Assembly: GCA_030148545.1 (NCBI GenBank)
Contig: JASBTF010000003.1
Coordinates: forward strand, 250 to 64,249
Length of the DNA: 64,000 bases
Reading direction: 5' to 3'
DNA from: Pseudomonadota bacterium
GTDB taxonomy: Bacteria; Pseudomonadota; Alphaproteobacteria; UBA2136; JASBTF01
Shown: in pieces, positions 1 through 64,000 of the stretch
How positions within the stretch are numbered: the stretch's first letter is position 1
Layout: each line of letters opens with the position of its first letter
The notes under the pieces: model-generated
Database searches by the model: none
The model's input: the letters and a program-made list of their open reading frames with translations, nothing else
What the model was told of the DNA's origin: nothing
Translations under genes and position numbers: made by a program

Positions 1-1407
1 GAGCTGATGGAGAAATACCTGGAAGAGGGTGATCTCTCCAACGACGATATCAAGGCGGGTCTGCGTCAGCAGGTTCTGGCCAACGAAATCGTTCTGGCTC
101 TGAACGGCTCTGCGTTCAAGAACAAGGGTGTTCAGGCGCTGCTGGATGCGGTGATTGAATTCCTGCCGGCTCCGGATGAAGTAAAAGCCATCCAGGGTGT
201 TCTGGATGATGGCGAGACCGTTGAGTCCCGTGAATCTTCTGACGATGCGCCGTTCTCTGCGCTGGCGTTCAAGATCGCTACTGACCCGTTCGTAGGTTCT
301 CTGACCTTTATTCGTGTGTACTCCGGTGTTCTGAACTCCGGTGACAGCGTGATGAACTCTGTGCGTCAGAAGAAAGAGCGTGTGGGTCGTCTGCTGCAGA
401 TGCACGCCAACTCCCGTGAAGAAATCAAGGAAGTTCGCGCTGGTGACATCGCTGCCTGTGTTGGTCTGAAGGACATCACCACTGGTGACACCCTGTGTGA
501 CCTGAACAGCGTGATCGTGCTGGAGCGTATGGAATTCCCGGATCCGGTAATCTCCGTTGCCGTTGAGCCGAAGTCCAAGGCTGACCAGGAAAAGATGGGT
601 CTGGCGCTGGGCCGTCTGGCTCAGGAAGATCCCTCCTTCCGTGTGAAGACCGACGAAGAATCCGGGCAGACCATCATCTCCGGTATGGGTGAGCTGCACC
701 TGGACATCATCGTTGACCGCATGAAGCGTGAGTTCAAGGTGGAATGTAACGTGGGTGCGCCGCAGGTGGCCTACCGTGAAACCTTCACCAAGGGCGCCGA
801 CGTTGACGGCAAATTCGTCAAGCAGTCTGGTGGTCGTGGTCAGTACGGTCACGTCAAGGTTCGCTTCGAGCCTATCGACCGTGATGAAGAGTTCCAGTTC
901 GCTGAAGAAATTCACGGTGGTACCGTTCCGAAGGAATACTTCGGTGCCGTACAGAAGGGTATCGATGAGCAGCTCAAGGCCGGTGTTCTGGCGGGCTACC
1001 CGATCCTGGGCGTGAAAGCGACCCTGTACGATGGTTCCTACCATGAGGTGGATTCCAACGAAAACGCCTTCCGTATGGCGGGTGCTCTGGCTGTTAAGAA
1101 TGCAGCCAAGGAAGCCGGTGCGGTACTGCTCGAGCCGATCATGAAGGTGGAAGCGGTAACTCCGGAAGACTACATGGGTGACGTGATGGGCGACCTGAAC
1201 CGTCGTCGCGGTATGGTACAGGGCATGGAAGACACCATGGCCGGTAAAGTGATCCGCGCTGAGGTTCCGCTCTCCGAGATGTTCGGTTACGCTACTGACC
1301 TGCGTTCCATGTCTCAGGGTCGTGCCAGCTACTCCATGGAGTTCCTGAAGTACTCTGAAGCACCGAAGAACATCGCTGAAGAAGTTATCAGCGGCAAGAA
1401 ATCTTAA
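1..1407 (+). CDS. fusA: Elongation factor G, 5'-truncated by the window edge
   Basis: Frame is open from position 1. EF-G motifs [26 protein letters not shown] and [11 protein letters not shown] are present, and tuf follows directly. Confidence 0.98.
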
Positions 1408-1439
1408 ATTTACGGTTAATTTGTTAAGGGTATAGAGCC

Positions 1440-2630
1440 GTGGCAAAGGAAAAGTTTGAACGTAATAAACCGCACGTAAACGTAGGCACCATCGGTCACG
1501 TTGACCATGGTAAAACTACTCTGACCGCTGCGCTGACTCGCGTATGTGCGGAAGTATGGGGCGGTTCTGCCGTTGCCTTCGACGGTATCGACAATGCTCC
1601 GGAAGAGCGTGAGCGTGGTATCACCATCGCTACCTCCCACGTAGAGTACGATTCCCCGACTCGTCACTACGCACACGTAGACTGCCCCGGGCACGCTGAT
1701 TATGTGAAAAACATGATCACCGGTGCTGCCCAGATGGACGGCGCGATCCTGGTATGTTCCGCAGCTGATGGCCCGATGCCGCAGACTCGTGAGCACATCC
1801 TGCTGTCCCGTCAGGTTGGCGTACCTTACATCGTTGTGTTCCTGAACAAAGCGGACATGGTTGACGATGAAGAGCTGCTCGAGCTGGTAGAGATGGAAAT
1901 TCGTGAGCTGCTGAGCGACTACGATTTCCCGGGCGACGACACTCCGATCATCAAGGGTTCTGCCCTGAAAGCTCTGGAAGGCGACACCAGCGACATCGGT
2001 ATGCCTGCCGTACAGAAGCTGGTAGAGACTCTGGACGAGTACATCCCGGAGCCGGAGCGTGCCGTAGATCAGCCGTTCCTGATGCCGATCGAAGACGTAT
2101 TCTCCATCTCTGGTCGCGGTACTGTAGTAACCGGCCGTGTAGAGCGTGGCATCATCAAGGTGGGCGAGGAAATCGAGATCGTGGGTATCCACGACACCAC
2201 CAAGACCACCTGTACCGGTGTTGAAATGTTCCGCAAGCTGCTGGACGAAGGCCGCGCTGGTGAGAACGTTGGTGTTCTGCTGCGTGGTACCAAGCGTGAT
2301 GAAGTTGAGCGTGGTCAGGTTCTGGCCAAGCCGGGTTCTATCAAGCCGCACACCAAGTTCGTTGCCGAAGTCTACGTACTGAGCAAGGATGAAGGTGGTC
2401 GTCACACCCCGTTCTTCAACGGTTACCGTCCGCAGTTCTACTTCCGTACCACTGACGTCACCGGTGCTTGCACCCTGCCGGAAGGTACTGAAATGGTAAT
2501 GCCGGGCGACAACGTTCAGATGGACGTTGAGCTGATCGCTCCGATCGCCATGGAAGACGGTCTGCGCTTCGCTATCCGCGAAGGTGGCCGTACCGTTGGT
2601 GCCGGTGTTGTATCCGAGATCACCAAATAA
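1440..2630 (+). CDS. tuf: Elongation factor Tu
   Basis: GTG start; motifs [27 protein letters not shown] and [10 protein letters not shown]. Confidence 0.99.
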
Positions 2631-2647
2631 GGACTGACCGGTCCGAT

Positions 2648-2673
2648 AAAACCGCCCTTCGGGGCGGTTTTTT
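2648..2673 (+). terminator. Rho-independent terminator-like hairpin
   Basis: AAAACCGCCC-TTCG-GGGCGGTTTTTT. Confidence 0.8.
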
Positions 2674-2676
2674 AGT

Positions 2677-2765
2677 ATGCTCTTACCTTGGCAAAGCCAA
2701 GGCACGGCACCAGGAAGTATCCTGGACCTCCGCCAACCAAGTCGCGCTGCGACCTTGGGATGGCG
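2677..2765 (+). repeat. ~90-nt three-hairpin interspersed repeat, copy A
   Basis: Reverse complement of the elements at 6778-6867 and 16599-16688; core GGCACCAGGAAGTATCCTGGACCTCCGCCAACCAA...TTGGGATGGCG. Confidence 0.9.
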
Positions 2766-2863
2766 GTATATTCAAATTACCCTTGCCAATTCGTATACAT
2801 ATTGATATACAAGAGCCAATCTCATTAATTTGCCGTTTATGGTATTAGTTTCCAGGAGGGGCT

Positions 2864-4036
2864 ATGGAAATTTTCAACTTCATTGGCGCTTTCTTTGCGC
2901 CATTGGCTGACTTTGTTGGTTATATTCTCACTGCTTTAGGTGCTGGAAGTTTGTGGCTATTTACCAAGCTTTCTGCACCATTATTGGTATTACGTGTTGC
3001 TTTTCAAAACTTGACTGGCCAGTCGGTAAGGTTACTGGCTAAGCGACATATTGCTAAGGTTTCTCAGCTTCGCATTTATACACTCCATGATTTGAGTGGT
3101 GATTTTAAGAATGCTAAAGATAACGCTGATGAAGCTGCATTTCGGCATTGCCGTAAAGCTGAACCTCGGCAAGAGAAACAACAATCCCTTAACGATGTTT
3201 ATGCGCTGTTGATAACGTTAGCATTTGAATTAGCGTCTGAAGATCGAGAAACACGCCGTTTGTATAAACGTTTGCTAGACCAATGTGACCGTGCTTATGC
3301 TTCGATGGAAAAGTTGCTTAACCGCTATGTGCAATATGCTGCTGAGTGGGACGCACAAGAACGTGTAGCAAATAAGGTACTTTGGCGTATCAAAGCGTTA
3401 GGCTGGCGTAGTTGGGTACCTTTGACTGCTGAATCAAAAAAGCGTAGCGAACTGCAGCGTGAATATCGTGTAAAATTAAAGCAGCTGTTTCAACAGCGTA
3501 AAGCCAATCTGAAGCGGCTAAACCGCCGCTTCCGTTACATTCAAAAGATTGTGAAACACTTAGAAAAGCAGATTGGTGAGTTCTTACCAATTTATGAAAC
3601 TTTGTGGAAATCACTTAAGCTGTCAGTGCAAACAGGTCGTATTTTGCGTATGCTTTGTGCACCAAATGAGCGTGCTCGTGATATTCGGCGGCGTTATTAT
3701 CTGGATAACCTTCCGGAGTTACCTGTTGCTTCACAGCATGGCGATATTGACATGCAGCATGGGCAGCTTGATCAATGGCTGCGTGATAACCTGTCGTTTA
3801 AAACGACAGATCAGGCTTTGGTTCGAGAACTTAAGTATATGCTGTGGAATACTCTTGGTCCCCATGCAGATCTTGAGGAAAAATTCGAGCGTTGGTTGCG
3901 CATTCACTGTGCGATTTATGAGCCTGAAAATATTACGCGAGCGTGGGTATTGCAGTTGCCACTGTCTAACAGTGAGCAAATTGCAGTGACTTCACTGCAA
4001 AGTAGGCAGCAGCTGATTGACGCTAAACGCCTGTAA
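2864..4036 (+). CDS. Hypothetical protein with hydrophobic N-terminus and basic, coiled-coil-like central region
   Basis: 390-aa ORF with a strong AGGAGG RBS and its own terminator; no family recognised. Confidence 0.75.
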   Translation: MEIFNFIGAFFAPLADFVGYILTALGAGSLWLFTKLSAPLLVLRVAFQNLTGQSVRLLAKRHIAKVSQLRIYTLHDLSGDFKNAKDNADEAAFRHCRKAEPRQEKQQSLNDVYALLITLAFELASEDRETRRLYKRLLDQCDRAYASMEKLLNRYVQYAAEWDAQERVANKVLWRIKALGWRSWVPLTAESKKRSELQREYRVKLKQLFQQRKANLKRLNRRFRYIQKIVKHLEKQIGEFLPIYETLWKSLKLSVQTGRILRMLCAPNERARDIRRRYYLDNLPELPVASQHGDIDMQHGQLDQWLRDNLSFKTTDQALVRELKYMLWNTLGPHADLEEKFERWLRIHCAIYEPENITRAWVLQLPLSNSEQIAVTSLQSRQQLIDAKRL

Positions 4037-4043
4037 AATACTT

Positions 4044-4077
4044 AAAAGGCCCGTTCCATTGGAACGGGCCTTTTTTT
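4044..4077. terminator. Bidirectional terminator hairpin
   Basis: AAAAGGCCCGTTCC-ATT-GGAACGGGCCTTTTTTT. Confidence 0.85.
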
Positions 4078-4324
4078 ATGCGGTATTGAAGTGAATATAG
4101 CGGCGCTTGCGCAGGCCGCCGCTTTTGCCACACTTGCCGGTGCGGTGAGTGCGCAAGGTTTTCTGCTTGCTGCGGCTAGACGCATACCAACGATAGGGAA
4201 TGGTAGAGCCAATGCAGTCAAGCCAGCCATTAGCAAGGGGCGTATGTTCGCGATGACCGTTACAACGGGCAACGGCAGAACGCCAGCTAACAGGGCCTTT
4301 GTGGTGAGGACGGTTCTTGGCCAT
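4076..4324 (-). CDS. Putative small basic protein (82 aa)
   Basis: AGGAG RBS 7 nt before ATG; ends at the terminator; no homology recognised. Confidence 0.35.
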   Translation of the reverse strand: MAKNRPHHKGPVSWRSAVARCNGHREHTPLANGWLDCIGSTIPYRWYASSRSKQKTLRTHRTGKCGKSGGLRKRRYIHFNTA

Positions 4325-4479
4325 GGGAATGCTCCTGAAGACAGGTAGCGATGGTGCTACCTATTCGTTCAATAGCACGGCCATGCAGGCAGTAGGGTTT
4401 GGGCATGAAGGCCTCCAAAAGCTATGTAATAAATTTTTTGTATACTAATTGCGTTGTGGGGTCAATGAATAAGTGAGGG

Positions 4480-4549
4480 GCTCCTAGGGGGATCGCAGCC
4501 CGTTAGGGCTGGCACCCCTAGGAGCTAGCGGCGGCTTTGCTGACCGCAA
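4480..4549. repeat. Palindromic element downstream of tRNA-Trp
   Basis: Outer stem GCTCCTAGGGG...CCCCTAGGAGC, inner stem CAGCCC/GGGCTG, then a GCGGCTTTGCTGAC hairpin resembling the one in the 90-nt repeat. Confidence 0.6.
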
Positions 4550-4564
4550 TGCGAATCTAAATAA

Positions 4565-4640
4565 TGGCAGGGGTGAAAGGATTCGAACCCTCGACACCTG
4601 GTTTTGGAGACCAGTGCTCTACCAGCTGAGCTACACCCCT
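4565..4640 (-). tRNA. tRNA-Trp(CCA)
   Basis: Cloverleaf with anticodon arm CTGGT-CT-CCA-AA-ACCAG, GGTTCGAATCC T-arm and encoded CCA end. Confidence 0.97.
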
Positions 4641-4724
4641 ACGTCGGATGGATTATGTACCGAGTTTTGGCCAGAAAAGCAATTTTTAATTTACCTTATC
4701 GGGTGGTTTACCTACACTGCGGCC

Positions 4725-6143
4725 ATGGTTACCCACGTTAAGCTTTACAATACGCTACATCGCGAGAAAGAAATTTTTACACCACGTACTGATGGTGAGG
4801 TGCAAGTTTACACCTGTGGGCCTACTGTGTACCACGATGCGCATATTGGGAATATGCGCGCATTTATGACTGCAGATATTCTTAAAAAAACGTTGAAGCT
4901 AGCGGGTTACACGGTTCACCATGTGATGAATATTACCGATGTTGGTCACTTAACCGATGATGGTGATGCCGGTGAAGATAAAATGTTGGTGGCGATGCGT
5001 CGTGAAGGCAAAACCGCAGCTGAAATTGCAGAATTTTACACCGAGCGTTTTGTTACTGATGCTGAAGTATTAAATATTGATTTGCCGCAAGGGAAGGACA
5101 TGCCCCGTGCGACGGCGTATATTCCGCAACAGATTGAGATGGTGCAACAGCTGGAAGCTAAAGGTTATACTTACCAAACAAGCGATGGCGTGTATTTTGA
5201 TACCTCTAAGCTGAAAGATTACGGCAAGCTGGCCAAATTAGATTTGGAGAACTTAAACGCTGGTGAACGTGTATCGATAGGGGAGAAGCGTAACCCAACC
5301 GATTTTGCGCTTTGGAAGTTAAGCCCAACCAATGCTAAGCGTGATATGGAATGGGATAGCCCGTGGGGTAAGGGTTTTCCTGGCTGGCATATTGAGTGTT
5401 CTGCCATGAGCCGTGCCATTTTTGGTGATGTGTTTGATATTCATACCGGTGGAATTGACCATATTCCTGTGCATCATACTAATGAGATTGCTCAGTCAGA
5501 GGTCGCTTGTGGCTGCGAAAAACACGTCAACTATTGGCTACATAACGAATTTGTGGTGCTAGGGCAGGGCGCTAAAATGAGTAAATCTAGCGGTAACTTC
5601 CTTACCGTGGCAGGCTTGCAGGAGAAAGGTTTTCACCCGTTAGCGCTACGTTATTTATATTTGCAAACCCATTACCGCAAGAGCGTTAAATTTGATTGGG
5701 ATATTTTGGCGGATGCTCAAACAGCGCTCAAGCGCTTATGGCAACGTTCCGCAGGTGTTGATTTCAATACACGTAACCAAACAGCTCAGTTGAGCGAAGT
5801 TATTCAAATAGCGTTGTGTGATGACCTTAATACAGCTGAAGCGCTAGCCAAGCTGTGGGATGGTTTAAAACAACTAGAGGGCGCAGAGCTTGCTACTATG
5901 CTGTGGCAGGCGGAAGAGGTGTTATCACTCGGGTTGGCCAATGCACAGCAAATGCTGGATGAGTTGGCTAAGCTCACTGCTGTGGATGACGTGTCAGCTG
6001 AGTTACAAGAACTGTTGGCACAGCGCCAGCAAGCGCGTGCTGCTAAGGATTTTGCACAGGCAGATGCATTGCGTGATAAAATTTTAGCGGCTGGCTATAA
6101 GGTAGTCGATACTGCTGACGGCGCTAAATTAGAACGTATTTAA
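4725..6143 (+). CDS. cysS: Cysteine--tRNA ligase
   Basis: Motifs CGPTVY, HIGN, PGWHIECSAM and KMSKS. Start moved to ATG 4725 because the longer ORF overlaps the tRNA. Confidence 0.97.
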   Translation: MVTHVKLYNTLHREKEIFTPRTDGEVQVYTCGPTVYHDAHIGNMRAFMTADILKKTLKLAGYTVHHVMNITDVGHLTDDGDAGEDKMLVAMRREGKTAAEIAEFYTERFVTDAEVLNIDLPQGKDMPRATAYIPQQIEMVQQLEAKGYTYQTSDGVYFDTSKLKDYGKLAKLDLENLNAGERVSIGEKRNPTDFALWKLSPTNAKRDMEWDSPWGKGFPGWHIECSAMSRAIFGDVFDIHTGGIDHIPVHHTNEIAQSEVACGCEKHVNYWLHNEFVVLGQGAKMSKSSGNFLTVAGLQEKGFHPLALRYLYLQTHYRKSVKFDWDILADAQTALKRLWQRSAGVDFNTRNQTAQLSEVIQIALCDDLNTAEALAKLWDGLKQLEGAELATMLWQAEEVLSLGLANAQQMLDELAKLTAVDDVSAELQELLAQRQQARAAKDFAQADALRDKILAAGYKVVDTADGAKLERI

Positions 6144-6158
6144 ATAAGGAAAAGAAAA

Positions 6159-6413
6159 ATGGCGAATGTTGTGATTTATAGTAAGGATTATTGCCCGTAT
6201 TGCGTGCGTGCTAAGCAGCTGATGGAAACGCTAGGGCAGGATTATAACGAGATTGATTTAGGCAAAAACCCTGAGCTGGTGATGGAGGTTGTACAGAAAT
6301 CTGGCGGGATGCGCACCGTGCCACAAGTGTTTATTGACGATAAACACATTGGCGGTTATGACGACCTAGCTGCATTACATGAAAAGGGTGAGTTAGAGCC
6401 GTTGCTTAAATAG
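6159..6413 (+). CDS. grxC: Glutaredoxin 3
   Basis: Motifs CPYC, TVPQVFI and GGYDDL. Confidence 0.95.
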   Translation: MANVVIYSKDYCPYCVRAKQLMETLGQDYNEIDLGKNPELVMEVVQKSGGMRTVPQVFIDDKHIGGYDDLAALHEKGELEPLLK

Positions 6414-6508
6414 TTTGCCATTGCGCACAATTTTAGGTAAACAGAGTGCCTCGGCATTGGGCCGGGGAAAACATGAACCAGATACTTCTTAGAAGGTGGT
6501 GATAACGC

Positions 6509-6709
6509 ATGATCAAGGTAGATGTCCGCGATAATGATGTGGAACAGGCGATTAAGCGACTCAAAAAAGTTTTGAATCGTGAAGGCGTGTTTCGCAAAAT
6601 GCGTGAGAAAGAGTTCTTCGAGAAGCCGTTTGAAGCGCGCAACCGTATGCGCCGCGAGGCTGTTCGTCGCTCTCGTAAGTCTGAGCGTGAACGTCGTTCA
6701 CAGCTGTAA
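6509..6709 (+). CDS. rpsU: 30S ribosomal protein S21
   Basis: VRDNDVEQAIKRLKK...REG...FEKP, alphaproteobacterial-style S21. Confidence 0.95.
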   Translation: MIKVDVRDNDVEQAIKRLKKVLNREGVFRKMREKEFFEKPFEARNRMRREAVRRSRKSERERRSQL

Positions 6710-6723
6710 GCCTTTACAAGCGT

Positions 6724-6753
6724 TTAAAAATCCCGCGTTTGCGGGATTTTTAA
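6724..6753. terminator. Bidirectional terminator between rpsU and the rbcS-like gene
   Basis: TTAAAAATCCCGC-GTTT-GCGGGATTTTTAA. Confidence 0.85.
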
Positions 6754-6777
6754 TATCGATATAGTAGTGGTTAAAAT

Positions 6778-6867
6778 CGCCATCCCAAGCTCGCTGTGCG
6801 AGTTGGTTGGCGGAGGTCCAGGAAACTTCCTGGTGCCAACCAGCGGCTTTGCCGACTGGTTGAGCAT
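6778..6867 (-). repeat. ~90-nt three-hairpin interspersed repeat, copy B
   Basis: Near-identical to 16599-16688; begins 7 nt after the rbcS-like stop codon. Confidence 0.9.
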
Positions 6868-6874
6868 ATATCAA

Positions 6875-7189
6875 TTATGCTGCAGTTTGCGGTGCTTTAA
6901 CCACAAAGCTGGTGGCATATTGCTGATTAGCGCGGTCGAACGCACATAGGCGAATATGCGCAAAGGGGAAGCGCTTGGCACAGGTATCAATTTGGCTCAT
7001 CACCCAGTGCGTGGTTAGTTTGGCTTGGCGCGGTAGTGGCCATAATTTCCAATAAACTTCATCTGGTGCTGGGTTTTCAGCAAACTCAATTAGTGGCAAT
7101 AGGTCATGTTCCAACATATTTTCTACCTGAGACTCAATTTGCCCAGGAGAGAGTGGTGGTAGGAATGAGAAAGTTTCAAAGCGTGACAT
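6875..7189 (-). CDS. RuBisCO small-subunit (RbcS/CbbS)-like protein
   Basis: RbcS signatures FETFSFLPPLS, IEF, YWKLWPLP, FPFAHIRLCAFD and SFVV; AAGGA RBS; 22 nt downstream of the RbcL-like gene. Confidence 0.9.
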   Translation of the reverse strand: MSRFETFSFLPPLSPGQIESQVENMLEHDLLPLIEFAENPAPDEVYWKLWPLPRQAKLTTHWVMSQIDTCAKRFPFAHIRLCAFDRANQQYATSFVVKAPQTAA

Positions 7190-7211
7190 AATAATTAATC
7201 CTTATTAAACC

Positions 7212-8897
7212 TTATTTGTCGCGGTCGCCATCAATAGAGCGTAGCGTGGTTTTTGTTTTTGGCTTTTTAGCTGCTTTTTCCTGCACTACGGTGCCACTAA
7301 CGCCGTCTTTCTGGTCACCTAAAATAACACCAAACAGGAAGGATTCTTCAGCCCAGTATTCCAATGCTACCTTTAGCTCAGGCGCATATTTTTGTGCATG
7401 GGTAAGAATTTGTTTGCTTTCTACAGTTAGGTTGCGGCCTTCACCACGGGCTTGCATCACAGCTTCAATAGCGGTGCGGTTGGCAGTGGCGCCAGCAGCA
7501 CTACCCCATGGGTGGCCCATAACACTACCACCACATTGAATAATTAGGTCTGGCCCTAAAGCATCTACCAAACGTGGGAAGTGCCATGGGTTATGCCCAC
7601 CACCCACAGCGGGGAGGCTAGTTGCATGGTTAGCAAAGGACTGGGCATAGCGTAGGCCTGTTTCCATCTCTACTTCAATGTGTTGCTGCGTAAGTGCAGA
7701 GGTAACCCCACGTACAGCACGGCGGCCACTTGTGCCACCACGTAGCGGACTTGCGGTACTCACAACATCGGCACCGGCAAGGCGCAATAGTTTAGCTTGC
7801 ACTTGCTCGGTTAAAATATCGCCACTCAAGGTACGGCTACCCATGGCACAGAGAATCATATCGTTTTGGCGGCACCATGTAGCTAGCGATTGCAATGCAA
7901 TCCACCCAATTACACTGCTATCCACCAAAATCATGTTGAGACCGAGCTGTTTCACCAACTCAGCGCGTTGTAGCATGCCTTCTATTGTTGGGGCTGTTAC
8001 GTTGGCAGCATGGCATTTAAACTCGTTTGTGTCGGCTTGGGCACTGTGCACGGCATCGGCCAAGTATTGGAAACGTTCGCGCCATTGGTTGCTAGGAATA
8101 CTGTGCAGCAACGTTGGGTCGGCCGTAATATCTACACCGCCTTTTAATGTTTCAAAAGCAGCACGGCCGTACATGCGTGGGGATAGGCCCATCATAGGGC
8201 GCATGGTTACGCTGAGTAGAGGGCGGCCAAACTTGCCTGTAAAATCGCGCAGGCCATTGCTGCCAAAAGCAGGGCCTGGGAAGGTGCGCAGAAGTAAATC
8301 TGGAATACGAATATCTACCAGCTTAGCATCGGTACTGGTGGCGGCAGAGCCGAGCACGGCGAGTAAGCCAACAAGTGAACCATCTTCTACCATGCCATGT
8401 GGGAAGGCGAGGTCTACCTCTACACGGCGGTTACCTGTTTGGCGGCTATCTACCGCAATGGGGCGTGGTGTTTTGGCTTTATCTACAAATTGTTCGGTCC
8501 ATGCTTCAATCCAAGCACCGTGAGCGGCGTTTTTCAGCAGTTGCGCTGCTTCGGCAGGGCTGCGGTCGGTGTCGGGAAGTACGTAGGTGGCAAGCACATC
8601 GGTTAGGTCGCTGTTGCTTTGTGTCGCTTGGCTTTCGGTTTCCTTAGTGCTGGTGGTTACAGCAGCTGGGCCATTGGTGGTTAGGCCTGTTAGTGCATCT
8701 AGGCTGATTTCCAGTACTTGGGCAATTTTCACCATATTACTAATGGATGGGTTTACTTGCCCAGAGAGAATACGGCTGAGAGTGGCAAGGGATACGCCTG
8801 ATTTTTCAGCAAGTTCTGCTGCGGTCATGTCCTGCTGTTGCAGCGCTGTTTTAAGGGTATTGCCAAGTTGTTGGGATTCGTTAGTGGGCGTACTCAC
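7212..8897 (-). CDS. XRE-family HTH domain fused to a catalytically degenerate Form I-like RuBisCO large subunit
   Basis: N-terminal MTAAELAEKSGVSLATLSRILSGQVNPSISNMVKIAQVLEISLDAL (Cro/C1 HTH), then an S/T-rich linker, then RbcL landmarks TFPGP, KFGRPLL, LKGGVD, WRERF, NVTA, WCRQNDMIL, GHPWG.AAGATANR.A.EA, ARGEGRNL and PEL. KDDE is replaced by ADPT. Confidence 0.9.
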   Translation of the reverse strand: MSTPTNESQQLGNTLKTALQQQDMTAAELAEKSGVSLATLSRILSGQVNPSISNMVKIAQVLEISLDALTGLTTNGPAAVTTSTKETESQATQSNSDLTDVLATYVLPDTDRSPAEAAQLLKNAAHGAWIEAWTEQFVDKAKTPRPIAVDSRQTGNRRVEVDLAFPHGMVEDGSLVGLLAVLGSAATSTDAKLVDIRIPDLLLRTFPGPAFGSNGLRDFTGKFGRPLLSVTMRPMMGLSPRMYGRAAFETLKGGVDITADPTLLHSIPSNQWRERFQYLADAVHSAQADTNEFKCHAANVTAPTIEGMLQRAELVKQLGLNMILVDSSVIGWIALQSLATWCRQNDMILCAMGSRTLSGDILTEQVQAKLLRLAGADVVSTASPLRGGTSGRRAVRGVTSALTQQHIEVEMETGLRYAQSFANHATSLPAVGGGHNPWHFPRLVDALGPDLIIQCGGSVMGHPWGSAAGATANRTAIEAVMQARGEGRNLTVESKQILTHAQKYAPELKVALEYWAEESFLFGVILGDQKDGVSGTVVQEKAAKKPKTKTTLRSIDGDRDK

Positions 8898-8921
8898 GGG
8901 ATAGCTAACCTTATACTTATT

Positions 8922-8964
8922 TTTCAGATATGATATTCATAGCGAATATCTTCCATATCTGCAA
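8922..8964 (-). promoter_or_regulatory. Predicted sigma70 promoter overlapped by two inverted operator-like pseudo-palindromes
   Basis: Minus strand reads TTGCAG-N17-TATGAA. Boxes are TTTCAGATATGATA (8922-8935, +) and TTGCAGATATGGAA (8951-8964, -). Confidence 0.6.
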
Positions 8965-9089
8965 GTGATACGTAAGAAATTAATGCGCTGGTAAAATGAA
9001 TTTAATAGCATAGCTAAGGGCGGTGACACTTAAAATACCACCGCACCATAGTGCTGCAAACCACAACCATTGTTTGGTGTGCTTACTCA

Positions 9090-10115
9090 TTAATACATAC
9101 TTTCTTCGGAGCTTTTGCCACGGAAAATCCAGTAGCAGTAAGCTGTATAAGCCAGAATAATTGGCAACATAAGTAGCGCACCAACTAACAATAGTGAGAG
9201 TGACGTACTAGCGGCAGCAGCATCCCACAGGGTGTACTCAAATGGAACAATCCATGGCCACAGGCTAATGCCTAAGCCAATATAGCCAAGTAGGAAGAGT
9301 ACCATGGCAAGTATAAAGGGGCGAATTTCTATATCGCGGTTTAAATCCTTCCACAGCCAAATACACACACCAAGGGTGAGCAATGGCACAGGCAACAATA
9401 GGAAGAAGTTTGGTAGGCTGAACCATAGCTCTGCAATGCGGGTATCAATAAATGGCATGCTGAGGCTAACAACACCCATGAACACCACAACAAATAGCAA
9501 GATATAGCGCGCAGCTTGGCGTGCCCAGCTTTGGAGCTTACCGTCGGATTTCATAACAATCCACGTTGCGCCAAGTAGAGCATAACCAAAGATAACAGCA
9601 ATACCAGTAAGCAATGCAAAGCCGTTAGCCCAGTCCAGCGGGCCGCCACCGTATTCACCATTAGCAACTTCTACACCTTGTACAAAGTTACCCAAGATAA
9701 TGCCTTGCATGAGGGCCGCAAACAGGGAGCCAAAGTGGAAGGTAGCATCCCAAAATGCGCGAGATTTTGCAGTATCGGACTTGAAGCGGAATTCAAACGC
9801 TACGCCACGGCAAATAAGCCCAAGTAGCATGAGAATAACGGGTAGGTACAGTGCGGGTAGCAATATGGCATAAGCTTTGGGGAAGGCAACAAAAAGTCCG
9901 CCACCACCAAGTACAAGCCATGTTTCATTAGCATCCCAAAAGGGTGCAATGGCATTCATCATACGGGCGCGTTCTTTATGGTCTCCAGCGAAGGGGAATA
10001 GAATACCCACACCCAGGTCAAAGCCGTCGAGCCATACATACATAAATACAGCTACTGCTACTAATACGCCCCAAATTAAAGGGAGGTCTAGCCATGTTCC
10101 AAAATCAAACATCAT
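9090..10115 (-). CDS. cydB: Cytochrome bd ubiquinol oxidase subunit II (CIO-like)
   Basis: Motifs LDGFDLGVG, PFWDANETWL and RGVAFEFR. Confidence 0.96.
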   Translation of the reverse strand: MMFDFGTWLDLPLIWGVLVAVAVFMYVWLDGFDLGVGILFPFAGDHKERARMMNAIAPFWDANETWLVLGGGGLFVAFPKAYAILLPALYLPVILMLLGLICRGVAFEFRFKSDTAKSRAFWDATFHFGSLFAALMQGIILGNFVQGVEVANGEYGGGPLDWANGFALLTGIAVIFGYALLGATWIVMKSDGKLQSWARQAARYILLFVVVFMGVVSLSMPFIDTRIAELWFSLPNFFLLLPVPLLTLGVCIWLWKDLNRDIEIRPFILAMVLFLLGYIGLGISLWPWIVPFEYTLWDAAAASTSLSLLLVGALLMLPIILAYTAYCYWIFRGKSSEESMY

Positions 10116-10117
10116 GG

Positions 10118-11515
10118 TTATGCATCTCCTTTGGTGAGTGTACTTGTCACGGCAGATTCTCGCCCTGGCTTATGTAAACGCTGAGGTTTCTTATTCACCG
10201 CTGGGCCTTTATGTACCAGCTTAATGATGTAGAACAGCCCGGCGCCAAACAGCAAGCTATACACAATAATAAAAGCCAGTAAGGAGATAGCCACTTGCTC
10301 AGGGATAACGGGAGATACACCATCGCTTGTGCGCATCATGCCGTAAACAAGGTAAGGCTGGCGGCCAACTTCGGTTACAAACCATCCGGCAAGTAAGGCC
10401 ACAAAGCCGCTTGGGCTCATCAACAATACCCAACGGTGGAATAGGCGGTTTTCAAATAGTTGCTTACGGAAGTAAAGTACCGCACCAATAAGCCCTGTGA
10501 GGATCATTAATAGGCCTAAACCGACCATAATCCGGAAAGAATAGAAAGTAATAGCAACCGGTGGGTGCTCTTCCTCTGGCCAGTTTTTAATACCTTTTAC
10601 TTCACCATCCCAGTGATGGGTTAGCACGTAACTCGCCAGTTTAGGTATAGCTATTTCATAGTGGTTGGCTTGGTTTTCTTGGTCTGGTACTGCAAATAAG
10701 CGCAGGGCTGCACCTTGTTCATTTTCCCAAATACCTTCCATAGCTGCTACTTTGAGCGGTTGGTGCTCAAGTGTGTTGAGGCCGTGCATATCACCTACAA
10801 CCATTTGAGCTGGTGCAGCAATAGCGGCCATAATAGTTGCCATACCCAGCATGATTTTAGCGTGTTCTTTGTATTTTTTGCGTAGTAGGTACAATGCACC
10901 AACGCCACCAACCACAAATGCAGTGGTGAGGTAGGCGGCTAAAATCATGTGTATGAGGCGGTAAGGAAAGGATGGGTTGAAGATAATAGCAAGCCAGTCA
11001 GTTGGGTATAATAGGCCATCGGCACCTACTTCAAACCCTGCTGGTGTTTGCATCCAGCTATTTGCAGCCAAAATCCAAAATGCTGAAATAAGTGTACCAA
11101 CAGCTACAATAACGGTAGAGGCAAAGTGCATCCGCTTGCTCACACGTCCCCAGCCAAACAGCATAATACCTAAGAATGAGGCTTCAAGGAAGAACGCCGT
11201 AAGCACCTCGTAACCTAAAAGAGGGCCAATAACGTTGGCAACATGCTCGGAGAAAAAGGACCAGTTGGTACCAAATTGATAGGCCATAACCACGCCAGAA
11301 ACCACACCAAGTCCAAAGGATACGGCGAAGATTTTAATCCACTGGCGGTAAACTTGCTCATAAACTGGGTTGCCAGTTTTTAGCCAACGCCATTCTACAA
11401 CAGCCAGCCAGCTGGCAAGGCCAATGCTCAACGCAGGGAAAATAATGTGGAAAGAAATGGTAAAGGCGAATTGGATGCGGGCTAAGAGCACGCCGTCTAG
11501 TTCAAATGGGAGCAT
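10118..11515 (-). CDS. cydA: Cytochrome bd ubiquinol oxidase subunit I (short Q-loop)
   Basis: Motifs ARIQFAFTISFHIIFP, QFGTNW, FFLEA, ANSWMQTP, QPLKVAAME and EVGRQPY. Confidence 0.97.
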   Translation of the reverse strand: MLPFELDGVLLARIQFAFTISFHIIFPALSIGLASWLAVVEWRWLKTGNPVYEQVYRQWIKIFAVSFGLGVVSGVVMAYQFGTNWSFFSEHVANVIGPLLGYEVLTAFFLEASFLGIMLFGWGRVSKRMHFASTVIVAVGTLISAFWILAANSWMQTPAGFEVGADGLLYPTDWLAIIFNPSFPYRLIHMILAAYLTTAFVVGGVGALYLLRKKYKEHAKIMLGMATIMAAIAAPAQMVVGDMHGLNTLEHQPLKVAAMEGIWENEQGAALRLFAVPDQENQANHYEIAIPKLASYVLTHHWDGEVKGIKNWPEEEHPPVAITFYSFRIMVGLGLLMILTGLIGAVLYFRKQLFENRLFHRWVLLMSPSGFVALLAGWFVTEVGRQPYLVYGMMRTSDGVSPVIPEQVAISLLAFIIVYSLLFGAGLFYIIKLVHKGPAVNKKPQRLHKPGRESAVTSTLTKGDA

Positions 11516-11557
11516 TTTAGTACCCTATAAGCTATTGTTTATAAACAGAAAATAGGC

Positions 11558-12835
11558 TTATAGGTTTAATTGTGCAACTAGTTTTTTAAAGTGATTTCCA
11601 CGTTCTTCAAAATTATTATACTGGCCAAAGCTGGGGCAACCGGGAGAGAGTAGTACCACTTCCGCATCATCAGTTACGGTGTGTTGAATAGCTTGTTGTA
11701 AATCTTCACACGCCGTTGCGGGGAGTTGTTGGTCTGACACTTCTTGTGCTAAGCGGCTACCATTGTGCGGTAGTGTGTAAACATGAGTTTGGCCGTGCTC
11801 ACGTAGCGCTTGGTATAAGGTGTCAAAATTTTGTTCTAGCTCTTGCCCACCACAAATCAGCGCAAGCTTTTTACCGTTAAAGGCGCGAACCCCCGCAGCA
11901 GATGCCTCGGGCGTGGTGGCAATGCTATCGTTATAGAATTCCGTGGTGCTTGCGTGTGGTACGCGCTCTAGGCGGTGTGCTAGTGGTTGGTAGCTTGCTG
12001 TGTGTTGCAAGGCATCTTTAGCATTTAGGCCAATAGCATCAATAATGGTGAGCGCAGCTGCCAAGTTATGTAGCTGGTGTTCGCCGGGGAGAGGAAAATC
12101 TACGTCAAACGCTTGCTCAGAAAGGCGTAGCTGGCCACTTTGAACATGCCAGCCATTGGTTTGGTTAAACCACTGTGTATTGCCGCGGTTAGTAAAGTTG
12201 CTGGTAAAGTATTCATCCTGAGCGTTAAGCACTCCTAATGGCGCAGGTTGTAGGTTTAGCGGTGCAAATTTCTCCTGTCCATAAGCTTCAAAAGTGCTGT
12301 GCCATTTAATGTGAGCATCAGCGTGGGTAAGGTTAAGCCCGCAGAACACTGTAGGGGCATGGGTCATATCCGCTGCCATGTAGGATGATACTTCAATAAC
12401 TGTCCAGTCTTTGCCGGGTGTGGTAGCGAGCAGTGGTTGGCCAATGTTGCCGGCAATAGCTACACCTTGCCCAAGTTTTTGTAGCAAATGTGCTAGCAAG
12501 CTGGTGGTGGTACTTTTGCCTTTGGTGCCAGTAATGGCAATGGTTTTGGCGTTAGGGTGTTGTTCCATCCACAGGTTTAAGCTGGTGGTGATAGGCGTGC
12601 CAAGTTCACGTGCACGTTTTAGCGTTACATTATGGGTGGAAACACCAGGGCTTTTAATAATCAGGTCAAATTCTTTACGTTCAATAGCTTCTGCTGCTTG
12701 TTCTTCACTTAGCTGTTCTGCTGTTGGAGCTTTATCAATCACAGTAATTTGTGCACCAGCATAGTGTTGCTGCGCCCATGTTAGTGTGGCACTTCCTTCC
12801 TTACCTAGGCCCCAAATAGCAATGTGTTGTGTCAT
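11558..12835 (-). CDS. murD: UDP-MurNAc-L-Ala--glutamate ligase (MurD/MurD2-like)
   Basis: Motifs WGLGKEG, KSPG, GTKGKSTT, GNIG, EVSSY, HRLE, NDSIATTP and LLSPGCPSFGQYNNFEERG. Confidence 0.9.
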   Translation of the reverse strand: MTQHIAIWGLGKEGSATLTWAQQHYAGAQITVIDKAPTAEQLSEEQAAEAIERKEFDLIIKSPGVSTHNVTLKRARELGTPITTSLNLWMEQHPNAKTIAITGTKGKSTTTSLLAHLLQKLGQGVAIAGNIGQPLLATTPGKDWTVIEVSSYMAADMTHAPTVFCGLNLTHADAHIKWHSTFEAYGQEKFAPLNLQPAPLGVLNAQDEYFTSNFTNRGNTQWFNQTNGWHVQSGQLRLSEQAFDVDFPLPGEHQLHNLAAALTIIDAIGLNAKDALQHTASYQPLAHRLERVPHASTTEFYNDSIATTPEASAAGVRAFNGKKLALICGGQELEQNFDTLYQALREHGQTHVYTLPHNGSRLAQEVSDQQLPATACEDLQQAIQHTVTDDAEVVLLSPGCPSFGQYNNFEERGNHFKKLVAQLNL

Positions 12836-12881
12836 ACGCGTCAGCATAGCGTTAAAGCGTGGAGCATGCTATAGCTGGGGC

Positions 12882-14243
12882 ATGAAAAAAATTCACTTCA
12901 TGGGCATTGGTGGTAGCGGTTGTTCAGCAGTAGCACAGCTGGCGCATGCTCGTGGGTATCAGGTAACGGGGTGCGATGCCTCGGGCAGTAGAGGTTACTT
13001 GCCAGCAGACAGCACTATTGTTATTGCGGCAGAACATAATGTTGATCATGTAGCCGAGCAGGATGCGGTGATTATTTCTCCAGCTTTATTAACAGCTAAC
13101 CCTAAGCCTGAAGAACTGGCAGAGGCGGAGGTACAAGGCATTGCACAAACGTGGCAGCAGTTTTTGGGTGAACAGATCTATACTGGTGACAAGCGTTTGG
13201 CGGTCGCTGGCAGCCACGGTAAAAGCACCACAACTGGCTTGTTAGGGCTGTTGTTAGAAGCAGCAGAGCTAGACCCAACGGTAGTATTAGGTGCCAAAGT
13301 ACCAGCATGGCAAACCAATGTCCGTATTGGTGGTAATGCGGTGCAGCTGGTGGAAGCGGATGAATATAACCGTAACTTTATGCACTATACGCCGCATTTG
13401 GTGGGGTTAAACAATGTGGATTATGAACACCCAGAGTTTTTTGAAAGTGCCGAGGTGTATGAACAGGCATTTATTGCGTTTTTAAAACGTATTCCTGCTA
13501 ATGGCACTTTGGTATTTAATGCGACAGATAAAGGTGCCCAAGAGGCTGTGAGTCGCCTAAATCGGCAAGATATTGATGTAATTACTTTAGGAACTTCACA
13601 AAGCGAGTGGCAGTTATTAGCACGTGAGCCACAGGCTGATGGCCAAGTGCTAACAGTGCAAACACCAGTGGGTAAGGTGCGCTACCAACAAGCATTACTG
13701 GGTGAGCATAATGCTATGAATGCATTGTTAGCTATTGCATTAGCACATTATGCTGGGGCGAATATTCGGAGTGAAGCTGTTCATAAAACCATGCGTAACT
13801 ATGGTGGTGTGGGTCGGCGTTTGCAGCAAGTGGCGCAGCATAATGGTGTAACCTTGTACGATGATTATGGCCACCACCCTACCGAAATTGGCGTAACACT
13901 ACGCAGCTTGGCTGAGCACTACCCAAATGAACAGCTGGTAGCTGTGGTCGAGCCACACCAAGTGAGCCGTTTGCAAAAGTTTTACGATGATTGGGTAACT
14001 GCGCTGCAGCCTGCAACGCGTGTGTTTATCACCAAGGTGTTTGAGGGGCGGGAAGGTCACTTAGAAGTGCCTGATTTGCTGCCGCTATGTAGCCAATTGG
14101 GCGAAGGTAAGGCCGCCGTGCATCACTCGTTTGAGGAAACCAGTCGTGAAGTATTGGCTAACTTACAAGCGCCGGCACGGGTGGTGGTGTTTGGTGCTGG
14201 GCAAAGTGTTCAGCTAACTGAAATGATCAAAAAGTCTATTTAA
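12882..14243 (+). CDS. murC: UDP-N-acetylmuramate--L-alanine ligase
   Basis: Motifs HFMGIGGSG, AGSHGKSTTT, EADE, GVGRR and DDYGHHPTE; ATG at 12882. Confidence 0.9.
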   Translation: MKKIHFMGIGGSGCSAVAQLAHARGYQVTGCDASGSRGYLPADSTIVIAAEHNVDHVAEQDAVIISPALLTANPKPEELAEAEVQGIAQTWQQFLGEQIYTGDKRLAVAGSHGKSTTTGLLGLLLEAAELDPTVVLGAKVPAWQTNVRIGGNAVQLVEADEYNRNFMHYTPHLVGLNNVDYEHPEFFESAEVYEQAFIAFLKRIPANGTLVFNATDKGAQEAVSRLNRQDIDVITLGTSQSEWQLLAREPQADGQVLTVQTPVGKVRYQQALLGEHNAMNALLAIALAHYAGANIRSEAVHKTMRNYGGVGRRLQQVAQHNGVTLYDDYGHHPTEIGVTLRSLAEHYPNEQLVAVVEPHQVSRLQKFYDDWVTALQPATRVFITKVFEGREGHLEVPDLLPLCSQLGEGKAAVHHSFEETSREVLANLQAPARVVVFGAGQSVQLTEMIKKSI

Positions 14244-15552
14244 GGCTTTCAACTAAATCAGCCTTAGCAATTTCTTGCTGTTCGCCTGTGTGTAGGTTTT
14301 TGAGCTGTACATTGCCCGCAGCAAGTTCATCCGCATTGGCGAATATGATGTACTGAAAACCTTTTTTATCGGCGTATTTTAGCTGTTTGGGGAGCTTTTT
14401 AGGCTCCAAGAACATCTCGGTAGCAATGCCTGCTTCGCGTAGTATGGTGGCAAGTTCAAAGTAGGCGGGCAGGGCTTCGCGCTCTTGCACCGTTACCAAT
14501 ACTTTGGCCATGGTTGCGCCGTGAAGCGGTACCTTATCAGCTTCTAACAGTGGCAGCAGTAGGCGGCTAATACCAATGGAAATACCCACACCTGGTAATG
14601 GTTTGTTGGTGAATTTTTCGGCCAAATTATCGTAACGGCCACCGCTACACACGCTACCTAGTTCTGGGTAGTCGTGCAGCACAGTTTCGTAAATAGTGCC
14701 GGTGTAATAACCAAGGCCGCGGGCAATAGCAGGGTCTACCTTAAAAGCATCATCTGGCACACCAAGGGTGTATAGGGCGCCAACAACGGCCTGCAGCTCA
14801 GCCACACCTTGCTTAAATACGTCGTTTTCAGCAATTTTCTCCAGCTCTGTTAGCCAAGCTTGGTTGTCATGGCTTTGAGCGAAGAAATTGAGGGTATGGT
14901 CAGCATTATCAGCAGACATTAGCGTGCTGAGCTGTGCTAAAACCTTTTCGCGTGGCATTTTTTCCAAGTCGTCAATCACGCGCATGGCAGCGGCAATATT
15001 TTCTGTACCTTCCACGCCTTGTTGCGCCATAAAACCTTGCAAAACTTTGCGGTTGTTAAGGCGAATGGTGAACTTACCCAGCTCTAGCTTGGTGAAAATT
15101 TGGTAGATAATCGCCGGTAGTTCAGCATCATGGTACAGGTCCAGTGTGCCATCACCAATAACGTCAATATCGGCTTGGTAAAACTGGCGGTAGCGGCCTT
15201 TTTGTGGGCGTTCACCACGCCACACTGGGCCAATGTGGTAGCGGCGGAAAGGGAAGTTAAGCTGCCCGTAATGCTGTGCTACATAACGTGCCAATGGCAC
15301 GGTTAGGTCAAAACGTAGTGCTAGTTCTTTCGCACCTTCATCTTCAGCCTGAATACGACGTAGGCCGTAGATTTCTTTTTCTTCAGCACCTTTAGCCAGC
15401 AGTGTATCAACACGTTCCACTGCTGGCGTATCCAGCGGGATAAAACCAAAGCTTTGGTAGGTGGAGCTAATAATATTCAGCGCGTGGTTAAACGCAACTT
15501 GCTCAGCTGGCAATAGCTCAGGAAAACCGGATATAGGCGCAATTTTAGACAT
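14236..15552 (-). CDS. hisS: Histidine--tRNA ligase
   Basis: Motifs LRFDLTVPLARY, WRGERPQKGRYRQFYQAD, RGLGYYTG and SGGRYDNL. Confidence 0.97.
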   Translation of the reverse strand: MSKIAPISGFPELLPAEQVAFNHALNIISSTYQSFGFIPLDTPAVERVDTLLAKGAEEKEIYGLRRIQAEDEGAKELALRFDLTVPLARYVAQHYGQLNFPFRRYHIGPVWRGERPQKGRYRQFYQADIDVIGDGTLDLYHDAELPAIIYQIFTKLELGKFTIRLNNRKVLQGFMAQQGVEGTENIAAAMRVIDDLEKMPREKVLAQLSTLMSADNADHTLNFFAQSHDNQAWLTELEKIAENDVFKQGVAELQAVVGALYTLGVPDDAFKVDPAIARGLGYYTGTIYETVLHDYPELGSVCSGGRYDNLAEKFTNKPLPGVGISIGISRLLLPLLEADKVPLHGATMAKVLVTVQEREALPAYFELATILREAGIATEMFLEPKKLPKQLKYADKKGFQYIIFANADELAAGNVQLKNLHTGEQQEIAKADLVESLK

Positions 15553-15577
15553 AGTGATGTTATAAACCGCAGAGAGG

Positions 15578-16468
15578 TTAGAAGCAACTACCAGCGTGGC
15601 TAAAGCACACAGAGGCAGAGAAAGGCGGTTCACCACGGCCAGTTACATTGGACTGGTAGTAAAGCGTACGCTGCCATGGGTCTACTGCATAACTGGCTGG
15701 TAAGCCAATGTCACGCATGAGGCGTTCCATATCAATTGGGTCACCTGCAATGTATTGCTCGCTGCCACCAGTAGCTTCGGAGTAGTAGGTCACATCTTCA
15801 TTACGGTCCAAATCAGAGCGGGGGTAGTAGTTAAATTGGCGGTAATTAATACCACCTTCTTCTTCACACCAGCTTGGGCCATCACTCGCGCAGGAGCCAT
15901 CAGCTTCCAAGTAACGTGCCTGTTCGTAGCTGGAGAGTTTGTCAACAATGAGGCGTGCCTGTGCTTTAAAATCATCCACACGCTGGCGTTCAATATTGAT
16001 CGTACTGAATTTGGCACCAATATCGTCGTTGAGAGGTTCCCACAGGGCGTAGTCGCGCTCGCCACCAATAATAAGTGAATCGGCAATACCGTCTTTACCG
16101 GCGGAAACAACAGTGGCCATGTTGACATTCACTTCGGTAGACTGCACCTGCAGTGGCACGTTAATGCGAATGTAATTCCATGGCTGTCCCCATGGGTCTA
16201 GACGTAGGCTGGGGTTATCAATGTAGCCAGAGTCAAAAAGTTCGTTAAGAGTTTCTGGTAGTTCTAGCGCATTGTGGCTACGATACCAGTTGGCTAGTGC
16301 ATCACGAATAAGCTCCACACCAACTTCAGCAGCTTCTACTTTACTGCGCTCTAGGCGAGACATAATGGTAAGACCACCAACAGCAGCAAGTACGCTGGCA
16401 ACAATCAGCGCGATACGGGCATCTACCCCGAACATGGCACCACGTTGATTTAACAGAAAATTCTTCAT
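15578..16468 (-). CDS. Prepilin/pseudopilin-like protein with GspG-type DPWG motifs
   Basis: Short basic leader NQRG|AMFG followed by a hydrophobic helix; DPWGQPW, SAGKDG and DPWQRTL motifs. Confidence 0.7.
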   Translation of the reverse strand: MKNFLLNQRGAMFGVDARIALIVASVLAAVGGLTIMSRLERSKVEAAEVGVELIRDALANWYRSHNALELPETLNELFDSGYIDNPSLRLDPWGQPWNYIRINVPLQVQSTEVNVNMATVVSAGKDGIADSLIIGGERDYALWEPLNDDIGAKFSTINIERQRVDDFKAQARLIVDKLSSYEQARYLEADGSCASDGPSWCEEEGGINYRQFNYYPRSDLDRNEDVTYYSEATGGSEQYIAGDPIDMERLMRDIGLPASYAVDPWQRTLYYQSNVTGRGEPPFSASVCFSHAGSCF

Positions 16469-16598
16469 ATTCCTCATCGTACTGATTTTAGGCATGATGT
16501 CCAACAAAACTACTGATAGTAAGTTATTTTTTCAGCGTGTGTGTTGTGTGGGCGGGTAGCTTTATTTTTCTTCATATTCGAACAATATTAGAAAGCTT

Positions 16599-16688
16599 CG
16601 CCATCCCAAGCTCGCAGGGCGAGTTGGTTGGCGGAGGTCCAGGATACTTCCTGGTGCCTTGCTGCGGCTTTGCCGACAGCAAGAGCAT
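16599..16688 (-). repeat. ~90-nt three-hairpin interspersed repeat, copy C
   Basis: Matches copies A and B; lies 1 nt after the stop codon of ORF 16690-17451. Confidence 0.9.
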
Positions 16689-16689
16689 G

Positions 16690-17451
16690 TTAATTACCGC
16701 GGCGGAGATCAAGGTCATGAGAATGGGTGTAGCCCCATGGTGTGGTGAACTCTAGCTGGCCAAAGTCATCTTCTAGGTAAAAGTAGTCAAATGGGCGGCC
16801 CCATGTATCGGTTAGGGAAAGCTGACCTTCAATTTCATCAATATATTCGTCTTTGTAGGGCATGCGCAGCTCGTTAGCATAAAATCCGTAAACTATTTCT
16901 GCTACTTGTTCTAAGCGAGCAATGGATGTTTCAACTTGTTCGCGGCGTGCAGCAGAGCTGTCGAACAGCACAACATTACGGTCGCTAGGTCCGGCAAAAT
17001 CTTGCAATGCTTGGCCATCGGCTAGTTGTTCCATTTGTGCGCGCAGTAATGGGTCATCGCTCATGGTGATCAAAGCTTGCTTGCTGCGCAGGCCATATTC
17101 TTCTTTACCTTCGCGTACTACTACGTGGAGGTCTTGCCCACCGCGGGTACGCACGCCAGCACCTTCGGCATAGGTGAGAGCACGGTTAAGGTCTAGGTCA
17201 GCGCTAAATTCTGTGCCTTCAGCTAGAATAGAATATTCCAACGCTTGGCGTACATCTTGAGCACGAGCTTGTTCTAGCGCCATACGGCGTTCTTCTAGCT
17301 TTTCTAGCTCTCTGTCAGCGTAGATACCAATGTTAGATGAAAACAGGGTTAACCCCATGAGCAAACCAAACATGAATGGAGAAAAGGCACCACGCTGTTG
17401 TTTAAGCCAGCGTAGCAGTTTTTTACAAGACAATACGTAGGGAGAGCACAT
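16690..17451 (-). CDS. Prepilin-like protein
   Basis: KQQRG|AFSPFMFGLLMGLTLF class III-like leader and DTWGRPFDY motif; last gene of the assembly operon; start uncertain. Confidence 0.6.
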   Translation of the reverse strand: MCSPYVLSCKKLLRWLKQQRGAFSPFMFGLLMGLTLFSSNIGIYADRELEKLEERRMALEQARAQDVRQALEYSILAEGTEFSADLDLNRALTYAEGAGVRTRGGQDLHVVVREGKEEYGLRSKQALITMSDDPLLRAQMEQLADGQALQDFAGPSDRNVVLFDSSAARREQVETSIARLEQVAEIVYGFYANELRMPYKDEYIDEIEGQLSLTDTWGRPFDYFYLEDDFGQLEFTTPWGYTHSHDLDLRRGN

Positions 17452-18295
17452 AGTCCACCCCGTCTACGTTCAATACCACCTGGCGAGAAGCAATTGATTC
17501 TACAGTAACGTAGAGCTGATGGCGTTGCATAAATTTGTTGGGGTTTTCTTGGCGATCTTTTTTATATTCTTCTAGCACTTCATCGCGAATAGTCAGCAGC
17601 TCTTGGTAGGTAGAAAAAGGCACACTTTGCTGTGGCGGTAGTGCTTGCTCTAATAGTGCTTCAATAATTTCAATGTCTGGAATGTAATTTACGGTGAGGG
17701 CAAAGCGGTCACCTTCGGCATAACGTATGTTATTGATAATGGCATATTTAACAGGAGCTGTTACTACGCTTTGTAGCGCCAAATTATTCATTTGGCGCTG
17801 AACACTCTGTTCGCTTACCGGCGTATCTTTCAAAGCATCGCTATTTGTTAGTAGCTCTGTTAGGTAGTTTTTAAATTCGCTTAAGTCGGTATTAGGTTGG
17901 GTAGAGCTGGTGGCGCTACTTAGTGTAATGGTTTGGGTAAAGTCGGTGGCATCAAAACTGCTTACATTGGCACTAATACGTTTAGGGCCACGGCCTGCAG
18001 TTTTACCGGTTGTGCTGCCAGAGCTAACGGGTGAGCCAATACCAAGCGGGTCCAGCAGTGTTTTACGGAACAGTTGCTTAGTATCGCCAATTTGTACGGC
18101 AATACCTGTTTCCGTTTGGCGGCGTTCAAAATCGGCAATTACTTCCTCGCGGGTGAAGTCAAAGTCAGGCTGGCCAGTAAAGGTATTAGGCCATGCTAAG
18201 CGGCTCTGCTGCTGGGCACCAGCGGCAAGAGTAAGTGCAAGGACGCACAAAGCGCTACAGCAATGCCGGGTCATGTACATAAATATATCCTTCAA
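17423..18295 (-). CDS. Exported hypothetical protein of the pilus/T2SS-like operon (possibly PilP/GspC-like)
   Basis: Signal peptide-like segment; AIINNIRYAEGD and VESIASRQVVL resemble PilP/HR beta motifs; operon context. Confidence 0.55.
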   Translation of the reverse strand: MKDIFMYMTRHCCSALCVLALTLAAGAQQQSRLAWPNTFTGQPDFDFTREEVIADFERRQTETGIAVQIGDTKQLFRKTLLDPLGIGSPVSSGSTTGKTAGRGPKRISANVSSFDATDFTQTITLSSATSSTQPNTDLSEFKNYLTELLTNSDALKDTPVSEQSVQRQMNNLALQSVVTAPVKYAIINNIRYAEGDRFALTVNYIPDIEIIEALLEQALPPQQSVPFSTYQELLTIRDEVLEEYKKDRQENPNKFMQRHQLYVTVESIASRQVVLNVDGVDYVLSLRIVL

Positions 18296-18752
18296 TCAGT
18301 ACCATTGCCAAATTATCGGCAGTGCCTTTTGGTGTTTTGCTACAGCCATAGCAAAAACGGTATGGGGCAAATCCTGGTAGTTCTGCCATTTTCTTAATCA
18401 CGTTGTTCATCTGCTCGTATGTAGCAGGGCCAGTAATACGGAAAATGTGGCGATACAAACCTTGGTTACTCACCAATGGGCGAGGTTGACCAATAAAGCG
18501 TAGAGTAAGCCCTGGGTCGCCAATATCTAACGTACGCTCAATCGTAAATTTTTGGTCGTCACCTTGTAGCATGGTGTTTTGTTTTACATCGGCCAGCATA
18601 CCTTCTAGGCGGAGCGCTTCATCGCGGCGCCGGTCGGCTTCGCTCACGGCACGTTTACGCACTTCAATAGTTTGCTGGTTTTGCACAAACTGGAATGTAC
18701 CAATAATGAGGGTGAAAGCGATAATCGCAAGGCCAAGAGTAAAGCGGAGCAT
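18255..18752 (-). CDS. Bitopic membrane protein, putative PilO/GspM-like
   Basis: N-terminal TM segment, coiled coil and small C-terminal domain (ITGPATYEQM); operon position. Confidence 0.55.
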   Translation of the reverse strand: MLRFTLGLAIIAFTLIIGTFQFVQNQQTIEVRKRAVSEADRRRDEALRLEGMLADVKQNTMLQGDDQKFTIERTLDIGDPGLTLRFIGQPRPLVSNQGLYRHIFRITGPATYEQMNNVIKKMAELPGFAPYRFCYGCSKTPKGTADNLAMVLIEGYIYVHDPALL

Positions 18753-19858
18753 TAGCGTTGTCCTCCTTGAATAGCATCTTGGATGCGTTGATCTTCTTCA
18801 TAAAGGCGTATTTGCTCACGTAGTAAACGCAAGTCAACCAAGCCTTCTAGTTTAAAGTCCGGCCCTGGTGGTTTACGGATACCACGTAGTGTAGAGCTTT
18901 TTGCTAGTACATTTTTGGCAATAGGTTCTTCCTGCAGCCAACCTTTATACACATCGCGCTCGGCACTAATAGTAGCCAGCATAGCTTGTGGAGGCTCTTG
19001 CGGGTTTACATTACGTACTTCAATACTTTCTACCTGCATGCTGGCTTGCTGCGTAGCAATAGCAACATCTTGCGCCAGTAGTGGTAATAAGTCGCGGTAT
19101 TGCATTTGGCGCTGCTGTTCGTTCACAGCTCGGAGCATTTCGGGCACGTTACCGCCACGTGGCATAGCGCTTTCAATACGTCGTGCTTGGGTGGTGTAGT
19201 GGCTAATTTGTTGGTTTTGCCAAAAGGTCATCGCAAAGGCGGTACCAGCCATAATGAGTGATGCAAGCAATACCAACATGCCGTATTTTTCTTGGAATGT
19301 GGGCATGTTGAGCCATGTAGCCGTTTCCAGCGGCATTTCCAAAGCTGGTTTTACATTGGCATCCAGCTCGGCAATTTTTTCTCTATCCCAGTTGGTGTAG
19401 ATGTTCTTTTGCGAGGTTCGTGGGTAGGATTTAAAAATTTGCTGCAAATCGCGCACCCAAGTAAGTGGGGTAGTGGGCTGAATGTAAGAATCGTTCATAT
19501 CCCAGTGGAAAATCACATCGGCAGCTACCAAAATATTTACTTCGTTTGCTTCACGAGATTTCATGCGGCAAAGGTCGAGCAGGGGCATATCACCAAAAGT
19601 TTGTGCCGCAATTTGCATGGCCTTATGGTCGTCTTCGTCAATCTCTTCCTTCAGAATATATTGGTAAGGGTTAATGTGTTCGCCATCAATACTACGTGGG
19701 GCAAAAAAGCACAGAGAAAGGTGTTTACGGCTTTGCTCACTGGTTACCTCTTGCCATGTCTCGGCAAAAATGGAGGTTTCTTCCCCTTGAGGGAAGTATT
19801 CCACCCGCTCCAAGCCAACGAAGCAGATGTTTTTAAAGGTGTTGCCAAGTGTCTTCAT
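18752..19858 (-). CDS. Bitopic membrane protein, putative GspL/PilM-PilN-like
   Basis: Cytoplasmic N-domain, single central TM segment and C-terminal domain; coupled to the PilC-like gene. Confidence 0.5.
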   Translation of the reverse strand: MKTLGNTFKNICFVGLERVEYFPQGEETSIFAETWQEVTSEQSRKHLSLCFFAPRSIDGEHINPYQYILKEEIDEDDHKAMQIAAQTFGDMPLLDLCRMKSREANEVNILVAADVIFHWDMNDSYIQPTTPLTWVRDLQQIFKSYPRTSQKNIYTNWDREKIAELDANVKPALEMPLETATWLNMPTFQEKYGMLVLLASLIMAGTAFAMTFWQNQQISHYTTQARRIESAMPRGGNVPEMLRAVNEQQRQMQYRDLLPLLAQDVAIATQQASMQVESIEVRNVNPQEPPQAMLATISAERDVYKGWLQEEPIAKNVLAKSSTLRGIRKPPGPDFKLEGLVDLRLLREQIRLYEEDQRIQDAIQGGQR

Positions 19859-20967
19859 GATTGCGTCAACACGATTGATAACATATCAAGCAGCATTACC
19901 CCACCCCCAAGTACCCAAAAACTGGAGGAAGTTACACTTACAAAGCGTGTATTGGCATCGTTCAGCATGCGTTCCAAAATACCGTAGGCGTGGTGCATCC
20001 CTTCAATCATCACGTCGTTAATGCCTTCATCGCTGCTGGTGTAGTTCTCAGCAACCGATACTGGCGTTACAACAATGTCAGGGAAACCGGCTTTTTTCAT
20101 CGCTTCACTCATTTGGCCACCACTGGTAATCACGGCGTTAAAGCCATCAATTTTTTGTTTAAGCACTAAGTTGGTGGAGAGCGCTTCCATAATAGGAATC
20201 ATCTGTTTGGGTTGCACACCACTGGCAATCAGGTGAGGGAAGTACAGCAACATGGAGCTATACGTTTTATAGGTAATAAATTTACCCAAAATCGGCATAT
20301 CTAGCATGAACTGGTCTACCCACAGTTTACCATCACGTGAGCGCACTAGGCTGAACAGAATGACAATACCAATCACAAAAATGGTGAGAATAATATACCA
20401 GTTGTCCGCCATCACTCCGGTAAAGTCCATAATCATTTGCGGGACAATACCAACAGGCTTACCCTGTGCTTCGCGCAGCTTTACCATAACGGGTAGGGTG
20501 TTTAGGCCTGTATTAAATAGAGAGGCAAAGCTGAGCAGTAGCAATGCCATTGGTGTAAGAATTTCTGCCATGCCAGCACGGCCAGATTGAATTTTCTTAT
20601 CTTCTAGCTGACGCAAAATTTGGAAAGCTTGTTCCATTTGGTTGGATGCTTCACCAGCCATAACCGCAGCACGGTGAATATCGGTAAACAGCTTTGGCTC
20701 CATCTCCATAGCTTTACTGAGCGATTTACCTTGGGCTACTTTAGCGGCAATAGCGTGCATTGCCTCTGAGATATCTTCTTTCTTCTCGCTTTGGAATGCT
20801 TTACCTACCGCACGGCAAGCTTCAACAGTTGTATTACCAGAGCGCAGCATCATCCCCATAAAAAAGAACAAGCGCTCACGGTCGCGCGCTTTAACCTCGG
20901 TAACCCGAGGCCCAAGCAAACCAGGCGTTTTAGGCCCGCCACTAAGCAAGTTGTTCAAGGTCTGCAC
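19855..20967 (-). CDS. Type II secretion F / PilC-family platform protein
   Basis: Two T2SSF repeats (MMLRSG...GKSLSKAM...AGEAS; LIASG...GGQMSEAM) and three TM segments. Confidence 0.85.
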   Translation of the reverse strand: MQTLNNLLSGGPKTPGLLGPRVTEVKARDRERLFFFMGMMLRSGNTTVEACRAVGKAFQSEKKEDISEAMHAIAAKVAQGKSLSKAMEMEPKLFTDIHRAAVMAGEASNQMEQAFQILRQLEDKKIQSGRAGMAEILTPMALLLLSFASLFNTGLNTLPVMVKLREAQGKPVGIVPQMIMDFTGVMADNWYIILTIFVIGIVILFSLVRSRDGKLWVDQFMLDMPILGKFITYKTYSSMLLYFPHLIASGVQPKQMIPIMEALSTNLVLKQKIDGFNAVITSGGQMSEAMKKAGFPDIVVTPVSVAENYTSSDEGINDVMIEGMHHAYGILERMLNDANTRFVSVTSSSFWVLGGGVMLLDMLSIVLTQS

Positions 20968-22669
20968 TAAAGAATTTCTCCAGTTCGTCCAGGCTGGTTA
21001 TGCCTTTTTGCACGTGGTACATGCCTTGGTAAAGCATATCACGCATGCCAGATGTAAAGGCTTGTTCACGCACAATTTCTACCCAGTCCGGGCGCAGTTT
21101 GGTACCCGCCCATACATTTTTGGTAATATCTTTGCGCCATAGCTCTAGCACTTCTTCCATCGCAATACGGCCGCGGTAGCCACGGTAGCCACAAGCCTCA
21201 CAACCACTGTGGTTGCCGCGGTAAATTACATCACCAGCTTTAAAGTTCATGTCGCGTACGCTGTTCATTTTGTTGGCTAGTTCAACATCTAACTCTAACG
21301 GTGTTTTACACTTATTACATAGGCGGCGCACTAAACGCTGCGCAACAACACCACGTACGTTACTAAAAATCTGTTCAGCTGGCACACCACGCTGTAGCAA
21401 ACGGTCTAGTGTCATAAAGGCATCGTTAGCGTGGAGGGTGGTAATAACTAAGTGACCAAGGTTACCGGCGTCAATACAGTCACGGGTATCTTCTGGGGTA
21501 CGAACTTCCCCAATATATACCACGTCTGGGTCACCACGAAGCGCACCACCTTTAATGTAGCTTTTCAGCGTTAGGCCTGCTTGTGGGTCACCTTCGGTTT
21601 GAATCACGTTGGCCATACGTTCTTCAATTTGGTCTTCAAATGATACAATGTTTTGGCCAGGGCGTTGGTTACGGCGCAACATTACACGTGCCGCGGTAGA
21701 TTTACCCATACCGGTCGGTCCGCTAAACATTACCACGCCTTCTTCAAAGCGGAACAGCTGGTCAATCTTGTTAATGTTCTCACGCGTGTAGCCAAAGTTG
21801 TCCACGTTACCTTCAAACGGTTTCAAGAAACGCAGGGCAATTTTAGCCGTATTCTCAAGCGAGATAGGGATAGACGTATAACGAATATCAATCTGTTGGC
21901 GGTTGGTGAGGTCGAAAGTCATACGACCGTATAAAATCTGTTTAAAGTTATCGGCACGTACACCAGCCATGTGGCGCAAACGACCAATCACACGTTCGTA
22001 CACTTCAATAGGGAGGCTTACCAATTCTTCTAGCTCACCATCAATACGTGCCATCACGGTTGGTTTACGGTTCAAAATCTCAATGTGAATATCCGAGGCG
22101 CCGTTTTTATAACCGGTACGAATAACCTCATCAGTGAGGGAAATAATACTATCGTCGTTACCTGCACTAATTTGTGCGTAAGCATTTTCTACAAGGAATT
22201 TTAGTGAGTGGCCTTCGCGCTTGTTCATGCGCTCAATGGCAGATTCAATTGCACGTGGGCTTGCCCATACAAATTCATGACGGCTCTTGCGGTGGCGCAG
22301 TACAATTTCGCTCTGTAAACGTTTGTTAGGCAAATCAGCAGCTGCCCAAATAATAGCGCCACGACCTAGCTCAATAGGGCAGGTGGTGTAGTACTGCATA
22401 AATTCGCGGTCTACGCCTTCCACCACATGTGGGGTAATGCGGGCCATATCTTCATCGGCACGCATGGGGAAGTCGTAAGCGATGGCACGATAGCGAGATT
22501 GCTGTTCGTTAGTCAGCTTACCGGATTTACCCAAGGCTTCAATTAGCGCATCAGGGTCTTTCTGTACGGTTACGGGCAGATTTTGCAGGTCACCAATGTT
22601 GATGATCTGATCAGATATCATCAGGTCAACAATGTCCATTACTGGCTCCCGTAGTGTTGGTTCACGCAA
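20942..22669 (-). CDS. GspE/PilB-family assembly ATPase
   Basis: ASDIHIE, Walker A GPTGMGKS, Walker B VYIGEVR, GHLVITTLHAN, AQRLVRRLC..C, and GC..C...GYRGR. Confidence 0.93.
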   Translation of the reverse strand: MREPTLREPVMDIVDLMISDQIINIGDLQNLPVTVQKDPDALIEALGKSGKLTNEQQSRYRAIAYDFPMRADEDMARITPHVVEGVDREFMQYYTTCPIELGRGAIIWAAADLPNKRLQSEIVLRHRKSRHEFVWASPRAIESAIERMNKREGHSLKFLVENAYAQISAGNDDSIISLTDEVIRTGYKNGASDIHIEILNRKPTVMARIDGELEELVSLPIEVYERVIGRLRHMAGVRADNFKQILYGRMTFDLTNRQQIDIRYTSIPISLENTAKIALRFLKPFEGNVDNFGYTRENINKIDQLFRFEEGVVMFSGPTGMGKSTAARVMLRRNQRPGQNIVSFEDQIEERMANVIQTEGDPQAGLTLKSYIKGGALRGDPDVVYIGEVRTPEDTRDCIDAGNLGHLVITTLHANDAFMTLDRLLQRGVPAEQIFSNVRGVVAQRLVRRLCNKCKTPLELDVELANKMNSVRDMNFKAGDVIYRGNHSGCEACGYRGYRGRIAMEEVLELWRKDITKNVWAGTKLRPDWVEIVREQAFTSGMRDMLYQGMYHVQKGITSLDELEKFFSADLEQLA

Positions 22670-23110
22670 TACATCACCCGATACTCTATAGCTAAACCCT
22701 TAAGCTGCCTAGCCTTGCGCACAATATATAGGGTGGTAATGGCACATAGGTGCTACACATAGTGGCGCGTAAGTCACAAAAATAAAGACCCCGGCATTCT
22801 CTGTGGTGAGAAGCCGGGGTATAGTAATTTAATTTGTATTAGCTGCTACCAAGAAAGGTGGCGGTGCTGCGCAATAATCGAAGGGCGGAGGTAGTTCAGG
22901 CGAGGGCTGCATCTGTTCGTGCATTGCCCTTAGTAGAAAAATATTTCTTTCCACCAGTGTCATTGCATCATCTACTAGTTCTTGCGGTGGTTGAGCAGAA
23001 TTAGAACTCATCGTGCATACTCCCCAGTTTGCACAAAAATTTAACTAAAAACGAACGTAACGAGACAGTTATAAACATCAAATAGATATGTCTCGTCAAC
23101 AGAAAAGTAC

Positions 23111-23139
23111 TTGACGCCCGCGCTGCATTGCCGTATACG
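23111..23139 (+). promoter_or_regulatory. sigma70-type promoter of rpmH
   Basis: TTGACG-N17-TATACG. Confidence 0.6.
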
Positions 23140-23186
23140 GGGCGCCTACAACGAAATTGTAAGTATATAAATATTAAGGTGACGCT

Positions 23187-23321
23187 ATGAAACGCACATA
23201 CCAACCAAGTAAACTGATCCGCAAACGCCGCCACGGCTTTATGAAGCGTATGGCTGACCGTTGGGGCCGCATGGTACTCAAGCGTCGTCGCGCTAAAGGC
23301 CGTAAGCGTCTTACTGTATAA
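23187..23321 (+). CDS. rpmH: 50S ribosomal protein L34 (not in the ORF track)
   Basis: Translated by hand: [44 protein letters not shown]. Confidence 0.97.
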
Positions 23322-23339
23322 TTCAGTTACTGAGTTTTG

Positions 23340-23365
23340 AAAGCCGCCCCTTAGGGGCGGTTTTT
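23340..23365 (+). terminator. rpmH terminator
   Basis: AAAGCCGCCCC-TTA-GGGGCGGTTTTT. Confidence 0.85.
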
Positions 23366-23403
23366 CATTGCTGTTTTGTGTTGTTTTCTGCTATCACAGC
23401 GGC

Positions 23404-24057
23404 ATGGTTGCGGTATCCATTCAACAGGTAGAAGAACAGCTGGCACAAACGCAGTGCACAGAATGTGGCTATAACGGCTGTGCGCCTTATGCTCAGGCTA
23501 TTGTGGAAGAAAGTGCGGCTATCAACCTGTGTCGCCCAGGTGGTGAGCGTGTGGTGGCTAAGTTAGCTGACCTGCTTGACCAACCAATTATTGCGCCAGC
23601 GCAGCAGCCTGAAAAACCTCAGGTAGTGAATATTACAGCGGCGGATTGCATTGGCTGCACGCTGTGCATTCAGGCTTGCCCGACCGATGCCATTATTGGT
23701 GCGCCCAAACAGCTCCATGTGGTGGATGCTGACCGTTGTACAGGCTGTAAACTGTGCCTTAAACCATGCCCGGTAGATTGCATTACGCTACACCTAGGTG
23801 AGAGCTACCGTGATATGGCAGCACGTACGCTAGATATTGCCAATTGGGTGAAGAGCCGCAACACGCGCTTAGCATCGCAAGGTAAGCGCTTTCGTGCGGA
23901 GGCACAGCAAAAAGCTACGGTAAACCGCAAAAACGTATTACCAGCTGAGCTACAAGCCCGTATTGAAGCGGCGCGCCAGCGTAACCAACAAAAATACGCA
24001 GGTAAGGAAATTCCCGCACCACAAGCCTTGCGTAATCAGCAAAATTCAGGAGAATAG
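23404..24057 (+). CDS. RnfB/RsxB-like Fe-S ferredoxin protein
   Basis: QTQCTECGYNGCAPYA and INLCRPGG, plus two CxxCxxCxxxCP clusters. Confidence 0.88.
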   Translation: MVAVSIQQVEEQLAQTQCTECGYNGCAPYAQAIVEESAAINLCRPGGERVVAKLADLLDQPIIAPAQQPEKPQVVNITAADCIGCTLCIQACPTDAIIGAPKQLHVVDADRCTGCKLCLKPCPVDCITLHLGESYRDMAARTLDIANWVKSRNTRLASQGKRFRAEAQQKATVNRKNVLPAELQARIEAARQRNQQKYAGKEIPAPQALRNQQNSGE

Positions 24058-24061
24058 GGGT

Positions 24062-25177
24062 ATGACTCAAAAACTAGGCGTTCTCCCACACCAAGAGCTT
24101 GAAACATTAATCCAGCAGCAAGTTATCTACGCTGATACCCCGGTAACAGAAGAGCAAGTACAACCTGCTAGCTTAGATTTACGCTTGGGTAAGGTTGCGT
24201 ATCGGGTTCGTGCTGGTTTTATGCCCAGTAAGCACGCCACAGTGGCCGAGCAAGTGGCAGGGTTGGCACTGCATGAGCTAGACCTCACGAAGGGTGCTGT
24301 TCTGGAGCAAGGTGCGGTGTATTTGGTACCATTGCAGGAGAGCTTGCGCCTGCCAGCAGAAATTAGCGGTGCTGCTAGCCCTAAGAGCACGACAGGTCGT
24401 TTGGATATTTTTACCCGCTTGTTAACAGACCATGGTGACCGTTTTGATGATGTAAAAGCTGGCTACGAAGGCTCACTGTGGTTAGAAGTTGCGCCAAAAT
24501 CTTTTACAGTAATTGCACGTACTGGTGATAAGTTAAACCAGCTACGTTTGCGCTATGGTACACCCATGCTGAGTGATAGCGCTTTGCAGGAGCTGAATGC
24601 TCAAGCGCCATTGGTATATGGCCCAAATGGTGACGCAGAAACACCGCATTTGCACAATGGTGTATGGCTAACGCTAGACTTAGAAAGCAGCCACGATGGT
24701 AACAACATTATTGGTTATCGCGCGCGCCCCTATAGTGGTTTGATCGACTTACAAAATATTGCTCATTACAGCTTGGATGAGTTTTGGGAGCCAATTTACA
24801 AAACGTCTCAACCATTCATTCTTAACCCAGATGATTTTTATATTATGATTTCACGCGAGCGCCTGCGCGTGCCCATTGGCTATTCATCGGAGATGATGCC
24901 GTTTGACTTAGGTGCGGGTGAGTTGCGTGTGCATTACGCTGGCTTTTTTGATCCAGGTTGGGGTTGCCCTGACTGTGGTAACCCAACAGGTGCGCCAGGT
25001 GTGTTGGAGGTACGCGCGCATAACGTGCCGTTTGTGGTGGAGCATGGGCAGCCTATTTGTCGCATGGTTTATGAGCACATGGCACAGGAGCCTTTGGTGC
25101 CGTACGGTGCGCAGCTTAATTCTAACTATAGCAAGCAGGGTCTTAAGCTTGCAAAACAGTTTAATATGGGTAAATAA
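24062..25177 (+). CDS. dcd: 2'-deoxycytidine 5'-triphosphate deaminase (long alphaproteobacterial type)
   Basis: Motifs QPASLDLRLG, PKSTTGRLDIFTR, RVHYAGFFDPG and LEVR. Confidence 0.92.
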   Translation: MTQKLGVLPHQELETLIQQQVIYADTPVTEEQVQPASLDLRLGKVAYRVRAGFMPSKHATVAEQVAGLALHELDLTKGAVLEQGAVYLVPLQESLRLPAEISGAASPKSTTGRLDIFTRLLTDHGDRFDDVKAGYEGSLWLEVAPKSFTVIARTGDKLNQLRLRYGTPMLSDSALQELNAQAPLVYGPNGDAETPHLHNGVWLTLDLESSHDGNNIIGYRARPYSGLIDLQNIAHYSLDEFWEPIYKTSQPFILNPDDFYIMISRERLRVPIGYSSEMMPFDLGAGELRVHYAGFFDPGWGCPDCGNPTGAPGVLEVRAHNVPFVVEHGQPICRMVYEHMAQEPLVPYGAQLNSNYSKQGLKLAKQFNMGK

Positions 25178-25191
25178 CTCGCTGTATAAAT

Positions 25192-26319
25192 ATGTATAAC
25201 TTACTTTACGAAGCTTGCCCGTGGCACAGCCGTGTCGCCCTATTTGACGGGGAGGGTAAGTTGCTTATGCTGCGGGTGGATGATGCAAGCCGCCCGTATA
25301 TTAGTGGTTCTGTTGTGCTTGGCCGTGTGCGTAAGGTGAATTTGGGGCTAGATGCAGCATTTATTGATATTGGTGACGTGGTAGACGGCTTTTTACCATT
25401 GCGTACACTCCCTAAAGAAATTGAAAAGCTGAATGAAGGCCAAGCGCTGCCTGTGCGTGTTACACGCGGTTGGGTAGGTAGCAAAGGTGCGCGACTAGAT
25501 GCACGTGTTGCTACCAAAATGCCGGACCCGTTACCACAGGCCCCAGCGCTGATAAAGCGCGCGCCATCATCATTACTGCGTGGTTTGCAGGATGCAGGGG
25601 ATAACGCAGTAAAAGTGTGGCTGGTGAACGGCACGCACCGCGCCACCGTGTTGGAGCACATTCCTGAAGAGCATTTATATCAGCTTAATGAACATCCAGA
25701 CGTGGAGTTGATTGAAAGCCTAGAAGAAGAGCTAGAGCGTTTACAGACGCTGCAATACCCCTTAGCGGGCGGTGGCCAATTGCTGGTGGACCACACTAAC
25801 GCACTAACGAGTATTGATGTAGATGCTGGTGCCTTTAGCGGTAAAAATCGCGAACAAGCTATGTTGACGATGAACCTATTTGCTGCGGAAGAAATTGTAC
25901 GTTTATGTCGCGCGCTTGATCTTGGCGGGAGCATTATTGTGGACTTCATTTCTCTACGTAGTAAAAGGGACCGCAACCAAGTGGTGAAGCATTTGGAGGC
26001 GTTGTTTGCTCAGGTAGACGCACGCACAGTAGAAGTACTGCCTATGTCACGCTTTGGCTTGGTGGAAATTAACCGCGAGCGTGGCGGCATGCCGCTAAGT
26101 GAGCTACTGCAACAGCCAGCCTTTATTGCGGGGCGCATTGGGTTGGAGTTATGGCGCCAATCTTACGGCCATACGGCGAATAGTGTGCGTGTCCACCCGG
26201 AGGTGGCTATTATTCTTAAGCAGCAACTCACTGCAGAAGTTTCTCAAGCAGGGTTGGGTAAAGCTGTTGCTGTAGAGGCAGATCCAAGCTTGCGTTTGGA
26301 TCAATATCGCTTTAATTAA
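25192..26319 (+). CDS. Short ribonuclease E/G-family protein
   Basis: S1 domain (AAFIDIG..DGFL), plus TSIDVD, GGSIIVDFI and SRFGLVEINRER. Confidence 0.85.
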   Translation: MYNLLYEACPWHSRVALFDGEGKLLMLRVDDASRPYISGSVVLGRVRKVNLGLDAAFIDIGDVVDGFLPLRTLPKEIEKLNEGQALPVRVTRGWVGSKGARLDARVATKMPDPLPQAPALIKRAPSSLLRGLQDAGDNAVKVWLVNGTHRATVLEHIPEEHLYQLNEHPDVELIESLEEELERLQTLQYPLAGGGQLLVDHTNALTSIDVDAGAFSGKNREQAMLTMNLFAAEEIVRLCRALDLGGSIIVDFISLRSKRDRNQVVKHLEALFAQVDARTVEVLPMSRFGLVEINRERGGMPLSELLQQPAFIAGRIGLELWRQSYGHTANSVRVHPEVAIILKQQLTAEVSQAGLGKAVAVEADPSLRLDQYRFN

Positions 26320-26322
26320 GCC

Positions 26323-28506
26323 TTATTGCTGAGCTTGCTGCTTTAGCTGTTGCTGTAACTGCGGTAGCAGTTGCTCTAGCGGAATACGTACTTTCCCCGG
26401 GTTTTTGGCGTCGGTATTCTCAAATACATAGGCGCCGCCACTTAGCTTAGCTTGTGCCAAATTGCGGCCACCAATAGCAGGGGTGTAGGTAGGGTCTAGC
26501 TCTAGCGCTTTATTAAAGTTGGCAATAGCGGTTTTATACTTTTGTTCGGTTAGTGCCATAAGCCCAGCAACCCCCCAAGTATGTGGGTTTTTAGGGCCAA
26601 TAACATATAGCTCATCAACAATTTTGCGCATCTCGTTCAATAAAGGTTTAGCTTTTTCTGGCTGACCGAGCGATTGGTATTGCTGTGCCTCTTTAAAGTA
26701 AATGCCTGCTAGGTTTACTAGGTTGTTGGCGGCATAAGGGTCTTCCTTTAAACCGGCCAGAACAGCTTGTTTAATAGTGTCACGACTTAGCTGGCGGCTA
26801 CCACGGTAGTTACTATAAATAACCGATTTAAACTCCAGCGCACGCTGGTTATAGGGGTATAGCTCAACCGAGCGCGTAATGTAGTTTAAGGTATGGTCAT
26901 TAAAAATGCCGGACATGGTGAGCGACATAGCAATTTTTAGATCCTTAGCAGCGGTACGGCGTGCAAGGTTATCGGCAGTAATGCCAACAAAAGCTACCAG
27001 AGCTAGCAACGCGGTAATGCCATAGACCACTCGTGGCATTTGCAATGGTGTTTTAGGGCCGTGCAATGCACCTGGATGGTACAGTACAAACAGACCAGTC
27101 ATCATCCCCATGAGTGCCCACAGCGTACCTGGTGCGGTTGGCATTTGTAGAGGGAAGTCCAGCATAGCGTTGACACATAAACCAGCAATACCAGTGGTGA
27201 GGAACACAGGCAGTAGGCCAAGCTTTTCAGCATGTTCATCTCGGGAGAGCTGCCACGCCATCCATGGCATACTAAAGGCAATAAGGAGCATGAGCACACC
27301 ACCCGGCACGCCAAGCTCAATAAAAGCTTGCATTAAATCGTTGTGGGCACGCTGCGGGCGCGCAGCAATGTTATAGCCGTGATGCGGTGTTTCCATTTGT
27401 GCATCGTGGTATTGAGGGTAAATAGCATGAAAAGCACCAACGCCTACGCCATTAAACCAGTGGTCTTTCACAATGTGTAAGCCATTTAGGTTATAGGCAA
27501 TACGAGGGCCAAAGTCTTTTTTGCTGCGTTCGCTATCAGTTACAATCAAGCTGCTAAATTGCTCGGCAACGCTTTTATCTACCGAGTGCACGCCACGCAG
27601 TGGAGAGGTAAACTGCGCACTGGCAATAACCAAAGCAATAGCTGCAGCAAACCAGCCTAGTAGAGCAGGTTTAACGCGCTCAACCAATAGCTTGCGGTGT
27701 ACAGGGTTAAGGGCAAACCAGCCTGCCATAAACACAATCATGAAAATAATAGCAACCCAGCTTGCGCGGGAGCGGGTGTACATGAGCGCCATGCCGGCTA
27801 GAGCAAATAGTAATGCGCTTAATGCTTGCAACACACGTGTGCGGGAGGTCAGCATAAACCACATGGTAAGCGGGGTAAGCAATACCAACCATGACGCTAA
27901 TAGGTTCTTATTAGCAAAGGTACCAGCTGGTGGTGCCGATTGTGGGAAAGAGGCGCGCCATTCATCAAAAAAGCCAATATGCTGCCAGAATGGAATGAAG
28001 TTAAGCATGGCATCGCGGATATCAAAAAACTGTAGCGTGGCGAGTAGCGTATTAAAGGCAATAGGAATGACCAATAGCCAACATATGTGCCGATACCACA
28101 AGTGGTGGCGCAAAATATACATAAAGCTAAATAAGCCTACATAGCCCATAAAGTGTTTAAAGAAGAACCAGCTACGGAACATGCTCAACCCATCTATGAG
28201 CGATACCATGGTCCAAATTGTGAGCCCAAAGGCAAACCAACCGGTGAGGGGCCATAACGTATCAAACGGGCGTTTACTTTGAAAACGCGCCACAACCCAA
28301 AGCAAGAGTAATAGCCCGCTAGAAAACTGCATGAGGTACCAGCGTGGGTCACCAGCTACTTCGGGGACTTTAATATCATACGTAAACGGAAGCAGTAGTA
28401 GCGTTAGGCCAATAATTAGGCGACCAAAGCGATAAAACCATTTTGGATTTTCATCTTTATGCGTAGGCATTAAAAACTCAGTAATACGGCTAAAAAACTG
28501 CTGCAT
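26323..28506 (-). CDS. O-antigen ligase/oligosaccharyltransferase-family membrane protein with C-terminal TPR repeats
   Basis: Multiple TM segments; GTFANKN, TRSRASW, GVGVGAF, AHNDLMQAFIELG and DFPL motifs; TPR-like AIANFNKALELDP. Confidence 0.85.
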   Translation of the reverse strand: MQQFFSRITEFLMPTHKDENPKWFYRFGRLIIGLTLLLLPFTYDIKVPEVAGDPRWYLMQFSSGLLLLLWVVARFQSKRPFDTLWPLTGWFAFGLTIWTMVSLIDGLSMFRSWFFFKHFMGYVGLFSFMYILRHHLWYRHICWLLVIPIAFNTLLATLQFFDIRDAMLNFIPFWQHIGFFDEWRASFPQSAPPAGTFANKNLLASWLVLLTPLTMWFMLTSRTRVLQALSALLFALAGMALMYTRSRASWVAIIFMIVFMAGWFALNPVHRKLLVERVKPALLGWFAAAIALVIASAQFTSPLRGVHSVDKSVAEQFSSLIVTDSERSKKDFGPRIAYNLNGLHIVKDHWFNGVGVGAFHAIYPQYHDAQMETPHHGYNIAARPQRAHNDLMQAFIELGVPGGVLMLLIAFSMPWMAWQLSRDEHAEKLGLLPVFLTTGIAGLCVNAMLDFPLQMPTAPGTLWALMGMMTGLFVLYHPGALHGPKTPLQMPRVVYGITALLALVAFVGITADNLARRTAAKDLKIAMSLTMSGIFNDHTLNYITRSVELYPYNQRALEFKSVIYSNYRGSRQLSRDTIKQAVLAGLKEDPYAANNLVNLAGIYFKEAQQYQSLGQPEKAKPLLNEMRKIVDELYVIGPKNPHTWGVAGLMALTEQKYKTAIANFNKALELDPTYTPAIGGRNLAQAKLSGGAYVFENTDAKNPGKVRIPLEQLLPQLQQQLKQQAQQ

Positions 28507-28620
28507 GTGGCGAACTTACTTCTATTGTTCCAATAAATTTACGCCGCAGCTTACGCATTAGTGGCGTTATATGCAATCTGCTTATAGCGAATCTCCAGAA
28601 AAATTGCTAAGGTAGCCGCC

Positions 28621-29901
28621 GTGTATAAATATTTAGCAGTTTTATGTTGTGCAACGCCGGCCTTTATGTGGGCACAGGAGTACGTTTCGCAGATTATTCT
28701 GCTTAATGACGAGGCGCGCTATAGCGGTGCCCCCGCTCAAGAAGATTTAGAGAAAACCGCTGCGGCTATTGGTATCTCGTGGACAATGCCACGGGCAGAG
28801 CTCATGCCCAAAGCGCCTGATAGTTTATTTCGCCCTATGGCACAACCTGTACAAGTGCGGGAAGAGCAAGCGCAAGAGCTAGACTTAGGCATTAGCGAAG
28901 AAGCGCGTAAAATGCTAGGTGTAACCACAGCTGAGCGTAAAACGCCTCCGGCAGCACCGGCAGAGGATGTGCCAAGCCTTATTCCAGGTCCTGTGGTGCA
29001 GGTACAGCCACCTGTGGTGCCACAGGCTCCGGTACTGGCGCCTGTAAGCACAACCATGAACCTGCAGGACACCATGGCACTGGCTGAGGCAAAAAAAGAG
29101 CCTATGCTTATACGTGAAGAAGCAACGGCAATTGCACCCACACCACAAGCACCAGCGGTTATGCGTGTAAGCCGTACGCAGCCAGCACCACGGCCCATGC
29201 CAAAGCGTGGTGTTATTCGTGTATTGCCCGATGAAACCTTTGTGGTGATTCCGTTTGAATTACCAATTGAACAAGGCACTGTGCGCCCAAGCGACATTTT
29301 GGCAGAGCCCGAAACAATAGAAGGGCGCCAATCAATACCTAATATGGCGATGACGCCAACACCACCAAGTGAGCCCATTGCGCCTCCAGCTGCGGGTGAT
29401 GTGTTGAGCATTGCGCTAGAAGCACGCCGTGCGGAACGGGTGGTAGAAGATAAGCCCGTAGAACCAAAACGACCAGAGCCAAAAGCTATTGAGAACTTCC
29501 TGACCATTGCGGGGTTACCACGCACATTGGGTGCTGTAGCGTTGCCAGTGAGCACACCATTTTTGGAAGGTGTGGAGGGCACAGCACGCGCTAGTGTCTC
29601 GCTCAAATTCTTAGCGGATTTAGAAAACCCAACATTATCGTCACTGCAAGATTTCACAACATTTATTAGTTATCTTGTGGGGCACAAAATTTACCATGCA
29701 CGGGTGGTTATCTACACCCATCCGGAGCCTCAGCTTAATAGTGGTGGTGGTGACTTAGAGCTGGCGCAACGTCGCTTGCAACGCCTGCTGAAAACACTGG
29801 AAGTAAACCAAGTAGAACTACCTGAAGAAAACACCAGCGTGTTCCGCATGCTCACCGACCGCAACCAACGTATTGAACTAATGGTCGGCGTACGGGATTA
29901 G
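28621..29901 (+). CDS. Exported Pro-rich hypothetical protein, possible degenerate OmpA-like C-terminus
   Basis: Signal peptide and long P/A-rich region; C-terminus LELAQRRL...NQRIEL resembles OmpA-C (LS.RRA...NRRVE). Confidence 0.6.
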   Translation: MYKYLAVLCCATPAFMWAQEYVSQIILLNDEARYSGAPAQEDLEKTAAAIGISWTMPRAELMPKAPDSLFRPMAQPVQVREEQAQELDLGISEEARKMLGVTTAERKTPPAAPAEDVPSLIPGPVVQVQPPVVPQAPVLAPVSTTMNLQDTMALAEAKKEPMLIREEATAIAPTPQAPAVMRVSRTQPAPRPMPKRGVIRVLPDETFVVIPFELPIEQGTVRPSDILAEPETIEGRQSIPNMAMTPTPPSEPIAPPAAGDVLSIALEARRAERVVEDKPVEPKRPEPKAIENFLTIAGLPRTLGAVALPVSTPFLEGVEGTARASVSLKFLADLENPTLSSLQDFTTFISYLVGHKIYHARVVIYTHPEPQLNSGGGDLELAQRRLQRLLKTLEVNQVELPEENTSVFRMLTDRNQRIELMVGVRD

Positions 29902-29922
29902 ATGTGAAGATGTATTAAAATT

Positions 29923-29947
29923 AAAAACCGCCCCATAGGGCGGTTTT
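29923..29947. terminator. Bidirectional terminator
   Basis: AAAAACCGCCC-CATA-GGGCGGTTTT. Confidence 0.8.
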
Positions 29948-29955
29948 ATAAATCG

Positions 29956-30032
29956 TGGCGGGAGTGACGGGGCTCGAACCCGCGACCTCAAGCGTGACAG
30001 GCTTGCACTCTAACCAACTGAGCTACACCCCC
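29956..30032 (-). tRNA. tRNA-Asp(GTC)
   Basis: Anticodon arm CAAGC-CT-GTC-AC-GCTTG, GGTTCGAG T-loop and CCA end. Confidence 0.97.
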
Positions 30033-30101
30033 ACGGACGGTCGGTTTAATACCAACCCCAGCGCGCAAACGCAAGTACTTTTTGCGTTGTGAGTGCATTT
30101 A

Positions 30102-31571
30102 TTATTCGTAGTGGCTTTCTACATTTCCAGCATAATCGTGGAATGTGGTTGTCTCAGGCTGGAATTGCAGGGTTACGGCGCCCGTAGCGCCCTTACGGTT
30201 TTTACTTACCAATAGTTCGGTAAGGCCTTTTACTTTTTCCAAACGCTCTAGCTGTTGTTGTACTTTTTCATCACCAGCCTCTGGCTGAGCACCCAGCTGT
30301 TTCTCCAAGTAGTAATCTTCACGGTAGAGGAACATCACAATATCGGCATCCTGCTCAATAGAGCCACTTTCGCGTAGGTCGCTCAGCATCGGGCGTTTGT
30401 TATCACGGCTTTCCACAGCACGAGAAAGCTGAGATAGCGCAATAACAGGCACGTTGAGCTCACGCGCAATGGCTTTGAGCCCTTGTGAAATATCGGAGAT
30501 CTCCTGCACGCGGTTAAAATCGTTCCCGCGGCCGTTACCACGCATCAGCTGCAAGTAGTCGACCACAATCATGCCCACATTGTGCTGGCGCACCAAACGG
30601 CGCGCACGGCCACGTAGAGCGTTAATGTGCAGCTGTGGTGTGTCGTCAATAAATAGAGGCATTTCAGCCAGCTCGTTACTTACGGCAACCAAGCGGCCAA
30701 AGTCCTGCTCGGTTAAGTTACCTTGTTGTAGCTTGTTGGAATCAATACCGCTGGCAGAGGAAAGAATACGCGCCGCCAGTTGGTCGGCCGACATCTCCAG
30801 CGAGAACACGGCAACACCAGCCCCCCCTGGTTTTTGTAGCTGTAGCGCTTGCGCAGCATTGGTTGCTACGTTAACCGATAGCGCTGTTTTACCCATACTT
30901 GGGCGCGCTGCCAAAATAATTAGGTCCGAGTGCTGGAAGCCGCTAATCATTTTATCGAGGTCTTTTAGGCCGCTGGTTACGCCCGTAAGCCAGCTGTCGC
31001 GCTGTTTGGCTGCTTCTGCGCGTTCGATCACCTCCTTAAGAGGGTTTTTTAATTGCTGTGCTGTACGTTGGCTCTGGCCGCTTTCAGCAAGGTTGAATAG
31101 TTTACCTTCGGTGGTGGTTAAAATATCGAGTGTTTTTTCCCAGTCGCCACCGCGTTGAGCTTCGCCTGATAGCTCTTGCCCTACGGCCAGTAGTTGGCGC
31201 TGCATGTAGGTGGCTAAAATAATACTAGCAATACTGTTCAGGTCTTCCGGCATGTAGCTTTGGCTGAGCAGTTTATCTAACAGTGCATTTACATCTTGCC
31301 CTGGGGCTAAATCTTCTTTATTGCTCAGGTTTTCACTAACGGTGAGGGGGTTAGCCTCAAATCCTTTGGCTACTAGTTTATCAATGGTTTCAAAAACATG
31401 ACCATGGAACGGGTGGTAAAAATGCTCAGGGTGCAGGCGGCCTTCTAGTTGGTCTAGTAGGTCATTATCTAGCAGAATACTCCCCAGCAGCGTTTGTTCA
31501 GCCTCTAGGCTATGAGGCAAGTTGCTGGTTGTTGTGTTCAACGCGGGTGTAGATTGGGCTGCTGCAGTCAT
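30102..31571 (-). CDS. dnaB: Replicative DNA helicase
   Basis: Motifs PHSLEAEQ, AARPSMGKTA, FSLEM, VDYLQLM and DLRESGSIEQDAD. Confidence 0.98.
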   Translation of the reverse strand: MTAAAQSTPALNTTTSNLPHSLEAEQTLLGSILLDNDLLDQLEGRLHPEHFYHPFHGHVFETIDKLVAKGFEANPLTVSENLSNKEDLAPGQDVNALLDKLLSQSYMPEDLNSIASIILATYMQRQLLAVGQELSGEAQRGGDWEKTLDILTTTEGKLFNLAESGQSQRTAQQLKNPLKEVIERAEAAKQRDSWLTGVTSGLKDLDKMISGFQHSDLIILAARPSMGKTALSVNVATNAAQALQLQKPGGAGVAVFSLEMSADQLAARILSSASGIDSNKLQQGNLTEQDFGRLVAVSNELAEMPLFIDDTPQLHINALRGRARRLVRQHNVGMIVVDYLQLMRGNGRGNDFNRVQEISDISQGLKAIARELNVPVIALSQLSRAVESRDNKRPMLSDLRESGSIEQDADIVMFLYREDYYLEKQLGAQPEAGDEKVQQQLERLEKVKGLTELLVSKNRKGATGAVTLQFQPETTTFHDYAGNVESHYE

Positions 31572-31621
31572 AGGTCTTAACCTATACAACAGCTTTATCA
31601 TTCTGTGTACTGATTTTACAC

Positions 31622-31636
31622 TTAAATATCATTTAA
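31622..31636. promoter_or_regulatory. CtrA-box-like motif
   Basis: Perfect TTAA-N7-TTAA (TTAAATATCATTTAA) in the divergent intergenic region between dnaB and the HTH gene. Confidence 0.45.
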
Positions 31637-31753
31637 TTTATGAGATATAGACTTTATCTATCTGTTAGTTAAACTAAAACATAAATAATTCTTGAGCTTT
31701 TTAAACAGGCCTGCCTACACTTAATCATTACCAACCAACGGAGAATATGACGC

Positions 31754-32296
31754 ATGAGCCTAACCGCACAGGATGAAAACTGGTATTTTCTATCGGCACA
31801 TCAAGCATTGTGCTGGAGTACCGAAGTACTGCGCCACAAACGCCATCCGAATATCAGCTCACTCTATCAAGAAATTCCTAGCCAGCTGGATACGAACCTA
31901 GATCCAGACTGGAGCTTAGATTGGCCACATCTGCCAAGTGATGGACAGGAGCGGGTAGAGCTAGCACAAACAGTGCAGGCGTTCCTGCGCTATTGTAGCG
32001 CTGATGAGCAGGATTTGTTGCAAAAAATTTATTGGGGAGACTACCACCACCCGCAGCATTTAGCGCGTAGCCTATATGTTCAGGAAACATTGCGCCAAAA
32101 GGGTGTACGGGCGCATGTTAAAATGCGTTACAACCACAAACAACTAGCGGAAATGCTGCAAGTTCACCCGCGTACTATTAGCCGACGTTTAAAAATTGCG
32201 CAGGATAAAATAGCAGAAAAGCTACAGCTTAAAGGCCTGCTGCCCAGCGTTGCGTCAACAACCATAGTTGAGAGCGCCCATAACGTTGTTGTTTAA
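31754..32296 (+). CDS. Sigma-70 region 4-like HTH protein
   Basis: C-terminal YNHKQLAEMLQVHPRTISRRLKIAQDKI; GGAGA RBS. Confidence 0.7.
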   Translation: MSLTAQDENWYFLSAHQALCWSTEVLRHKRHPNISSLYQEIPSQLDTNLDPDWSLDWPHLPSDGQERVELAQTVQAFLRYCSADEQDLLQKIYWGDYHHPQHLARSLYVQETLRQKGVRAHVKMRYNHKQLAEMLQVHPRTISRRLKIAQDKIAEKLQLKGLLPSVASTTIVESAHNVVV

Positions 32297-32804
32297 CCAG
32301 TTCCAGCTGTTCAGGAATATCTAGCGTGGCACCGGTGGCTGTTTCTAGCAGCCACCATGTTTTGGGGTGGCCCCATAGTGTGGCTTGGTCTAGCACATAT
32401 TGGCCTAGCGTGGTGTCATACGGTGGGTCAGCAATAATCACATCAATTGGTTGGTCTGGCTGCCATTGGTTTACGGGGGAGGTAATTAAATCGCACTGTA
32501 GTGGCGTTACTTCCAACGTTTGTAGCAGGTCACGTACATGGCTGGTGTTGGTATCTACAAAGCTAACGTGAGGTGTACCGCGGGAGAGCAACTCTAAGCC
32601 CCAGGCACCGCTACCACAGCACACATCGGCTGCACGTGCTTGGCTGAGGTCAACACGGCTTGCTAGCATATCTAGCCCAGCTTGGCGGACCATTTCTTTA
32701 GTGGGGCGAAGTTCGTTAGTAACGGGTAATGGCAGTTTGCGACCACGCCACTGCCCAGCGGTGATGGTGAAGGTAAAGTCCGGTTTTGTTTGCCGTAGTC
32801 CCAT
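32229..32804 (-). CDS. rsmD: 16S rRNA m2G966 methyltransferase
   Basis: Motifs ITAGQWRGRKL, LRPT, CGSGAWGLELLSRG, DPPY and RYG. Confidence 0.9.
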   Translation of the reverse strand: MGLRQTKPDFTFTITAGQWRGRKLPLPVTNELRPTKEMVRQAGLDMLASRVDLSQARAADVCCGSGAWGLELLSRGTPHVSFVDTNTSHVRDLLQTLEVTPLQCDLITSPVNQWQPDQPIDVIIADPPYDTTLGQYVLDQATLWGHPKTWWLLETATGATLDIPEQLELVKQQRYGRSQLWLLTQRWAAGL

Positions 32805-32975
32805 TCAGTGCTCCAAACACATTATTTAATTTACGCAGTTCATTTCTGCTAGAGCGCTTATTTGTATCATGGCAAATTTTACCTGTCACGCATTGTATTC
32901 ACTTTTGCATAAAATACATCTTACAATAGAAAATCTTAACCAACCCTGATGAGCAAGGCTGGTATTTTTCAACCT

Positions 32976-33563
32976 CTAAGGTCGAAAATTCCAGTTCACC
33001 ACGTCCCAGTGTCCAGCTTTACCACGCAAATGGCCAATAGCGCCGGTTTTTAGCTTAGGCATGGTTGCGGCAGTACTGGTGAGCACATTGGCAAAGCGTG
33101 CGGTGCCGTTACTGGTCACAGCCACAGTGCAGGGTGTTTGTGCGGCATTAGCCACTTGTTGCCAGCCTTGTTGAATAGCAGGGATATCAACCTCCCAGTT
33201 TGGGGGTACTATAGCGTCTTGGTCCCATGCAGTTAGGGTGGCACTGCCTAGGCGTTCTAGCACAGCAGCTTCGGGCTGGTTTTCGTCTGGGCCGTAGTTA
33301 ATTTCGCGCAGGTTATGAATTTCTTGAATATCAGCAGTGTAGCCGCAAGCTTCGGCAAGGCCTGTTGCCATTTGCTGGTGGCGTAGTAGGGGGCCACGCA
33401 CAACCAAGGCAGGGGTATAGCCATTTTCTTTGAGCCATGTACCCACAGCTGTGGCTTGCTCTAAGCCTTTTTCTACCAGTGGAATATCGGTATCACTGCC
33501 TACACGACGCACAACGTCGTTAGGGCCAAACGTATTCCCGTGACGAACAATAAATAAATCCAT
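32976..33563 (-). CDS. Histidine phosphatase family protein
   Basis: VRHGNT catalytic motif and LREINYG; lies downstream of kdsB. Confidence 0.85.
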   Translation of the reverse strand: MDLFIVRHGNTFGPNDVVRRVGSDTDIPLVEKGLEQATAVGTWLKENGYTPALVVRGPLLRHQQMATGLAEACGYTADIQEIHNLREINYGPDENQPEAAVLERLGSATLTAWDQDAIVPPNWEVDIPAIQQGWQQVANAAQTPCTVAVTSNGTARFANVLTSTAATMPKLKTGAIGHLRGKAGHWDVVNWNFRP

Positions 33564-33574
33564 AGAGCTCTATA

Positions 33575-34375
33575 CTAAGCTGCAATGCCACTACGACGTA
33601 GCAGAGACTCTACCCGTGTGAGATCTTCAGGCGTATCCACACCAGACATACTTGGGCGGCCAGCATAGTCTACCTCAGCCACTTGTAGCGGCACGCCATG
33701 TTCCATAAAGCGCAGTTGCTCCAAGCCTTCTAAACGCTCGTAAGTGCTTTCTGGCCAGCTGAGGAATTTTTCCAGCCCTTCCATGCGGTAGGCGTAGAGC
33801 CCTACATGGCGAAATACCGGCGACTTAGCGGTGCTGCGGTCTTCCTTACGCATGAACGGAATAATCTGCTTAGAGAACCATAAGGCACGGCCGTTTTCGT
33901 CCATGGTTACGGTGGTGCCACTGGCAGGAGAGTCCTGCTTTTGCAGGCGTAGTGCGTCTAGCTCTTGCCAGCTTAGTTGGGTTGCTACAGTACCTACCAA
34001 AGCTTCTGGGGCGTTGTGCATGGTTTCAATAAGTTTACTCACAAAATCAGGTGGGGATAGTGGGGCATCGCCCTGCATGTTCACAATAACCTCTGGTGTG
34101 GTGTCCAGCTGTTTAACTGCTTCAAAAGCGCGGTGCGTACCGTTTAGGCATTCAGTGCCTGTCATGGCTACGGTTACGTCGTAGTCGCTGGCTGCTTCGG
34201 CAATACGTTCATCATCAGTGGCTACAATAACGCCTGTATCACCAACCGATTCAGCAGCACGTTGTGCCAGTTCAATTACCCAGTGCACCATGGGTTTGCC
34301 CAAAATAGGCGCAAGTGGTTTACCAGGAAAACGTGTAGAGCCGTAGCGGGCAGGAATAACAATGACATTTTTCAT
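33575..34375 (-). CDS. kdsB: CMP-Kdo synthetase
   Basis: Motifs IPARYGSTRFPGKPL, VATDD, NMQGD, HVGLYAY and EGLEQLR. Confidence 0.95.
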   Translation of the reverse strand: MKNVIVIPARYGSTRFPGKPLAPILGKPMVHWVIELAQRAAESVGDTGVIVATDDERIAEAASDYDVTVAMTGTECLNGTHRAFEAVKQLDTTPEVIVNMQGDAPLSPPDFVSKLIETMHNAPEALVGTVATQLSWQELDALRLQKQDSPASGTTVTMDENGRALWFSKQIIPFMRKEDRSTAKSPVFRHVGLYAYRMEGLEKFLSWPESTYERLEGLEQLRFMEHGVPLQVAEVDYAGRPSMSGVDTPEDLTRVESLLRRSGIAA

Positions 34376-34438
34376 AGCCCGTAACTTAAGCCAGTGCCAA
34401 TAGTTGCGCAAGAGCCTTATTGGCGGTAAGTTAGCGCC

Positions 34439-34813
34439 ATGATTTATGGACTTGGCCTCGACTTATGCCAAATTGAGCGGATGGCAAATCTCTCCGCCCG
34501 CTTTGGGCGTCGTTTGGCGAACCGTATTTTAACCGATGAAGAACAAGCTAATATTGCTATTTCACCACGCCAATTGGCAAAGCACTTTGCGGTGAAGGAA
34601 GCGGTGAGCAAATGCCTTGGTGTTGGCATTGGTCGCCAGCTAAGCTTTCAGGACATTACATTGCGCCACACCCCTGCTGGGCAGCCTTATGTAGTTCTGT
34701 CGGAGCAAGTGGCACCCACACTGCGCCAACCACGCCTGCATATTACTATTACGGATGACGCTGGCATGATGGCTGCCATGGCCGTAGCTGAGAAAGTAGA
34801 ACAACAGTTATGA
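34439..34813 (+). CDS. acpS: Holo-ACP synthase
   Basis: Motifs GLGLD, FAVKEAVSK and G.P; precedes lepB-rnc-era. Confidence 0.92.
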   Translation: MIYGLGLDLCQIERMANLSARFGRRLANRILTDEEQANIAISPRQLAKHFAVKEAVSKCLGVGIGRQLSFQDITLRHTPAGQPYVVLSEQVAPTLRQPRLHITITDDAGMMAAMAVAEKVEQQL

Positions 34814-35082
34814 GCACACCTGTAGAACGCCGAGTCACGGTGACAGTGGCTTATGGTAGCGCTAATAGCCTTTTCCAGCGTGAGGTAACATTGCCTAAAG
34901 GCGCTACTGTAGAGCGCGCTATTCATGCTAGTGCGTTGTTGCCGCAGTATCCAGAAATTGATTTATCCACAAATAAAGTGGGCATTTTTAGTAAAATTGT
35001 GGCATTAGACACGCTCCTGCAAACTGGTGACCGTATAGAGGTGTACCAGCCAGCGCAGGGGAAACGCAAAAAAGGTGAGTAA
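34810..35082 (+). CDS. RnfH/RatB (UPF0125) ubiquitin-fold protein
   Basis: Motifs VTVAYG, GATVERAI..S, KVGIFSK and GDRIEVY.P. Confidence 0.85.
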   Translation: MSTPVERRVTVTVAYGSANSLFQREVTLPKGATVERAIHASALLPQYPEIDLSTNKVGIFSKIVALDTLLQTGDRIEVYQPAQGKRKKGE

Positions 35083-35848
35083 AAACAGTATGTTTAAGTT
35101 TAAAGGTTGGGTTAGCGAACTGGTGTGGACAGCCGCCGCAATTCTTATTGCGCTCACAATTCGTGCTTTCATTATGGAGCCTTACCGTATTCCTTCCACC
35201 AGTATGGAGCCAACGCTGCATGTGGGTGATTTTGTGTTTGTAAGCAAATATATGTACGGCCCGCGTATTCCTTTTAAAACTGAACATGCTCTGTGGGAAA
35301 ATAACGTACAGCGCGGCGATGTTGTTGTCTTTAAGCGTGAGGCGGAAAACCTACCAGGCAGCCTGTTTGGTGTGGGTAGTACCTTCTTCATCAAGCGTGT
35401 GGTGGCTGTACCGGGTGACCGGGTGAGCCACATTAACAAGCGCCTGTTTGTTAATGGCCAGCAAGTGCCAACGCAATACCAAAGCGATATTACATACCAA
35501 CTGGCCAGTGGCGAAAGCCGCAGTGCTCAGCAGTTTACAGCAACAATGCCCGAGCACCGCCAGCACGATATTTTGCTAACGCCATATCGCCCATCGCCAA
35601 ACTTGCCAGAAGTACAAGTGCCAGAGGGGTACTATGTTGTTGTTGGTGATAACCGTGATAACAGCCACGATAGCCGTTTTTGGCAGCTTGAACCACAAGC
35701 GGAAGAAGTTGTAAAAGGCTCGCCATGGCGCTTTGTACCACGCAGCGATATTATTGGCCGTGCTGAGTTTATCTTGTTTAGCGTTGGCCCAGGCTGGAAC
35801 TTCCGCCTTAATCGTATTGGCCGTAATGTGCAGCCAAACGAGGTGTAA
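35075..35848 (+). CDS. lepB: Signal peptidase I
   Basis: Motifs IPSTSMEPTL, FIKRVV and GDNRDNSHDSR. Confidence 0.96.
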   Translation: MSKNSMFKFKGWVSELVWTAAAILIALTIRAFIMEPYRIPSTSMEPTLHVGDFVFVSKYMYGPRIPFKTEHALWENNVQRGDVVVFKREAENLPGSLFGVGSTFFIKRVVAVPGDRVSHINKRLFVNGQQVPTQYQSDITYQLASGESRSAQQFTATMPEHRQHDILLTPYRPSPNLPEVQVPEGYYVVVGDNRDNSHDSRFWQLEPQAEEVVKGSPWRFVPRSDIIGRAEFILFSVGPGWNFRLNRIGRNVQPNEV

Positions 35849-35850
35849 TT

Positions 35851-36504
35851 GTGGTTAAGGCACTTCAACACACCTTTACCGATGCAGCGCTGCTGCAACT
35901 AGCATTGCGCCACCGCAGTGCTGATGCCGCTCAACATTACGAGCGTTTGGAGTTTTTGGGTGACCGTGTATTAAACCTTGCTGTGGCAGAGGCGTTGTAT
36001 AAGCGCTACCCACAAGCGCAGGAAGGTGAGCTCGCAAAACGCCATGCCGCTTTGGTACGAGAGGAAACATTGGCACAAATTGCGCGCGCGTGGGAACTTG
36101 GCCAACATATTGAAATGAGTGACGCCGAAGCCGCCAGTGGTGGGCAGGATAAAAACTCTATTTTGGCCGATGCGGTGGAATCTGTATTAGCAGCCTTATA
36201 TTTAGATGCTGGCATGGCACCTGTACAGCAGTTGATTGAACAGTACTGGACACCTTTATTTGAGTCGGTCCCCTTGCAAGATCCAAAAACTGCCCTACAA
36301 GAATGGTTACAAGCTAAAGGCGCGCCGCTACCAGTTTACACGCAGGTAGATGCACAGGGAGCCCTGCATGAACGTGAGTTTACAATGCAAGTAGCAGCCG
36401 AAGGCTTTGGTACAGCACAAGGCATGGGGCGCTCCAAACAAGCGGCCAGCCAACAAGCAGCGGCAATGCTGTTGGAACAGATTAAAGAAAGTGAGAACAC
36501 TTAA
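35851..36504 (+). CDS. rnc: Ribonuclease III
   Basis: Motifs ERLEFLGDRVL and ADAVES; dsRBD starting DPKTALQE. Confidence 0.97.
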   Translation: MVKALQHTFTDAALLQLALRHRSADAAQHYERLEFLGDRVLNLAVAEALYKRYPQAQEGELAKRHAALVREETLAQIARAWELGQHIEMSDAEAASGGQDKNSILADAVESVLAALYLDAGMAPVQQLIEQYWTPLFESVPLQDPKTALQEWLQAKGAPLPVYTQVDAQGALHEREFTMQVAAEGFGTAQGMGRSKQAASQQAAAMLLEQIKESENT

Positions 36505-37434
36505 ATGACTGAACAAAAATGCGGTTTTGTGGCCCTAGTTGGCGCACCAAACGCGGGTAAATCAACATTGCTTAATGCTCTGGTAGGGCAAAAATTGGGT
36601 ATTGTAACCCACAAGGCGCAAACGACGCGTCGTAACGTGCGTGGTGTGTGGACCGAGGGCGATACCCAAATTATTTTTGTAGATACCCCAGGTTTGCTGG
36701 CTGATAGCCCTACACGCATGCTGGAAACACAAATGACCAAGCAGTACCAAACTGCGCTTGCCGATGCCGATGCGGTGGTGTTTGTACTCGATGCTAGCCT
36801 TAATGCCGCTAAAGTGGAACGACATGCTGAACGGTTCTTTTCTGTGCTGCAAAATGCCGAAAAGAAGAATAGCAAAAAAACGCCAAAAATCTTCCTTTGT
36901 TTAAACAAGGTAGATCTTGTAAAACCACGTAGCAATATGTTGCCACTTATGGAGCTGGTTAACGGTTTGGGCGATTTTGAAGAAGTGTTTGCTATCTCCG
37001 CGTTGAAAGATAAAGGTTTGGATAAAGTTCATGAAAAACTGAAAAAAGCCATTCCTGCTGGAAATTTCCACTTTGATGAAGATGAAGTAACGGACGTACG
37101 TAGTCGTGATCTTGCAGCAGAAATCACCCGTGAGCAAGCGTTACAGCTACTTCATGATGAAGTGCCGTATGATTTAGCGGTAGAAACAGTAGCCTATAAA
37201 GAGCAAGAAGATGGCTCTGTGCGTATTGACCAAAATTTGGTGATTCAGCGTAACAGCCAAAAACGTATTGTCGTGGGTGAGGGTGGTAGCAAAATCAAAG
37301 AGATAGGCACAAAATCCCGTAAGCAAATTATGGATGCCTTGGAGCAGCCAGTGCACCTATTTCTTAAAGTAAAAGTACGTCCTAAATGGGCAGATAACCC
37401 GCAATTTTTGGCCGAGCAGGGGCTGGCCCGCTAG
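36505..37434 (+). CDS. era: GTPase Era
   Basis: Motifs GAPNAGKSTL, QTTR, DTPG and NKVD; C-terminal KH domain. Confidence 0.97.
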   Translation: MTEQKCGFVALVGAPNAGKSTLLNALVGQKLGIVTHKAQTTRRNVRGVWTEGDTQIIFVDTPGLLADSPTRMLETQMTKQYQTALADADAVVFVLDASLNAAKVERHAERFFSVLQNAEKKNSKKTPKIFLCLNKVDLVKPRSNMLPLMELVNGLGDFEEVFAISALKDKGLDKVHEKLKKAIPAGNFHFDEDEVTDVRSRDLAAEITREQALQLLHDEVPYDLAVETVAYKEQEDGSVRIDQNLVIQRNSQKRIVVGEGGSKIKEIGTKSRKQIMDALEQPVHLFLKVKVRPKWADNPQFLAEQGLAR

Positions 37435-37436
37435 CT

Positions 37437-38135
37437 ATGCAACTGAGTGGCGAAGGCCTTATTCTCCATGCAAAAAAGCATGCAGAACAAGGGGTTATCG
37501 TCACACTATTCACAGCAGAGCATGGTCTGTTAAAGGGCTATTTACGTGCTTCTCGCAAGCTTGTGCCCCAACTGCAACCTGGTAATAGCGTACAGTTCAC
37601 ACATTCGCGCCGTCTAAACAACCAGTTAGGTACACTCACTTTAGAAATTACGGCACAACCACTAGCTTTGTGTAGCAGTGGTGCAGCGTTGCAATGTGGG
37701 CGTTATATAACGGAGATTTTGGCGCAATGTCTGCCAGAGGAAAACCCTTATCCACCTTTATATAAACGAACTGTGAACTTTATAAATGGGCTAGAAAAAC
37801 CTGATTTAGCGGAACGTTTGGCTTTATATGAGTTAAAGCTGTTGGTTACATTGGGGTATGGTTTGGCGTTAGATGCTGAATCCGCGGTGCCGTGCCCACA
37901 AAAAAGCCCACTGGCATTTATTTCTCCAAAATCTGGCCGTGCGGTACCACAGGAAGTAGGGCGCCCGTATGAAGATAAACTGCTACCATTACCTAATTTG
38001 TTTGGTGGGTTGGAATGTTCTGATAAATCAAAAGATTATCAGGATGCTTTTAAGGTAACAGGTTATTTTCTCAACCAGCTTTCCGATAAAAAATTACCAA
38101 TGAGCCGGGAAAGTGTTATTTCTGCGCTAATTTAA
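37437..38135 (+). CDS. recO: DNA repair protein RecO
   Basis: N-terminal OB fold, LGYGL, ISPKSGRAV and TGYFL (alphaproteobacterial style); synteny with era. Confidence 0.9.
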   Translation: MQLSGEGLILHAKKHAEQGVIVTLFTAEHGLLKGYLRASRKLVPQLQPGNSVQFTHSRRLNNQLGTLTLEITAQPLALCSSGAALQCGRYITEILAQCLPEENPYPPLYKRTVNFINGLEKPDLAERLALYELKLLVTLGYGLALDAESAVPCPQKSPLAFISPKSGRAVPQEVGRPYEDKLLPLPNLFGGLECSDKSKDYQDAFKVTGYFLNQLSDKKLPMSRESVISALI

Positions 38136-38455
38136 GCAGCTACTTGCTCATCCAGCATTTGTTGAAGCTCGCCAGCTTTAAACATTTCTACAGTAATGTC
38201 GCAGCCGCCAATAAACTCGCCATTAATGTAAACCTGTGGAATTGTTGGCCATTCGCTGTATTCTTTAATACCTTGGCGAATTTCTTCATCTTCCAGCACA
38301 TTTACATGGTGAAAATCTTGCTCCAACAAGGAGAAAACTTTAGCCACTTGCGCGCTAAATCCACACATTGGAAAGTCAGGGTCACCCTTCATAAACACCA
38401 TAACAGGTGCTTTGTTAATTTCTGCTTCAATGCGTTGTTTTAGCTCAGGTGACAT
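38132..38455 (-). CDS. grxD: Monothiol glutaredoxin Grx4
   Basis: Motifs FMKG...PMCGFS, WPTIPQ and GGCD. Confidence 0.96.
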   Translation of the reverse strand: MSPELKQRIEAEINKAPVMVFMKGDPDFPMCGFSAQVAKVFSLLEQDFHHVNVLEDEEIRQGIKEYSEWPTIPQVYINGEFIGGCDITVEMFKAGELQQMLDEQVAA

Positions 38456-39074
38456 TGCTCAATAATCCTTCTTGTTTTACGTATTCACGTAATGTTGTTT
38501 TACCATCAGCTAACCATGAGTTGTCAAGAAAATCCGCGAGTAGTTCTGGGTTTTCTAACTCATTTTTAAGGTGGTTGGTAATGCGTGTAATGTAGGCTGT
38601 GTCTGGTAAAATATCATCGCAGTACACTGGCCCATCATAATTATGTTTTTGTCGAATTTCTGCCCATATCTGTGTGCTGCGTTCGCTGCAACGTGCGATG
38701 TAATCTTCCTCATTTTTAAAAGAAATGCAGGTTAACGCGCTAATAGTACTTCCATCAGTTAATTTTACTGTAACATCGGTAAAGTCATAGTCATGTTCGC
38801 GACGAAAATAATGATCCAGCTCATCCTCAGGAATATCAATGAGAGCAACTTGAGTATTTATGCCTGTAGCTGGGCGAATAGTTACGGCTGCACTACGTTT
38901 TAAGCAGGGCAGGGTGCTCTCAGTTTCCAGCAAAAATGGGTGCACTTTGTTAAATATACGTTGCCAGTTTGGCAATATGCCTAAGCGATAATTTTTTAAA
39001 CTAGGACAGCTTGTTTTGGCTGATGGCTCACTTAGTAATGAGCCATAGCCAGCAACCGTTACATATTGTGTCAT
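38445..39074 (-). CDS. Gamma-glutamylcyclotransferase-fold protein
   Basis: N-terminal GYGSL, W.R.F and RE..Y motifs. Confidence 0.65.
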   Translation of the reverse strand: MTQYVTVAGYGSLLSEPSAKTSCPSLKNYRLGILPNWQRIFNKVHPFLLETESTLPCLKRSAAVTIRPATGINTQVALIDIPEDELDHYFRREHDYDFTDVTVKLTDGSTISALTCISFKNEEDYIARCSERSTQIWAEIRQKHNYDGPVYCDDILPDTAYITRITNHLKNELENPELLADFLDNSWLADGKTTLREYVKQEGLLSNVT

Positions 39075-39310
39075 GCCGCCTCAGTTGGGGTGAGCGTGGT
39101 AATTTTTAGCGCATGCAAACGTTCGGCAAAGGCATCGCCCAGTGCGCTATACACCATACGGTGGCGCTTAATGCGGGGCATACCCTCAAACTCAGAGCTG
39201 ATGATACGCGCTTCTAAGTGGGTCATATCCTGCTGTGGGTCGCTCACTTCAATAGTGGCGTTGGGCAGGCCTTGCTCCAGTAGGTTTGCTATTTCTTGCG
39301 CGCTAATCAT
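39071..39310 (-). CDS. bolA: BolA/IbaG-family protein
   Basis: HLEARIISSEFEG.PRIKRHRMVY.AL and LHALKI. Confidence 0.92.
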   Translation of the reverse strand: MISAQEIANLLEQGLPNATIEVSDPQQDMTHLEARIISSEFEGMPRIKRHRMVYSALGDAFAERLHALKITTLTPTEAA

Positions 39311-40854
39311 GCTGCTTCTTCCGCATTTTCTACCTTGGTGAGGTTGATTTGCTCTGGTGTTTCTGGACGCTGGTGAGGGAATAGCAATACATCGCGGATG
39401 CTAGGGCTGTTGGTGAGCACCATTACCAAACGGTCAATACCAATACCAATACCACCGGTTGGAGGCATACCGTACTCTAGGGCACGAATATAATCGTGGT
39501 CATAAGGCATAGCTTCATCGTCACCAGCTTTGGCTTGTTCTACCTGGGCAGCAAAACGCTCAGCTTGGTCTTGTGGGTCGTTCAGCTCGCTAAACATATT
39601 AGCCAGTTCCCAGGTATGAACGTATAGCTCGGAACGTTCGGCCCACTCTGGGCGATCATCGTAAGTACGTGCTAGTGGAGATGTGCTTTTAGGGAAATCG
39701 TAAATGAAGGTAGGCTGAATCAGCTTTGGCTCACACAGTTCTTCAAACAGAGTAGCAAATTTATGGCCGTAGTCCGCCCATTGCTCCAGCTTAATGCCAC
39801 GTTTGGCTGCTAACGCATCTAGTGTTTGCTCATTCTCTAGATCCGCATCAGTTGCGCCACCTAGCTCAATCAGTGCTTCACGCATGGTCATACGCTTGAA
39901 TGGAGCGCTAAAGTCTAGCTCATGCTCGCCGAAGGTGAGGGTGGTTGTACCAAACACGCGCTTTACTACTTCGCTAATGAGTGTTTCAGTGAATTGCATG
40001 TTTTCCTGCAATGTCCAGTAAGCTGCGTAGGACTCAAACATGGTGAATTCTGGGTTATGGCGTGTTGATACACCTTCGTTACGGAATACGCGTGCCATTT
40101 CATACACACGGTCAAAACCACCTACTACAAGGCGTTTTAGGTGGAGCTCTAGTGCAATGCGCAGGTTAAACGGCATGTCTAGTGCGTTATGTTCAGTAAT
40201 AAATGGCTTTGCTGTGGTACCGCCTGCTTGGTGGTGTAGCACAGGTGTTTCCACTTCCATAAAATCTTCTTCGGTCATGATTTGGCGGATGGTGCTCAAA
40301 ATCTGGCAACGTTTTTGGAATGTATTGCGAGACTCATCGTTTACAATCAGGTCCACATAGCGTTGACGATAGCGCTGTTCAACATCGCTTAGGCCTTGCC
40401 ATTTATCAGGGAGAGGGCGGATAGACTTGGTCAGCAATTCATAGCTGGTTACCGCAATGGTTAGCTCACCCTTGTTAGTGCGTGTCATGGTGCCGTTAAC
40501 ACCAACAATGTCACCAATATCCAACATTTTATCGACAAACTTAAAGCCATCATCACCCAAAGCGTTCACGGTGAATTCTAGCTGAATGCGGCCAGTTTTG
40601 TCTTGTAATTGGAGGAATGCGAGCTTACCAAAAGCACGCTTGAGCATAATACGACCTGCTACACATACTTCATGTGCCGCGGCTTGTAAGGCTTCTTTAT
40701 CTTGTTCGGCAAATTTTGTGTGTAGATCCGCAGCAAAGTCGCTTGGTTTAAAATCGTTCGGGAAAGGGTTTACACCCTGTGCGCGGAGCTCTTCAATTTT
40801 TTGGCGGCGTTGTTGGATAACAACAGGTAGGTCGGTGCTTGTATTTTGTGTCAT
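39307..40854 (-). CDS. lysS: Lysine--tRNA ligase, class II
   Basis: Motifs RYRQRYVDL, EVETP, FRNEG...HNPEFT and EYGMPPTGG.GIGIDRL. Confidence 0.98.
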   Translation of the reverse strand: MTQNTSTDLPVVIQQRRQKIEELRAQGVNPFPNDFKPSDFAADLHTKFAEQDKEALQAAAHEVCVAGRIMLKRAFGKLAFLQLQDKTGRIQLEFTVNALGDDGFKFVDKMLDIGDIVGVNGTMTRTNKGELTIAVTSYELLTKSIRPLPDKWQGLSDVEQRYRQRYVDLIVNDESRNTFQKRCQILSTIRQIMTEEDFMEVETPVLHHQAGGTTAKPFITEHNALDMPFNLRIALELHLKRLVVGGFDRVYEMARVFRNEGVSTRHNPEFTMFESYAAYWTLQENMQFTETLISEVVKRVFGTTTLTFGEHELDFSAPFKRMTMREALIELGGATDADLENEQTLDALAAKRGIKLEQWADYGHKFATLFEELCEPKLIQPTFIYDFPKSTSPLARTYDDRPEWAERSELYVHTWELANMFSELNDPQDQAERFAAQVEQAKAGDDEAMPYDHDYIRALEYGMPPTGGIGIGIDRLVMVLTNSPSIRDVLLFPHQRPETPEQINLTKVENAEEAA

Positions 40855-40904
40855 GTTGACAATTTATACGTGGTTTTGCTGGCTATGCAAGCCTTTGCAG
40901 CGAA

Positions 40905-41822
40905 TTATTTGCTGTAATGGTTGCTGAGGTATTTAAGCCCGGTGTCGCAGAAGAAGGTGAGCACGGTTTTAATATCGGGGTTTTGGGCACGAATTTTGTG
41001 CGCTGCAAGCCAGTTGGCAGCGCTGGTTGGGCCAACAAAAGTTCCAAACTTGGCAGATAAGGTGGGCATGGTCGCCAAGGCTTCCTCATCATCCACTAGT
41101 ACAATGTCGTCAATAGTGTCTTTATTGCGTTGCACAATGTCGGGGATAAAGCCGTCACCAATGCCTTCTAGCGCATGTTCTTCAAAAATGCCTTCTTTAA
41201 GGGTTGGGGCTTTGCTGGGTTCTAGAGCAAATACTTTTAGGTCGGGGTTATTATGCTTACGGAGCTCTTGGCCCACGCCAATCAGCGTACCGCCGGTGCC
41301 AATGCCTTGCACAATAGCATCCACCCGAGTGCCGTAAGGGAGTTGTAGAATCATCTCGCGGCCAAGCCAGCTGCGGTTGCTTTCAATATTCCACTCGTTG
41401 TCGAATTGGCCAGGGTTCCACCAGCCTTCTTGCTGGCCAAGCTCGTGAGCGAGGTTTTTAGCATCGGTTACATCAAACCCTTCGGTAAGGCGTACCTCGG
41501 CACCAAATGCTTTGGCAATGTTTACCCGTTCCATGCTGAAGGCATTGGGCATCACCATCACCATGTTATAGCCTTTGGCAGCGGCAACCATGCTCAAGGC
41601 ATTACCTGTGTTGCCAGATGTAGCCTCTACAATGGTATCACCGGGTTTAATCAGCCCTTCGCGTTCGGCGCGGTCTACCATGAATTTGGCAATACGATCC
41701 TTAATAGAGCCTGTAGGGTTAAGGAATTCGCATTTAATAAAAATACCATCCGCTAGCTCGAGCAGGGGGGTATTCCCAATAGAGCCGAGTAGCGAATGGT
41801 TGAGTCTGGTTGGTACAGGCAT
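40905..41822 (-). CDS. Cysteine synthase family PLP enzyme
   Basis: Motifs NPTGSIKDR, EATSGNTG and GIGTGGT. Confidence 0.9.
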   Translation of the reverse strand: MPVPTRLNHSLLGSIGNTPLLELADGIFIKCEFLNPTGSIKDRIAKFMVDRAEREGLIKPGDTIVEATSGNTGNALSMVAAAKGYNMVMVMPNAFSMERVNIAKAFGAEVRLTEGFDVTDAKNLAHELGQQEGWWNPGQFDNEWNIESNRSWLGREMILQLPYGTRVDAIVQGIGTGGTLIGVGQELRKHNNPDLKVFALEPSKAPTLKEGIFEEHALEGIGDGFIPDIVQRNKDTIDDIVLVDDEEALATMPTLSAKFGTFVGPTSAANWLAAHKIRAQNPDIKTVLTFFCDTGLKYLSNHYSK

Positions 41823-41846
41823 GTCCGTTAGAATACCTGTTTGGTG

Positions 41847-42329
41847 CTAAACCTCAATGGCTTTAAACGCAACTTCGATAATTTCGTAATTACGTGTGCC
41901 CCCAGGAGCACGCACAATAGCTTCGTCGCCTTCTTCCTTACCAATAAGAGCACGGCCAAGTGGGCTGGTGACGCTAATAAGGTTTTTTTCGCTATCTGCT
42001 TCTTCCGCACCTACTAGAACAAAAGTGTGTTCTTTATCGTCGTCGTCAGCAACGGTAACGGTGGCGCTGAGCTTGGCAGTGCTGCCGTTTTGTTCGGTAG
42101 GGTCAATCACTTGAGCACGACCTGTTACGCTTTCTAGCTCTTGAATACGACCTTCGTTAAAAGACTGCTGTTCCTTAGCGGCGTGGTATTCCGCGTTTTC
42201 GGAAAGGTCGCCGTGGGCGCGCGCTTCTTCAATTGCGGCAATAATTTGTGGGCGCACGGTTTGCAAGCGGTGCTTTAGTTCTTCCTGCAGTACGTTGTAA
42301 CCGCGTGAAGTGAGGGCAATACGTTCCAT
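41847..42329 (-). CDS. greA: Transcription elongation factor GreA
   Basis: Motifs [16 protein letters not shown] and [14 protein letters not shown]. Confidence 0.97.
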
Positions 42330-42606
42330 GTTTCTGCTCCTTTGTTTGGCTGCCGGTTAAGGCAAAATTTCCTATCATGCCTTTATTAAGCATGTTTTTT
42401 TTCCTATGTGTGCTGTGGGGTAGGGTGTTTTTTCCTTATTTTCCTTGTGGTAAAACCACAGCAACCCCCTTTTGGGGGTAGTCTTTTAAATTTATGCGTG
42501 TTATAACCTTCGTGTCAAGCATGTTGAGCGCAAGTACTAGAAAGGCGTCAGCATGAGGTGTGGCGCCAGGGTGACACAGTAATTTTAGGCAGTATTCGCA
42601 TAACAA

Positions 42607-44325
42607 ATGCATAACGACGTTATTGAGCAGATTAAGCAGCGCGTGTCGCTGGTGGATGTTGTGCGCGCTAAAGCACCGTCTATGAAGCGTAAAGGACGTG
42701 ACTGGTGGGCTTGCTGCCCGTTCCATCAAGAGAAAACACCTTCATTTAGTGTTAATGAGGAAAAAGGCTTCTACCACTGCTTTGGTTGTGGTCTGCATGG
42801 CGATATTTTTAGCTTTGTTCAAGAACAAGAAGGTCTGAATTTTCCCGAAACATTGAAAAAATTGGCAGATATGGCGGGCGTACAGCTGCCAGAAGAGCCA
42901 ATGCAGCAGCAGCGACAAGATGAAAAAGCTAAATTTTATGCAGCTATGGCGGCGGCGCAGGGGATGTTCCAAGGGCAATATAAACACTCTAGCGCTGCGG
43001 CATATGTTGAAAAACGCGGTTTGAGTCCAGAGGCTATTGCCCATTTTGGGTTGGGATATGCACTAGATAGCTGGGAAAACTTAAATACCAATTTGCAAGG
43101 CCAAGGCTTTAAGCCAGATACACTGCGTGAGGTAGGGCTAACTAAGCCAGGCAAACAAGGCCGGGGCGACTACGATGCGTTTCGTAACCGTTTAATGTTC
43201 CCTATTTACGATATGCAAGACCGTGTGGTGGCGTTTGGTGGTCGTGTATTGAGTAAGGATGATGAGCCAAAGTATTTAAATAGCCCTGAATCCCCGGTTT
43301 TTTATAAAGGCCGCCAGCTGTACAACTTGAATGGCGCGCGCACGGCGATTCGTGAAACTGGCGAAGCTTTAGTAGTAGAAGGCTACACCGACGTTATTGC
43401 GCTGTGGGAACATGGTTATAAGCATGCTGTGGCACCACTGGGTACAGCCATTACGCCAGAACAAGTGGAAACATTGTGGAAGCATTGCCAGCTTCCAACC
43501 ATTTGCTTGGATGGGGATAAAGCAGGGCAGCGTGCTGCGGCCCGGGTTGCAGAGCGTGTGCTCCCTATTTTAAAGCCTGGCTATAGCCTTAAATTTGTAT
43601 GGATGCCGCAAGGAAGTGACCCAGATACGTTGCTGCGTAGTAAAGGCGCTGGCGGACTAGAGAAGGTGCTGAGTGGTGCACAATCGTTAGAAGATGTGTT
43701 GTGGCAAGGTGCTCAGCAAGCTGGCGAGATGAATACTGGTGTGGGCCGTGCAGCGGTAGAGCAGGCAATTCAAGACATTGTAAAACAAATTAAACATGCC
43801 GATGTGGCCAAACATGTGCGCCAAGTACTGAAAGATCAGCTATGGCGCGCGACACGCCAAAATGGCAAAAAACAAAGATTCAGCAACAAAAAACAGGACA
43901 TACCCGAGGTCACAGGCGTGCCGTTGGAACGGCTCTTGCTTATTAGCGCCTGTCACCACATTGAGGTGGCGCGACAGTATGAAGAGGAGATTGCTGAATT
44001 GGCCTTCCACACGGGGCCAGAGCTAACAGTGCAAAAAAAATTGTGTGAATTTTTAGTGGCGGGGCTTGCAGATGATGCATGGCCTCCCTACCTAGAAGAT
44101 AGCGGGACGGAACAACTGTTGGCAGAGCTAAGTGCTGCCACCTTGATCGATCAGATCATTACACCCGCAACAGAGGTAGCTGAGTGGTGGGCCAATACGT
44201 ACCGACAATATCGGGTACGGCGCCAGGGTCCTGCACAAAGGGTAGCAGCTTTAGCAGCTTTTAAGGCTAATCCTAGTAAGGAAAACTTAGAGCTATTAAA
44301 ACAAGTACAGCGACGTAAGTCGTAA
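42607..44325 (+). CDS. dnaG: DNA primase
   Basis: [11 protein letters not shown] zinc finger, FGGR, KYLNSPE, EGYTD and DGDKAG. Confidence 0.97.
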
Positions 44326-44359
44326 ACGTAGTTTAAAAAACGGAACGGAGCATAGCGCG

Positions 44360-46354
44360 ATGAGCAACGTGGTAGAAGAAACAAAGCCAGCAATGAATGC
44401 GGCAGGTATTAATGAGAATGTTTCAGCTGAAGAGCTGGACCAGGCTAAAGGTCATGTAGAACCTGTTATTGAAGAAGATGACGATGATGGTGCTGCGGTT
44501 ACTGGCCTAGTAACTAGTGGTGAAGGCAAAAAATCTTCTGATGAAGATGGCGATGGTGCCATTCTTTCTGCACACCCTGACTTTTTCGGTAAAGGTGATG
44601 CGCCACGTACAGCTACTACTAAGCCAAAAGCAAGTAGTGAAGATTATGGCCGTACCGACGACCCAGTACGTATGTACCTACGTGAAATGGGTAACGTTGA
44701 GCTACTGACCCGTGAGGGTGAGGTAGCTTTGGCTAAGCGTATTGAAGCTGGTAAGCTGAAAATGAATGATGGCCTATTTACTATGCCATTAACATACAGC
44801 CTCATGGCTAAATGGTTTGCCGAAGTGCAGCAAGATGAGCGCTTTTTGCGTGATGTAATTGAGCTAAATGCTGCGATGGGTCAGCAAGGTGAGTTAAGCG
44901 ATGAAGAGCTAGCCGCAGCTGAAGAAGAAGAGCAAGAAGTGATGGCTGAAGGTGCAAATGAAGGTAGCGCCGAGCAGAAAGAAGCTGATGGCGAAACTAA
45001 AGAAGCAAGCAAAGAAGAAGGTGCTGAAGCTTCTGCAGAAGGCGAAGATCAAGAAGATGAAAATGACGGCTTGGATGATGATGAGGAAGATATCCTATCA
45101 CTAGCTGCTCAAGAAGAAATGCTCATGCCACGTATGACAGAGATTTTTACCGAGATCTCTCAAGCGGCTGAGCTGTTGAGCGAGCTGGATGCTAAGCGCA
45201 TGCAGATGGATTCTGACAATAAAGAGTTTGCTAAGCTAACCAAAGAGCACGACAAAACCATTAACAAGGTAAAAGAGTTAATGAATGAAGTGCCATTAAC
45301 ACCAAACCGTATTGATGATTTGGTTGGTCCGCTATATGGCACCTCTAAGAGCATGACCAAACTGGAAGCTGGTTTGCTGAAAAAAGCTATGGCTGCTGGT
45401 GTAAACCGTATTGAGTTCCTAGAATTATTCAGCAAAGAAGGTTTGAACGCTAACTTTGTTGAGCTTGCTAAAGCTAAGGGTGATAGTTGGAATGCGTTTG
45501 TAAGTGCAAACGAGGCCGATGTAGCTGCTGTACAAACTCAAGTAACTGATATGTGCCAAAAATTGGGCTTAACTGTGGCTGAGTTTAAAGCACTGCTAAA
45601 GCAAGTACGCCAAGGTGAGCGCGAAGCACGCACTGCGAAGAAAGAAATGGTAGAAGCTAACCTGCGTTTGGTGATTTCTATTGCTAAGAAATACGTAAAC
45701 CGTGGTTTGCAGTTCCTAGACTTGATTCAGGAAGGAAACATTGGCCTGATGAAAGCAGTAGATAAGTTTGAATATCGCCGTGGGTATAAGTTCTCTACTT
45801 ATGCAACATGGTGGATTCGCCAAGCGATTACGCGTTCTATTGCTGACCAAGCACGTACCATCCGTATTCCTGTGCACATGATTGAGACGATTAACAAGCT
45901 TAACCGTACTCAGCGCCAAATGATGAACGATTTGGGTCGTGAACCAACGCCAGAAGAGTTGGCTAAGGTGCTCGACATGCCGGTAGATAAAGTACGTAAG
46001 GTGCAAAAAATTGCTAAGGAGCCAATTAGCCTTGAAACCCCAGTGGGTGATGAGGAAGATAGCCACCTAGGTGACTTTATTGAGGATACCAACGCGGTTA
46101 TGCCACTAGATGCAGCGGTGCAAACCAACCTGCGTGATAGCGTAACAACTGTGCTGGCAAGCCTAACCCCGCGTGAAGAGCGTGTGCTACGTATGCGCTT
46201 TGGTATTGGTATGCCAACCGACCATACGCTGGAAGAGGTGGGCCAACAGTTTAGCGTAACGCGTGAGCGTATTCGCCAAATTGAAGCCAAGGCGTTGAAA
46301 AAGCTGCGCCACCCAAGCCGCGCTCGTGTAGTAAAGAGCTACTCTGAGCAATAA
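44360..46354 (+). CDS. rpoD: RNA polymerase primary sigma factor
   Basis: Motifs [39 protein letters not shown] and TRERIRQIE. Confidence 0.98.
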
Positions 46355-46367
46355 GCTCAAGGTTGCT

Positions 46368-46393
46368 AAAAGGCCCTCGCAAGAGGGCTTTTT
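46368..46393 (+). terminator. rpoD terminator
   Basis: AAAAGGCCCTC-GCAA-GAGGGCTTTTT. Confidence 0.85.
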
Positions 46394-46500
46394 GGTGCAG
46401 TTTTTATAGGCAGATAGACTGTTTGTATGATGACGATAGATTGACACAAATAGGTAACTCACTTACCGTTGCAGCATATTTTAAGAAAAGGAGTTTTAAC

Positions 46501-46821
46501 GTGAGTGTGACAAACACAACCGATACAAATTTTGAGCAAGATGTACTGCAAGCTGGCACTCCTGTGTTGGTAGACTTTTGGGCAGAATGGTGTGGCCCAT
46601 GTAAGCAAGTTGCCCCAGTATTGGACGAGCTAGCAACCGAAATGGGTGACAATGTAAAAATTGTTAAAGTGAATATTGATGAAAACCCAGAAACGCCTGT
46701 TAAATACGGTGTGCGTGGTATTCCAACCCTCATGCTGTTTAAAGACGGCGAACTGGCAGACACCAAAGTGGGCGCCTTGCCAAAAAGCCAGCTAAGCGAA
46801 TGGCTAAGTAGCCAAGCTTAA
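46501..46821 (+). CDS. trxA: Thioredoxin
   Basis: WCGPC and VRGIPTL; AGGAG RBS before GTG 46501. Confidence 0.96.
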
Positions 46822-46860
46822 GTAAGCTAAAGAACTTTAAAAGCCGCCGTTTGGTGGCTT

Positions 46861-47139
46861 TTATTTTAGGTTGTGACGTTTATCAAGTTCTTGCTTTTCG
46901 CGTATAAATTTTTCTTTTAAACGCTTTTCTACAGTAGATTTCATAACCTGTTTAACTCCGCTACTAGCTCGGTAGTAATTGGGGTTTTTATAAAGCTTGT
47001 TTAAAGCTTCAAAACGTTCTTCTGCTTGTTGCAGCTTCAGGGCACCAATATCTTTTTGGTAAGCTTTAGATGGTATTGCTGATGCAGCCAATGCTGAGAT
47101 TGGTAATATGGTAATGAGCAGTAATTTAAGGCCTAACAC
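46861..47139 (-). CDS. Small exported hypothetical protein
   Basis: Signal-peptide-like N-terminus; 92 aa. Confidence 0.45.
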   Translation of the reverse strand: MLGLKLLLITILPISALAASAIPSKAYQKDIGALKLQQAEERFEALNKLYKNPNYYRASSGVKQVMKSTVEKRLKEKFIREKQELDKRHNLK

Positions 47140-47212
47140 GCCTGTTTATGAGGCTAAGCTTTAAAAATAGTGCTTGTTAAATTGCCAGTTCTTATAAACT
47201 GACAATAGAGCA

Positions 47213-47878
47213 CTACGGATTAATAACTGGTGGTGGTGCAGGGCTCGGAATAGGCTGTGGCGCAGCAGGGTTTGGTACTCCTGGTGCTGGGTTAGGGTTA
47301 ACTCTTAAGCCATCGTCAGGCTGTGATGGCGTATTAGCAGGTGTCCAACCATTATACCTTGCTTCACATAGAGCAATAGCAGATATATCTGTCAGGTGTG
47401 CACACTGTGGTACTGTTTGTGGACCGCCAACAGCTGGTACATGAGTGCCGGTGCCTGTTGGCTCTCCTGACCCTGTGGAAGGATCATAGCCAGAGTAAGG
47501 CGTAAAACCATCGCTAGGGGTGCAGGTATCTGCTTCTCTCAATACACCAATACCATTCGGGCGTAGCGAGCTAGTTACATCGGCCATGTATTGTAAGCCG
47601 CTCTGGTAAATTTGTGGAATAGCAGTAAGTGATGTGCCAATTAAAACCATGATAATTCCCATGCTTTTACCATCACCGCTAAAGAACATAAAAGCGCCTG
47701 CCGCAGCAATAGCAATACCCAATAGCAAGCCAAGGTTACCGCTAAGTACATTTTGTACAGAGCAGTATAACTGTCGGCCATAGTCTGCACCATGTGCCGC
47801 AGCAGGGTCGGCACCAACTTGTGCAATAGCCATTGTTGAAAAACCTAAAACCAATAAAGAAAGTATTAAACGCACCAT
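47213..47878 (-). CDS. Signal peptide, TrbC/VirB2-pilin-like double-TM region and Pro-rich tail
   Basis: AIA|Q leader, two hydrophobic helices (LGLLLGIAIAAAGAFMFF; MGIIMVLIG), Cys pair and Pro-rich C-terminus. Confidence 0.55.
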   Translation of the reverse strand: MVRLILSLLVLGFSTMAIAQVGADPAAAHGADYGRQLYCSVQNVLSGNLGLLLGIAIAAAGAFMFFSGDGKSMGIIMVLIGTSLTAIPQIYQSGLQYMADVTSSLRPNGIGVLREADTCTPSDGFTPYSGYDPSTGSGEPTGTGTHVPAVGGPQTVPQCAHLTDISAIALCEARYNGWTPANTPSQPDDGLRVNPNPAPGVPNPAAPQPIPSPAPPPVINP

Positions 47879-48053
47879 ATATTTATAATGTAGGGCGCAA
47901 ATGCGGTGGACGCAAGTGCTGAGTTAGCGTATAACCTCCCGGTAAGACAGCAATTATACGGAGCCCACGTTGTGAGTGGGGCGGCATGAAGCGGATGAGC
48001 GGATTCCCCGTGGCGGCTGTGAGAGATAACAATAGATAAAGGATCAATACACC

Positions 48054-50294
48054 ATGTTTAACGTGTATTCCAAAACTGTACAGTGGGGCGGTCAAGAGCT
48101 CAAACTAGAAACTGGCCGCGTTGCTCGTCAGGCTGATGGCGCTGTGATGGCTACATACGGCAACACAACTGTGCTTGCTACAGTATGTTTTGCTAAGCAA
48201 GAACGCCCAGATATGGACTTTTTCCCACTAACCGTTAACTACCAAGAGAAATTCTACTCAGCTGGTCGTATTCCTGGTGGTTTCTTCAAGCGTGAAGGTC
48301 GCCCAACTGAGAAAGAAACACTGACAAGTCGTTTGATCGACCGTCCAATTCGTCCACTATTTACCAAAGGTTTTAAAAACGAAACTCAGGTAGTAACAAC
48401 TGTACTAAGCACTGATGGTGAGAATGATGCTGATGTTGTAGCAATGGTTGCAGCAAGTGCTGCGCTGGCTATTTCTGGTGCACCATTTATGGGCCCAATT
48501 GGTTGTGCTCGTGTAGGCTACATTAATAACGAGTTTGTTTTGAACCCAACCACTGCTCAGCGTGAAGAGAGCGCTCTGGACATGGTTGTTGCCGGTACAG
48601 ATGAAGGCGTACTGATGGTTGAATCTGAAGCGAGTGAGCTAAGCGAAGAAACCATGCTGCAAGCTGTTAACCTGGCGCATGAAGAAGGTAAAAAAGCAAT
48701 TAACGCTATTAACGAGCTGGCTAAAGAAGCTGCTAAAACGGCGTTTGAAATGCCTGCACAGCCAGATAATAGCGAGCTAGAAACTAAGCTGCGTGACCAG
48801 TTTGGTACTGCTATTACCGAAGCTTACAAAATTCAGGAAAAGCAAGCACGCCGCACTGCATTGGATGAAGTGAAAACTCAAGCTCTAACCGCTATTTGTG
48901 GTGCAGATGAAGAAGCACGCGATGCCGCTGAAGTGAAAACTGTAAGCAGCATTGTTAAAGGCCTAGAAGCTGATGTATTGCGTGGTGATGTTTTGACCAC
49001 CCAAAAACGTATTGATGGCCGTGGTACTGCCGATGTTCGCCAAATTAAGGCGGAAGTAGATGTGCTGCCAACTGTTCACGGTAGTGCTTTGTTCACCCGT
49101 GGTGAAACTCAAGCGTTGGTAGTAACCACTTTGGGTACCGGCTCTGACGAGCAAATTATTGATGCACCAACAGGTGAGTTTAAAGACCGCTTTATGCTGC
49201 ATTACAACTTCCCTCCATTTAGTGTGGGTGAAACTGGCCGTATGGGTTCACCAGGTCGCCGTGAAATTGGTCACGGCCGTTTGGCCCGTCGCGCTATTGA
49301 GCGCATGCTGCCAGATGCGGAAGAATTCCCATACACCATGCGTATTGTGAGTGAAATTACCGAATCTAACGGTTCTTCCTCCATGGCTACCGTATGTGGT
49401 ACCAGCATGGCGCTAATGGCTAGTGGTGTACCAATGGCTAAGCCAGTTGCCGGTATTGCTATGGGCTTGGTGAAAGAGAACGATGATTACGTGGTTCTTT
49501 CTGACATCATGGGTGATGAAGACCACCTAGGTGATATGGACTTTAAAGTAGCTGGTACTTCCGATGGTATTACCGCCCTGCAAATGGACATTAAAATCAC
49601 CTCTATCACCAGCTCTATTATGCAAGAGGCCTTGGCTCAAGCTAAGGATGGCCGTTTGCACATTTTGGGTAAAATGGCTGAAGCAATTACTGAAGGTCGC
49701 TCAGGTGTATCCGATACTGCTCCAGTTATGGAACGCATCCAAATTGATAAAGATAAGATCCGTGTGGTGATTGGTTCTGGTGGTAAAACTATCCGTGAAC
49801 TCGTTGAAACTACTGGCTGTACTATCGATATCGACGATGAAGGTATTGTGACTATTGCTGGTGTTGGTGAGCAGAAGGTTGAAAATGCAATTATGACCAT
49901 TGAGCGCTTACTGCAAGACCCTGAAGTTGGTGAAATGTACGAGGGTACGGTAACCAACATTGTGGACTTTGGTGCTTTTGTTAAGTTCCTACCACAGCAC
50001 GAAGGTTTGCTACACATTAGCGAGCTGGTACCAGTACGTGTTGGTAATACTACCGATATTCTGGAAGAAGGCGATACTGTACAGGTTAAAGTGGTTGGCT
50101 TTGAGCGTGGTAAAGTACGCTTGACCATGAAGGACATTCCACAAGATACACCTGTTGCTGAGCGTGTAGCTTCTGTAATTGAGCAGGGCGGTACCGCAAG
50201 CAGTGACGATAACAACGGTGGTGAGCGCAAAGAGCGTAAAGACCGTGGCGATCGTAAAAAGAGCGGTGGCCGTGGCCCACGTCGTGCTGCGTAA
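48054..50294 (+). CDS. pnp: Polyribonucleotide nucleotidyltransferase
   Basis: Motifs [36 protein letters not shown] and GDMDFKVAG; KH and S1 domains. Confidence 0.99.
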
Positions 50295-50312
50295 CTGGTA
50301 GTATCACTACAC

Positions 50313-50341
50313 AAAAAGGTCTGCTTTTGCAGGCCTTTTTT
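50313..50341 (+). terminator. pnp terminator
   Basis: AAAAAGGTCTGC-TTTT-GCAGGCCTTTTTT. Confidence 0.85.
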
Positions 50342-50377
50342 ATTGACCATAACCCTTGTGTGGCGTAGGTTTTAGCT

Positions 50378-50812
50378 ATGTTCTCATTCTTGCAGTCGCG
50401 TAAGCTCAGCTTTAAATTTGGTGACCAACCTAGTCCAATTACCCTTGCTGAAGCATTAGCTGGCCGTGCCGGTACAGTTATTATGGGTAGCGAAGGCGTG
50501 CGCTTGTGGACACCAGCTAGTGGTGCTGAAGGTCAAACTTATATGGAAATGGTTTGTGATACACGCTTTGAACCACTGAGTGAAAAAACTTATGAGAAAT
50601 TTGCCGAGGCTGCACAAGGCTGTAACCTTACCGCACATGTTGTGCTCTTCCATGGTACACGCCCTGAAAAGATAGATATGGCGCTTGAGTGGTTTGATTA
50701 TGTGTTGGTACCAAGCTTTAAAATAAAGAACACAGAAAAAGATATTCTTAACCGTGTGCTGGGGTATGAACCTCAGCGCCCATTCCGCCCACGCGAAAAA
50801 AGTAATTTTTAG
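50378..50812 (+). CDS. Hypothetical protein
   Basis: 144-aa ORF that fills the gap, closely followed by the next gene; no family recognised. Confidence 0.65.
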   Translation: MFSFLQSRKLSFKFGDQPSPITLAEALAGRAGTVIMGSEGVRLWTPASGAEGQTYMEMVCDTRFEPLSEKTYEKFAEAAQGCNLTAHVVLFHGTRPEKIDMALEWFDYVLVPSFKIKNTEKDILNRVLGYEPQRPFRPREKSNF

Positions 50813-50821
50813 GAGAACATC

Positions 50822-52975
50822 ATGAAACAAGTGATTCAAAACATGCGCTCTGGTGAGCTTTCTGTTGCAGATGTGCCAGCACCGCAGTGTGGCGCTGGTG
50901 AAATACAGGTAGCGTTGGAGGCATCGCTGATTTCCGCAGGTACCGAACGTATGCTGATTGATTTTGCTAATAAATCTTTACTTGGCAAAGCCCAAGAACG
51001 CCCAGATTTGGTACGCAAAGTGATGGATAAAATGCAGCGCGATGGCCTGCAAGCCACTGTAGAGAGTGTGTTTAACCGTTTAGATGAACCACTACCGCTT
51101 GGCTATAGCGCTGCGGGTAAAGTGCTGGCTGTGGGTGAACGTGTACGCCATAAATACCAAGTTGGTGAGCGCGTAGCTGTGGCAGGCGCTGGCCTTGCTA
51201 ACCATGCAGAGGTAGTAACTGTACCGCAAAATTTAGTGGTGCCTGTGCCCGCAGAACTACCGGCTGAGCAAGCTTGTTTTGCTACGGTAAGTGCCATTGC
51301 TATGCAGGGTTTTCGTAATAGTGGTGCCGTGCTGGGTGACCGTGTGTTGGTGCTTGGCCTTGGTTTGGTTGGTCAGTTGGTATTGCAGCAAGCTGTGGCG
51401 GCTGGTTGTCGTGTTGCTGGTGCAGACTTTGATGCCGGCCGTATTAGCTTAGCGCAAGAGCAAGGCGCACACCTTACACTCAATTTGGGTAAAGGTGATG
51501 TTACCAACAGTATTGCAAGCTTTACCGATAACCGTGGCTTTGACACTGTGATTATTTGCGCTGCAACCGATAGCGATGAGCCTGTGCGTAACGCTGCGGA
51601 CTGGGCTCGAGACAAAGCTCGTATTGTGCTGGTAGGTAAAGTAGGTATTACATTGCCATATGCTGATTATATGAAGAAAGAGCTGGAGTTTGTTATCTCC
51701 CGTTCTTACGGTCCAGGCCGTTATGACGATAATTATGAGCGCCGTGGGCAGCAATATCCAGCTGGTTTTGTACCGTGGACTGAGCGCGATAATTTGGCCG
51801 AGTCTATTCGCCTTATGGCGCAAGGGCAGGTGGATGTAGCGCCAATGGTGACCCACCGTTACCCTATTGAAGAAGCTGAGGAAGCTTATGGCCTAATTAC
51901 CTCTGGCAAAGTGCCTCATTTGGGCGTGGTGCTTACCTATAACCGTGCCGTGGAAGAGCGTTTAAACCCTAAGATTAGCCTTGCCGAAGCACCGTTTGAA
52001 GCCACAGAGAGCGAGACACTAGGTATTGGTATGATTGGTGTGGGTGGCTTTTCGCGCAGCGTGTTACTGCCCAAGCTAAAGCAGCAAACAGGTACTATGC
52101 TTACTGGCATTATGAGCAAAGGTGGCATGCAAGCTGCGCATAGCGGTAAAAAATATGGTTTTGCCTATGCAGCTGGTGAAAGCGCAAGCTTGTATAACGA
52201 TGCGGAAACACATGCCGTTGTGGTTGCTACGCGCCACGATACTCATGCGCAATATGTGCAAGAAGCTTTAGGCGCTAAAAAGCACGTGTTTGTGGAAAAA
52301 CCATTGGCGATGACACTAGATGAGTTGGAAGCTGTACAAAAAGCGCACCAAAAAGCCGGTAAAGTGCTTATGGTGGGCTATAATCGTCGCTTTGCGCCAC
52401 TTACTCAGGAACTACAAACAGCATTTGCTGATCACACGGGTGCACGGCAAGTGTTTATTCGTGTTAATGCGGGGCGTTTACCTGAAGAAAATTGGCAAAA
52501 CGACCCAAGCGAGGGCGGTGGCCGCTTGATTGGTGAAGTGTGTCACTTTATTGATTTGGCTTATGCTCTAGCAGGCTCTGAGCCAACCAGCTTTGTTATT
52601 CAGCAAGGTGAGGGGCAGGATGTATTTGCTATTACCCTGAAGTTTGAGAACGGTGGCGTGGCACAAGTGTTCTACACCAGTGAGGGTGATACCAGCTTTA
52701 GTAAAGAATATGTAGAAGTTTACGGTGGCGGTAAAATTGGCGTGATTGATAACTTCCGCCTTGGGTGGGTAACCGAGAACGGCCGCAAGCGTAAACTACA
52801 CCAAGGTATTATGCCAACGCAGGATAAGGGCCATAGCGCAGAACTCGCGGCGTTTATTGCTGCTTGCCGTGGCGAACAAGAGGCACCCATTGCAGCGCAA
52901 GAGCTCTTTACTTCGGCCAAGTTGACGCTGCTAGCGCCTGAGGCGCTCAAAACTGGTACAGCATTGGAACTGTAA
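50822..52975 (+). CDS. Bi-domain oxidoreductase (MDR/Zn-binding-like plus Gfo/Idh/MocA)
   Basis: Motifs SLISAGTE, PLGYS, GLGLVG, SRSYGPGRYD, EKPLA, GYNRRF and GE.CHFID. Confidence 0.9.
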   Translation: MKQVIQNMRSGELSVADVPAPQCGAGEIQVALEASLISAGTERMLIDFANKSLLGKAQERPDLVRKVMDKMQRDGLQATVESVFNRLDEPLPLGYSAAGKVLAVGERVRHKYQVGERVAVAGAGLANHAEVVTVPQNLVVPVPAELPAEQACFATVSAIAMQGFRNSGAVLGDRVLVLGLGLVGQLVLQQAVAAGCRVAGADFDAGRISLAQEQGAHLTLNLGKGDVTNSIASFTDNRGFDTVIICAATDSDEPVRNAADWARDKARIVLVGKVGITLPYADYMKKELEFVISRSYGPGRYDDNYERRGQQYPAGFVPWTERDNLAESIRLMAQGQVDVAPMVTHRYPIEEAEEAYGLITSGKVPHLGVVLTYNRAVEERLNPKISLAEAPFEATESETLGIGMIGVGGFSRSVLLPKLKQQTGTMLTGIMSKGGMQAAHSGKKYGFAYAAGESASLYNDAETHAVVVATRHDTHAQYVQEALGAKKHVFVEKPLAMTLDELEAVQKAHQKAGKVLMVGYNRRFAPLTQELQTAFADHTGARQVFIRVNAGRLPEENWQNDPSEGGGRLIGEVCHFIDLAYALAGSEPTSFVIQQGEGQDVFAITLKFENGGVAQVFYTSEGDTSFSKEYVEVYGGGKIGVIDNFRLGWVTENGRKRKLHQGIMPTQDKGHSAELAAFIAACRGEQEAPIAAQELFTSAKLTLLAPEALKTGTALEL

Positions 52976-52979
52976 GCCT

Positions 52980-55900
52980 GTGACGGCGAACTTCATCCAC
53001 CTTAACTGCCATACCAGCTACTCCTTGCTGGAGAGCTCGATTAAGGTTGGTGACTTGGTTAAAAAAGCTGAGGAATTTGGCCAACCCGCCATTGGCATTA
53101 CCGATAGTAATAACCTGTTTGGCGCGGTGGAGGTAGCAACCAAGCTACCTGACGCCGGTATTCAACCCATTATGGGGATTCAGCTAGGCGTGCAAACCGA
53201 TGCAGGTGCATTGGGACATGTACACCTATTAACGCAAAGTGAAGCTGGTTGGCATAACCTGCTAACGCTCTCCAGCCAAGCCAGTATGGACCGTGAAGGT
53301 ACAGAAAAGCCTTTTGTAAGCGTAGAGTTTTTATGTCAGCACGCCGAAGGGCTTATTTTGCTCACAGGTGGCTTACAAACAGGCTTGTTAAGCAAGGTGT
53401 TTGACCATGCCGAGGGTGATAATTCTCCCGCTCAGCAGTTGCTAGAAACGCTGAAAAATTCTTTTACTAATCGGCTATATATTGAGATCCAGCGCCATGA
53501 TTGGCAGGATGAGTATAAGCATGAACAGCAAGCTTTAAAACTTGCAGAGCAGTTGAATTTACCGCTGGTGGCTACTAATGCACCGCATTTTATGGCGGCC
53601 GATGGCTATGGCGCGTTGCAAGTTTTACAATGTATTGGCCAAGGCTTAACGATTGATGACCCGGCTAAACGGGTGTTGAGTGGGGAGCATTATTATAAAT
53701 CTCCTGCGCAAATGCTGGAGCTATTTAGCGACTTGCCAGAGGCCTGCGCCAACACCGTAGCTATTGCTCAGCGCTGCGCACACTGGATTGAGCGTATTAG
53801 CGTTAAAGAGATGTTTATGCCCAAGTGGCCGATTGCTGAAGGTGAGGCAGATGTGCCAACGCAGCTGCGTGAGCAATCTCAGCAAGGGTTGGATGACCTG
53901 TTTGAAATGCGGGTGATACCAAGCTATCCAGGTGATACAAACTTTGAAGAATTACGTGTAAGTTACCAAAAACGTTTGGATGATGAACTAGAGCTTATCA
54001 TCAGCATGGGGTTTGATGGCTACTTTTTGATCACCTCCGACTTTATTAAATGGGCTAAAGAGCAAGATATTCCCGTAGGCCCTGGGCGTGGTAGTGGTGC
54101 TGGTTCATTAGTGGCGTGGGCGCTTTCCATTACCGATTTGGACCCTATTAAGTGGGATTTGTACTTTGAGCGCTTTTTGAACCCCGAGCGTGTAAGCCTG
54201 CCAGACTTTGACGTCGACTTTTGCCAAGAGCGCCGTGAGGAAGTGATTCAATACGTGCGTGATAAGTATGGTAACGACCACGTGGCCAATATTATCACCT
54301 TTGGTACGCTCAAGGCGCGGGCATGTATCCGTGACGTAGGCCGTGTGCTGCAAATGCCATTTGGGCAAGTAGGGCGCATTGCAGCGTTTATCCCCGATGG
54401 GCAAAATCCTCCACCAATTAGCCAAGTGCTGGAGGAAGATGAACGCCTGCGCGAGCAGTACGACACTGAGGAAGATGTAAAGCGTTTGCTAGATATGGCG
54501 CTGAAACTGGAGGGGTGTTATCGCCATGCTTCCACTCACGCGGCTGGGGTAGAAATTGCTGACCGGCCAATTATGCAGGTTTGCCCACTGTACAAGGACC
54601 CACGTACTGGGGATTTAATGACCCAATGGCCATGGATGGATGCAGAATTTGCTGGTTTGGTTAAGTTCGACTTCCTAGGGCTAAAAACGCTTTCTGTTAT
54701 TAAAATGGCGGTAGATTTGCTGAAAAAGCGCGATATTGAAGTAATCCCCGAAATGCTACCGTTTGATGATGAGCCCGTATTTGAAATGCTGCGTGCTGGG
54801 CATACGGTAGGGGTGTTCCAAATTGAATCAGCCGGTATGACCGACATGATCAAAAAAATTGCACCACAGAAAATTACTGACCTGTCGGATGCTATTGCGC
54901 TGTTCCGCCCAGGGCCCTTGGGGTCGGGCATGGTGGATGACTTGATTGAATGTCGGCATGGTCGGCAGGAGCCAAACTACCCACATGAGCTGTTACAGCC
55001 TGTGCTGGAGGAAACATTTGGGGTACCAGTGTATCAGGAGCAGGTGATGCGAATGGCGCAGGTAATGGCGGGTTACACGCTAGGTGGTGCGGACATGCTA
55101 CGTCGTGCGATGGGTAAGAAAAAACCAGCAGAAATGGCACGCCAACGTGAGATTTTTGTGGCTGGTGCTGCCGATGTAAATAATATTCCAGCCGAAAAAG
55201 CGAATGAAGTGTTTGACCTGATGGCGCACTTTGCAGGCTACGGTTTTAACAAAGCGCACACCATGGCTTATGCGGTGGTGAGTTACCAAACAGCATGGCT
55301 TAAGGCGCACCATCCGGCAGAGTTTATGGCTGCCTCCATGACATTTGACCGTGGTAATACCGATAAGTTGGTAACCTATAAGCAAGAGTTGGTGCGAATG
55401 AACATGCCGCTGTTGCCGCCAGATGTAAACCACAGCCAAGTGATGTTTGATGTTGAGCCAGCGCAAACAGAAGAAGGCGAGGATGTACTAGCCGTACGCT
55501 ATGCTTTAGCAGCTTTAAAAGGGGCAGGGACTGAAGCCATGCGCGAGTTGGTACAAGAGCGTGAGCAGAATGGTAAGTATGCCGATATTTGGGATTTAAT
55601 GGCACGCCAAAACCCTCAGGCTATGAACCGCAAACAGCTGGAAACACTTATTGCTGCTGGCGCTTTGGATAATTTTGGCCACACACGCGCTACATTGCAC
55701 GAGGCTATTCCAATTCTATTAGGCCATTGCCAAGCGGCGCATGAGCAAAAAACCAGCAACCAAATTGGCTTGTTTGGTGGAGAGGCGGTGGAGCTGCCAA
55801 CACCGCACATTGCCCAACTGGCGGAATGGGACTTGTTCACCCTGCTGGAGCATGAGCAACGTGTGCTTGGTTTTTACTTGTCGGCTCACCCGCTGGAGGC

Positions 55901-56444
55901 TTATGCAGAATCGTTAGCTAAGCAACCTGCTATTGCACCAATTAGCCAACTTACAGAGGGCTTGGGAAGTAAACCAATACAGCGCAAAGTAGCTGCTGTA
56001 GTGCTTGGGCGACGTGAGGTGAAGACTAAATCAGGTAATCGTATGGGTATTATTACGATTAGCGATACCAGTGGTCAAAACGAGATTGCCATTTTCCCTG
56101 AGACATATGCCCAGGTAGCACAGCTGCTAGATGAAAGCCAAGCACTGTGCATTCACGTTAATGCCAGTATTGACGGCGAGCGCATACGCATGAATGCAGA
56201 AGCCATTATACCTTTAGAGCAGCAACTTAAAGCCCCTAATGATTTAAACTTACAGGCTGAGAATGTAGTGGTGTTAGAACAGCTAAAAGAGCGCTTGCAA
56301 GACTTACCTGCCGGGCAAACTTGTTGCCGCATTAGCTGCCCAGTAGAGAAGGTGGGTATTATTACTTTTACATTACCGAAGAAGAAAATTGGCCAACGTG
56401 AGATATACTCGCTGCGCCATACTGAGGGTGTCATACTCAACTAG
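52980..56444 (+). CDS. dnaE: DNA polymerase III alpha subunit
   Basis: PHP domain HLNCHTSYS; GPGRGSGAGSL, PDFDVDF, KFDFLGL and YGFNKAH. Confidence 0.98.
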   Translation: MTANFIHLNCHTSYSLLESSIKVGDLVKKAEEFGQPAIGITDSNNLFGAVEVATKLPDAGIQPIMGIQLGVQTDAGALGHVHLLTQSEAGWHNLLTLSSQASMDREGTEKPFVSVEFLCQHAEGLILLTGGLQTGLLSKVFDHAEGDNSPAQQLLETLKNSFTNRLYIEIQRHDWQDEYKHEQQALKLAEQLNLPLVATNAPHFMAADGYGALQVLQCIGQGLTIDDPAKRVLSGEHYYKSPAQMLELFSDLPEACANTVAIAQRCAHWIERISVKEMFMPKWPIAEGEADVPTQLREQSQQGLDDLFEMRVIPSYPGDTNFEELRVSYQKRLDDELELIISMGFDGYFLITSDFIKWAKEQDIPVGPGRGSGAGSLVAWALSITDLDPIKWDLYFERFLNPERVSLPDFDVDFCQERREEVIQYVRDKYGNDHVANIITFGTLKARACIRDVGRVLQMPFGQVGRIAAFIPDGQNPPPISQVLEEDERLREQYDTEEDVKRLLDMALKLEGCYRHASTHAAGVEIADRPIMQVCPLYKDPRTGDLMTQWPWMDAEFAGLVKFDFLGLKTLSVIKMAVDLLKKRDIEVIPEMLPFDDEPVFEMLRAGHTVGVFQIESAGMTDMIKKIAPQKITDLSDAIALFRPGPLGSGMVDDLIECRHGRQEPNYPHELLQPVLEETFGVPVYQEQVMRMAQVMAGYTLGGADMLRRAMGKKKPAEMARQREIFVAGAADVNNIPAEKANEVFDLMAHFAGYGFNKAHTMAYAVVSYQTAWLKAHHPAEFMAASMTFDRGNTDKLVTYKQELVRMNMPLLPPDVNHSQVMFDVEPAQTEEGEDVLAVRYALAALKGAGTEAMRELVQEREQNGKYADIWDLMARQNPQAMNRKQLETLIAAGALDNFGHTRATLHEAIPILLGHCQAAHEQKTSNQIGLFGGEAVELPTPHIAQLAEWDLFTLLEHEQRVLGFYLSAHPLEAYAESLAKQPAIAPISQLTEGLGSKPIQRKVAAVVLGRREVKTKSGNRMGIITISDTSGQNEIAIFPETYAQVAQLLDESQALCIHVNASIDGERIRMNAEAIIPLEQQLKAPNDLNLQAENVVVLEQLKERLQDLPAGQTCCRISCPVEKVGIITFTLPKKKIGQREIYSLRHTEGVILN

Positions 56445-56455
56445 TTATACATATT

Positions 56456-56482
56456 AAAAAAGCGCCCGTTTGGGCGCTTTTT
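56456..56482. terminator. Bidirectional terminator
   Basis: AAAAAAGCGCCC-GTTT-GGGCGCTTTTT. Confidence 0.85.
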
Positions 56483-56495
56483 GTTGAGTTGTTGC

Positions 56496-57641
56496 TTAGA
56501 ACTTCTCAATTGTTACTGGCTTACCGCCTTGCACTTGTGTGAAGTAAATTCGGTTAAGTGCTTGGTGGTTATCAGCAGAGAACTTAACTGGCAGACCACC
56601 TAGGTCAAAGTCCAACTGGTTCAAGGCAGCACGTAGGCTGTCGCGTGTTAGGTCTGTACCAGCAGCTTTTAGAGCTTCATGGAATACAGCAGCTTGCACA
56701 TAACCTTCTAGGCTTGTGAACTCAGGCTGTTTACCAGCAGCAGACATATCAGCACGGTATTGTTGAACAATAGCCAGGTCAGAAGTGAATGGGTTAGGCA
56801 TCACTTGTGAAATGTATGACCCTTCACCAGCTGCGCCAGATTCTTTAATCAGAGCAGAGGTACCAACAAATGAGATGTTGATAAAGTCAGGCTTGTAGTC
56901 AGCAGCGTGAGCTTCTTTCATGAAAGCAGATACAGCTTTGTAAGCACCAACCATAATCACAGCTTCAGCGCCTGAAGCTTTTAGAGTTTCTACAGCAGCA
57001 GAAACGTCGGTTGTATTACGCTCGTATGTACCCAAACCAGCAAGCTCTAGGCCATGCTTTTCTAGGCCTTTTAGCACACCAGATTGACCAGCTTTACCGT
57101 AACTATCGTTCTGCATAAGCAGACCAATTTTACTGTAGCCTTTGTTTTCTACCAGCTGGTCAACAATACCAACGGTTTCATCAGTGTAGCTTGCACGTAC
57201 GTTAAATACGTTTTCATTTACAGGATTACGTAGGAAACCAGCGCCAGTAAATGGTGCAAAGTAAGGCACACCAGTACGTACAGCAACTGGCATCACAGCT
57301 TTAGATGTTGGGGTACCAACATAACCAATCAGTGCAAACACTTTGTCCTGCTTAATTAGAGTCATTGTATTTTTAATAGCACGTGGTGGCTCGTAACCAT
57401 CATCGTAAATTTTTAGTTCTATTTGACGACCATTTACACCGCCGGCGGCGTTCACTTTGTCAAAGTAAACTTGAATACCTTCGGTAACACCTGTACCCAG
57501 AGCTGAAGCAGGGCCAGTTTGTGCATTGGAAATACCAAGTAGAATATTGCTATCTGTCACGCCATCTTCGGCGTGGGATGTGCTAGACATAGCCAACATA
57601 GCAAAGCTGCTTGCGGCTAAGAGTAGTTTAGTAAATTTCAT
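56496..57641 (-). CDS. Periplasmic ligand-binding protein (LivJ/branched-chain type I fold)
   Basis: Signal peptide; VNAAGGVNGRQIEL, DDGYEP, GYVGTPT and RASY.DE. Confidence 0.9.
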   Translation of the reverse strand: MKFTKLLLAASSFAMLAMSSTSHAEDGVTDSNILLGISNAQTGPASALGTGVTEGIQVYFDKVNAAGGVNGRQIELKIYDDGYEPPRAIKNTMTLIKQDKVFALIGYVGTPTSKAVMPVAVRTGVPYFAPFTGAGFLRNPVNENVFNVRASYTDETVGIVDQLVENKGYSKIGLLMQNDSYGKAGQSGVLKGLEKHGLELAGLGTYERNTTDVSAAVETLKASGAEAVIMVGAYKAVSAFMKEAHAADYKPDFINISFVGTSALIKESGAAGEGSYISQVMPNPFTSDLAIVQQYRADMSAAGKQPEFTSLEGYVQAAVFHEALKAAGTDLTRDSLRAALNQLDFDLGGLPVKFSADNHQALNRIYFTQVQGGKPVTIEKF

Positions 57642-57740
57642 GATGAAGAAACTCCCTATTAATTGTTATTGTTATCGTTAACCAATTCGCATAGAATAAT
57701 TGTTGTAATTAATAAAAAAAACAATAAGAAAATTAATTAA

Positions 57741-59531
57741 ATGCGCGTTAGTCACAAAGTTTTACTAGGCTCTACTGTATTATTGCTACTCATTATATTG
57801 GCAGGTGTATCTTCAACTATTTCACTTAATCGTGTTGGCACGGTGGTTGACCAGTTCTTCACGCTATCTGAAGAAACGCAGTCTTCTGAACAAATTTTTG
57901 CTACTGTGCAAAAAATTGCCAATGATACAGCTAATTATGTCATGGCTTCTAACGAAGAGCTGGCGCAGCAAATCAAAAGCGATATTTCTGTACTGTATTA
58001 CCTGATTGAAGACTTAGAGAGCAAAGTATCTGATGAATCGCGCATGGCTTCTGTACAAACCCTCTATGAACAAGAGGAGGCGCTCGCCAACTACTTTGAT
58101 AAACTATATGAATATTTAACCGAGCGTGAAGCTACATTAAAAAATGAAGTTTTTGCACCGAGTGATAAAATTATGGCGATTCTGGATGATGTAGGTGAGG
58201 CTACGGCTTTAAGCGGTGAATCTGACCCTGCACTAGCGTCTGCAAATGTACGCGGTAACTTTTTGAAAGCTTTGATTAACTTAAATATTTATTTGCGTAC
58301 ACATGAGTCTGCTGCATTTGTTAATTACACCAATGCAATTTCGGCTTTCCAGGAAGAGGAAGAACTTTTGGAGTTTTACCTGACGAATGAAAGCCATATT
58401 GAGAAAGTGTCTGCAATTTCACCATTGCTGGAACAGTTTAAAAAAGGTTTTACCAAAGCTGATAGTCGCTACGAAGATATTAAAAAGCTTGATGCTAAAT
58501 TAAAAGAATCTATGGCATATTTGAATCAAACTGTTTATGAGCTTAATAAAAGTGTTAAAGATGATGAAAATGCTTACCGCGACGTTGTTGGCAATGATAT
58601 TTCTTTCTCCACTAAACTAAGCTGGATCATTATGGCTGTTGGTGCTGCTATGGCCGTGGCAATTACCGCCTATGTAAGCTTGTCTACTAACTCTGTTATT
58701 CGCAAAATGGCACAAGGCTTTAGTGGTACGTTCGATGCTATTAAATCAGTTGGCGTAAACTCAGCTGACGTAGCAAGCCGCTCCACACAAATGGAACAAT
58801 CTGCCCAATCGGCACACCAAAGCAGCAGCTCTGCTAGCCGCAACATGCAAGAGCTGACAACTAATGTGAACGAAGTAAGCACCTCTATTGAAGAAATGGA
58901 TGTGTCTATTTCTGAAATTGCTTCACGTGTCGGCCAATCAGTGAAACTAGTAACTGATGTGGCAAACCATGCTGCAACAACAACAGAAGTTGTGAACCAG
59001 CTCGAGAAAAATTCTCAACAAATTAACGATGTGATCGACCTTATTAATGGCCTTGCCGACCAAACTAACTTACTTGCGTTGAATGCTTCTATTGAAGCAG
59101 CACGCGCTGGAGACGCTGGTGCAGGCTTTGCTGTGGTAGCCGAAGAGGTTAAAAAGCTCGCTATTGAAACAACAAATGCAACAGGCTCTATCAGTAAACA
59201 AATTGATGCAATGCAAGCTGTATCTAAAAAAGCTGTAAGCTCTATTGCCGCTATTAGTAACTCTGTAAAAGAAACTCAAGAAATCTCCTCAGCTATTGAG
59301 GTATCTATTCAAGAGCAACGGGAAGCTGCATCTGTGATTAGTAACAACATGGTTTCTGCCTCTCAACGTACGACAGAGGTTAACGGTGAAATGTCTGGCA
59401 TTCAAAAAGTGATGACAGACACAGGGGAAAGCTCAAGCGTTCTAATGCGCGCTGCACAAGATATGCAGCAGCAATCTAAAACAATGGAACAAAACGCCGC
59501 TGACTTCCTTGCACGCCTAAAGAAAATTTAG
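57741..59531 (+). CDS. Methyl-accepting chemotaxis protein
   Basis: Two TM segments flank a helical periplasmic domain; signalling hairpin [34 protein letters not shown]. Confidence 0.95.
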
Positions 59532-59614
59532 AGAGATACCTTCTCCATCAGGTAAACGATAGCACTTTTCTTTAGAGTAAGATTTACGACATTGGGTATC
59601 AGTTAACGGCACTG

Positions 59615-60061
59615 TTATTTGCCTTGCTGGAGTTTCTTGATAATTTTATCTACACCTATGGCAGCGTAATATAGTAGCTGTATTACTAAAAATAGGCATA
59701 GCGATACAAGCCCTAATAACATCATAGTTAATTCAGTACCAAAGTATGGATCTTGCCACCCTCCGGATAGTGTAAAAAAGCCAAAAACTATAGTAAGTGA
59801 GCAAGCAAACGGTACAAGTACAGCATGTAAAGATTTAACCTTGATGATTATCAGCGTCATTAATAGTGTCGTTAAAGTTGAAAGGATTAAGGAATAAATA
59901 TTTTCAGTTACACCAGTGCTTAAGTGAATTATCCATAGGAAAGATAAATAGGAGATAAAAAACACTAAAGGGGCATAAAACGTTAGAATACAAGCAGGCC
60001 AAAGGTATTTGAGTATAATCTTCTTTAGAGACATTCCTTTAAAAGTAGCCATTAATTCCAT
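59615..60061 (-). CDS. Hypothetical integral membrane protein (about 4 TM)
   Basis: Hydrophobic segments in AT-rich sequence; start uncertain. Confidence 0.55.
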   Translation of the reverse strand: MELMATFKGMSLKKIILKYLWPACILTFYAPLVFFISYLSFLWIIHLSTGVTENIYSLILSTLTTLLMTLIIIKVKSLHAVLVPFACSLTIVFGFFTLSGGWQDPYFGTELTMMLLGLVSLCLFLVIQLLYYAAIGVDKIIKKLQQGK

Positions 60062-60187
60062 TTTGGGGGCTCCGTATTTTGGTGGGTTATAGAAAATGGG
60101 GGCTTCGGCACTAATGTGCCCCCAAAAGCTCTGGATGTGGTTAAATCTCAATGAACCTTATTGGACGCAAGAAGCATTGTATATGGT

Positions 60188-60223
60188 GAAAAACAAAGAG
60201 TCCAGCGGATGTCGCTGGACTCT
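60188..60223 (-). terminator. Probable original terminator of tRNA-Gln
   Basis: AGAGTCCAGCG/CGCTGGACTCT stem followed on the minus strand by TTGTTTTT. Confidence 0.7.
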
Positions 60224-60237
60224 AACGGATAATTAAT

Positions 60238-60703
60238 TGGCTGCACATGCTGGATGCGATTGGAACAAATCATTACACCGACCTTGTGCAGATTAAACCT
60301 ATACTGGAAGCTGTTTGTGAAGACTTAGGCATTTACCTTCCGTGGGCTGATTACCTGTGCCCATTGCGGTTCGGTTTACACAACTGAACAAAAAAAGGGC
60401 AAATATAACTACCTGTTCTGCACCAAGAACAAAGATAAGAACTGCCCAGCCCCACGCATGAAGGGGGAAGATGTGTTTGCACAGGTGGCGGATGTGCTGG
60501 ATAAGGTTGCCATGCCTGAACATGTGCTGCTGGAACTGGTGCAGAATGCTGGAAAACTTTTCCATTCGGCCACGATTGAACAAAAACGCAAAATCCTCAA
60601 ACTCGTTTATTGGAACTTGGAGTTGGAGGATGGAAAGCTGCGTTACGCTTTAAGAAAGCCCTTTGACCTGTTCCTTGAACCGACCAAAAGTGAAAAATGG
60701 CTG
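60238..60703. mobile_element. Collapsed integrative element at the tRNA-Gln 3' end
   Basis: TGGCTG core occurs at 60238 and 60698 (the tRNA 3' end) and encloses a serine-recombinase remnant. Confidence 0.65.
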
Positions 60704-60712
60704 GGGTGGTAG
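60329..60712 (+). pseudogene. Large serine recombinase fragment (Zn ribbon plus C-terminus)
   Basis: Single frame reads FRGLITCAHCG...YLFC...NC...EQKRKILKLVYWNLEL...KPF...KWLGW*, running into the tRNA. The catalytic N-terminus is absent (upstream TAG at 60326). Confidence 0.8.
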
Positions 60713-60772
60713 GATTCGAACCTACGCATGACGATACCAAAAACCGTTGCCTTACCGCTTGGCTACACCCCA
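60698..60772 (-). tRNA. tRNA-Gln(TTG)
   Basis: TGGGGTGTAGCCAAGCGGTAAGGC; anticodon arm ACGGT-TT-TTG-GT-ATCGT; GGTTCGAATCC; CCA end. Confidence 0.97.
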
Positions 60773-60940
60773 GCAGGTGCTTTGTCAGCGCCGGGGAAGG
60801 TAGCGAGAAGGCGACCAATTGTCAACCCAACTTAATAAATATTTACTAAATTTTATGAAGTAATAAAAAAGCCTAGCTAATAGCTAGGCTTTAAAGTGGT
60901 TGTGTATGCGTTACACCGAAACAAATACTCTAAATGATTA

Positions 60941-60975
60941 GAAAAAAGCTGGTGAATTTTTGCTCTACCAGCTTC
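60941..60975 (-). terminator. Terminator of the cus-like operon
   Basis: AAGCTGGT/ACCAGCTT stem with a U-tract on the minus strand. Confidence 0.6.
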
Positions 60976-60990
60976 TTTTATCTTCATATT

Positions 60991-61365
60991 TTAGTGAGCA
61001 TGGTTACCGTGATTACCATCCTCTTTCATGATTTTGGTGATGCGATAAATTTTATCGTCACCAAGTTCAATATGGAATTTAATCTTTTGTCCTGATGATA
61101 ATCCTTTTAGATCTACACCTTCAGCGACACCTAAATCCATTGTCATTTCAGGCCAATTCAATGCAGGGATAGGTGCATGTGTTAAGTTGATTTTATTGTT
61201 CATGCGACTAACACTGTGAATAACACCAGACCCCATAATGGCTTCTTCATGCTGCATGGCTTCATGTTGGTGGCCGCCGTGATCATGCCCTGAACTTTCT
61301 GCATGAGCAGCTATAGGTAAAACTAATGCTGATGCTAATAATAAGGTTTTAAATGTATTTTTCAT
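60991..61365 (-). CDS. CusF-family periplasmic copper-binding protein
   Basis: Signal peptide, His-rich N-terminus and H-A-P-I-P-A-L-N-W-P-E-M-T-M motif. Confidence 0.9.
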   Translation of the reverse strand: MKNTFKTLLLASALVLPIAAHAESSGHDHGGHQHEAMQHEEAIMGSGVIHSVSRMNNKINLTHAPIPALNWPEMTMDLGVAEGVDLKGLSSGQKIKFHIELGDDKIYRITKIMKEDGNHGNHAH

Positions 61366-61388
61366 GGTTTTCTCCTTTTGATTAAAGA

Positions 61389-61949
61389 TTAATGTGCATG
61401 GTCATGACCATCATGACCGTTTTGTTTTTGTTGAATTTGCTTCTGATTTCCATGACCGTGACCATCTGCATGTTCATGGTCGTCATGCCCCCCAGCATTG
61501 CTTGGAATTGCCATCACACCCATGCCATAACGGTAAACAAGCTCTCCACCTTTAAATGCAGTTGTTGCTAGAATGCCTGTAGAGATAATCAAAACGGTTA
61601 AAAATACCATTCCAACTTTTGCTTTAGCAAAGGTTCTAAAAGACCATAGCGTGATCAGAGCAAAGAGTGCGGCTGTACCAAACGCCCAATTTCTGTGATC
61701 TGTCATTGCTAAATGGGATGGTGCATCATGATTAACGGTATTATAGGCATATAAACCGGCTGCAATGGTGGCAATGGTTGCCAACGCACCAAGCCATAAA
61801 TTAATATGTGCTGCTTTCAGAATGATTTTTGCCCATTCTTTTTTGCCAGCAATTGTTCCTAAAATAAACAATCCGGTGGCTGTGCTAAACAATGCCACGG
61901 TAAAATGGACAAAGATAGGATGCCAGTTAGGGATGATTTCAACGATCAT
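61389..61949 (-). CDS. DUF2231-like membrane protein with His-rich tail
   Basis: PNWHPIFVHF, four TM segments, GGELVY..G.GV and a His-rich C-terminus. Confidence 0.8.
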   Translation of the reverse strand: MIVEIIPNWHPIFVHFTVALFSTATGLFILGTIAGKKEWAKIILKAAHINLWLGALATIATIAAGLYAYNTVNHDAPSHLAMTDHRNWAFGTAALFALITLWSFRTFAKAKVGMVFLTVLIISTGILATTAFKGGELVYRYGMGVMAIPSNAGGHDDHEHADGHGHGNQKQIQQKQNGHDGHDHAH

Positions 61950-64000
61950 GTAGTTTCTCCTTTATTTAAGTTTTTAAAATGTCTGCCTTCCCATAGGTAA
62001 TAAACAACGGGAATAACAATGAGGGTGAGGATGGTGGTGCTGGTCATACCGCCAAGCATTGGTAATGCGATACGGCGCATCACATCTGAGCCAAGCCCTT
62101 CGGTGATGAAGATAGGAGCAAGACCAACAAATATGGTCAGCACCGTCATCAATTTTGGACGCACCCTGAGAACCGCGCCATGCACAACGGCATCAAACAG
62201 TTCTTTTAGATCTTTTGGTGGGTGTTGGCGCACTTGATGATCGATATATAAAAGCATCACAACGGCTGTTTCTGCGGCTATACCGCCCAGCGCGATAAAG
62301 CCAACGCCTACGGCTACCGAGAAGTTATATCCTGCCAAGTATAACGCCCATACACCACCAATTAAACCGAATGGTAATGAGAGCATCACCATCAATGTGC
62401 GATCCAACCTGCCAAAATGCAGCATCAGTAACACAAAGATAATCATGATGGCGGACGGTACGGCAATTCGCATACGGGATTCTGCTTCAAGCATTTGCTC
62501 AAATTGCCCTGACCATTCAACCGCATAACCGGCTGGCAGTTTGACTTTATTAGCAACAACTTTTTGTGCCTCATCAACATATGAGCCGATATCCCGATCC
62601 GCGATATCAACAAATACCCAACCAGTAAGCCTTGCATTTTCCGACTTAATCATTGGTGGGCCTTCCACAAATTCAATCTTGGCAAGCTCACCCAGCGGAA
62701 TATGCTGACCTAGCGGTGTTGGTACTAAGATATTGGCAAGATCTTCTGGATGCTCACGGAAAGGTCGTTCATAACGCAACATGATATTGTAACGCTCACG
62801 CCCTTGTACGGATTCTGATATTCTCATACCGCCAAGCGTGGTTTGTATTACCTGCTGGAACATACCTAAATCAATATTCTGCCGCGCCAGTTCACCCCGA
62901 TCAGGCGTGATTTCCAGATATTTCCCGCCAATCACACGATCTGCAAAGGCTGAACGTGTGCCTTCCACATCTTTCACGGCAGCTTCCACATCTAGCGCAA
63001 TACGGCTGATTTCATTTAAATCTGCGCCGGATATCTTGATACCTGCCGGTGTACGAATACCGGTTGATATCATATCCATGCGGATTTTGATGGGATAGCC
63101 CCAGCTATTGACCAAGCCTGGAAGCTTCACAGCCTTATCCAGTTCTTTAATTAGATCTTCAACGGTTAAGCCTTTGCGCCACTCATCCTTGGGTTTGAGC
63201 TTAATCCAGCTTTCAATCATGGAAATTGGTGCGGGATCTGTCGCTGTATCTGCACGACCAACCTTACCAAATACATGATGGACTTCCGGTACGGTTTTAA
63301 TCAGTCGGTTGGTCTGCGATAGAATTTCCTTGGATTTGGTAATTGATACACCTGGCAATGTGGTTGGCATATAAAGCAACTCACCTTCATACAAAGCTGG
63401 CATAAACTCCGAACCGGTACGCCATAAAGGAATTGCCATGCTAGCAAGCAATGCACCGGCAACAGCGATAGTAACGAATTTACGGCGTAAGGCTGCATTC
63501 AACACCGGCTTGTAGATATGCACAAACCAGCGATTAATCGGATTATCTTCCTCGCGCTTGATTTTACCACGTACCAGCCACAGCATCAGCACCGGCACAA
63601 CGGTCACTGACAGAATAGAGGCAAACGCCATGGCATAGGTTTTGGTAAAGGCCAATGGTGAGAATAAGCGGAAAGATTGGCCTGTAAGTGCAAATACTGG
63701 CAGAAATGACACGGTGATGATCAGCAATGAGAAAAATAGTCCTGGACCAACTTCTTTTGCCGATAATAATATGGCAGCACGTTTTTCTTCTAGGCTGGCA
63801 TCTTCTGCCATTTCAGATAATTTACGGTGCGCGTTTTCCACCATCACAATAGAGGCATCAACCATCGCGCCAATCGCTATCGCAATGCCGCCAAGTGACA
63901 TGATATTGGCGGTAATACCTTGCATCGACATCACGATAAAGGCGGCTAATACGCCTAAAGGTAATGTGATGATTGCAACAAACGCGGATCTGGCATGAAG
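61946..64000 (-). CDS. cusA: CusA/SilA heavy-metal RND efflux permease, 5'-truncated by the window edge
   Basis: NIMSLGGIAIAIGAMVDA, GSEFMP.LYEG..LYMP, RVRPKLMT and GSDVMRRIA; frame stays open to the window end. Confidence 0.93.
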   Translation of the reverse strand, partial: LHARSAFVAIITLPLGVLAAFIVMSMQGITANIMSLGGIAIAIGAMVDASIVMVENAHRKLSEMAEDASLEEKRAAILLSAKEVGPGLFFSLLIITVSFLPVFALTGQSFRLFSPLAFTKTYAMAFASILSVTVVPVLMLWLVRGKIKREEDNPINRWFVHIYKPVLNAALRRKFVTIAVAGALLASMAIPLWRTGSEFMPALYEGELLYMPTTLPGVSITKSKEILSQTNRLIKTVPEVHHVFGKVGRADTATDPAPISMIESWIKLKPKDEWRKGLTVEDLIKELDKAVKLPGLVNSWGYPIKIRMDMISTGIRTPAGIKISGADLNEISRIALDVEAAVKDVEGTRSAFADRVIGGKYLEITPDRGELARQNIDLGMFQQVIQTTLGGMRISESVQGRERYNIMLRYERPFREHPEDLANILVPTPLGQHIPLGELAKIEFVEGPPMIKSENARLTGWVFVDIADRDIGSYVDEAQKVVANKVKLPAGYAVEWSGQFEQMLEAESRMRIAVPSAIMIIFVLLMLHFGRLDRTLMVMLSLPFGLIGGVWALYLAGYNFSVAVGVGFIALGGIAAETAVVMLLYIDHQVRQHPPKDLKELFDAVVHGAVLRVRPKLMTVLTIFVGLAPIFITEGLGSDVMRRIALPMLGGMTSTTILTLIVIPVVYYLWEGRHFKNLNKGETT

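Follow-up and report, generated by a model that had tools for sequence, protein, structure and literature searches.

We know of no job for the small subunit of RuBisCO (RbcS) besides serving the CO2-fixing L8 core of the enzyme. Form IV RuBisCO-like proteins (RLPs), to our knowledge, have no small subunit at all and form a clade of their own. Large subunits that assemble without RbcS have also been described as Form I', in which a Form-I-like large subunit octamer occurs without the small subunit (Banda et al. 2020, as cited in PMC9833052).

We describe a pair of genes in a 64,000-nucleotide stretch of alphaproteobacterial DNA (the window; contig JASBTF010000003.1 of assembly GCA_030148545.1). 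In this pair, a RuBisCO large subunit fused to a helix-turn-helix domain (HTH-RbcL, here called L) and devoid of the carboxylase residues is followed by a gene for an RbcS-like protein (here called S). The most likely reading is that L and S still form a complex and that this complex works as a gene regulator. The pair was followed through 29 genomes of the order, which is uncultured, the window's own genome included, and through independent metagenome loci.

Organization of the locus

Table 1. Features of the L-S locus, in order of position in the window
Feature	Position	Strand	Remarks
rbcS-like gene S	6875..7189	-	104 aa; ATG start; stop at 6875-6877; open reading frame and PF00101
L-S spacer	7190..7211	-	22 nt; AAGGA 9 nt before the S start
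HTH::RbcL fusion gene L	7212..8897	-	561 aa; GTG start; open reading frame and Pfam
C-terminal extension, L residues 522-561	7215..7334	-	disordered (pLDDT <50); missing from canonical RbcL
Form-I-like RbcL body, L residues 96-521	7335..8612	-	without the carboxylase residues; PDB E 2e-91
Disordered linker, L residues 73-95	8613..8681	-	pLDDT <50; length and sequence vary among orthologues
XRE-type HTH_3 domain, L residues 15-69	8691..8855	-	PF01381, E 5.4e-15, 55.6 bits (cut-off 23)
Operator-like site O2	8922..8935	-	1 mismatch; inverted repeat I1; 29 bp from O1, centre to centre
Operator-like site O1	8951..8964	-	exact TTNCA-N4-TGNAA

A sequence-only reading of the window had reported an RbcS homologue of 104 residues with the motifs RFETFSFLPPLS, YWKLW and AHIRLCAFD, a ribosome-binding site of its own, and the order large-then-small subunit with a gap of 22 nt. 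The motifs are all present exactly as given there; the order and the gap are confirmed (Table 1); and the ribosome-binding site can be identified as an AAGGA inside the spacer, 9 nt ahead of the ATG.

The translation of the S reading frame begins with MSRFETFSFLPPLS. The protein is a member of the Pfam family RuBisCO_small (PF00101; E 7.4e-25, 87.2 bits against a cut-off of 27) and matches the profile over its full length, from position 1 to 97 of 97. In a search of the PDB, the closest solved structures are RbcS chains of the cyanobacterial type (E 5e-23 to 2e-21, about 40% identity). An AlphaFold2 model computed from 25 orthologues has a pLDDT of 83.1 and shows the RbcS fold, a four-stranded sheet with two helices, which can be superposed on solved RbcS; Foldseek comparison with RbcS chains gives TM values of 0.75-0.82 and a probability of 1.00.

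Conservation in S is concentrated near its N-terminus: when 25 sequences are aligned, 14 positions never vary, nine of which fall within residues 3-21, the N-terminal arm. In the canonical enzyme, the N-terminal arm of the small subunit provides most of the binding energy between the large and small subunits, according to PMC9833052. The arm residues that have stayed fixed after the loss of catalysis are therefore the residues that bind the large subunit in the canonical enzyme. Elsewhere in S, the loop between strands betaA and betaB carries a conserved insert of about nine residues in two of the S-bearing lineages, f2 and f5. The Ala-Ala at the C-terminus, which had been proposed as a ClpXP degron, is found in just one of 25 S orthologues, that of the window genome itself, and this speaks against the proposal.

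Between S (minus strand) and a convergent rpsU-like gene (plus strand), at 6730-6747, there is a G+C-rich hairpin with A-runs and T-runs on its flanks. It could terminate both genes; it is absent from the terminator-scan listing.

In L, the RuBisCO_large domain of Pfam covers residues 216-515 (E 6e-63). The structure model is confident for the HTH (residues 5-70, pLDDT about 90) and for the RbcL body, with the barrel above pLDDT 90, and the 40-residue tail is disordered. The RbcL body matches Form I large subunit chains with Foldseek TMt values of 0.84-0.91. The stretch of the HTH that contains the recognition helix is almost invariant (in A1). Besides the window's own genome, the order comprises 28 genomes, and these yield 25 near-full-length orthologues of L.

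The L proteins of S-bearing genomes have in common a C-terminal extension, disordered and roughly 40 residues long, in which most lineages show a TPFR-like motif followed by an acidic terminus. The extension of the window's L is divergent, and the proteins of f3, a family without S, have none.

Loss of the carboxylase active site

Four bona fide Form I sequences (P0091-P0094, which score 739-791 bits on the NCBIfam model NF003252) were aligned with 27 members of the family, and the catalytic positions were read from this alignment. The positions are numbered according to the usual scheme for the enzyme, mapped through sequence motifs of the bona fide Form I sequences.

The residue set of a Form I carboxylase (K201, D203, E204, K175, H294, H327 and K334) is replaced in 27 of 27 family sequences. 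K175 has become R and H327 has become S in every member; K201 is A, C or V in all 27; D203 is P in 26 and A in one; E204 is T, V or A; H294 is M, L or T; and K334 is G or E. At position 177 the lysine has given way to M, L or S, and E60 and N123 are lost as well. R295, G380 and G381 are kept in 27/27 sequences, and G403/G404 mostly. The residues that took their place hardly vary within the family, so the pocket has been altered and yet is conserved.

The L of the window had been described as catalytically dead from its sequence, and this description holds: K175, K177, K201, D203, E204, H294, H327 and K334 are all missing from it. Its score on NF003252 is 319.5 bits, under the cut-off of 438, and it reaches 97-124 bits on the MtnW models (cut-offs 409-514) and 73 on OiaX (cut-off 700) among the NCBIfam models for RLP enzymes. 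Judged from its residues, L cannot be a carboxylase.

Search for another partner and for a Calvin cycle

The window's own genome (1.14 Mb in three contigs, 85.8% complete) contains exactly one match to PF00016 and one to PF00101. Phosphoribulokinase (PRK, PF00485) was not found in this 85.8%-complete genome, and searches of it for CbbX and RbcX returned none. Among the 29 genomes of the order, PF00485 is above its cut-off in one, marginally so (23.3 against 22 bits). PF00016 occurs in 26 of the 29, each time as the long, HTH-fused frame, and a second, intact rbcL was found in none of them. The sequence-only reading had raised the alternative of a separate active rbcL elsewhere that S would serve; no such gene was found in the own genome or in the 29-genome order. 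Together with the linkage and selection described below, these searches support the view that S works for no other rbcL and is no relic.

One genome of the order (G013) has a second HTH-RbcL copy, on a 2.7-kb contig (locus L015, G013:C148). In the tree this copy nearly equals the copy of G014 in branch length and sits far from the main copy of G013; a mis-binned contig is a likelier explanation than a paralogue.

Linkage of L and S and selection on the pair

Both genes are present in 24 of the 29 genomes, and PF00101 in 25. The exceptions are two genomes with L only (G002 and G015), two with only a remnant of L (G007 and G011), and one with S only (G028), which is 54% complete and has S on a contig of 5 kb. 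Wherever the two genes share a contig, S comes after L on the same strand (23/23 pairs). The spacers measure -14 to +29 nt in 16 pairs, 226 nt in one, 405-555 nt in five and 2442 nt in one. Because L and S are separated by other genes or by 226-2442 nt in seven of these 23 loci, tight translational coupling is not universal.

The genes found between L and S in six loci are unrelated and differ between lineages (L017:6803-7219, L019:6570-7052, L011:3190-3604, L012:991-1398, L016:2168-2725 and L034:5525-7969). By eye, they resemble a VOC/glyoxalase protein, a CMP/dCMP-type deaminase, a NUDIX hydrolase (in two genomes) and one or more membrane proteins; in one locus there is a 2.4-kb block. Insertions seem to be tolerated between L and S.

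An independent sample was obtained by fetching nine metagenome loci, two of which were dropped as the same DNA as loci already counted; S follows L in 7/7 of the remainder. The possibility that homologous HTH-RbcL loci usually lack rbcS, which had been put forward as evidence to look for against a conserved pair, is contradicted by co-occurrence in 24/29 genomes, always in the same direction. A wide protein search returns about 90 relatives at E <=1e-122, nearly all of them with PF01381 and PF00016. These relatives all come from MAGs, mostly labelled Alphaproteobacteria, and in a 50%-identity library the HTH-RbcL family collapses to about five clusters. No conserved flanking genes were found beyond the L-S pair; the neighbours differ between families, the cydAB genes upstream of L in the window included.

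Selection on the two genes was estimated by the Nei-Gojobori method from pairs of genomes with unsaturated dS (0.6-1.2); the other pairs were saturated or gave dN/dS of 0.09-0.45. In the unsaturated pairs, the dN/dS values for S and L, respectively, are 0.055 and 0.02 in G001/G010, 0.054 and 0.054 in G008/G012, 0.15 and 0.16 in G006/G020, and 0.15 and 0.15 in G017/G024. Both L and S are under purifying selection, and the values in the four pairs indicate that S is constrained about as strongly as L.

Phylogeny and the family that lost S

In a quick tree of 38 rows, from which two partial sequences were left out, all HTH-RbcL sequences form a single clade (SH-aLRT 100), whose stem measures 1.95 changes per site. 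When Form III-like sequences serve as outgroups, the clade falls with Form I (SH-aLRT 99); its stem is too long for a placement relative to IA, IB, IC and ID. The PDB rankings favour green-type relatives for both L and S.

PF00101 is absent from all four genomes of family f3 (completeness 85-97%). This family is nested within the tree as sister to f4 (support 88), so its loss of S is secondary; its branch length in the same tree is 1.11. Two f3 species have full-length L proteins, which lack the C-terminal tail. S-bearing members have 131 positions with at least 95% conservation; the two full-length f3 proteins have changed 28 of them, including 19 at which the conserved residue is also the Form I consensus. 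The change can also be followed in L residues 461-490, which form the most Form-I-like stretch of S-bearing members (0.70-0.73 identity, against 0.38-0.50 in f3). This stretch is the helix-8 region and lies beside the position of the interface pair TeRbcL P415A / TeRbcS V98M listed in Table 2 of PMC9833052.

The two other f3 species have a shorter gene in the syntenic position (L031:5078-5638 and L032:5186-5812, both on the minus strand), with frames of 187-209 aa. These mini-genes keep the N-domain of RbcL and a short C-terminal piece, 'W..SF.F.VI.GG', and the HTH and the barrel are deleted. Given the changes in the full-length proteins and the truncations in the others, the loss of S was accompanied by remodelling of L and then by its decay. 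The two species with a full-length HTH-RbcL and no S also indicate that L can evolve independence from S. The mini-proteins of L031 and L032 resemble each other and may still be in use.

Prediction of an L-S complex

For prediction of the complex, residues 97-530 of L were combined with S, using an alignment of 25 rows for each. The ipSAE between L and S was 0.53 in three runs, as against 0.00 in all three controls, a result graded as weak support, in which the solved L-S complexes may be remembered. The partner had a pLDDT of 80 or more, and the runs had at least 77% of their contacts in common. For orientation, the ipSAE mark is reached by 58 of 80 solved complexes and by 2 of 110 mismatches, and scores of 0.60 or less belong to 7 of the 80 and to both of the mismatches. 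Because L-S complexes have been solved many times, the L-S pair may pass through likeness rather than through binding.

An operator-like palindrome upstream of L

A 14-bp palindrome, TTSCA-N4-TGSAA, recurs upstream of L in the orthologues. In the window, both O1 and O2 (Table 1) lie within the 82 nt (8898-8979) between a cydX-like mini-ORF and the start of L. When the 300 nt before the L start are scanned for TTNCA-N4-TGNAA, 13 of 24 regions contain an exact match and 20 of 24 a match with at most one mismatch; 200 mononucleotide shuffles give means of 0.2 (maximum 2) and 3.4 (maximum 10), respectively. There is circularity in this count, since the 24 sequences, from related genomes, are also those on which the motif was first picked out by eye. 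The palindrome often occurs twice per locus, 17-29 bp apart. In the independent sample, an exact palindrome is found no more than 100 nt from the match start in 3/3 metagenome loci with upstream DNA. From its sequence and position, the palindrome suggests self-regulation by HTH-RbcL.

Across the own genome, TT[CGT]CA-N4-TG[CGA]AA shows no enrichment, with 23 occurrences observed and 26.4 expected (first-order Markov, analytic), and we therefore claim no regulon beyond self-regulation. Scanning the same genome with a PWM gives 28 matches of at least 13 bits, four of them intergenic; the promoter of L itself and one other intergenic pair stand out.

The other pair lies outside the window, at C3:120811 and C3:120925 of the own genome (G000), with 19.4 and 16.0 bits, and is a possible second target. 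It is located between a gene for a hypothetical membrane protein and an NAD-dependent sugar epimerase-like gene. A UDP-glucose dehydrogenase-like gene is nearby, and two weaker sites fall inside the epimerase gene.

A consensus scan of the minus strand at 8898-8979 found no sigma-70-like promoter. The arrangement TTGCAG-17-TATGAA can be picked out upstream of L by eye; it is weak and we do not claim it as a promoter. The mini-ORF upstream (8980-9090, minus strand) has 36 codons, too few for the open reading frame list, and starts at the cydB stop, the two overlapping in TAATG. Its product, one hydrophobic helix, is probably a small subunit of cytochrome bd of the CydX-like kind. In several f2 genomes (G010, G023, G024, G017, G021 and G019), tRNA-like DNA can be seen by eye just upstream of the L promoter.

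Interpretation and alternatives

On balance, L is probably a RuBisCO large subunit that has lost catalysis and turned into an XRE-type, self-regulating transcription regulator, with S as its still functional assembly partner. A single transcript probably serves for the translation of both genes, and the N-terminal arm of S would, by homology, dock into the groove between L2 dimers. There it would help the HTH-RbcL body to fold, to stay soluble and to oligomerise into a Form-I-like particle, (L2)nS2n, that is at most L8S8. The L2 dimer would provide two-fold symmetry, with two N-terminal HTHs on flexible tethers of about 25 residues; paired in this way, the HTHs would bind TTSCA-N4-TGSAA upstream of L, so that the pair would regulate at least itself. 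If S bridges L2 dimers, one particle could carry as many as four HTH pairs. The former active-site pocket, which is strongly conserved, retains R295 and the phosphate-binding elements G380/G381 and G403/G404 and has Arg in place of K175; it may bind an anionic metabolite that tunes DNA binding. We infer the physical binding of S to L, the stoichiometry, repression, ligand, allostery and multivalent DNA binding in this scheme, and likewise the display of eight HTHs and the DNA looping or bridging proposed in the sequence-only reading.

A further reading, possible and in our view rather doubtful, is that the hexadecamer has been rebuilt as a multivalent transcription factor, in which the pocket senses a phosphorylated metabolite and the canonical closure moves the HTH tethers. 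Eight S would then hold four HTH-bearing L2 dimers, and several operators could be read cooperatively or by looping. The closure would consist of movement of the N-terminus, loop-6 and C-tail, as in canonical substrate binding, around a pocket that appears to be rich in arginine.

The main rival to the assembly-partner reading is entrenchment alone: a large subunit derived from Form I may be unable to fold, stay soluble or remain stable without S, while its oligomeric state and the number of HTHs are not under selection. In PMC11696622, the dependence of Rubisco on its small subunit is described as layered (stability, solubility, catalysis), and the layering makes the dependence persist. In the present family catalysis is gone and S persists, and the loss of S in f3 came with many changes in L and the long branch, as if compensation were costly. 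The tandem operators in many loci, at the spacing given above, fit cooperative binding by several HTHs instead, which is a hint and not a proof. Entrenchment is fully compatible with the data; it overlaps with the assembly-partner reading and differs from it only on why S has been kept. It would explain the retention of S without any selected role for valency, and the sequence-only reading had not considered it. As the sole reason, we think it unlikely. It is less probable again, and clearly so, that the pair is still an enzyme with a new, RLP-like chemistry, the HTH coupling the level of the enzyme to its own promoter (a 'trigger enzyme'). The near-invariance of the pocket replacements (R at 175, P at 203, S at 327 and the GGGHNPWHFPRL stretch) and a barrel modelled at pLDDT >90 would suit an enzyme. 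However, known RuBisCO and RLP chemistries depend on the Lys201/Mg2+ metal site, and the carbamylated Lys201 is absent from 27/27 sequences along with both Mg2+ ligands, D203 and E204, and with K175, H294 and K334; the scores on the RLP models, MtnW and OiaX, are also far under the cut-offs.

We see very little chance that S has a role of its own, as a co-regulator, an anti-repressor or an adaptor to another protein, rather than a structural one in an L-S particle. Such independence could be read from the separate ribosome-binding site, from the seven of 23 loci in which S is 226-2442 nt away from L, and from the conserved betaA-betaB insert of about nine residues in f2 and f5. On the other hand, S is never found apart from L, save on the one 5-kb contig of a 54%-complete genome, its invariant residues are those of the canonical L-binding arm, and L changes and decays once S is lost; as for the anti-repressor suggested in the sequence-only reading, nothing in the analysis points to such a role. 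Finally, the pair might be what is left of a CBB operon, decaying and no longer of any use, as small genomes (0.9-1.9 Mb) without PRK and the gene remnants in two f3 species might be taken to mean. This is scarcely credible in view of frames that have stayed intact at 43-59% protein identity (L in 25 further genomes, S in 24), dN/dS of 0.02-0.2 and a conserved operator-like site.

Implications

The retention of S throughout the order after the loss of catalysis separates structural reasons for keeping a small subunit (stability, solubility, assembly) from catalytic ones. The order thus contains a natural test of 'layered entrenchment', which has so far been studied with reconstructed ancestors (PMC11696622), and also a built-in control, f3, which lost S and then remodelled or lost L. 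If the assembly-partner reading is right, L would be the first RuBisCO to serve as the body of a transcription factor. The locus also carries a warning for annotation: calls of 'RuBisCO large and small subunit' in such genomes do not equal autotrophy.

In the literature searched, neither an HTH-RbcL fusion nor an S paired with a dead L was found, though supplementary 'RLP' lists might hold such proteins. Term searches of a 2026 preprint on Form-I-related RuBisCOs and of PMC12663927 likewise turned up no HTH-RbcL fusion and no S with a dead L.

Comparison with known systems

Form IV RLPs resemble L in having a RuBisCO fold without RuBP carboxylation. L differs from them in keeping S, in carrying an HTH and in grouping with Form I (support 99, in a tree without a named Form IV sequence); unlike in Form IV RLPs, the Lys201/Asp203/Glu204 metal site is also lost. 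Form I' is a possible parallel for the S-less f3 proteins. It is, however, an active carboxylase thought never to have had S, whereas here S is retained and catalysis is lost.

XRE one-component regulators with a C-terminal sensor or oligomerisation domain share with L the N-terminal HTH_3, a palindrome at their own promoter and a dimeric body. In L, unlike in these regulators, an entire RuBisCO large subunit makes up the body, and a gene of its own encodes the small subunit.

The closest system for S is the Form I RbcS/CbbS of the green type, represented by Synechococcus PCC 6301 (1rbl, 1rsc) and by a reconstructed ancestor (7qsw), which belongs to the same Pfam family and has the same length and fold. 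Like Form I RbcS, S has an N-terminal ETF.(F/Y)LPPL arm and the motifs YW..W and C..R.P, and its gene comes directly after that of the large subunit. Unlike Form I RbcS, S is encoded in a genome with no PRK, CbbX, RbcX or second rbcL, where its only possible partner is the carboxylase-dead, HTH-fused L.

What the first reader, a model, noticed from the sequence alone, without database searches (positions are those of the whole stretch)
7212..8897. DNA-binding HTH fused to a catalytically dead Form I-like RuBisCO large subunit: RuBisCO as a possible transcription regulator
Seen: an intact XRE/Cro-C1 HTH (residues ~11-70), an S/T-rich linker, then a full-length RbcL-like domain in one uninterrupted 561-aa frame. 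By eye against Form I RbcL (spinach numbering), the catalytic set is gone. E60/T65 AESSTGTW->NAAHGAW; N123 GNVFG->GSAAT; K175/K177 IKPKLGLS->MRPMMGLS; carbamylation/Mg site K201-D-D-E204->ADPT (nt 8112-8123); H294/R295 HIHRAMH->CAMGSR; H327/K334 DHIH..GKLEG->DVVS..PLRGG. The scaffold, the Gly-rich phosphate loops (AVGGG, CGGS) and the Form I C-terminal helices (GHPWG.AAGATANR.A.EA...ARGEGRNL...PEL) are kept. Established: without K201/D203/E204 there is no carbamylation, Mg2+ binding or carboxylation, and Form IV RLPs generally keep this site and have no small subunit. No prk, cbbX, cbbQ/O, cbbR or carboxysome genes are in the window. Inference: a pseudoenzyme in which the RuBisCO fold serves as an oligomeric or ligand-sensing (e.g. 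sugar-phosphate) module controlling a DNA-binding head. I know of no described protein with this architecture.
Basis: partly seen in the sequence, partly recalled or inferred. Interest (0 to 1): 0.95.

Follow-up and report, generated by a model that had tools for sequence, protein, structure and literature searches.

The report
RuBisCO-derived DNA-binding regulator with small subunit
A small-genome bacterial lineage has turned the CO2-fixing enzyme RuBisCO, together with its small subunit, into what looks like a self-regulating DNA-binding protein that can no longer fix CO2, a use of this famous enzyme fold that has apparently not been described.

Summary
One 561-aa ORF joins an XRE-type HTH (HTH_3, residues 15-69), an S/T-rich linker and a Form I RuBisCO large-subunit homolog. 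A RuBisCO small-subunit gene (6875-7189) follows on the same strand. It is neither a chimera nor a pseudogene: 25 of 28 same-order genomes (0.9-1.9 Mb) carry it, as do 2 genomes of other orders, and dN/dS is 0.01-0.2 in the least saturated pairs. In 88 of 88 relatives K175 is R, D203 is P and H327 is S. K201 is C or A in 85 of 88. The phosphate-binding glycine loops stay. The pocket is remodelled and conserved, not decayed. The family is monophyletic and groups with Form I (100/100), not with Form IV RLPs. No PRK was found in the genome. New here: a palindrome, TTNCAT-NN-ATGNAA, lies upstream of the gene in 18 of 20 genomes (shuffles: mean 0.5), usually in two copies. That points to sequence-specific autoregulation. 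Seven literature searches found no description.

The parts
7212..8897 (-). HTH-RbcL fusion gene, 561 aa plus stop, GTG start
   Evidence: ORF list and translation; Pfam HTH_3 + RuBisCO_large; 100% match in the own genome
8691..8855 (-). XRE/Cro-C1-type helix-turn-helix, residues 15-69
   Evidence: Pfam HTH_3 E 5.4e-15; closest solved chains are HipB, SinR and XRE regulators; recognition-helix residues nearly invariant in 40 relatives; dN/dS 0.01-0.20 in the four least saturated pairs
8610..8690 (-). S/T-rich flexible linker, residues 70-96
   Evidence: Sequence composition; no consensus in the family alignment; dN/dS higher where it could be measured, 0.26-0.79 in three pairs and 0.0 in one 15-codon pair
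8283..8609 (-). RbcL-like N-terminal domain, residues 97-205; begins at about Form I residue 31-34, so the canonical N-terminal arm is replaced by the linker
   Evidence: HMMER alignment to solved Form I chains starts at query 98-99 / chain 30-35; Pfam RuBisCO_large_N weak, 18.4 bits
7323..8282 (-). RbcL-like C-terminal barrel domain, residues 206-525, with remodelled active-site pocket
   Evidence: Pfam RuBisCO_large E 6.3e-63; column counts in 88 relatives; dN/dS 0.017-0.08 in the four least saturated pairs
8112..8123 (-). Former carbamylation/Mg2+ motif K201-D-D-E204, here A259-D-P-T262
   Evidence: K201->C/A in 85 of 88, D202 kept 88 of 88, D203->P 88 of 88, E204->T 80 of 88
7215..7322 (-). 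Lys-rich variable C-terminal tail, residues 526-561
   Evidence: Sequence; poorly conserved in A1
6875..7189 (-). RbcS-like small subunit gene, 104 aa, 22 bp downstream on the same strand
   Evidence: Pfam RuBisCO_small E 7.4e-25; downstream on the same strand in 19 of 21 loci; profile hits green-type RbcS at 1e-27; dN/dS 0.05-0.16 in the four least saturated pairs
8951..8964 (.). Operator-like palindrome O1 (1 mismatch to TTNCAT-NN-ATGNAA), 54 bp upstream of the GTG
   Evidence: positional conservation in 18 of 20 orthologous upstream regions, with controls
8922..8935 (.). Second operator-like copy O2 (2 mismatches), 29 bp centre to centre from O1 and carrying the same position-6 variant
   Evidence: Inverted repeat I1, 11 nt, 91% complementary
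8932..8950 (.). Perfect 7-5-7 palindrome between O1 and O2; role unknown, possibly promoter or extra operator
   Evidence: 0 expected in shuffles

Best explanation
This is an autoregulated, XRE-type DNA-binding protein whose body is a Form I RuBisCO large subunit that no longer carboxylates. It is made together with a retained RuBisCO small subunit. Shown from sequence: the HTH, the linker, a full RbcL-like domain and an RbcS-like partner are conserved under purifying selection across an order of small-genome Alphaproteobacteria. The catalytic carbamate-Mg centre and K175 are replaced by fixed new residues (R, C/A, P, T, S, G), while the phosphate-binding glycine loops remain. A conserved palindrome, usually in two copies 17-31 bp apart, lies at the operon's own promoter. 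Inferred: HTH pairs, held together by the RbcL-type dimer (or by a higher L/S assembly), bind these operators and repress or tune the operon. The remodelled, metal-free pocket has several conserved arginines and binds an anionic, probably phosphorylated, metabolite. Occupancy would change how the linker-tethered HTH heads sit on DNA, as in one-component regulators built from ex-enzymes such as BzdR. The ligand and any target genes beyond the operon itself are unknown.
For: Architecture. Conservation: 84 of 89 homolog clusters carry PF01381+PF00016; 25 of 28 same-order genomes carry it; 2 further orders; an Atlas cluster of 67 members, all with both domains. Selection: dN/dS in the four least saturated pairs is HTH 0.01-0.20, RbcL_C 0.017-0.08, RbcS-like 0.05-0.16. 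Not a carboxylase: K175->R 88/88, D203->P 88/88, H327->S 88/88, K201->C/A 85/88, E204->T 80/88; 17/17 Form I keep all of these; roles of K201/D203/E204/H294/T173 from passages of PMC8920986; no PRK in the genome; NCBIfam Form I score 319.5, below the cut-off of 438. Pocket kept: G380, G381, G403 88/88, T173 85/88, D202 88/88, plus invariant R233, R355, R392, R393. DNA binding: the palindrome occurs with <=1 mismatch in 18/20 upstream regions; 23 hits in 5,000 bp upstream against 8 in 317,970 bp elsewhere, and shuffles give a mean of 0.48, maximum 3 of 500; it ranks top of 4,128 patterns in an unbiased enumeration, p 4e-8, with spacer 2 specific; out-of-sample perfect site in G095; 0/28 in upstream regions of an unrelated conserved gene; >=2 sites in 16/20 promoters against 0.12 per 250 bp elsewhere. 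The HTH is closest to HipB/SinR dimeric operator binders. Precedent: BzdR, abstract of PMC3602430.
Against: No target other than its own promoter is conserved across genera, which fits a self-regulating payload as well as a regulator. Genome-wide exact matches exceed the reversed-pattern control only about 2-fold, 107 against 56. In the window alone, 3 matches with <=1 mismatch are what chance gives, 3.9 expected; the signal is positional conservation only. The motif was first seen by eye in the same regions. G265 has no site with <=1 mismatch, and L111 and L113 have only 2-mismatch sites. No ligand, no DNA binding and no oligomeric state were measured or modelled. The g3 genus lacks RbcS (0 of 4 genomes), so the small subunit is not obligatory. 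One relative (P0101) may lack the HTH. Strong conservation of the pocket is equally expected for a new enzyme.
Confidence: 0.55

Rival explanations
1. Trigger enzyme. The RuBisCO-like body with its small subunit is still an enzyme, with new, metal-independent chemistry on some phosphorylated substrate. The HTH only feeds back on the operon's own promoter, as in PutA, BirA or NadR (these three recalled).
For: The only conserved operator is at its own promoter. The pocket residues are invariant, as in active sites. The small subunit is retained under selection. All characterised RLPs are enzymes (passage of PMC10176493).
Against: Every residue used by the superfamily for enolisation is gone: K175, the K201 carbamate and the D203/E204 Mg ligands (PMC8920986). 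Most replacements are small or hydrophobic (A/C, P, T, M, S, G), and the K201 position toggles between C (47) and A (38), which is unlike a catalytic residue. There are no pathway genes nearby; the neighbours are housekeeping genes.
Confidence: 0.2
2. Ligand-independent architectural protein. An L2 or L8S8-like particle carrying 2-8 HTH heads acts as a DNA-bridging or nucleoid-associated factor, and the RuBisCO body serves only as a rigid oligomerisation scaffold.
For: By homology, Form I L and S assemble into L8S8 (established knowledge). Paired operators are seen in 16 of 20 promoters. Two perfect sites flank the gene in G015. The genome is small and has only 5 HTH_3 matches.
Against: A pure scaffold would not need invariant residues at exactly the former substrate pocket. 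Genome-wide sites are few, 0-12 exact per genome, unlike nucleoid proteins. The assembly state is untested.
Confidence: 0.13
3. Artefact or decay: an assembly chimera of an XRE gene and an rbcL gene, or a dying rbcLS operon.
For: None found. The source is a single metagenome-assembled genome.
Against: The same fusion is present in 25 of 28 same-order genomes and in 2 other orders. An independent assembler's 12,057-bp contig spans the junction with 0 differences (same probable source sample, so not independent). dN/dS is 0.01-0.2 in the least saturated pairs. Replacement residues are fixed, not random.
Confidence: 0.01
4. A working carboxylase with an unusual active site.
For: Overall Form I likeness, E 2e-91 to solved Form I chains; small subunit present.
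Against: No K175, K201, D203, E204, H327 or K334. No PRK in the genome at 85.8% completeness. Below the NCBIfam Form I cut-off.
Confidence: 0.01

Closest known systems
Form I RuBisCO (RbcL/RbcS, L8S8 carboxylase)
   Same: Full-length homology of the body to RbcL from about residue 31 to the C-terminus (E 2e-91). It groups with Form I at 100/100 support. An RbcS homolog lies directly downstream and is closest to short green-type RbcS. The P1 phosphate glycine loops and the C-terminal strand are kept.
   Different: An N-terminal HTH and linker replace the N-terminal arm. K175, K177, K201, D203, E204, H327 and K334 are replaced in essentially all members. The stem branch is very long, 1.33. No PRK in the genome. 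The score is below NCBIfam's Form I cut-off.
Form IV RuBisCO-like proteins (MtnW/YkrW, OiaX and others)
   Same: Non-carboxylating members of the same superfamily.
   Different: The family does not branch with Form IV-like representatives. It has a small subunit, which RLPs lack (recalled knowledge). Characterised RLPs are enzymes that share catalytic steps with RuBisCO (passage of PMC10176493), whereas this family lacks the carbamate-Mg centre. None of the other superfamily fusions examined has a DNA-binding domain.
BzdR-type regulators (XRE HTH + linker + ex-shikimate-kinase effector domain)
   Same: The same logic and the same order of parts: N-terminal XRE-type HTH, flexible linker, C-terminal domain derived from an enzyme that lost its activity (abstract of PMC3602430). 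The HTH of P0001 weakly hits the BzdR-type NCBIfam model PRK08154 (E 1.1e-7).
   Different: The effector domain is unrelated (RuBisCO fold, not shikimate kinase). A second subunit, RbcS-like, is co-encoded. The ligand and regulon are unknown, and no catabolic operon lies nearby.
XRE-family operator binders HipB and SinR; XRE-cupin regulators (PuuR, PsdR)
   Same: HTH_3 head closest to HipB and SinR among solved chains. Palindromic operator at its own promoter. XRE-cupin proteins likewise join an XRE head to a small-molecule-sensing domain (abstract of PMC10965056, seen in the listing).
   Different: The C-terminal partner domain is a 430-residue RuBisCO large subunit plus a separate small subunit.

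Membership tests
Form I RuBisCO (functional carboxylase) | Homology of the large subunit over its full length, and placement with Form I in a tree | tested here: met
   E 2e-91 to solved Form I chains over query 98-523; family + Form I 100/100 in the careful tree. Form I crown excluding the family 94/88; AU does not reject the family grouping with one Form I subgroup, p 0.26.
Form I RuBisCO (functional carboxylase) | Carbamylatable K201 with Mg2+ ligands D203 and E204 | tested here: not met
   A259, P261, T262 in the window protein. Family: C/A 85 of 88, P 88 of 88, T 80 of 88. 17 of 17 Form I keep K, D, E.
Form I RuBisCO (functional carboxylase) | Catalytic K175, H327 and loop-6 K334 | tested here: not met
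   R 88 of 88, S 88 of 88, G 81 of 88.
Form I RuBisCO (functional carboxylase) | Adjacent small-subunit gene | tested here: met
   PF00101 E 7.4e-25; present in 19 of 21 loci.
Form I RuBisCO (functional carboxylase) | Curated family score (NCBIfam NF003252, cut-off 438 bits) | tested here: not met
   319.5 bits; true Form I references score 739-791.
Form I RuBisCO (functional carboxylase) | Phosphoribulokinase in the genome to supply RuBP | tested here: not met
   PF00485 not found in G000, which is 85.8% complete; the control rang in 11 of 14 genomes.
Form IV RuBisCO-like protein | Placement within the Form IV clade | tested here: not met
   Form IV-like representatives (P0098, P0164; labelled) sit in a distant clade of the 96-row tree.
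Form IV RuBisCO-like protein | No small subunit | tested here: not met
   An RbcS-like gene is present. That RLPs lack one is recalled knowledge.
XRE/HTH_3 transcription regulators | HTH_3 domain above the curated cut-off | tested here: met
   55.6 bits against 23.
XRE/HTH_3 transcription regulators | Specific palindromic operator, typically at its own promoter | tested here: met
   In silico only: 18 of 20 upstream regions, with controls.
XRE/HTH_3 transcription regulators | Demonstrated DNA binding and an effect on transcription | not testable with these tools
   Needs EMSA or footprinting and reporter assays.
RuBisCO small subunit (RbcS) | PF00101 above the cut-off, with conserved N-terminal and core motifs | tested here: met
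   87.2 bits against 27; 14 invariant columns in 18 sequences; best PDB profile hits are RbcS chains.
BzdR-type one-component regulators | Shikimate-kinase-like effector domain | tested here: not met
   The C-terminal domain is RuBisCO_large. The resemblance is in design, not descent.

The most novel reading that the evidence does not exclude
A whole RuBisCO holoenzyme, L8S8-like and built from HTH-RbcL and RbcS-like chains, has been converted into a multivalent transcription factor. Up to eight HTH heads would be presented by a hexadecamer that reads a sugar-phosphate (or CO2/O2-related) signal through its former active sites, bridges paired operators, and acts as a key metabolic regulator in a whole lineage of genome-reduced Alphaproteobacteria. 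This would be the first non-enzymatic function of the RuBisCO fold and the first non-carboxylating descendant of Form I.
Probability: 0.2. Interest if true: 0.95.

Novelty: new variant of a known kind. Interest (0 to 1): 0.86.

Why it matters
RuBisCO is one of the most studied enzymes. Its known non-carboxylating relatives (Form IV RLPs) are all enzymes, and in the tree here they sit far from Form I. This case differs in three ways. A Form I large subunit, still paired with its small subunit, has lost the carbamate-Mg centre. It has gained a DNA-binding head. It has then been kept under strong purifying selection in nearly every genome of an order whose genomes are only 0.9-1.9 Mb. If the reading is right, it is a natural, recent-looking example of an enzyme becoming a transcription factor, comparable to BzdR, but built from a hetero-oligomeric holoenzyme. 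It would give the RuBisCO field a natural experiment on which parts of the L/S scaffold and the phosphate-binding pocket can be kept without catalysis. It would also give microbial physiologists a lineage-wide regulator of unknown signal in an uncultured group, and protein engineers a possible sugar-phosphate biosensor scaffold. Every key claim is directly testable with recombinant protein and an 82-bp DNA fragment.

Tried and rejected
No claim of binding rests on a model.

ESM Atlas. It does not hold P0001. The homolog P0090 returned only its own cluster and no structure.

Synteny was obtained through the genome search and the fetch from genomes instead.

Regulon. No functional theme or cross-genus recurrence was found in any of these: G000 sites (7 intergenic of 33), their neighbours, exact sites in 10 f2 genomes, and the epimerase candidate (1 of 29). 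cydAB(X), which lies next to the gene in the window, is not a conserved neighbour.

First palindrome enumeration. It was too strict and gave no output; one search replaced it.

Expression. No RNA holder was listed. Only the probable source DNA run holds the stretch. Its contig covers the junction, but it is not an independent sample.

Phages: no match. Plasmids: the 8 listed of 338 matching records are ordinary Form I from residue 99; 2 records with >=80% query coverage were not inspected.

The second AU test (family + Form I group B) did not finish.

The TLC family search was uninformative because its control rang nowhere.

The RLP review PMC2168653 is not held, and supplements of papers were not consulted. 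The RLP filtering list of the survey read could contain these sequences; I could not check.

Assembly chimera, pseudogene and active carboxylase were considered and rejected (see rivals).
Full report
WHAT IS THERE. The ORF of the finding is real but lies on the minus strand: 7212..8897, 561 aa, GTG start. The plus-strand reading is full of stops. Pfam finds HTH_3 at residues 15-69 (E 5.4e-15) and RuBisCO_large at 216-515 (E 6.3e-63). RuBisCO_large_N at 97-200 is only sub-threshold. NCBIfam's Form I model matches residues 97-522 at 319.5 bits, below its cut-off of 438. Twenty-two bases downstream on the same strand lies a 104-aa ORF (6875..7189) that is a RuBisCO small subunit (PF00101, E 7.4e-25). 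Upstream are cydA, cydB (by their translations; no family scan was run on them) and a 36-aa ORF that overlaps the cydB stop and looks like cydX. The cydX label is recalled, not tested.

THE ACTIVE SITE. I aligned the protein to solved Form I chains and to five sequences that pass NCBIfam's Form I cut-off or group with them. The window protein has K175->R233, K177->M235, K201->A259, D203->P261, E204->T262, H327->S380, K334->G387, E60->N123 and T65->A128. N123 becomes S or A depending on the aligner. Around H294/R295 there is a 3-residue indel: HMMER deletes R295, whereas MAFFT aligns an invariant Arg (R355) to it. [quoted passage not shown] The spinach numbering and the roles of the other residues are recalled.

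I then counted these columns in 88 full-length relatives. These were P0001 plus 87 of the 88 clusters P0004-P0091; P0076, at 468 aa, was dropped for length. The changes are fixed, not scattered:
- K175->R: 88 of 88
- D203->P: 88 of 88
- H327->S: 88 of 88
- S379->G: 88 of 88
- K201->C (47) or A (38)
- E204->T: 80 of 88
- K177->M/L/I: 85 of 88
- K334->G: 81 of 88

Residues kept:
- T173: 85 of 88
- D202: 88 of 88
- W66: 85 of 88
- G380, G381, G403: 88 of 88
- G404: 81 of 88

In a 40-sequence alignment, R233, R355, R392 and R393 are invariant. So the pocket has lost its metal centre and its catalytic lysines, keeps the phosphate-binding loops, gains or keeps several arginines, and is among the most conserved parts of the protein. 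That is the signature of a site that still does something, not of decay.

IT IS A FAMILY, NOT A CHIMERA.
- A search of 5.8 billion clustered proteins returned 97 hits. Clusters P0004-P0092 (89 clusters, 43-58% identical) are relatives, and 84 of them carry PF01381 together with PF00016. Of the 5 without, P0020 and P0049 start inside the HTH, P0076 and P0092 are fragments, and P0071 has an HTH-like N-terminus that Pfam misses.
- One representative, P0101, starts with a Lys-rich peptide and may truly lack the HTH.
- The next-best hits are ordinary Form I at 37-41% identity. At 50% clustering the family collapses to about six representatives, followed directly by Form I.
- The window's genome is 1.14 Mb in 3 contigs, 85.8% complete, and has no other RuBisCO_large match.
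- Of 28 other genomes of the same order (0.9-1.9 Mb), 23 have an intact copy, 2 have a copy cut by contig ends (G003, G027), 2 (G007, G011) have only a roughly 115-residue match to the N-domain, and 1 (G028, 54% complete) has none.
- In an even sample of 301 genomes of the class, 4 have the fusion: G000, G002, and G095 and G265 from other orders (1.6 and 2.0 Mb). Ten have ordinary Form I matches that begin at residues 92-107.
- Source names are uninformative ([quoted passage not shown], "hypothetical protein"; Alphaproteobacteria or Pseudomonadota).
- A contig built by a different assembler from the probable source run spans 6875-8970 with no difference. This is not independent of the source sample.

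SELECTION. NG86 dN/dS was computed on within-genus pairs. For the four least saturated pairs (L104/L105, L104/L106, L100/L103, L101/L102; dS 0.6-1.2) the values are:
- HTH: 0.012-0.20
- RbcL N-domain: 0.021-0.17
- RbcL C-domain: 0.017-0.08
- RbcS-like: 0.054-0.16

The linker and tail are looser. Other pairs are saturated or give higher values, for example L098/L099 with 0.48 for the N-domain and 0.45 for RbcS. All parts are under purifying selection.

THE SMALL SUBUNIT. In 21 loci (the window plus 20 fetched flanks), an RbcS-like ORF follows on the same strand in 19. The gap is -23 to +40 bp in 14 loci, 402-480 bp in 4, and 2,442 bp in 1. The two loci without it are both genus g3. A profile of 18 RbcS-like sequences finds nothing in any of the 4 g3 genomes (85-97% complete), while it finds the control at E 6e-49. 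So RbcS is the rule but is dispensable in one lineage. The two out-of-order genomes also have it. Against solved structures the profile is closest to short green-type RbcS (E 1e-27 to 1e-24), then Form IA (9e-21), then red-type (1e-17 to 1e-13). Which chains are green-type or red-type is from my recall of the entries.

PLACE IN THE SUPERFAMILY. In a 96-row tree the 23 family rows are monophyletic (SH-aLRT 100) on a long stem. They are sister to 17 Form I rows (97), and the two are joined at 99. NCBIfam labels the nearest outgroups as between Form I and III, and further clades as Form III and Form IV-like (10 references labelled). A careful 40-row tree gives family 100/100 (stem 1.33 substitutions per site), family + Form I 100/100, and Form I without the family 94/88. 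An AU test does not reject the family grouping with one Form I subgroup (p 0.26); the second AU test did not finish. I therefore conclude that the family descends from small-subunit-bearing Form I. It is either sister to the sampled crown or a fast-evolving offshoot within it. It is not a Form IV RLP.

Loss of the site is thus not unique in the superfamily, only in this branch.

Other fusions seen among RuBisCO homologs are with IF-2B, TIR_2, APH and AAA_25. None of the 8 examined has a DNA-binding domain.

A CONSERVED OPERATOR (new here). I first saw by eye a near-palindrome, TTNCAT-NN-ATGNAA, in the 250 bp upstream of the HTH. One locus has no upstream sequence, leaving 20 regions. The pattern is present with at most 1 mismatch in 18 of the 20, and exactly in 7; the other 2 regions have 2 mismatches. 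Because the pattern came from these same regions, I ran controls:
(a) 23 hits in the 5,000 upstream bases against 8 in the other 317,970 bases of the same loci. Dinucleotide shuffles give a mean of 0.48 regions with a hit, with a maximum of 3 in 500 shuffles.
(b) An enumeration of all 4,128 strand-symmetric 6-mers with up to one wildcard puts TTNCAT/ATGNAA first: 20 of 20 regions against 165 of 400 control windows, Fisher p 4e-8. Exact pairs occur at spacer 2 seven times upstream and once in 100 kb of control sequence.
(c) Out of sample, G095, from another order, has a perfect copy just upstream; G265 has none.
(d) The upstream regions of an unrelated conserved gene have 0 hits in 28 other genomes.

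All 13 genera have at least one genome with a site. Kin are not independent, so these figures overstate the number of independent events. The intergenic sequences around the sites are otherwise dissimilar by eye.

Sixteen of 20 promoters have two or more sites at up to 2 mismatches, against a background of 0.12 per 250 bp. Start-to-start spacings are mostly 17-21 or 27-31 bp.

In the window, O1 is at 8951-8964 (1 mismatch) and O2 at 8922-8935 (2 mismatches). Both show the same position-6 variant, and they flank a perfect 7-5-7 palindrome at 8932-8950. Taken alone, the window's 3 matches equal chance expectation, 3.9; the evidence is the conserved position.

The HTH is closest to HipB, SinR and other XRE proteins among solved chains. 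That these bind palindromes as dimers is recalled. Its recognition-helix region is nearly invariant in the family, which matches a conserved half-site.

WHAT IT CONTROLS. Beyond its own promoter I found nothing conserved.
- G000 has 33 sites with at most 1 mismatch, 7 of them intergenic. Their neighbours are a sugar epimerase/dehydratase, a DUF218 protein, ribosomal protein S13 and unknowns.
- Across 29 genomes of the order, exact sites number 107 against 56 for the reversed pattern.
- In 10 f2 genomes, the only target that recurs across genera is the fusion gene itself. Two within-genus recurrences are a site upstream of ftsQ and one inside a coding region.
- The epimerase site is not conserved.
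- Neighbours of the operon are housekeeping genes: an aminoacyl-tRNA synthetase, phosphoglucomutase, FtsH, DnaE and transporter components.

Only G000 could be scanned whole in a script, so a weak or degenerate regulon is not excluded.

HOW IT MOST LIKELY WORKS. Shown: the parts, their conservation, the loss of the carboxylase centre, and the conserved operator pair at the operon's own promoter. Inferred: the RbcL-type dimer, and perhaps an L8S8-like particle (since RbcS is known to bind only between L2 dimers; established knowledge), brings HTH heads together. The heads sit on 27-residue linkers attached where the RuBisCO N-terminal arm normally lies near the active site. They bind the paired operators and autoregulate. 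The former active site, now metal-free and with several conserved arginines but retaining its phosphate loops, binds an anionic metabolite that shifts DNA binding. The design matches BzdR, in which an XRE-type head is linked to an ex-shikimate-kinase effector domain whose loss of activity was needed for regulation (abstract of PMC3602430).

I put this at 0.55 overall. For the component claims: "not a carboxylase" about 0.97, "sequence-specific autoregulator" about 0.85, and "ligand sensor" about 0.45.

The main rival (0.2) is a trigger enzyme with new chemistry that merely autoregulates. What speaks against it is that most replacements are small or hydrophobic and that the K201 position toggles between C and A. 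A ligand-independent architectural role gets 0.13.

NOVELTY. Seven full-text searches and passages of a superfamily-wide survey gave no description of an HTH-RuBisCO fusion or of a non-carboxylating Form I lineage. The library lacks most subscription journals, and supplements were closed, so this is absence in what was searched. The concept, enzyme plus HTH giving a regulator, is known. A RuBisCO large subunit with its small subunit in that role is not. I rate it a new variant of a known kind, of high interest.

NOT DONE.

Noticed in passing
window 8980-9090 (-): A 36-aa hydrophobic ORF whose ATG overlaps the cydB stop codon (TAATG). It looks like a CydX-type small subunit of cytochrome bd oxidase (label recalled). 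It leaves only 82 bp of intergenic DNA before the HTH-rbcL start.
   Followed up: partly
P0224, P0175, P0191, P0157, P0240: Other long fusions of RuBisCO-superfamily domains in the representative library: TIR_2 + RuBisCO-like (583 aa), IF-2B (ribose-1,5-bisphosphate isomerase-like) + RuBisCO (726-742 aa), RuBisCO + APH phosphotransferase (1265 aa), and AAA_25 + RuBisCO fragment. The TIR fusion may be worth a look as a defence-type protein.
   Followed up: partly
ref rows P0133, P0151, P0199, P0207 and 17 others: 21 of 56 non-Form-I superfamily representatives lack a complete K201/D203/E204 triad. One well-supported clade of four (P0133, P0151, P0199, P0207) lacks K175 (R in three, L in one) and has S at D203. 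These may be further non-canonical or non-catalytic RuBisCO-fold lineages.
   Followed up: no
G007:C2:30347-30691 and G011:C5:48233-48580: Two g3 genomes (96-97% complete) have only a 187-209-aa ORF matching residues about 90-208 (the RbcL N-domain-like part) of the fusion, and no RbcS. This is either a remnant of the gene or a stand-alone N-domain protein.
   Followed up: no
G015:C16:46502-46515 and 48262-48275: Two identical perfect palindromes bracket the HTH-rbcL gene (46579-48141) in a genome that lacks RbcS: one 77 bp upstream and one 121 bp downstream. This is a possible DNA-looping arrangement.
   Followed up: no
G013:C3 and G013:C148: One genome (93% complete, 4% contamination) holds two full-length copies of the fusion, both at 59% identity to the query. 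These are either paralogs or two strains in one bin.
   Followed up: no
P0101: A 487-aa family member with a Lys-rich 25-residue N-terminus instead of the HTH. It is either a natural HTH-less form or a mis-called start.
   Followed up: no
window 4565-4640 (-) and ORF 4614-6143 (+): tRNA-Trp overlaps the mechanically listed start of the cysteinyl-tRNA synthetase ORF, so the real cysS start must lie further downstream.
   Followed up: partly
plasmid collection: 2 of 338 plasmid records have a place covering at least 80% of the query. They were not among the 8 rows listed and were not inspected. All listed rows are ordinary Form I from residue 99.
   Followed up: no
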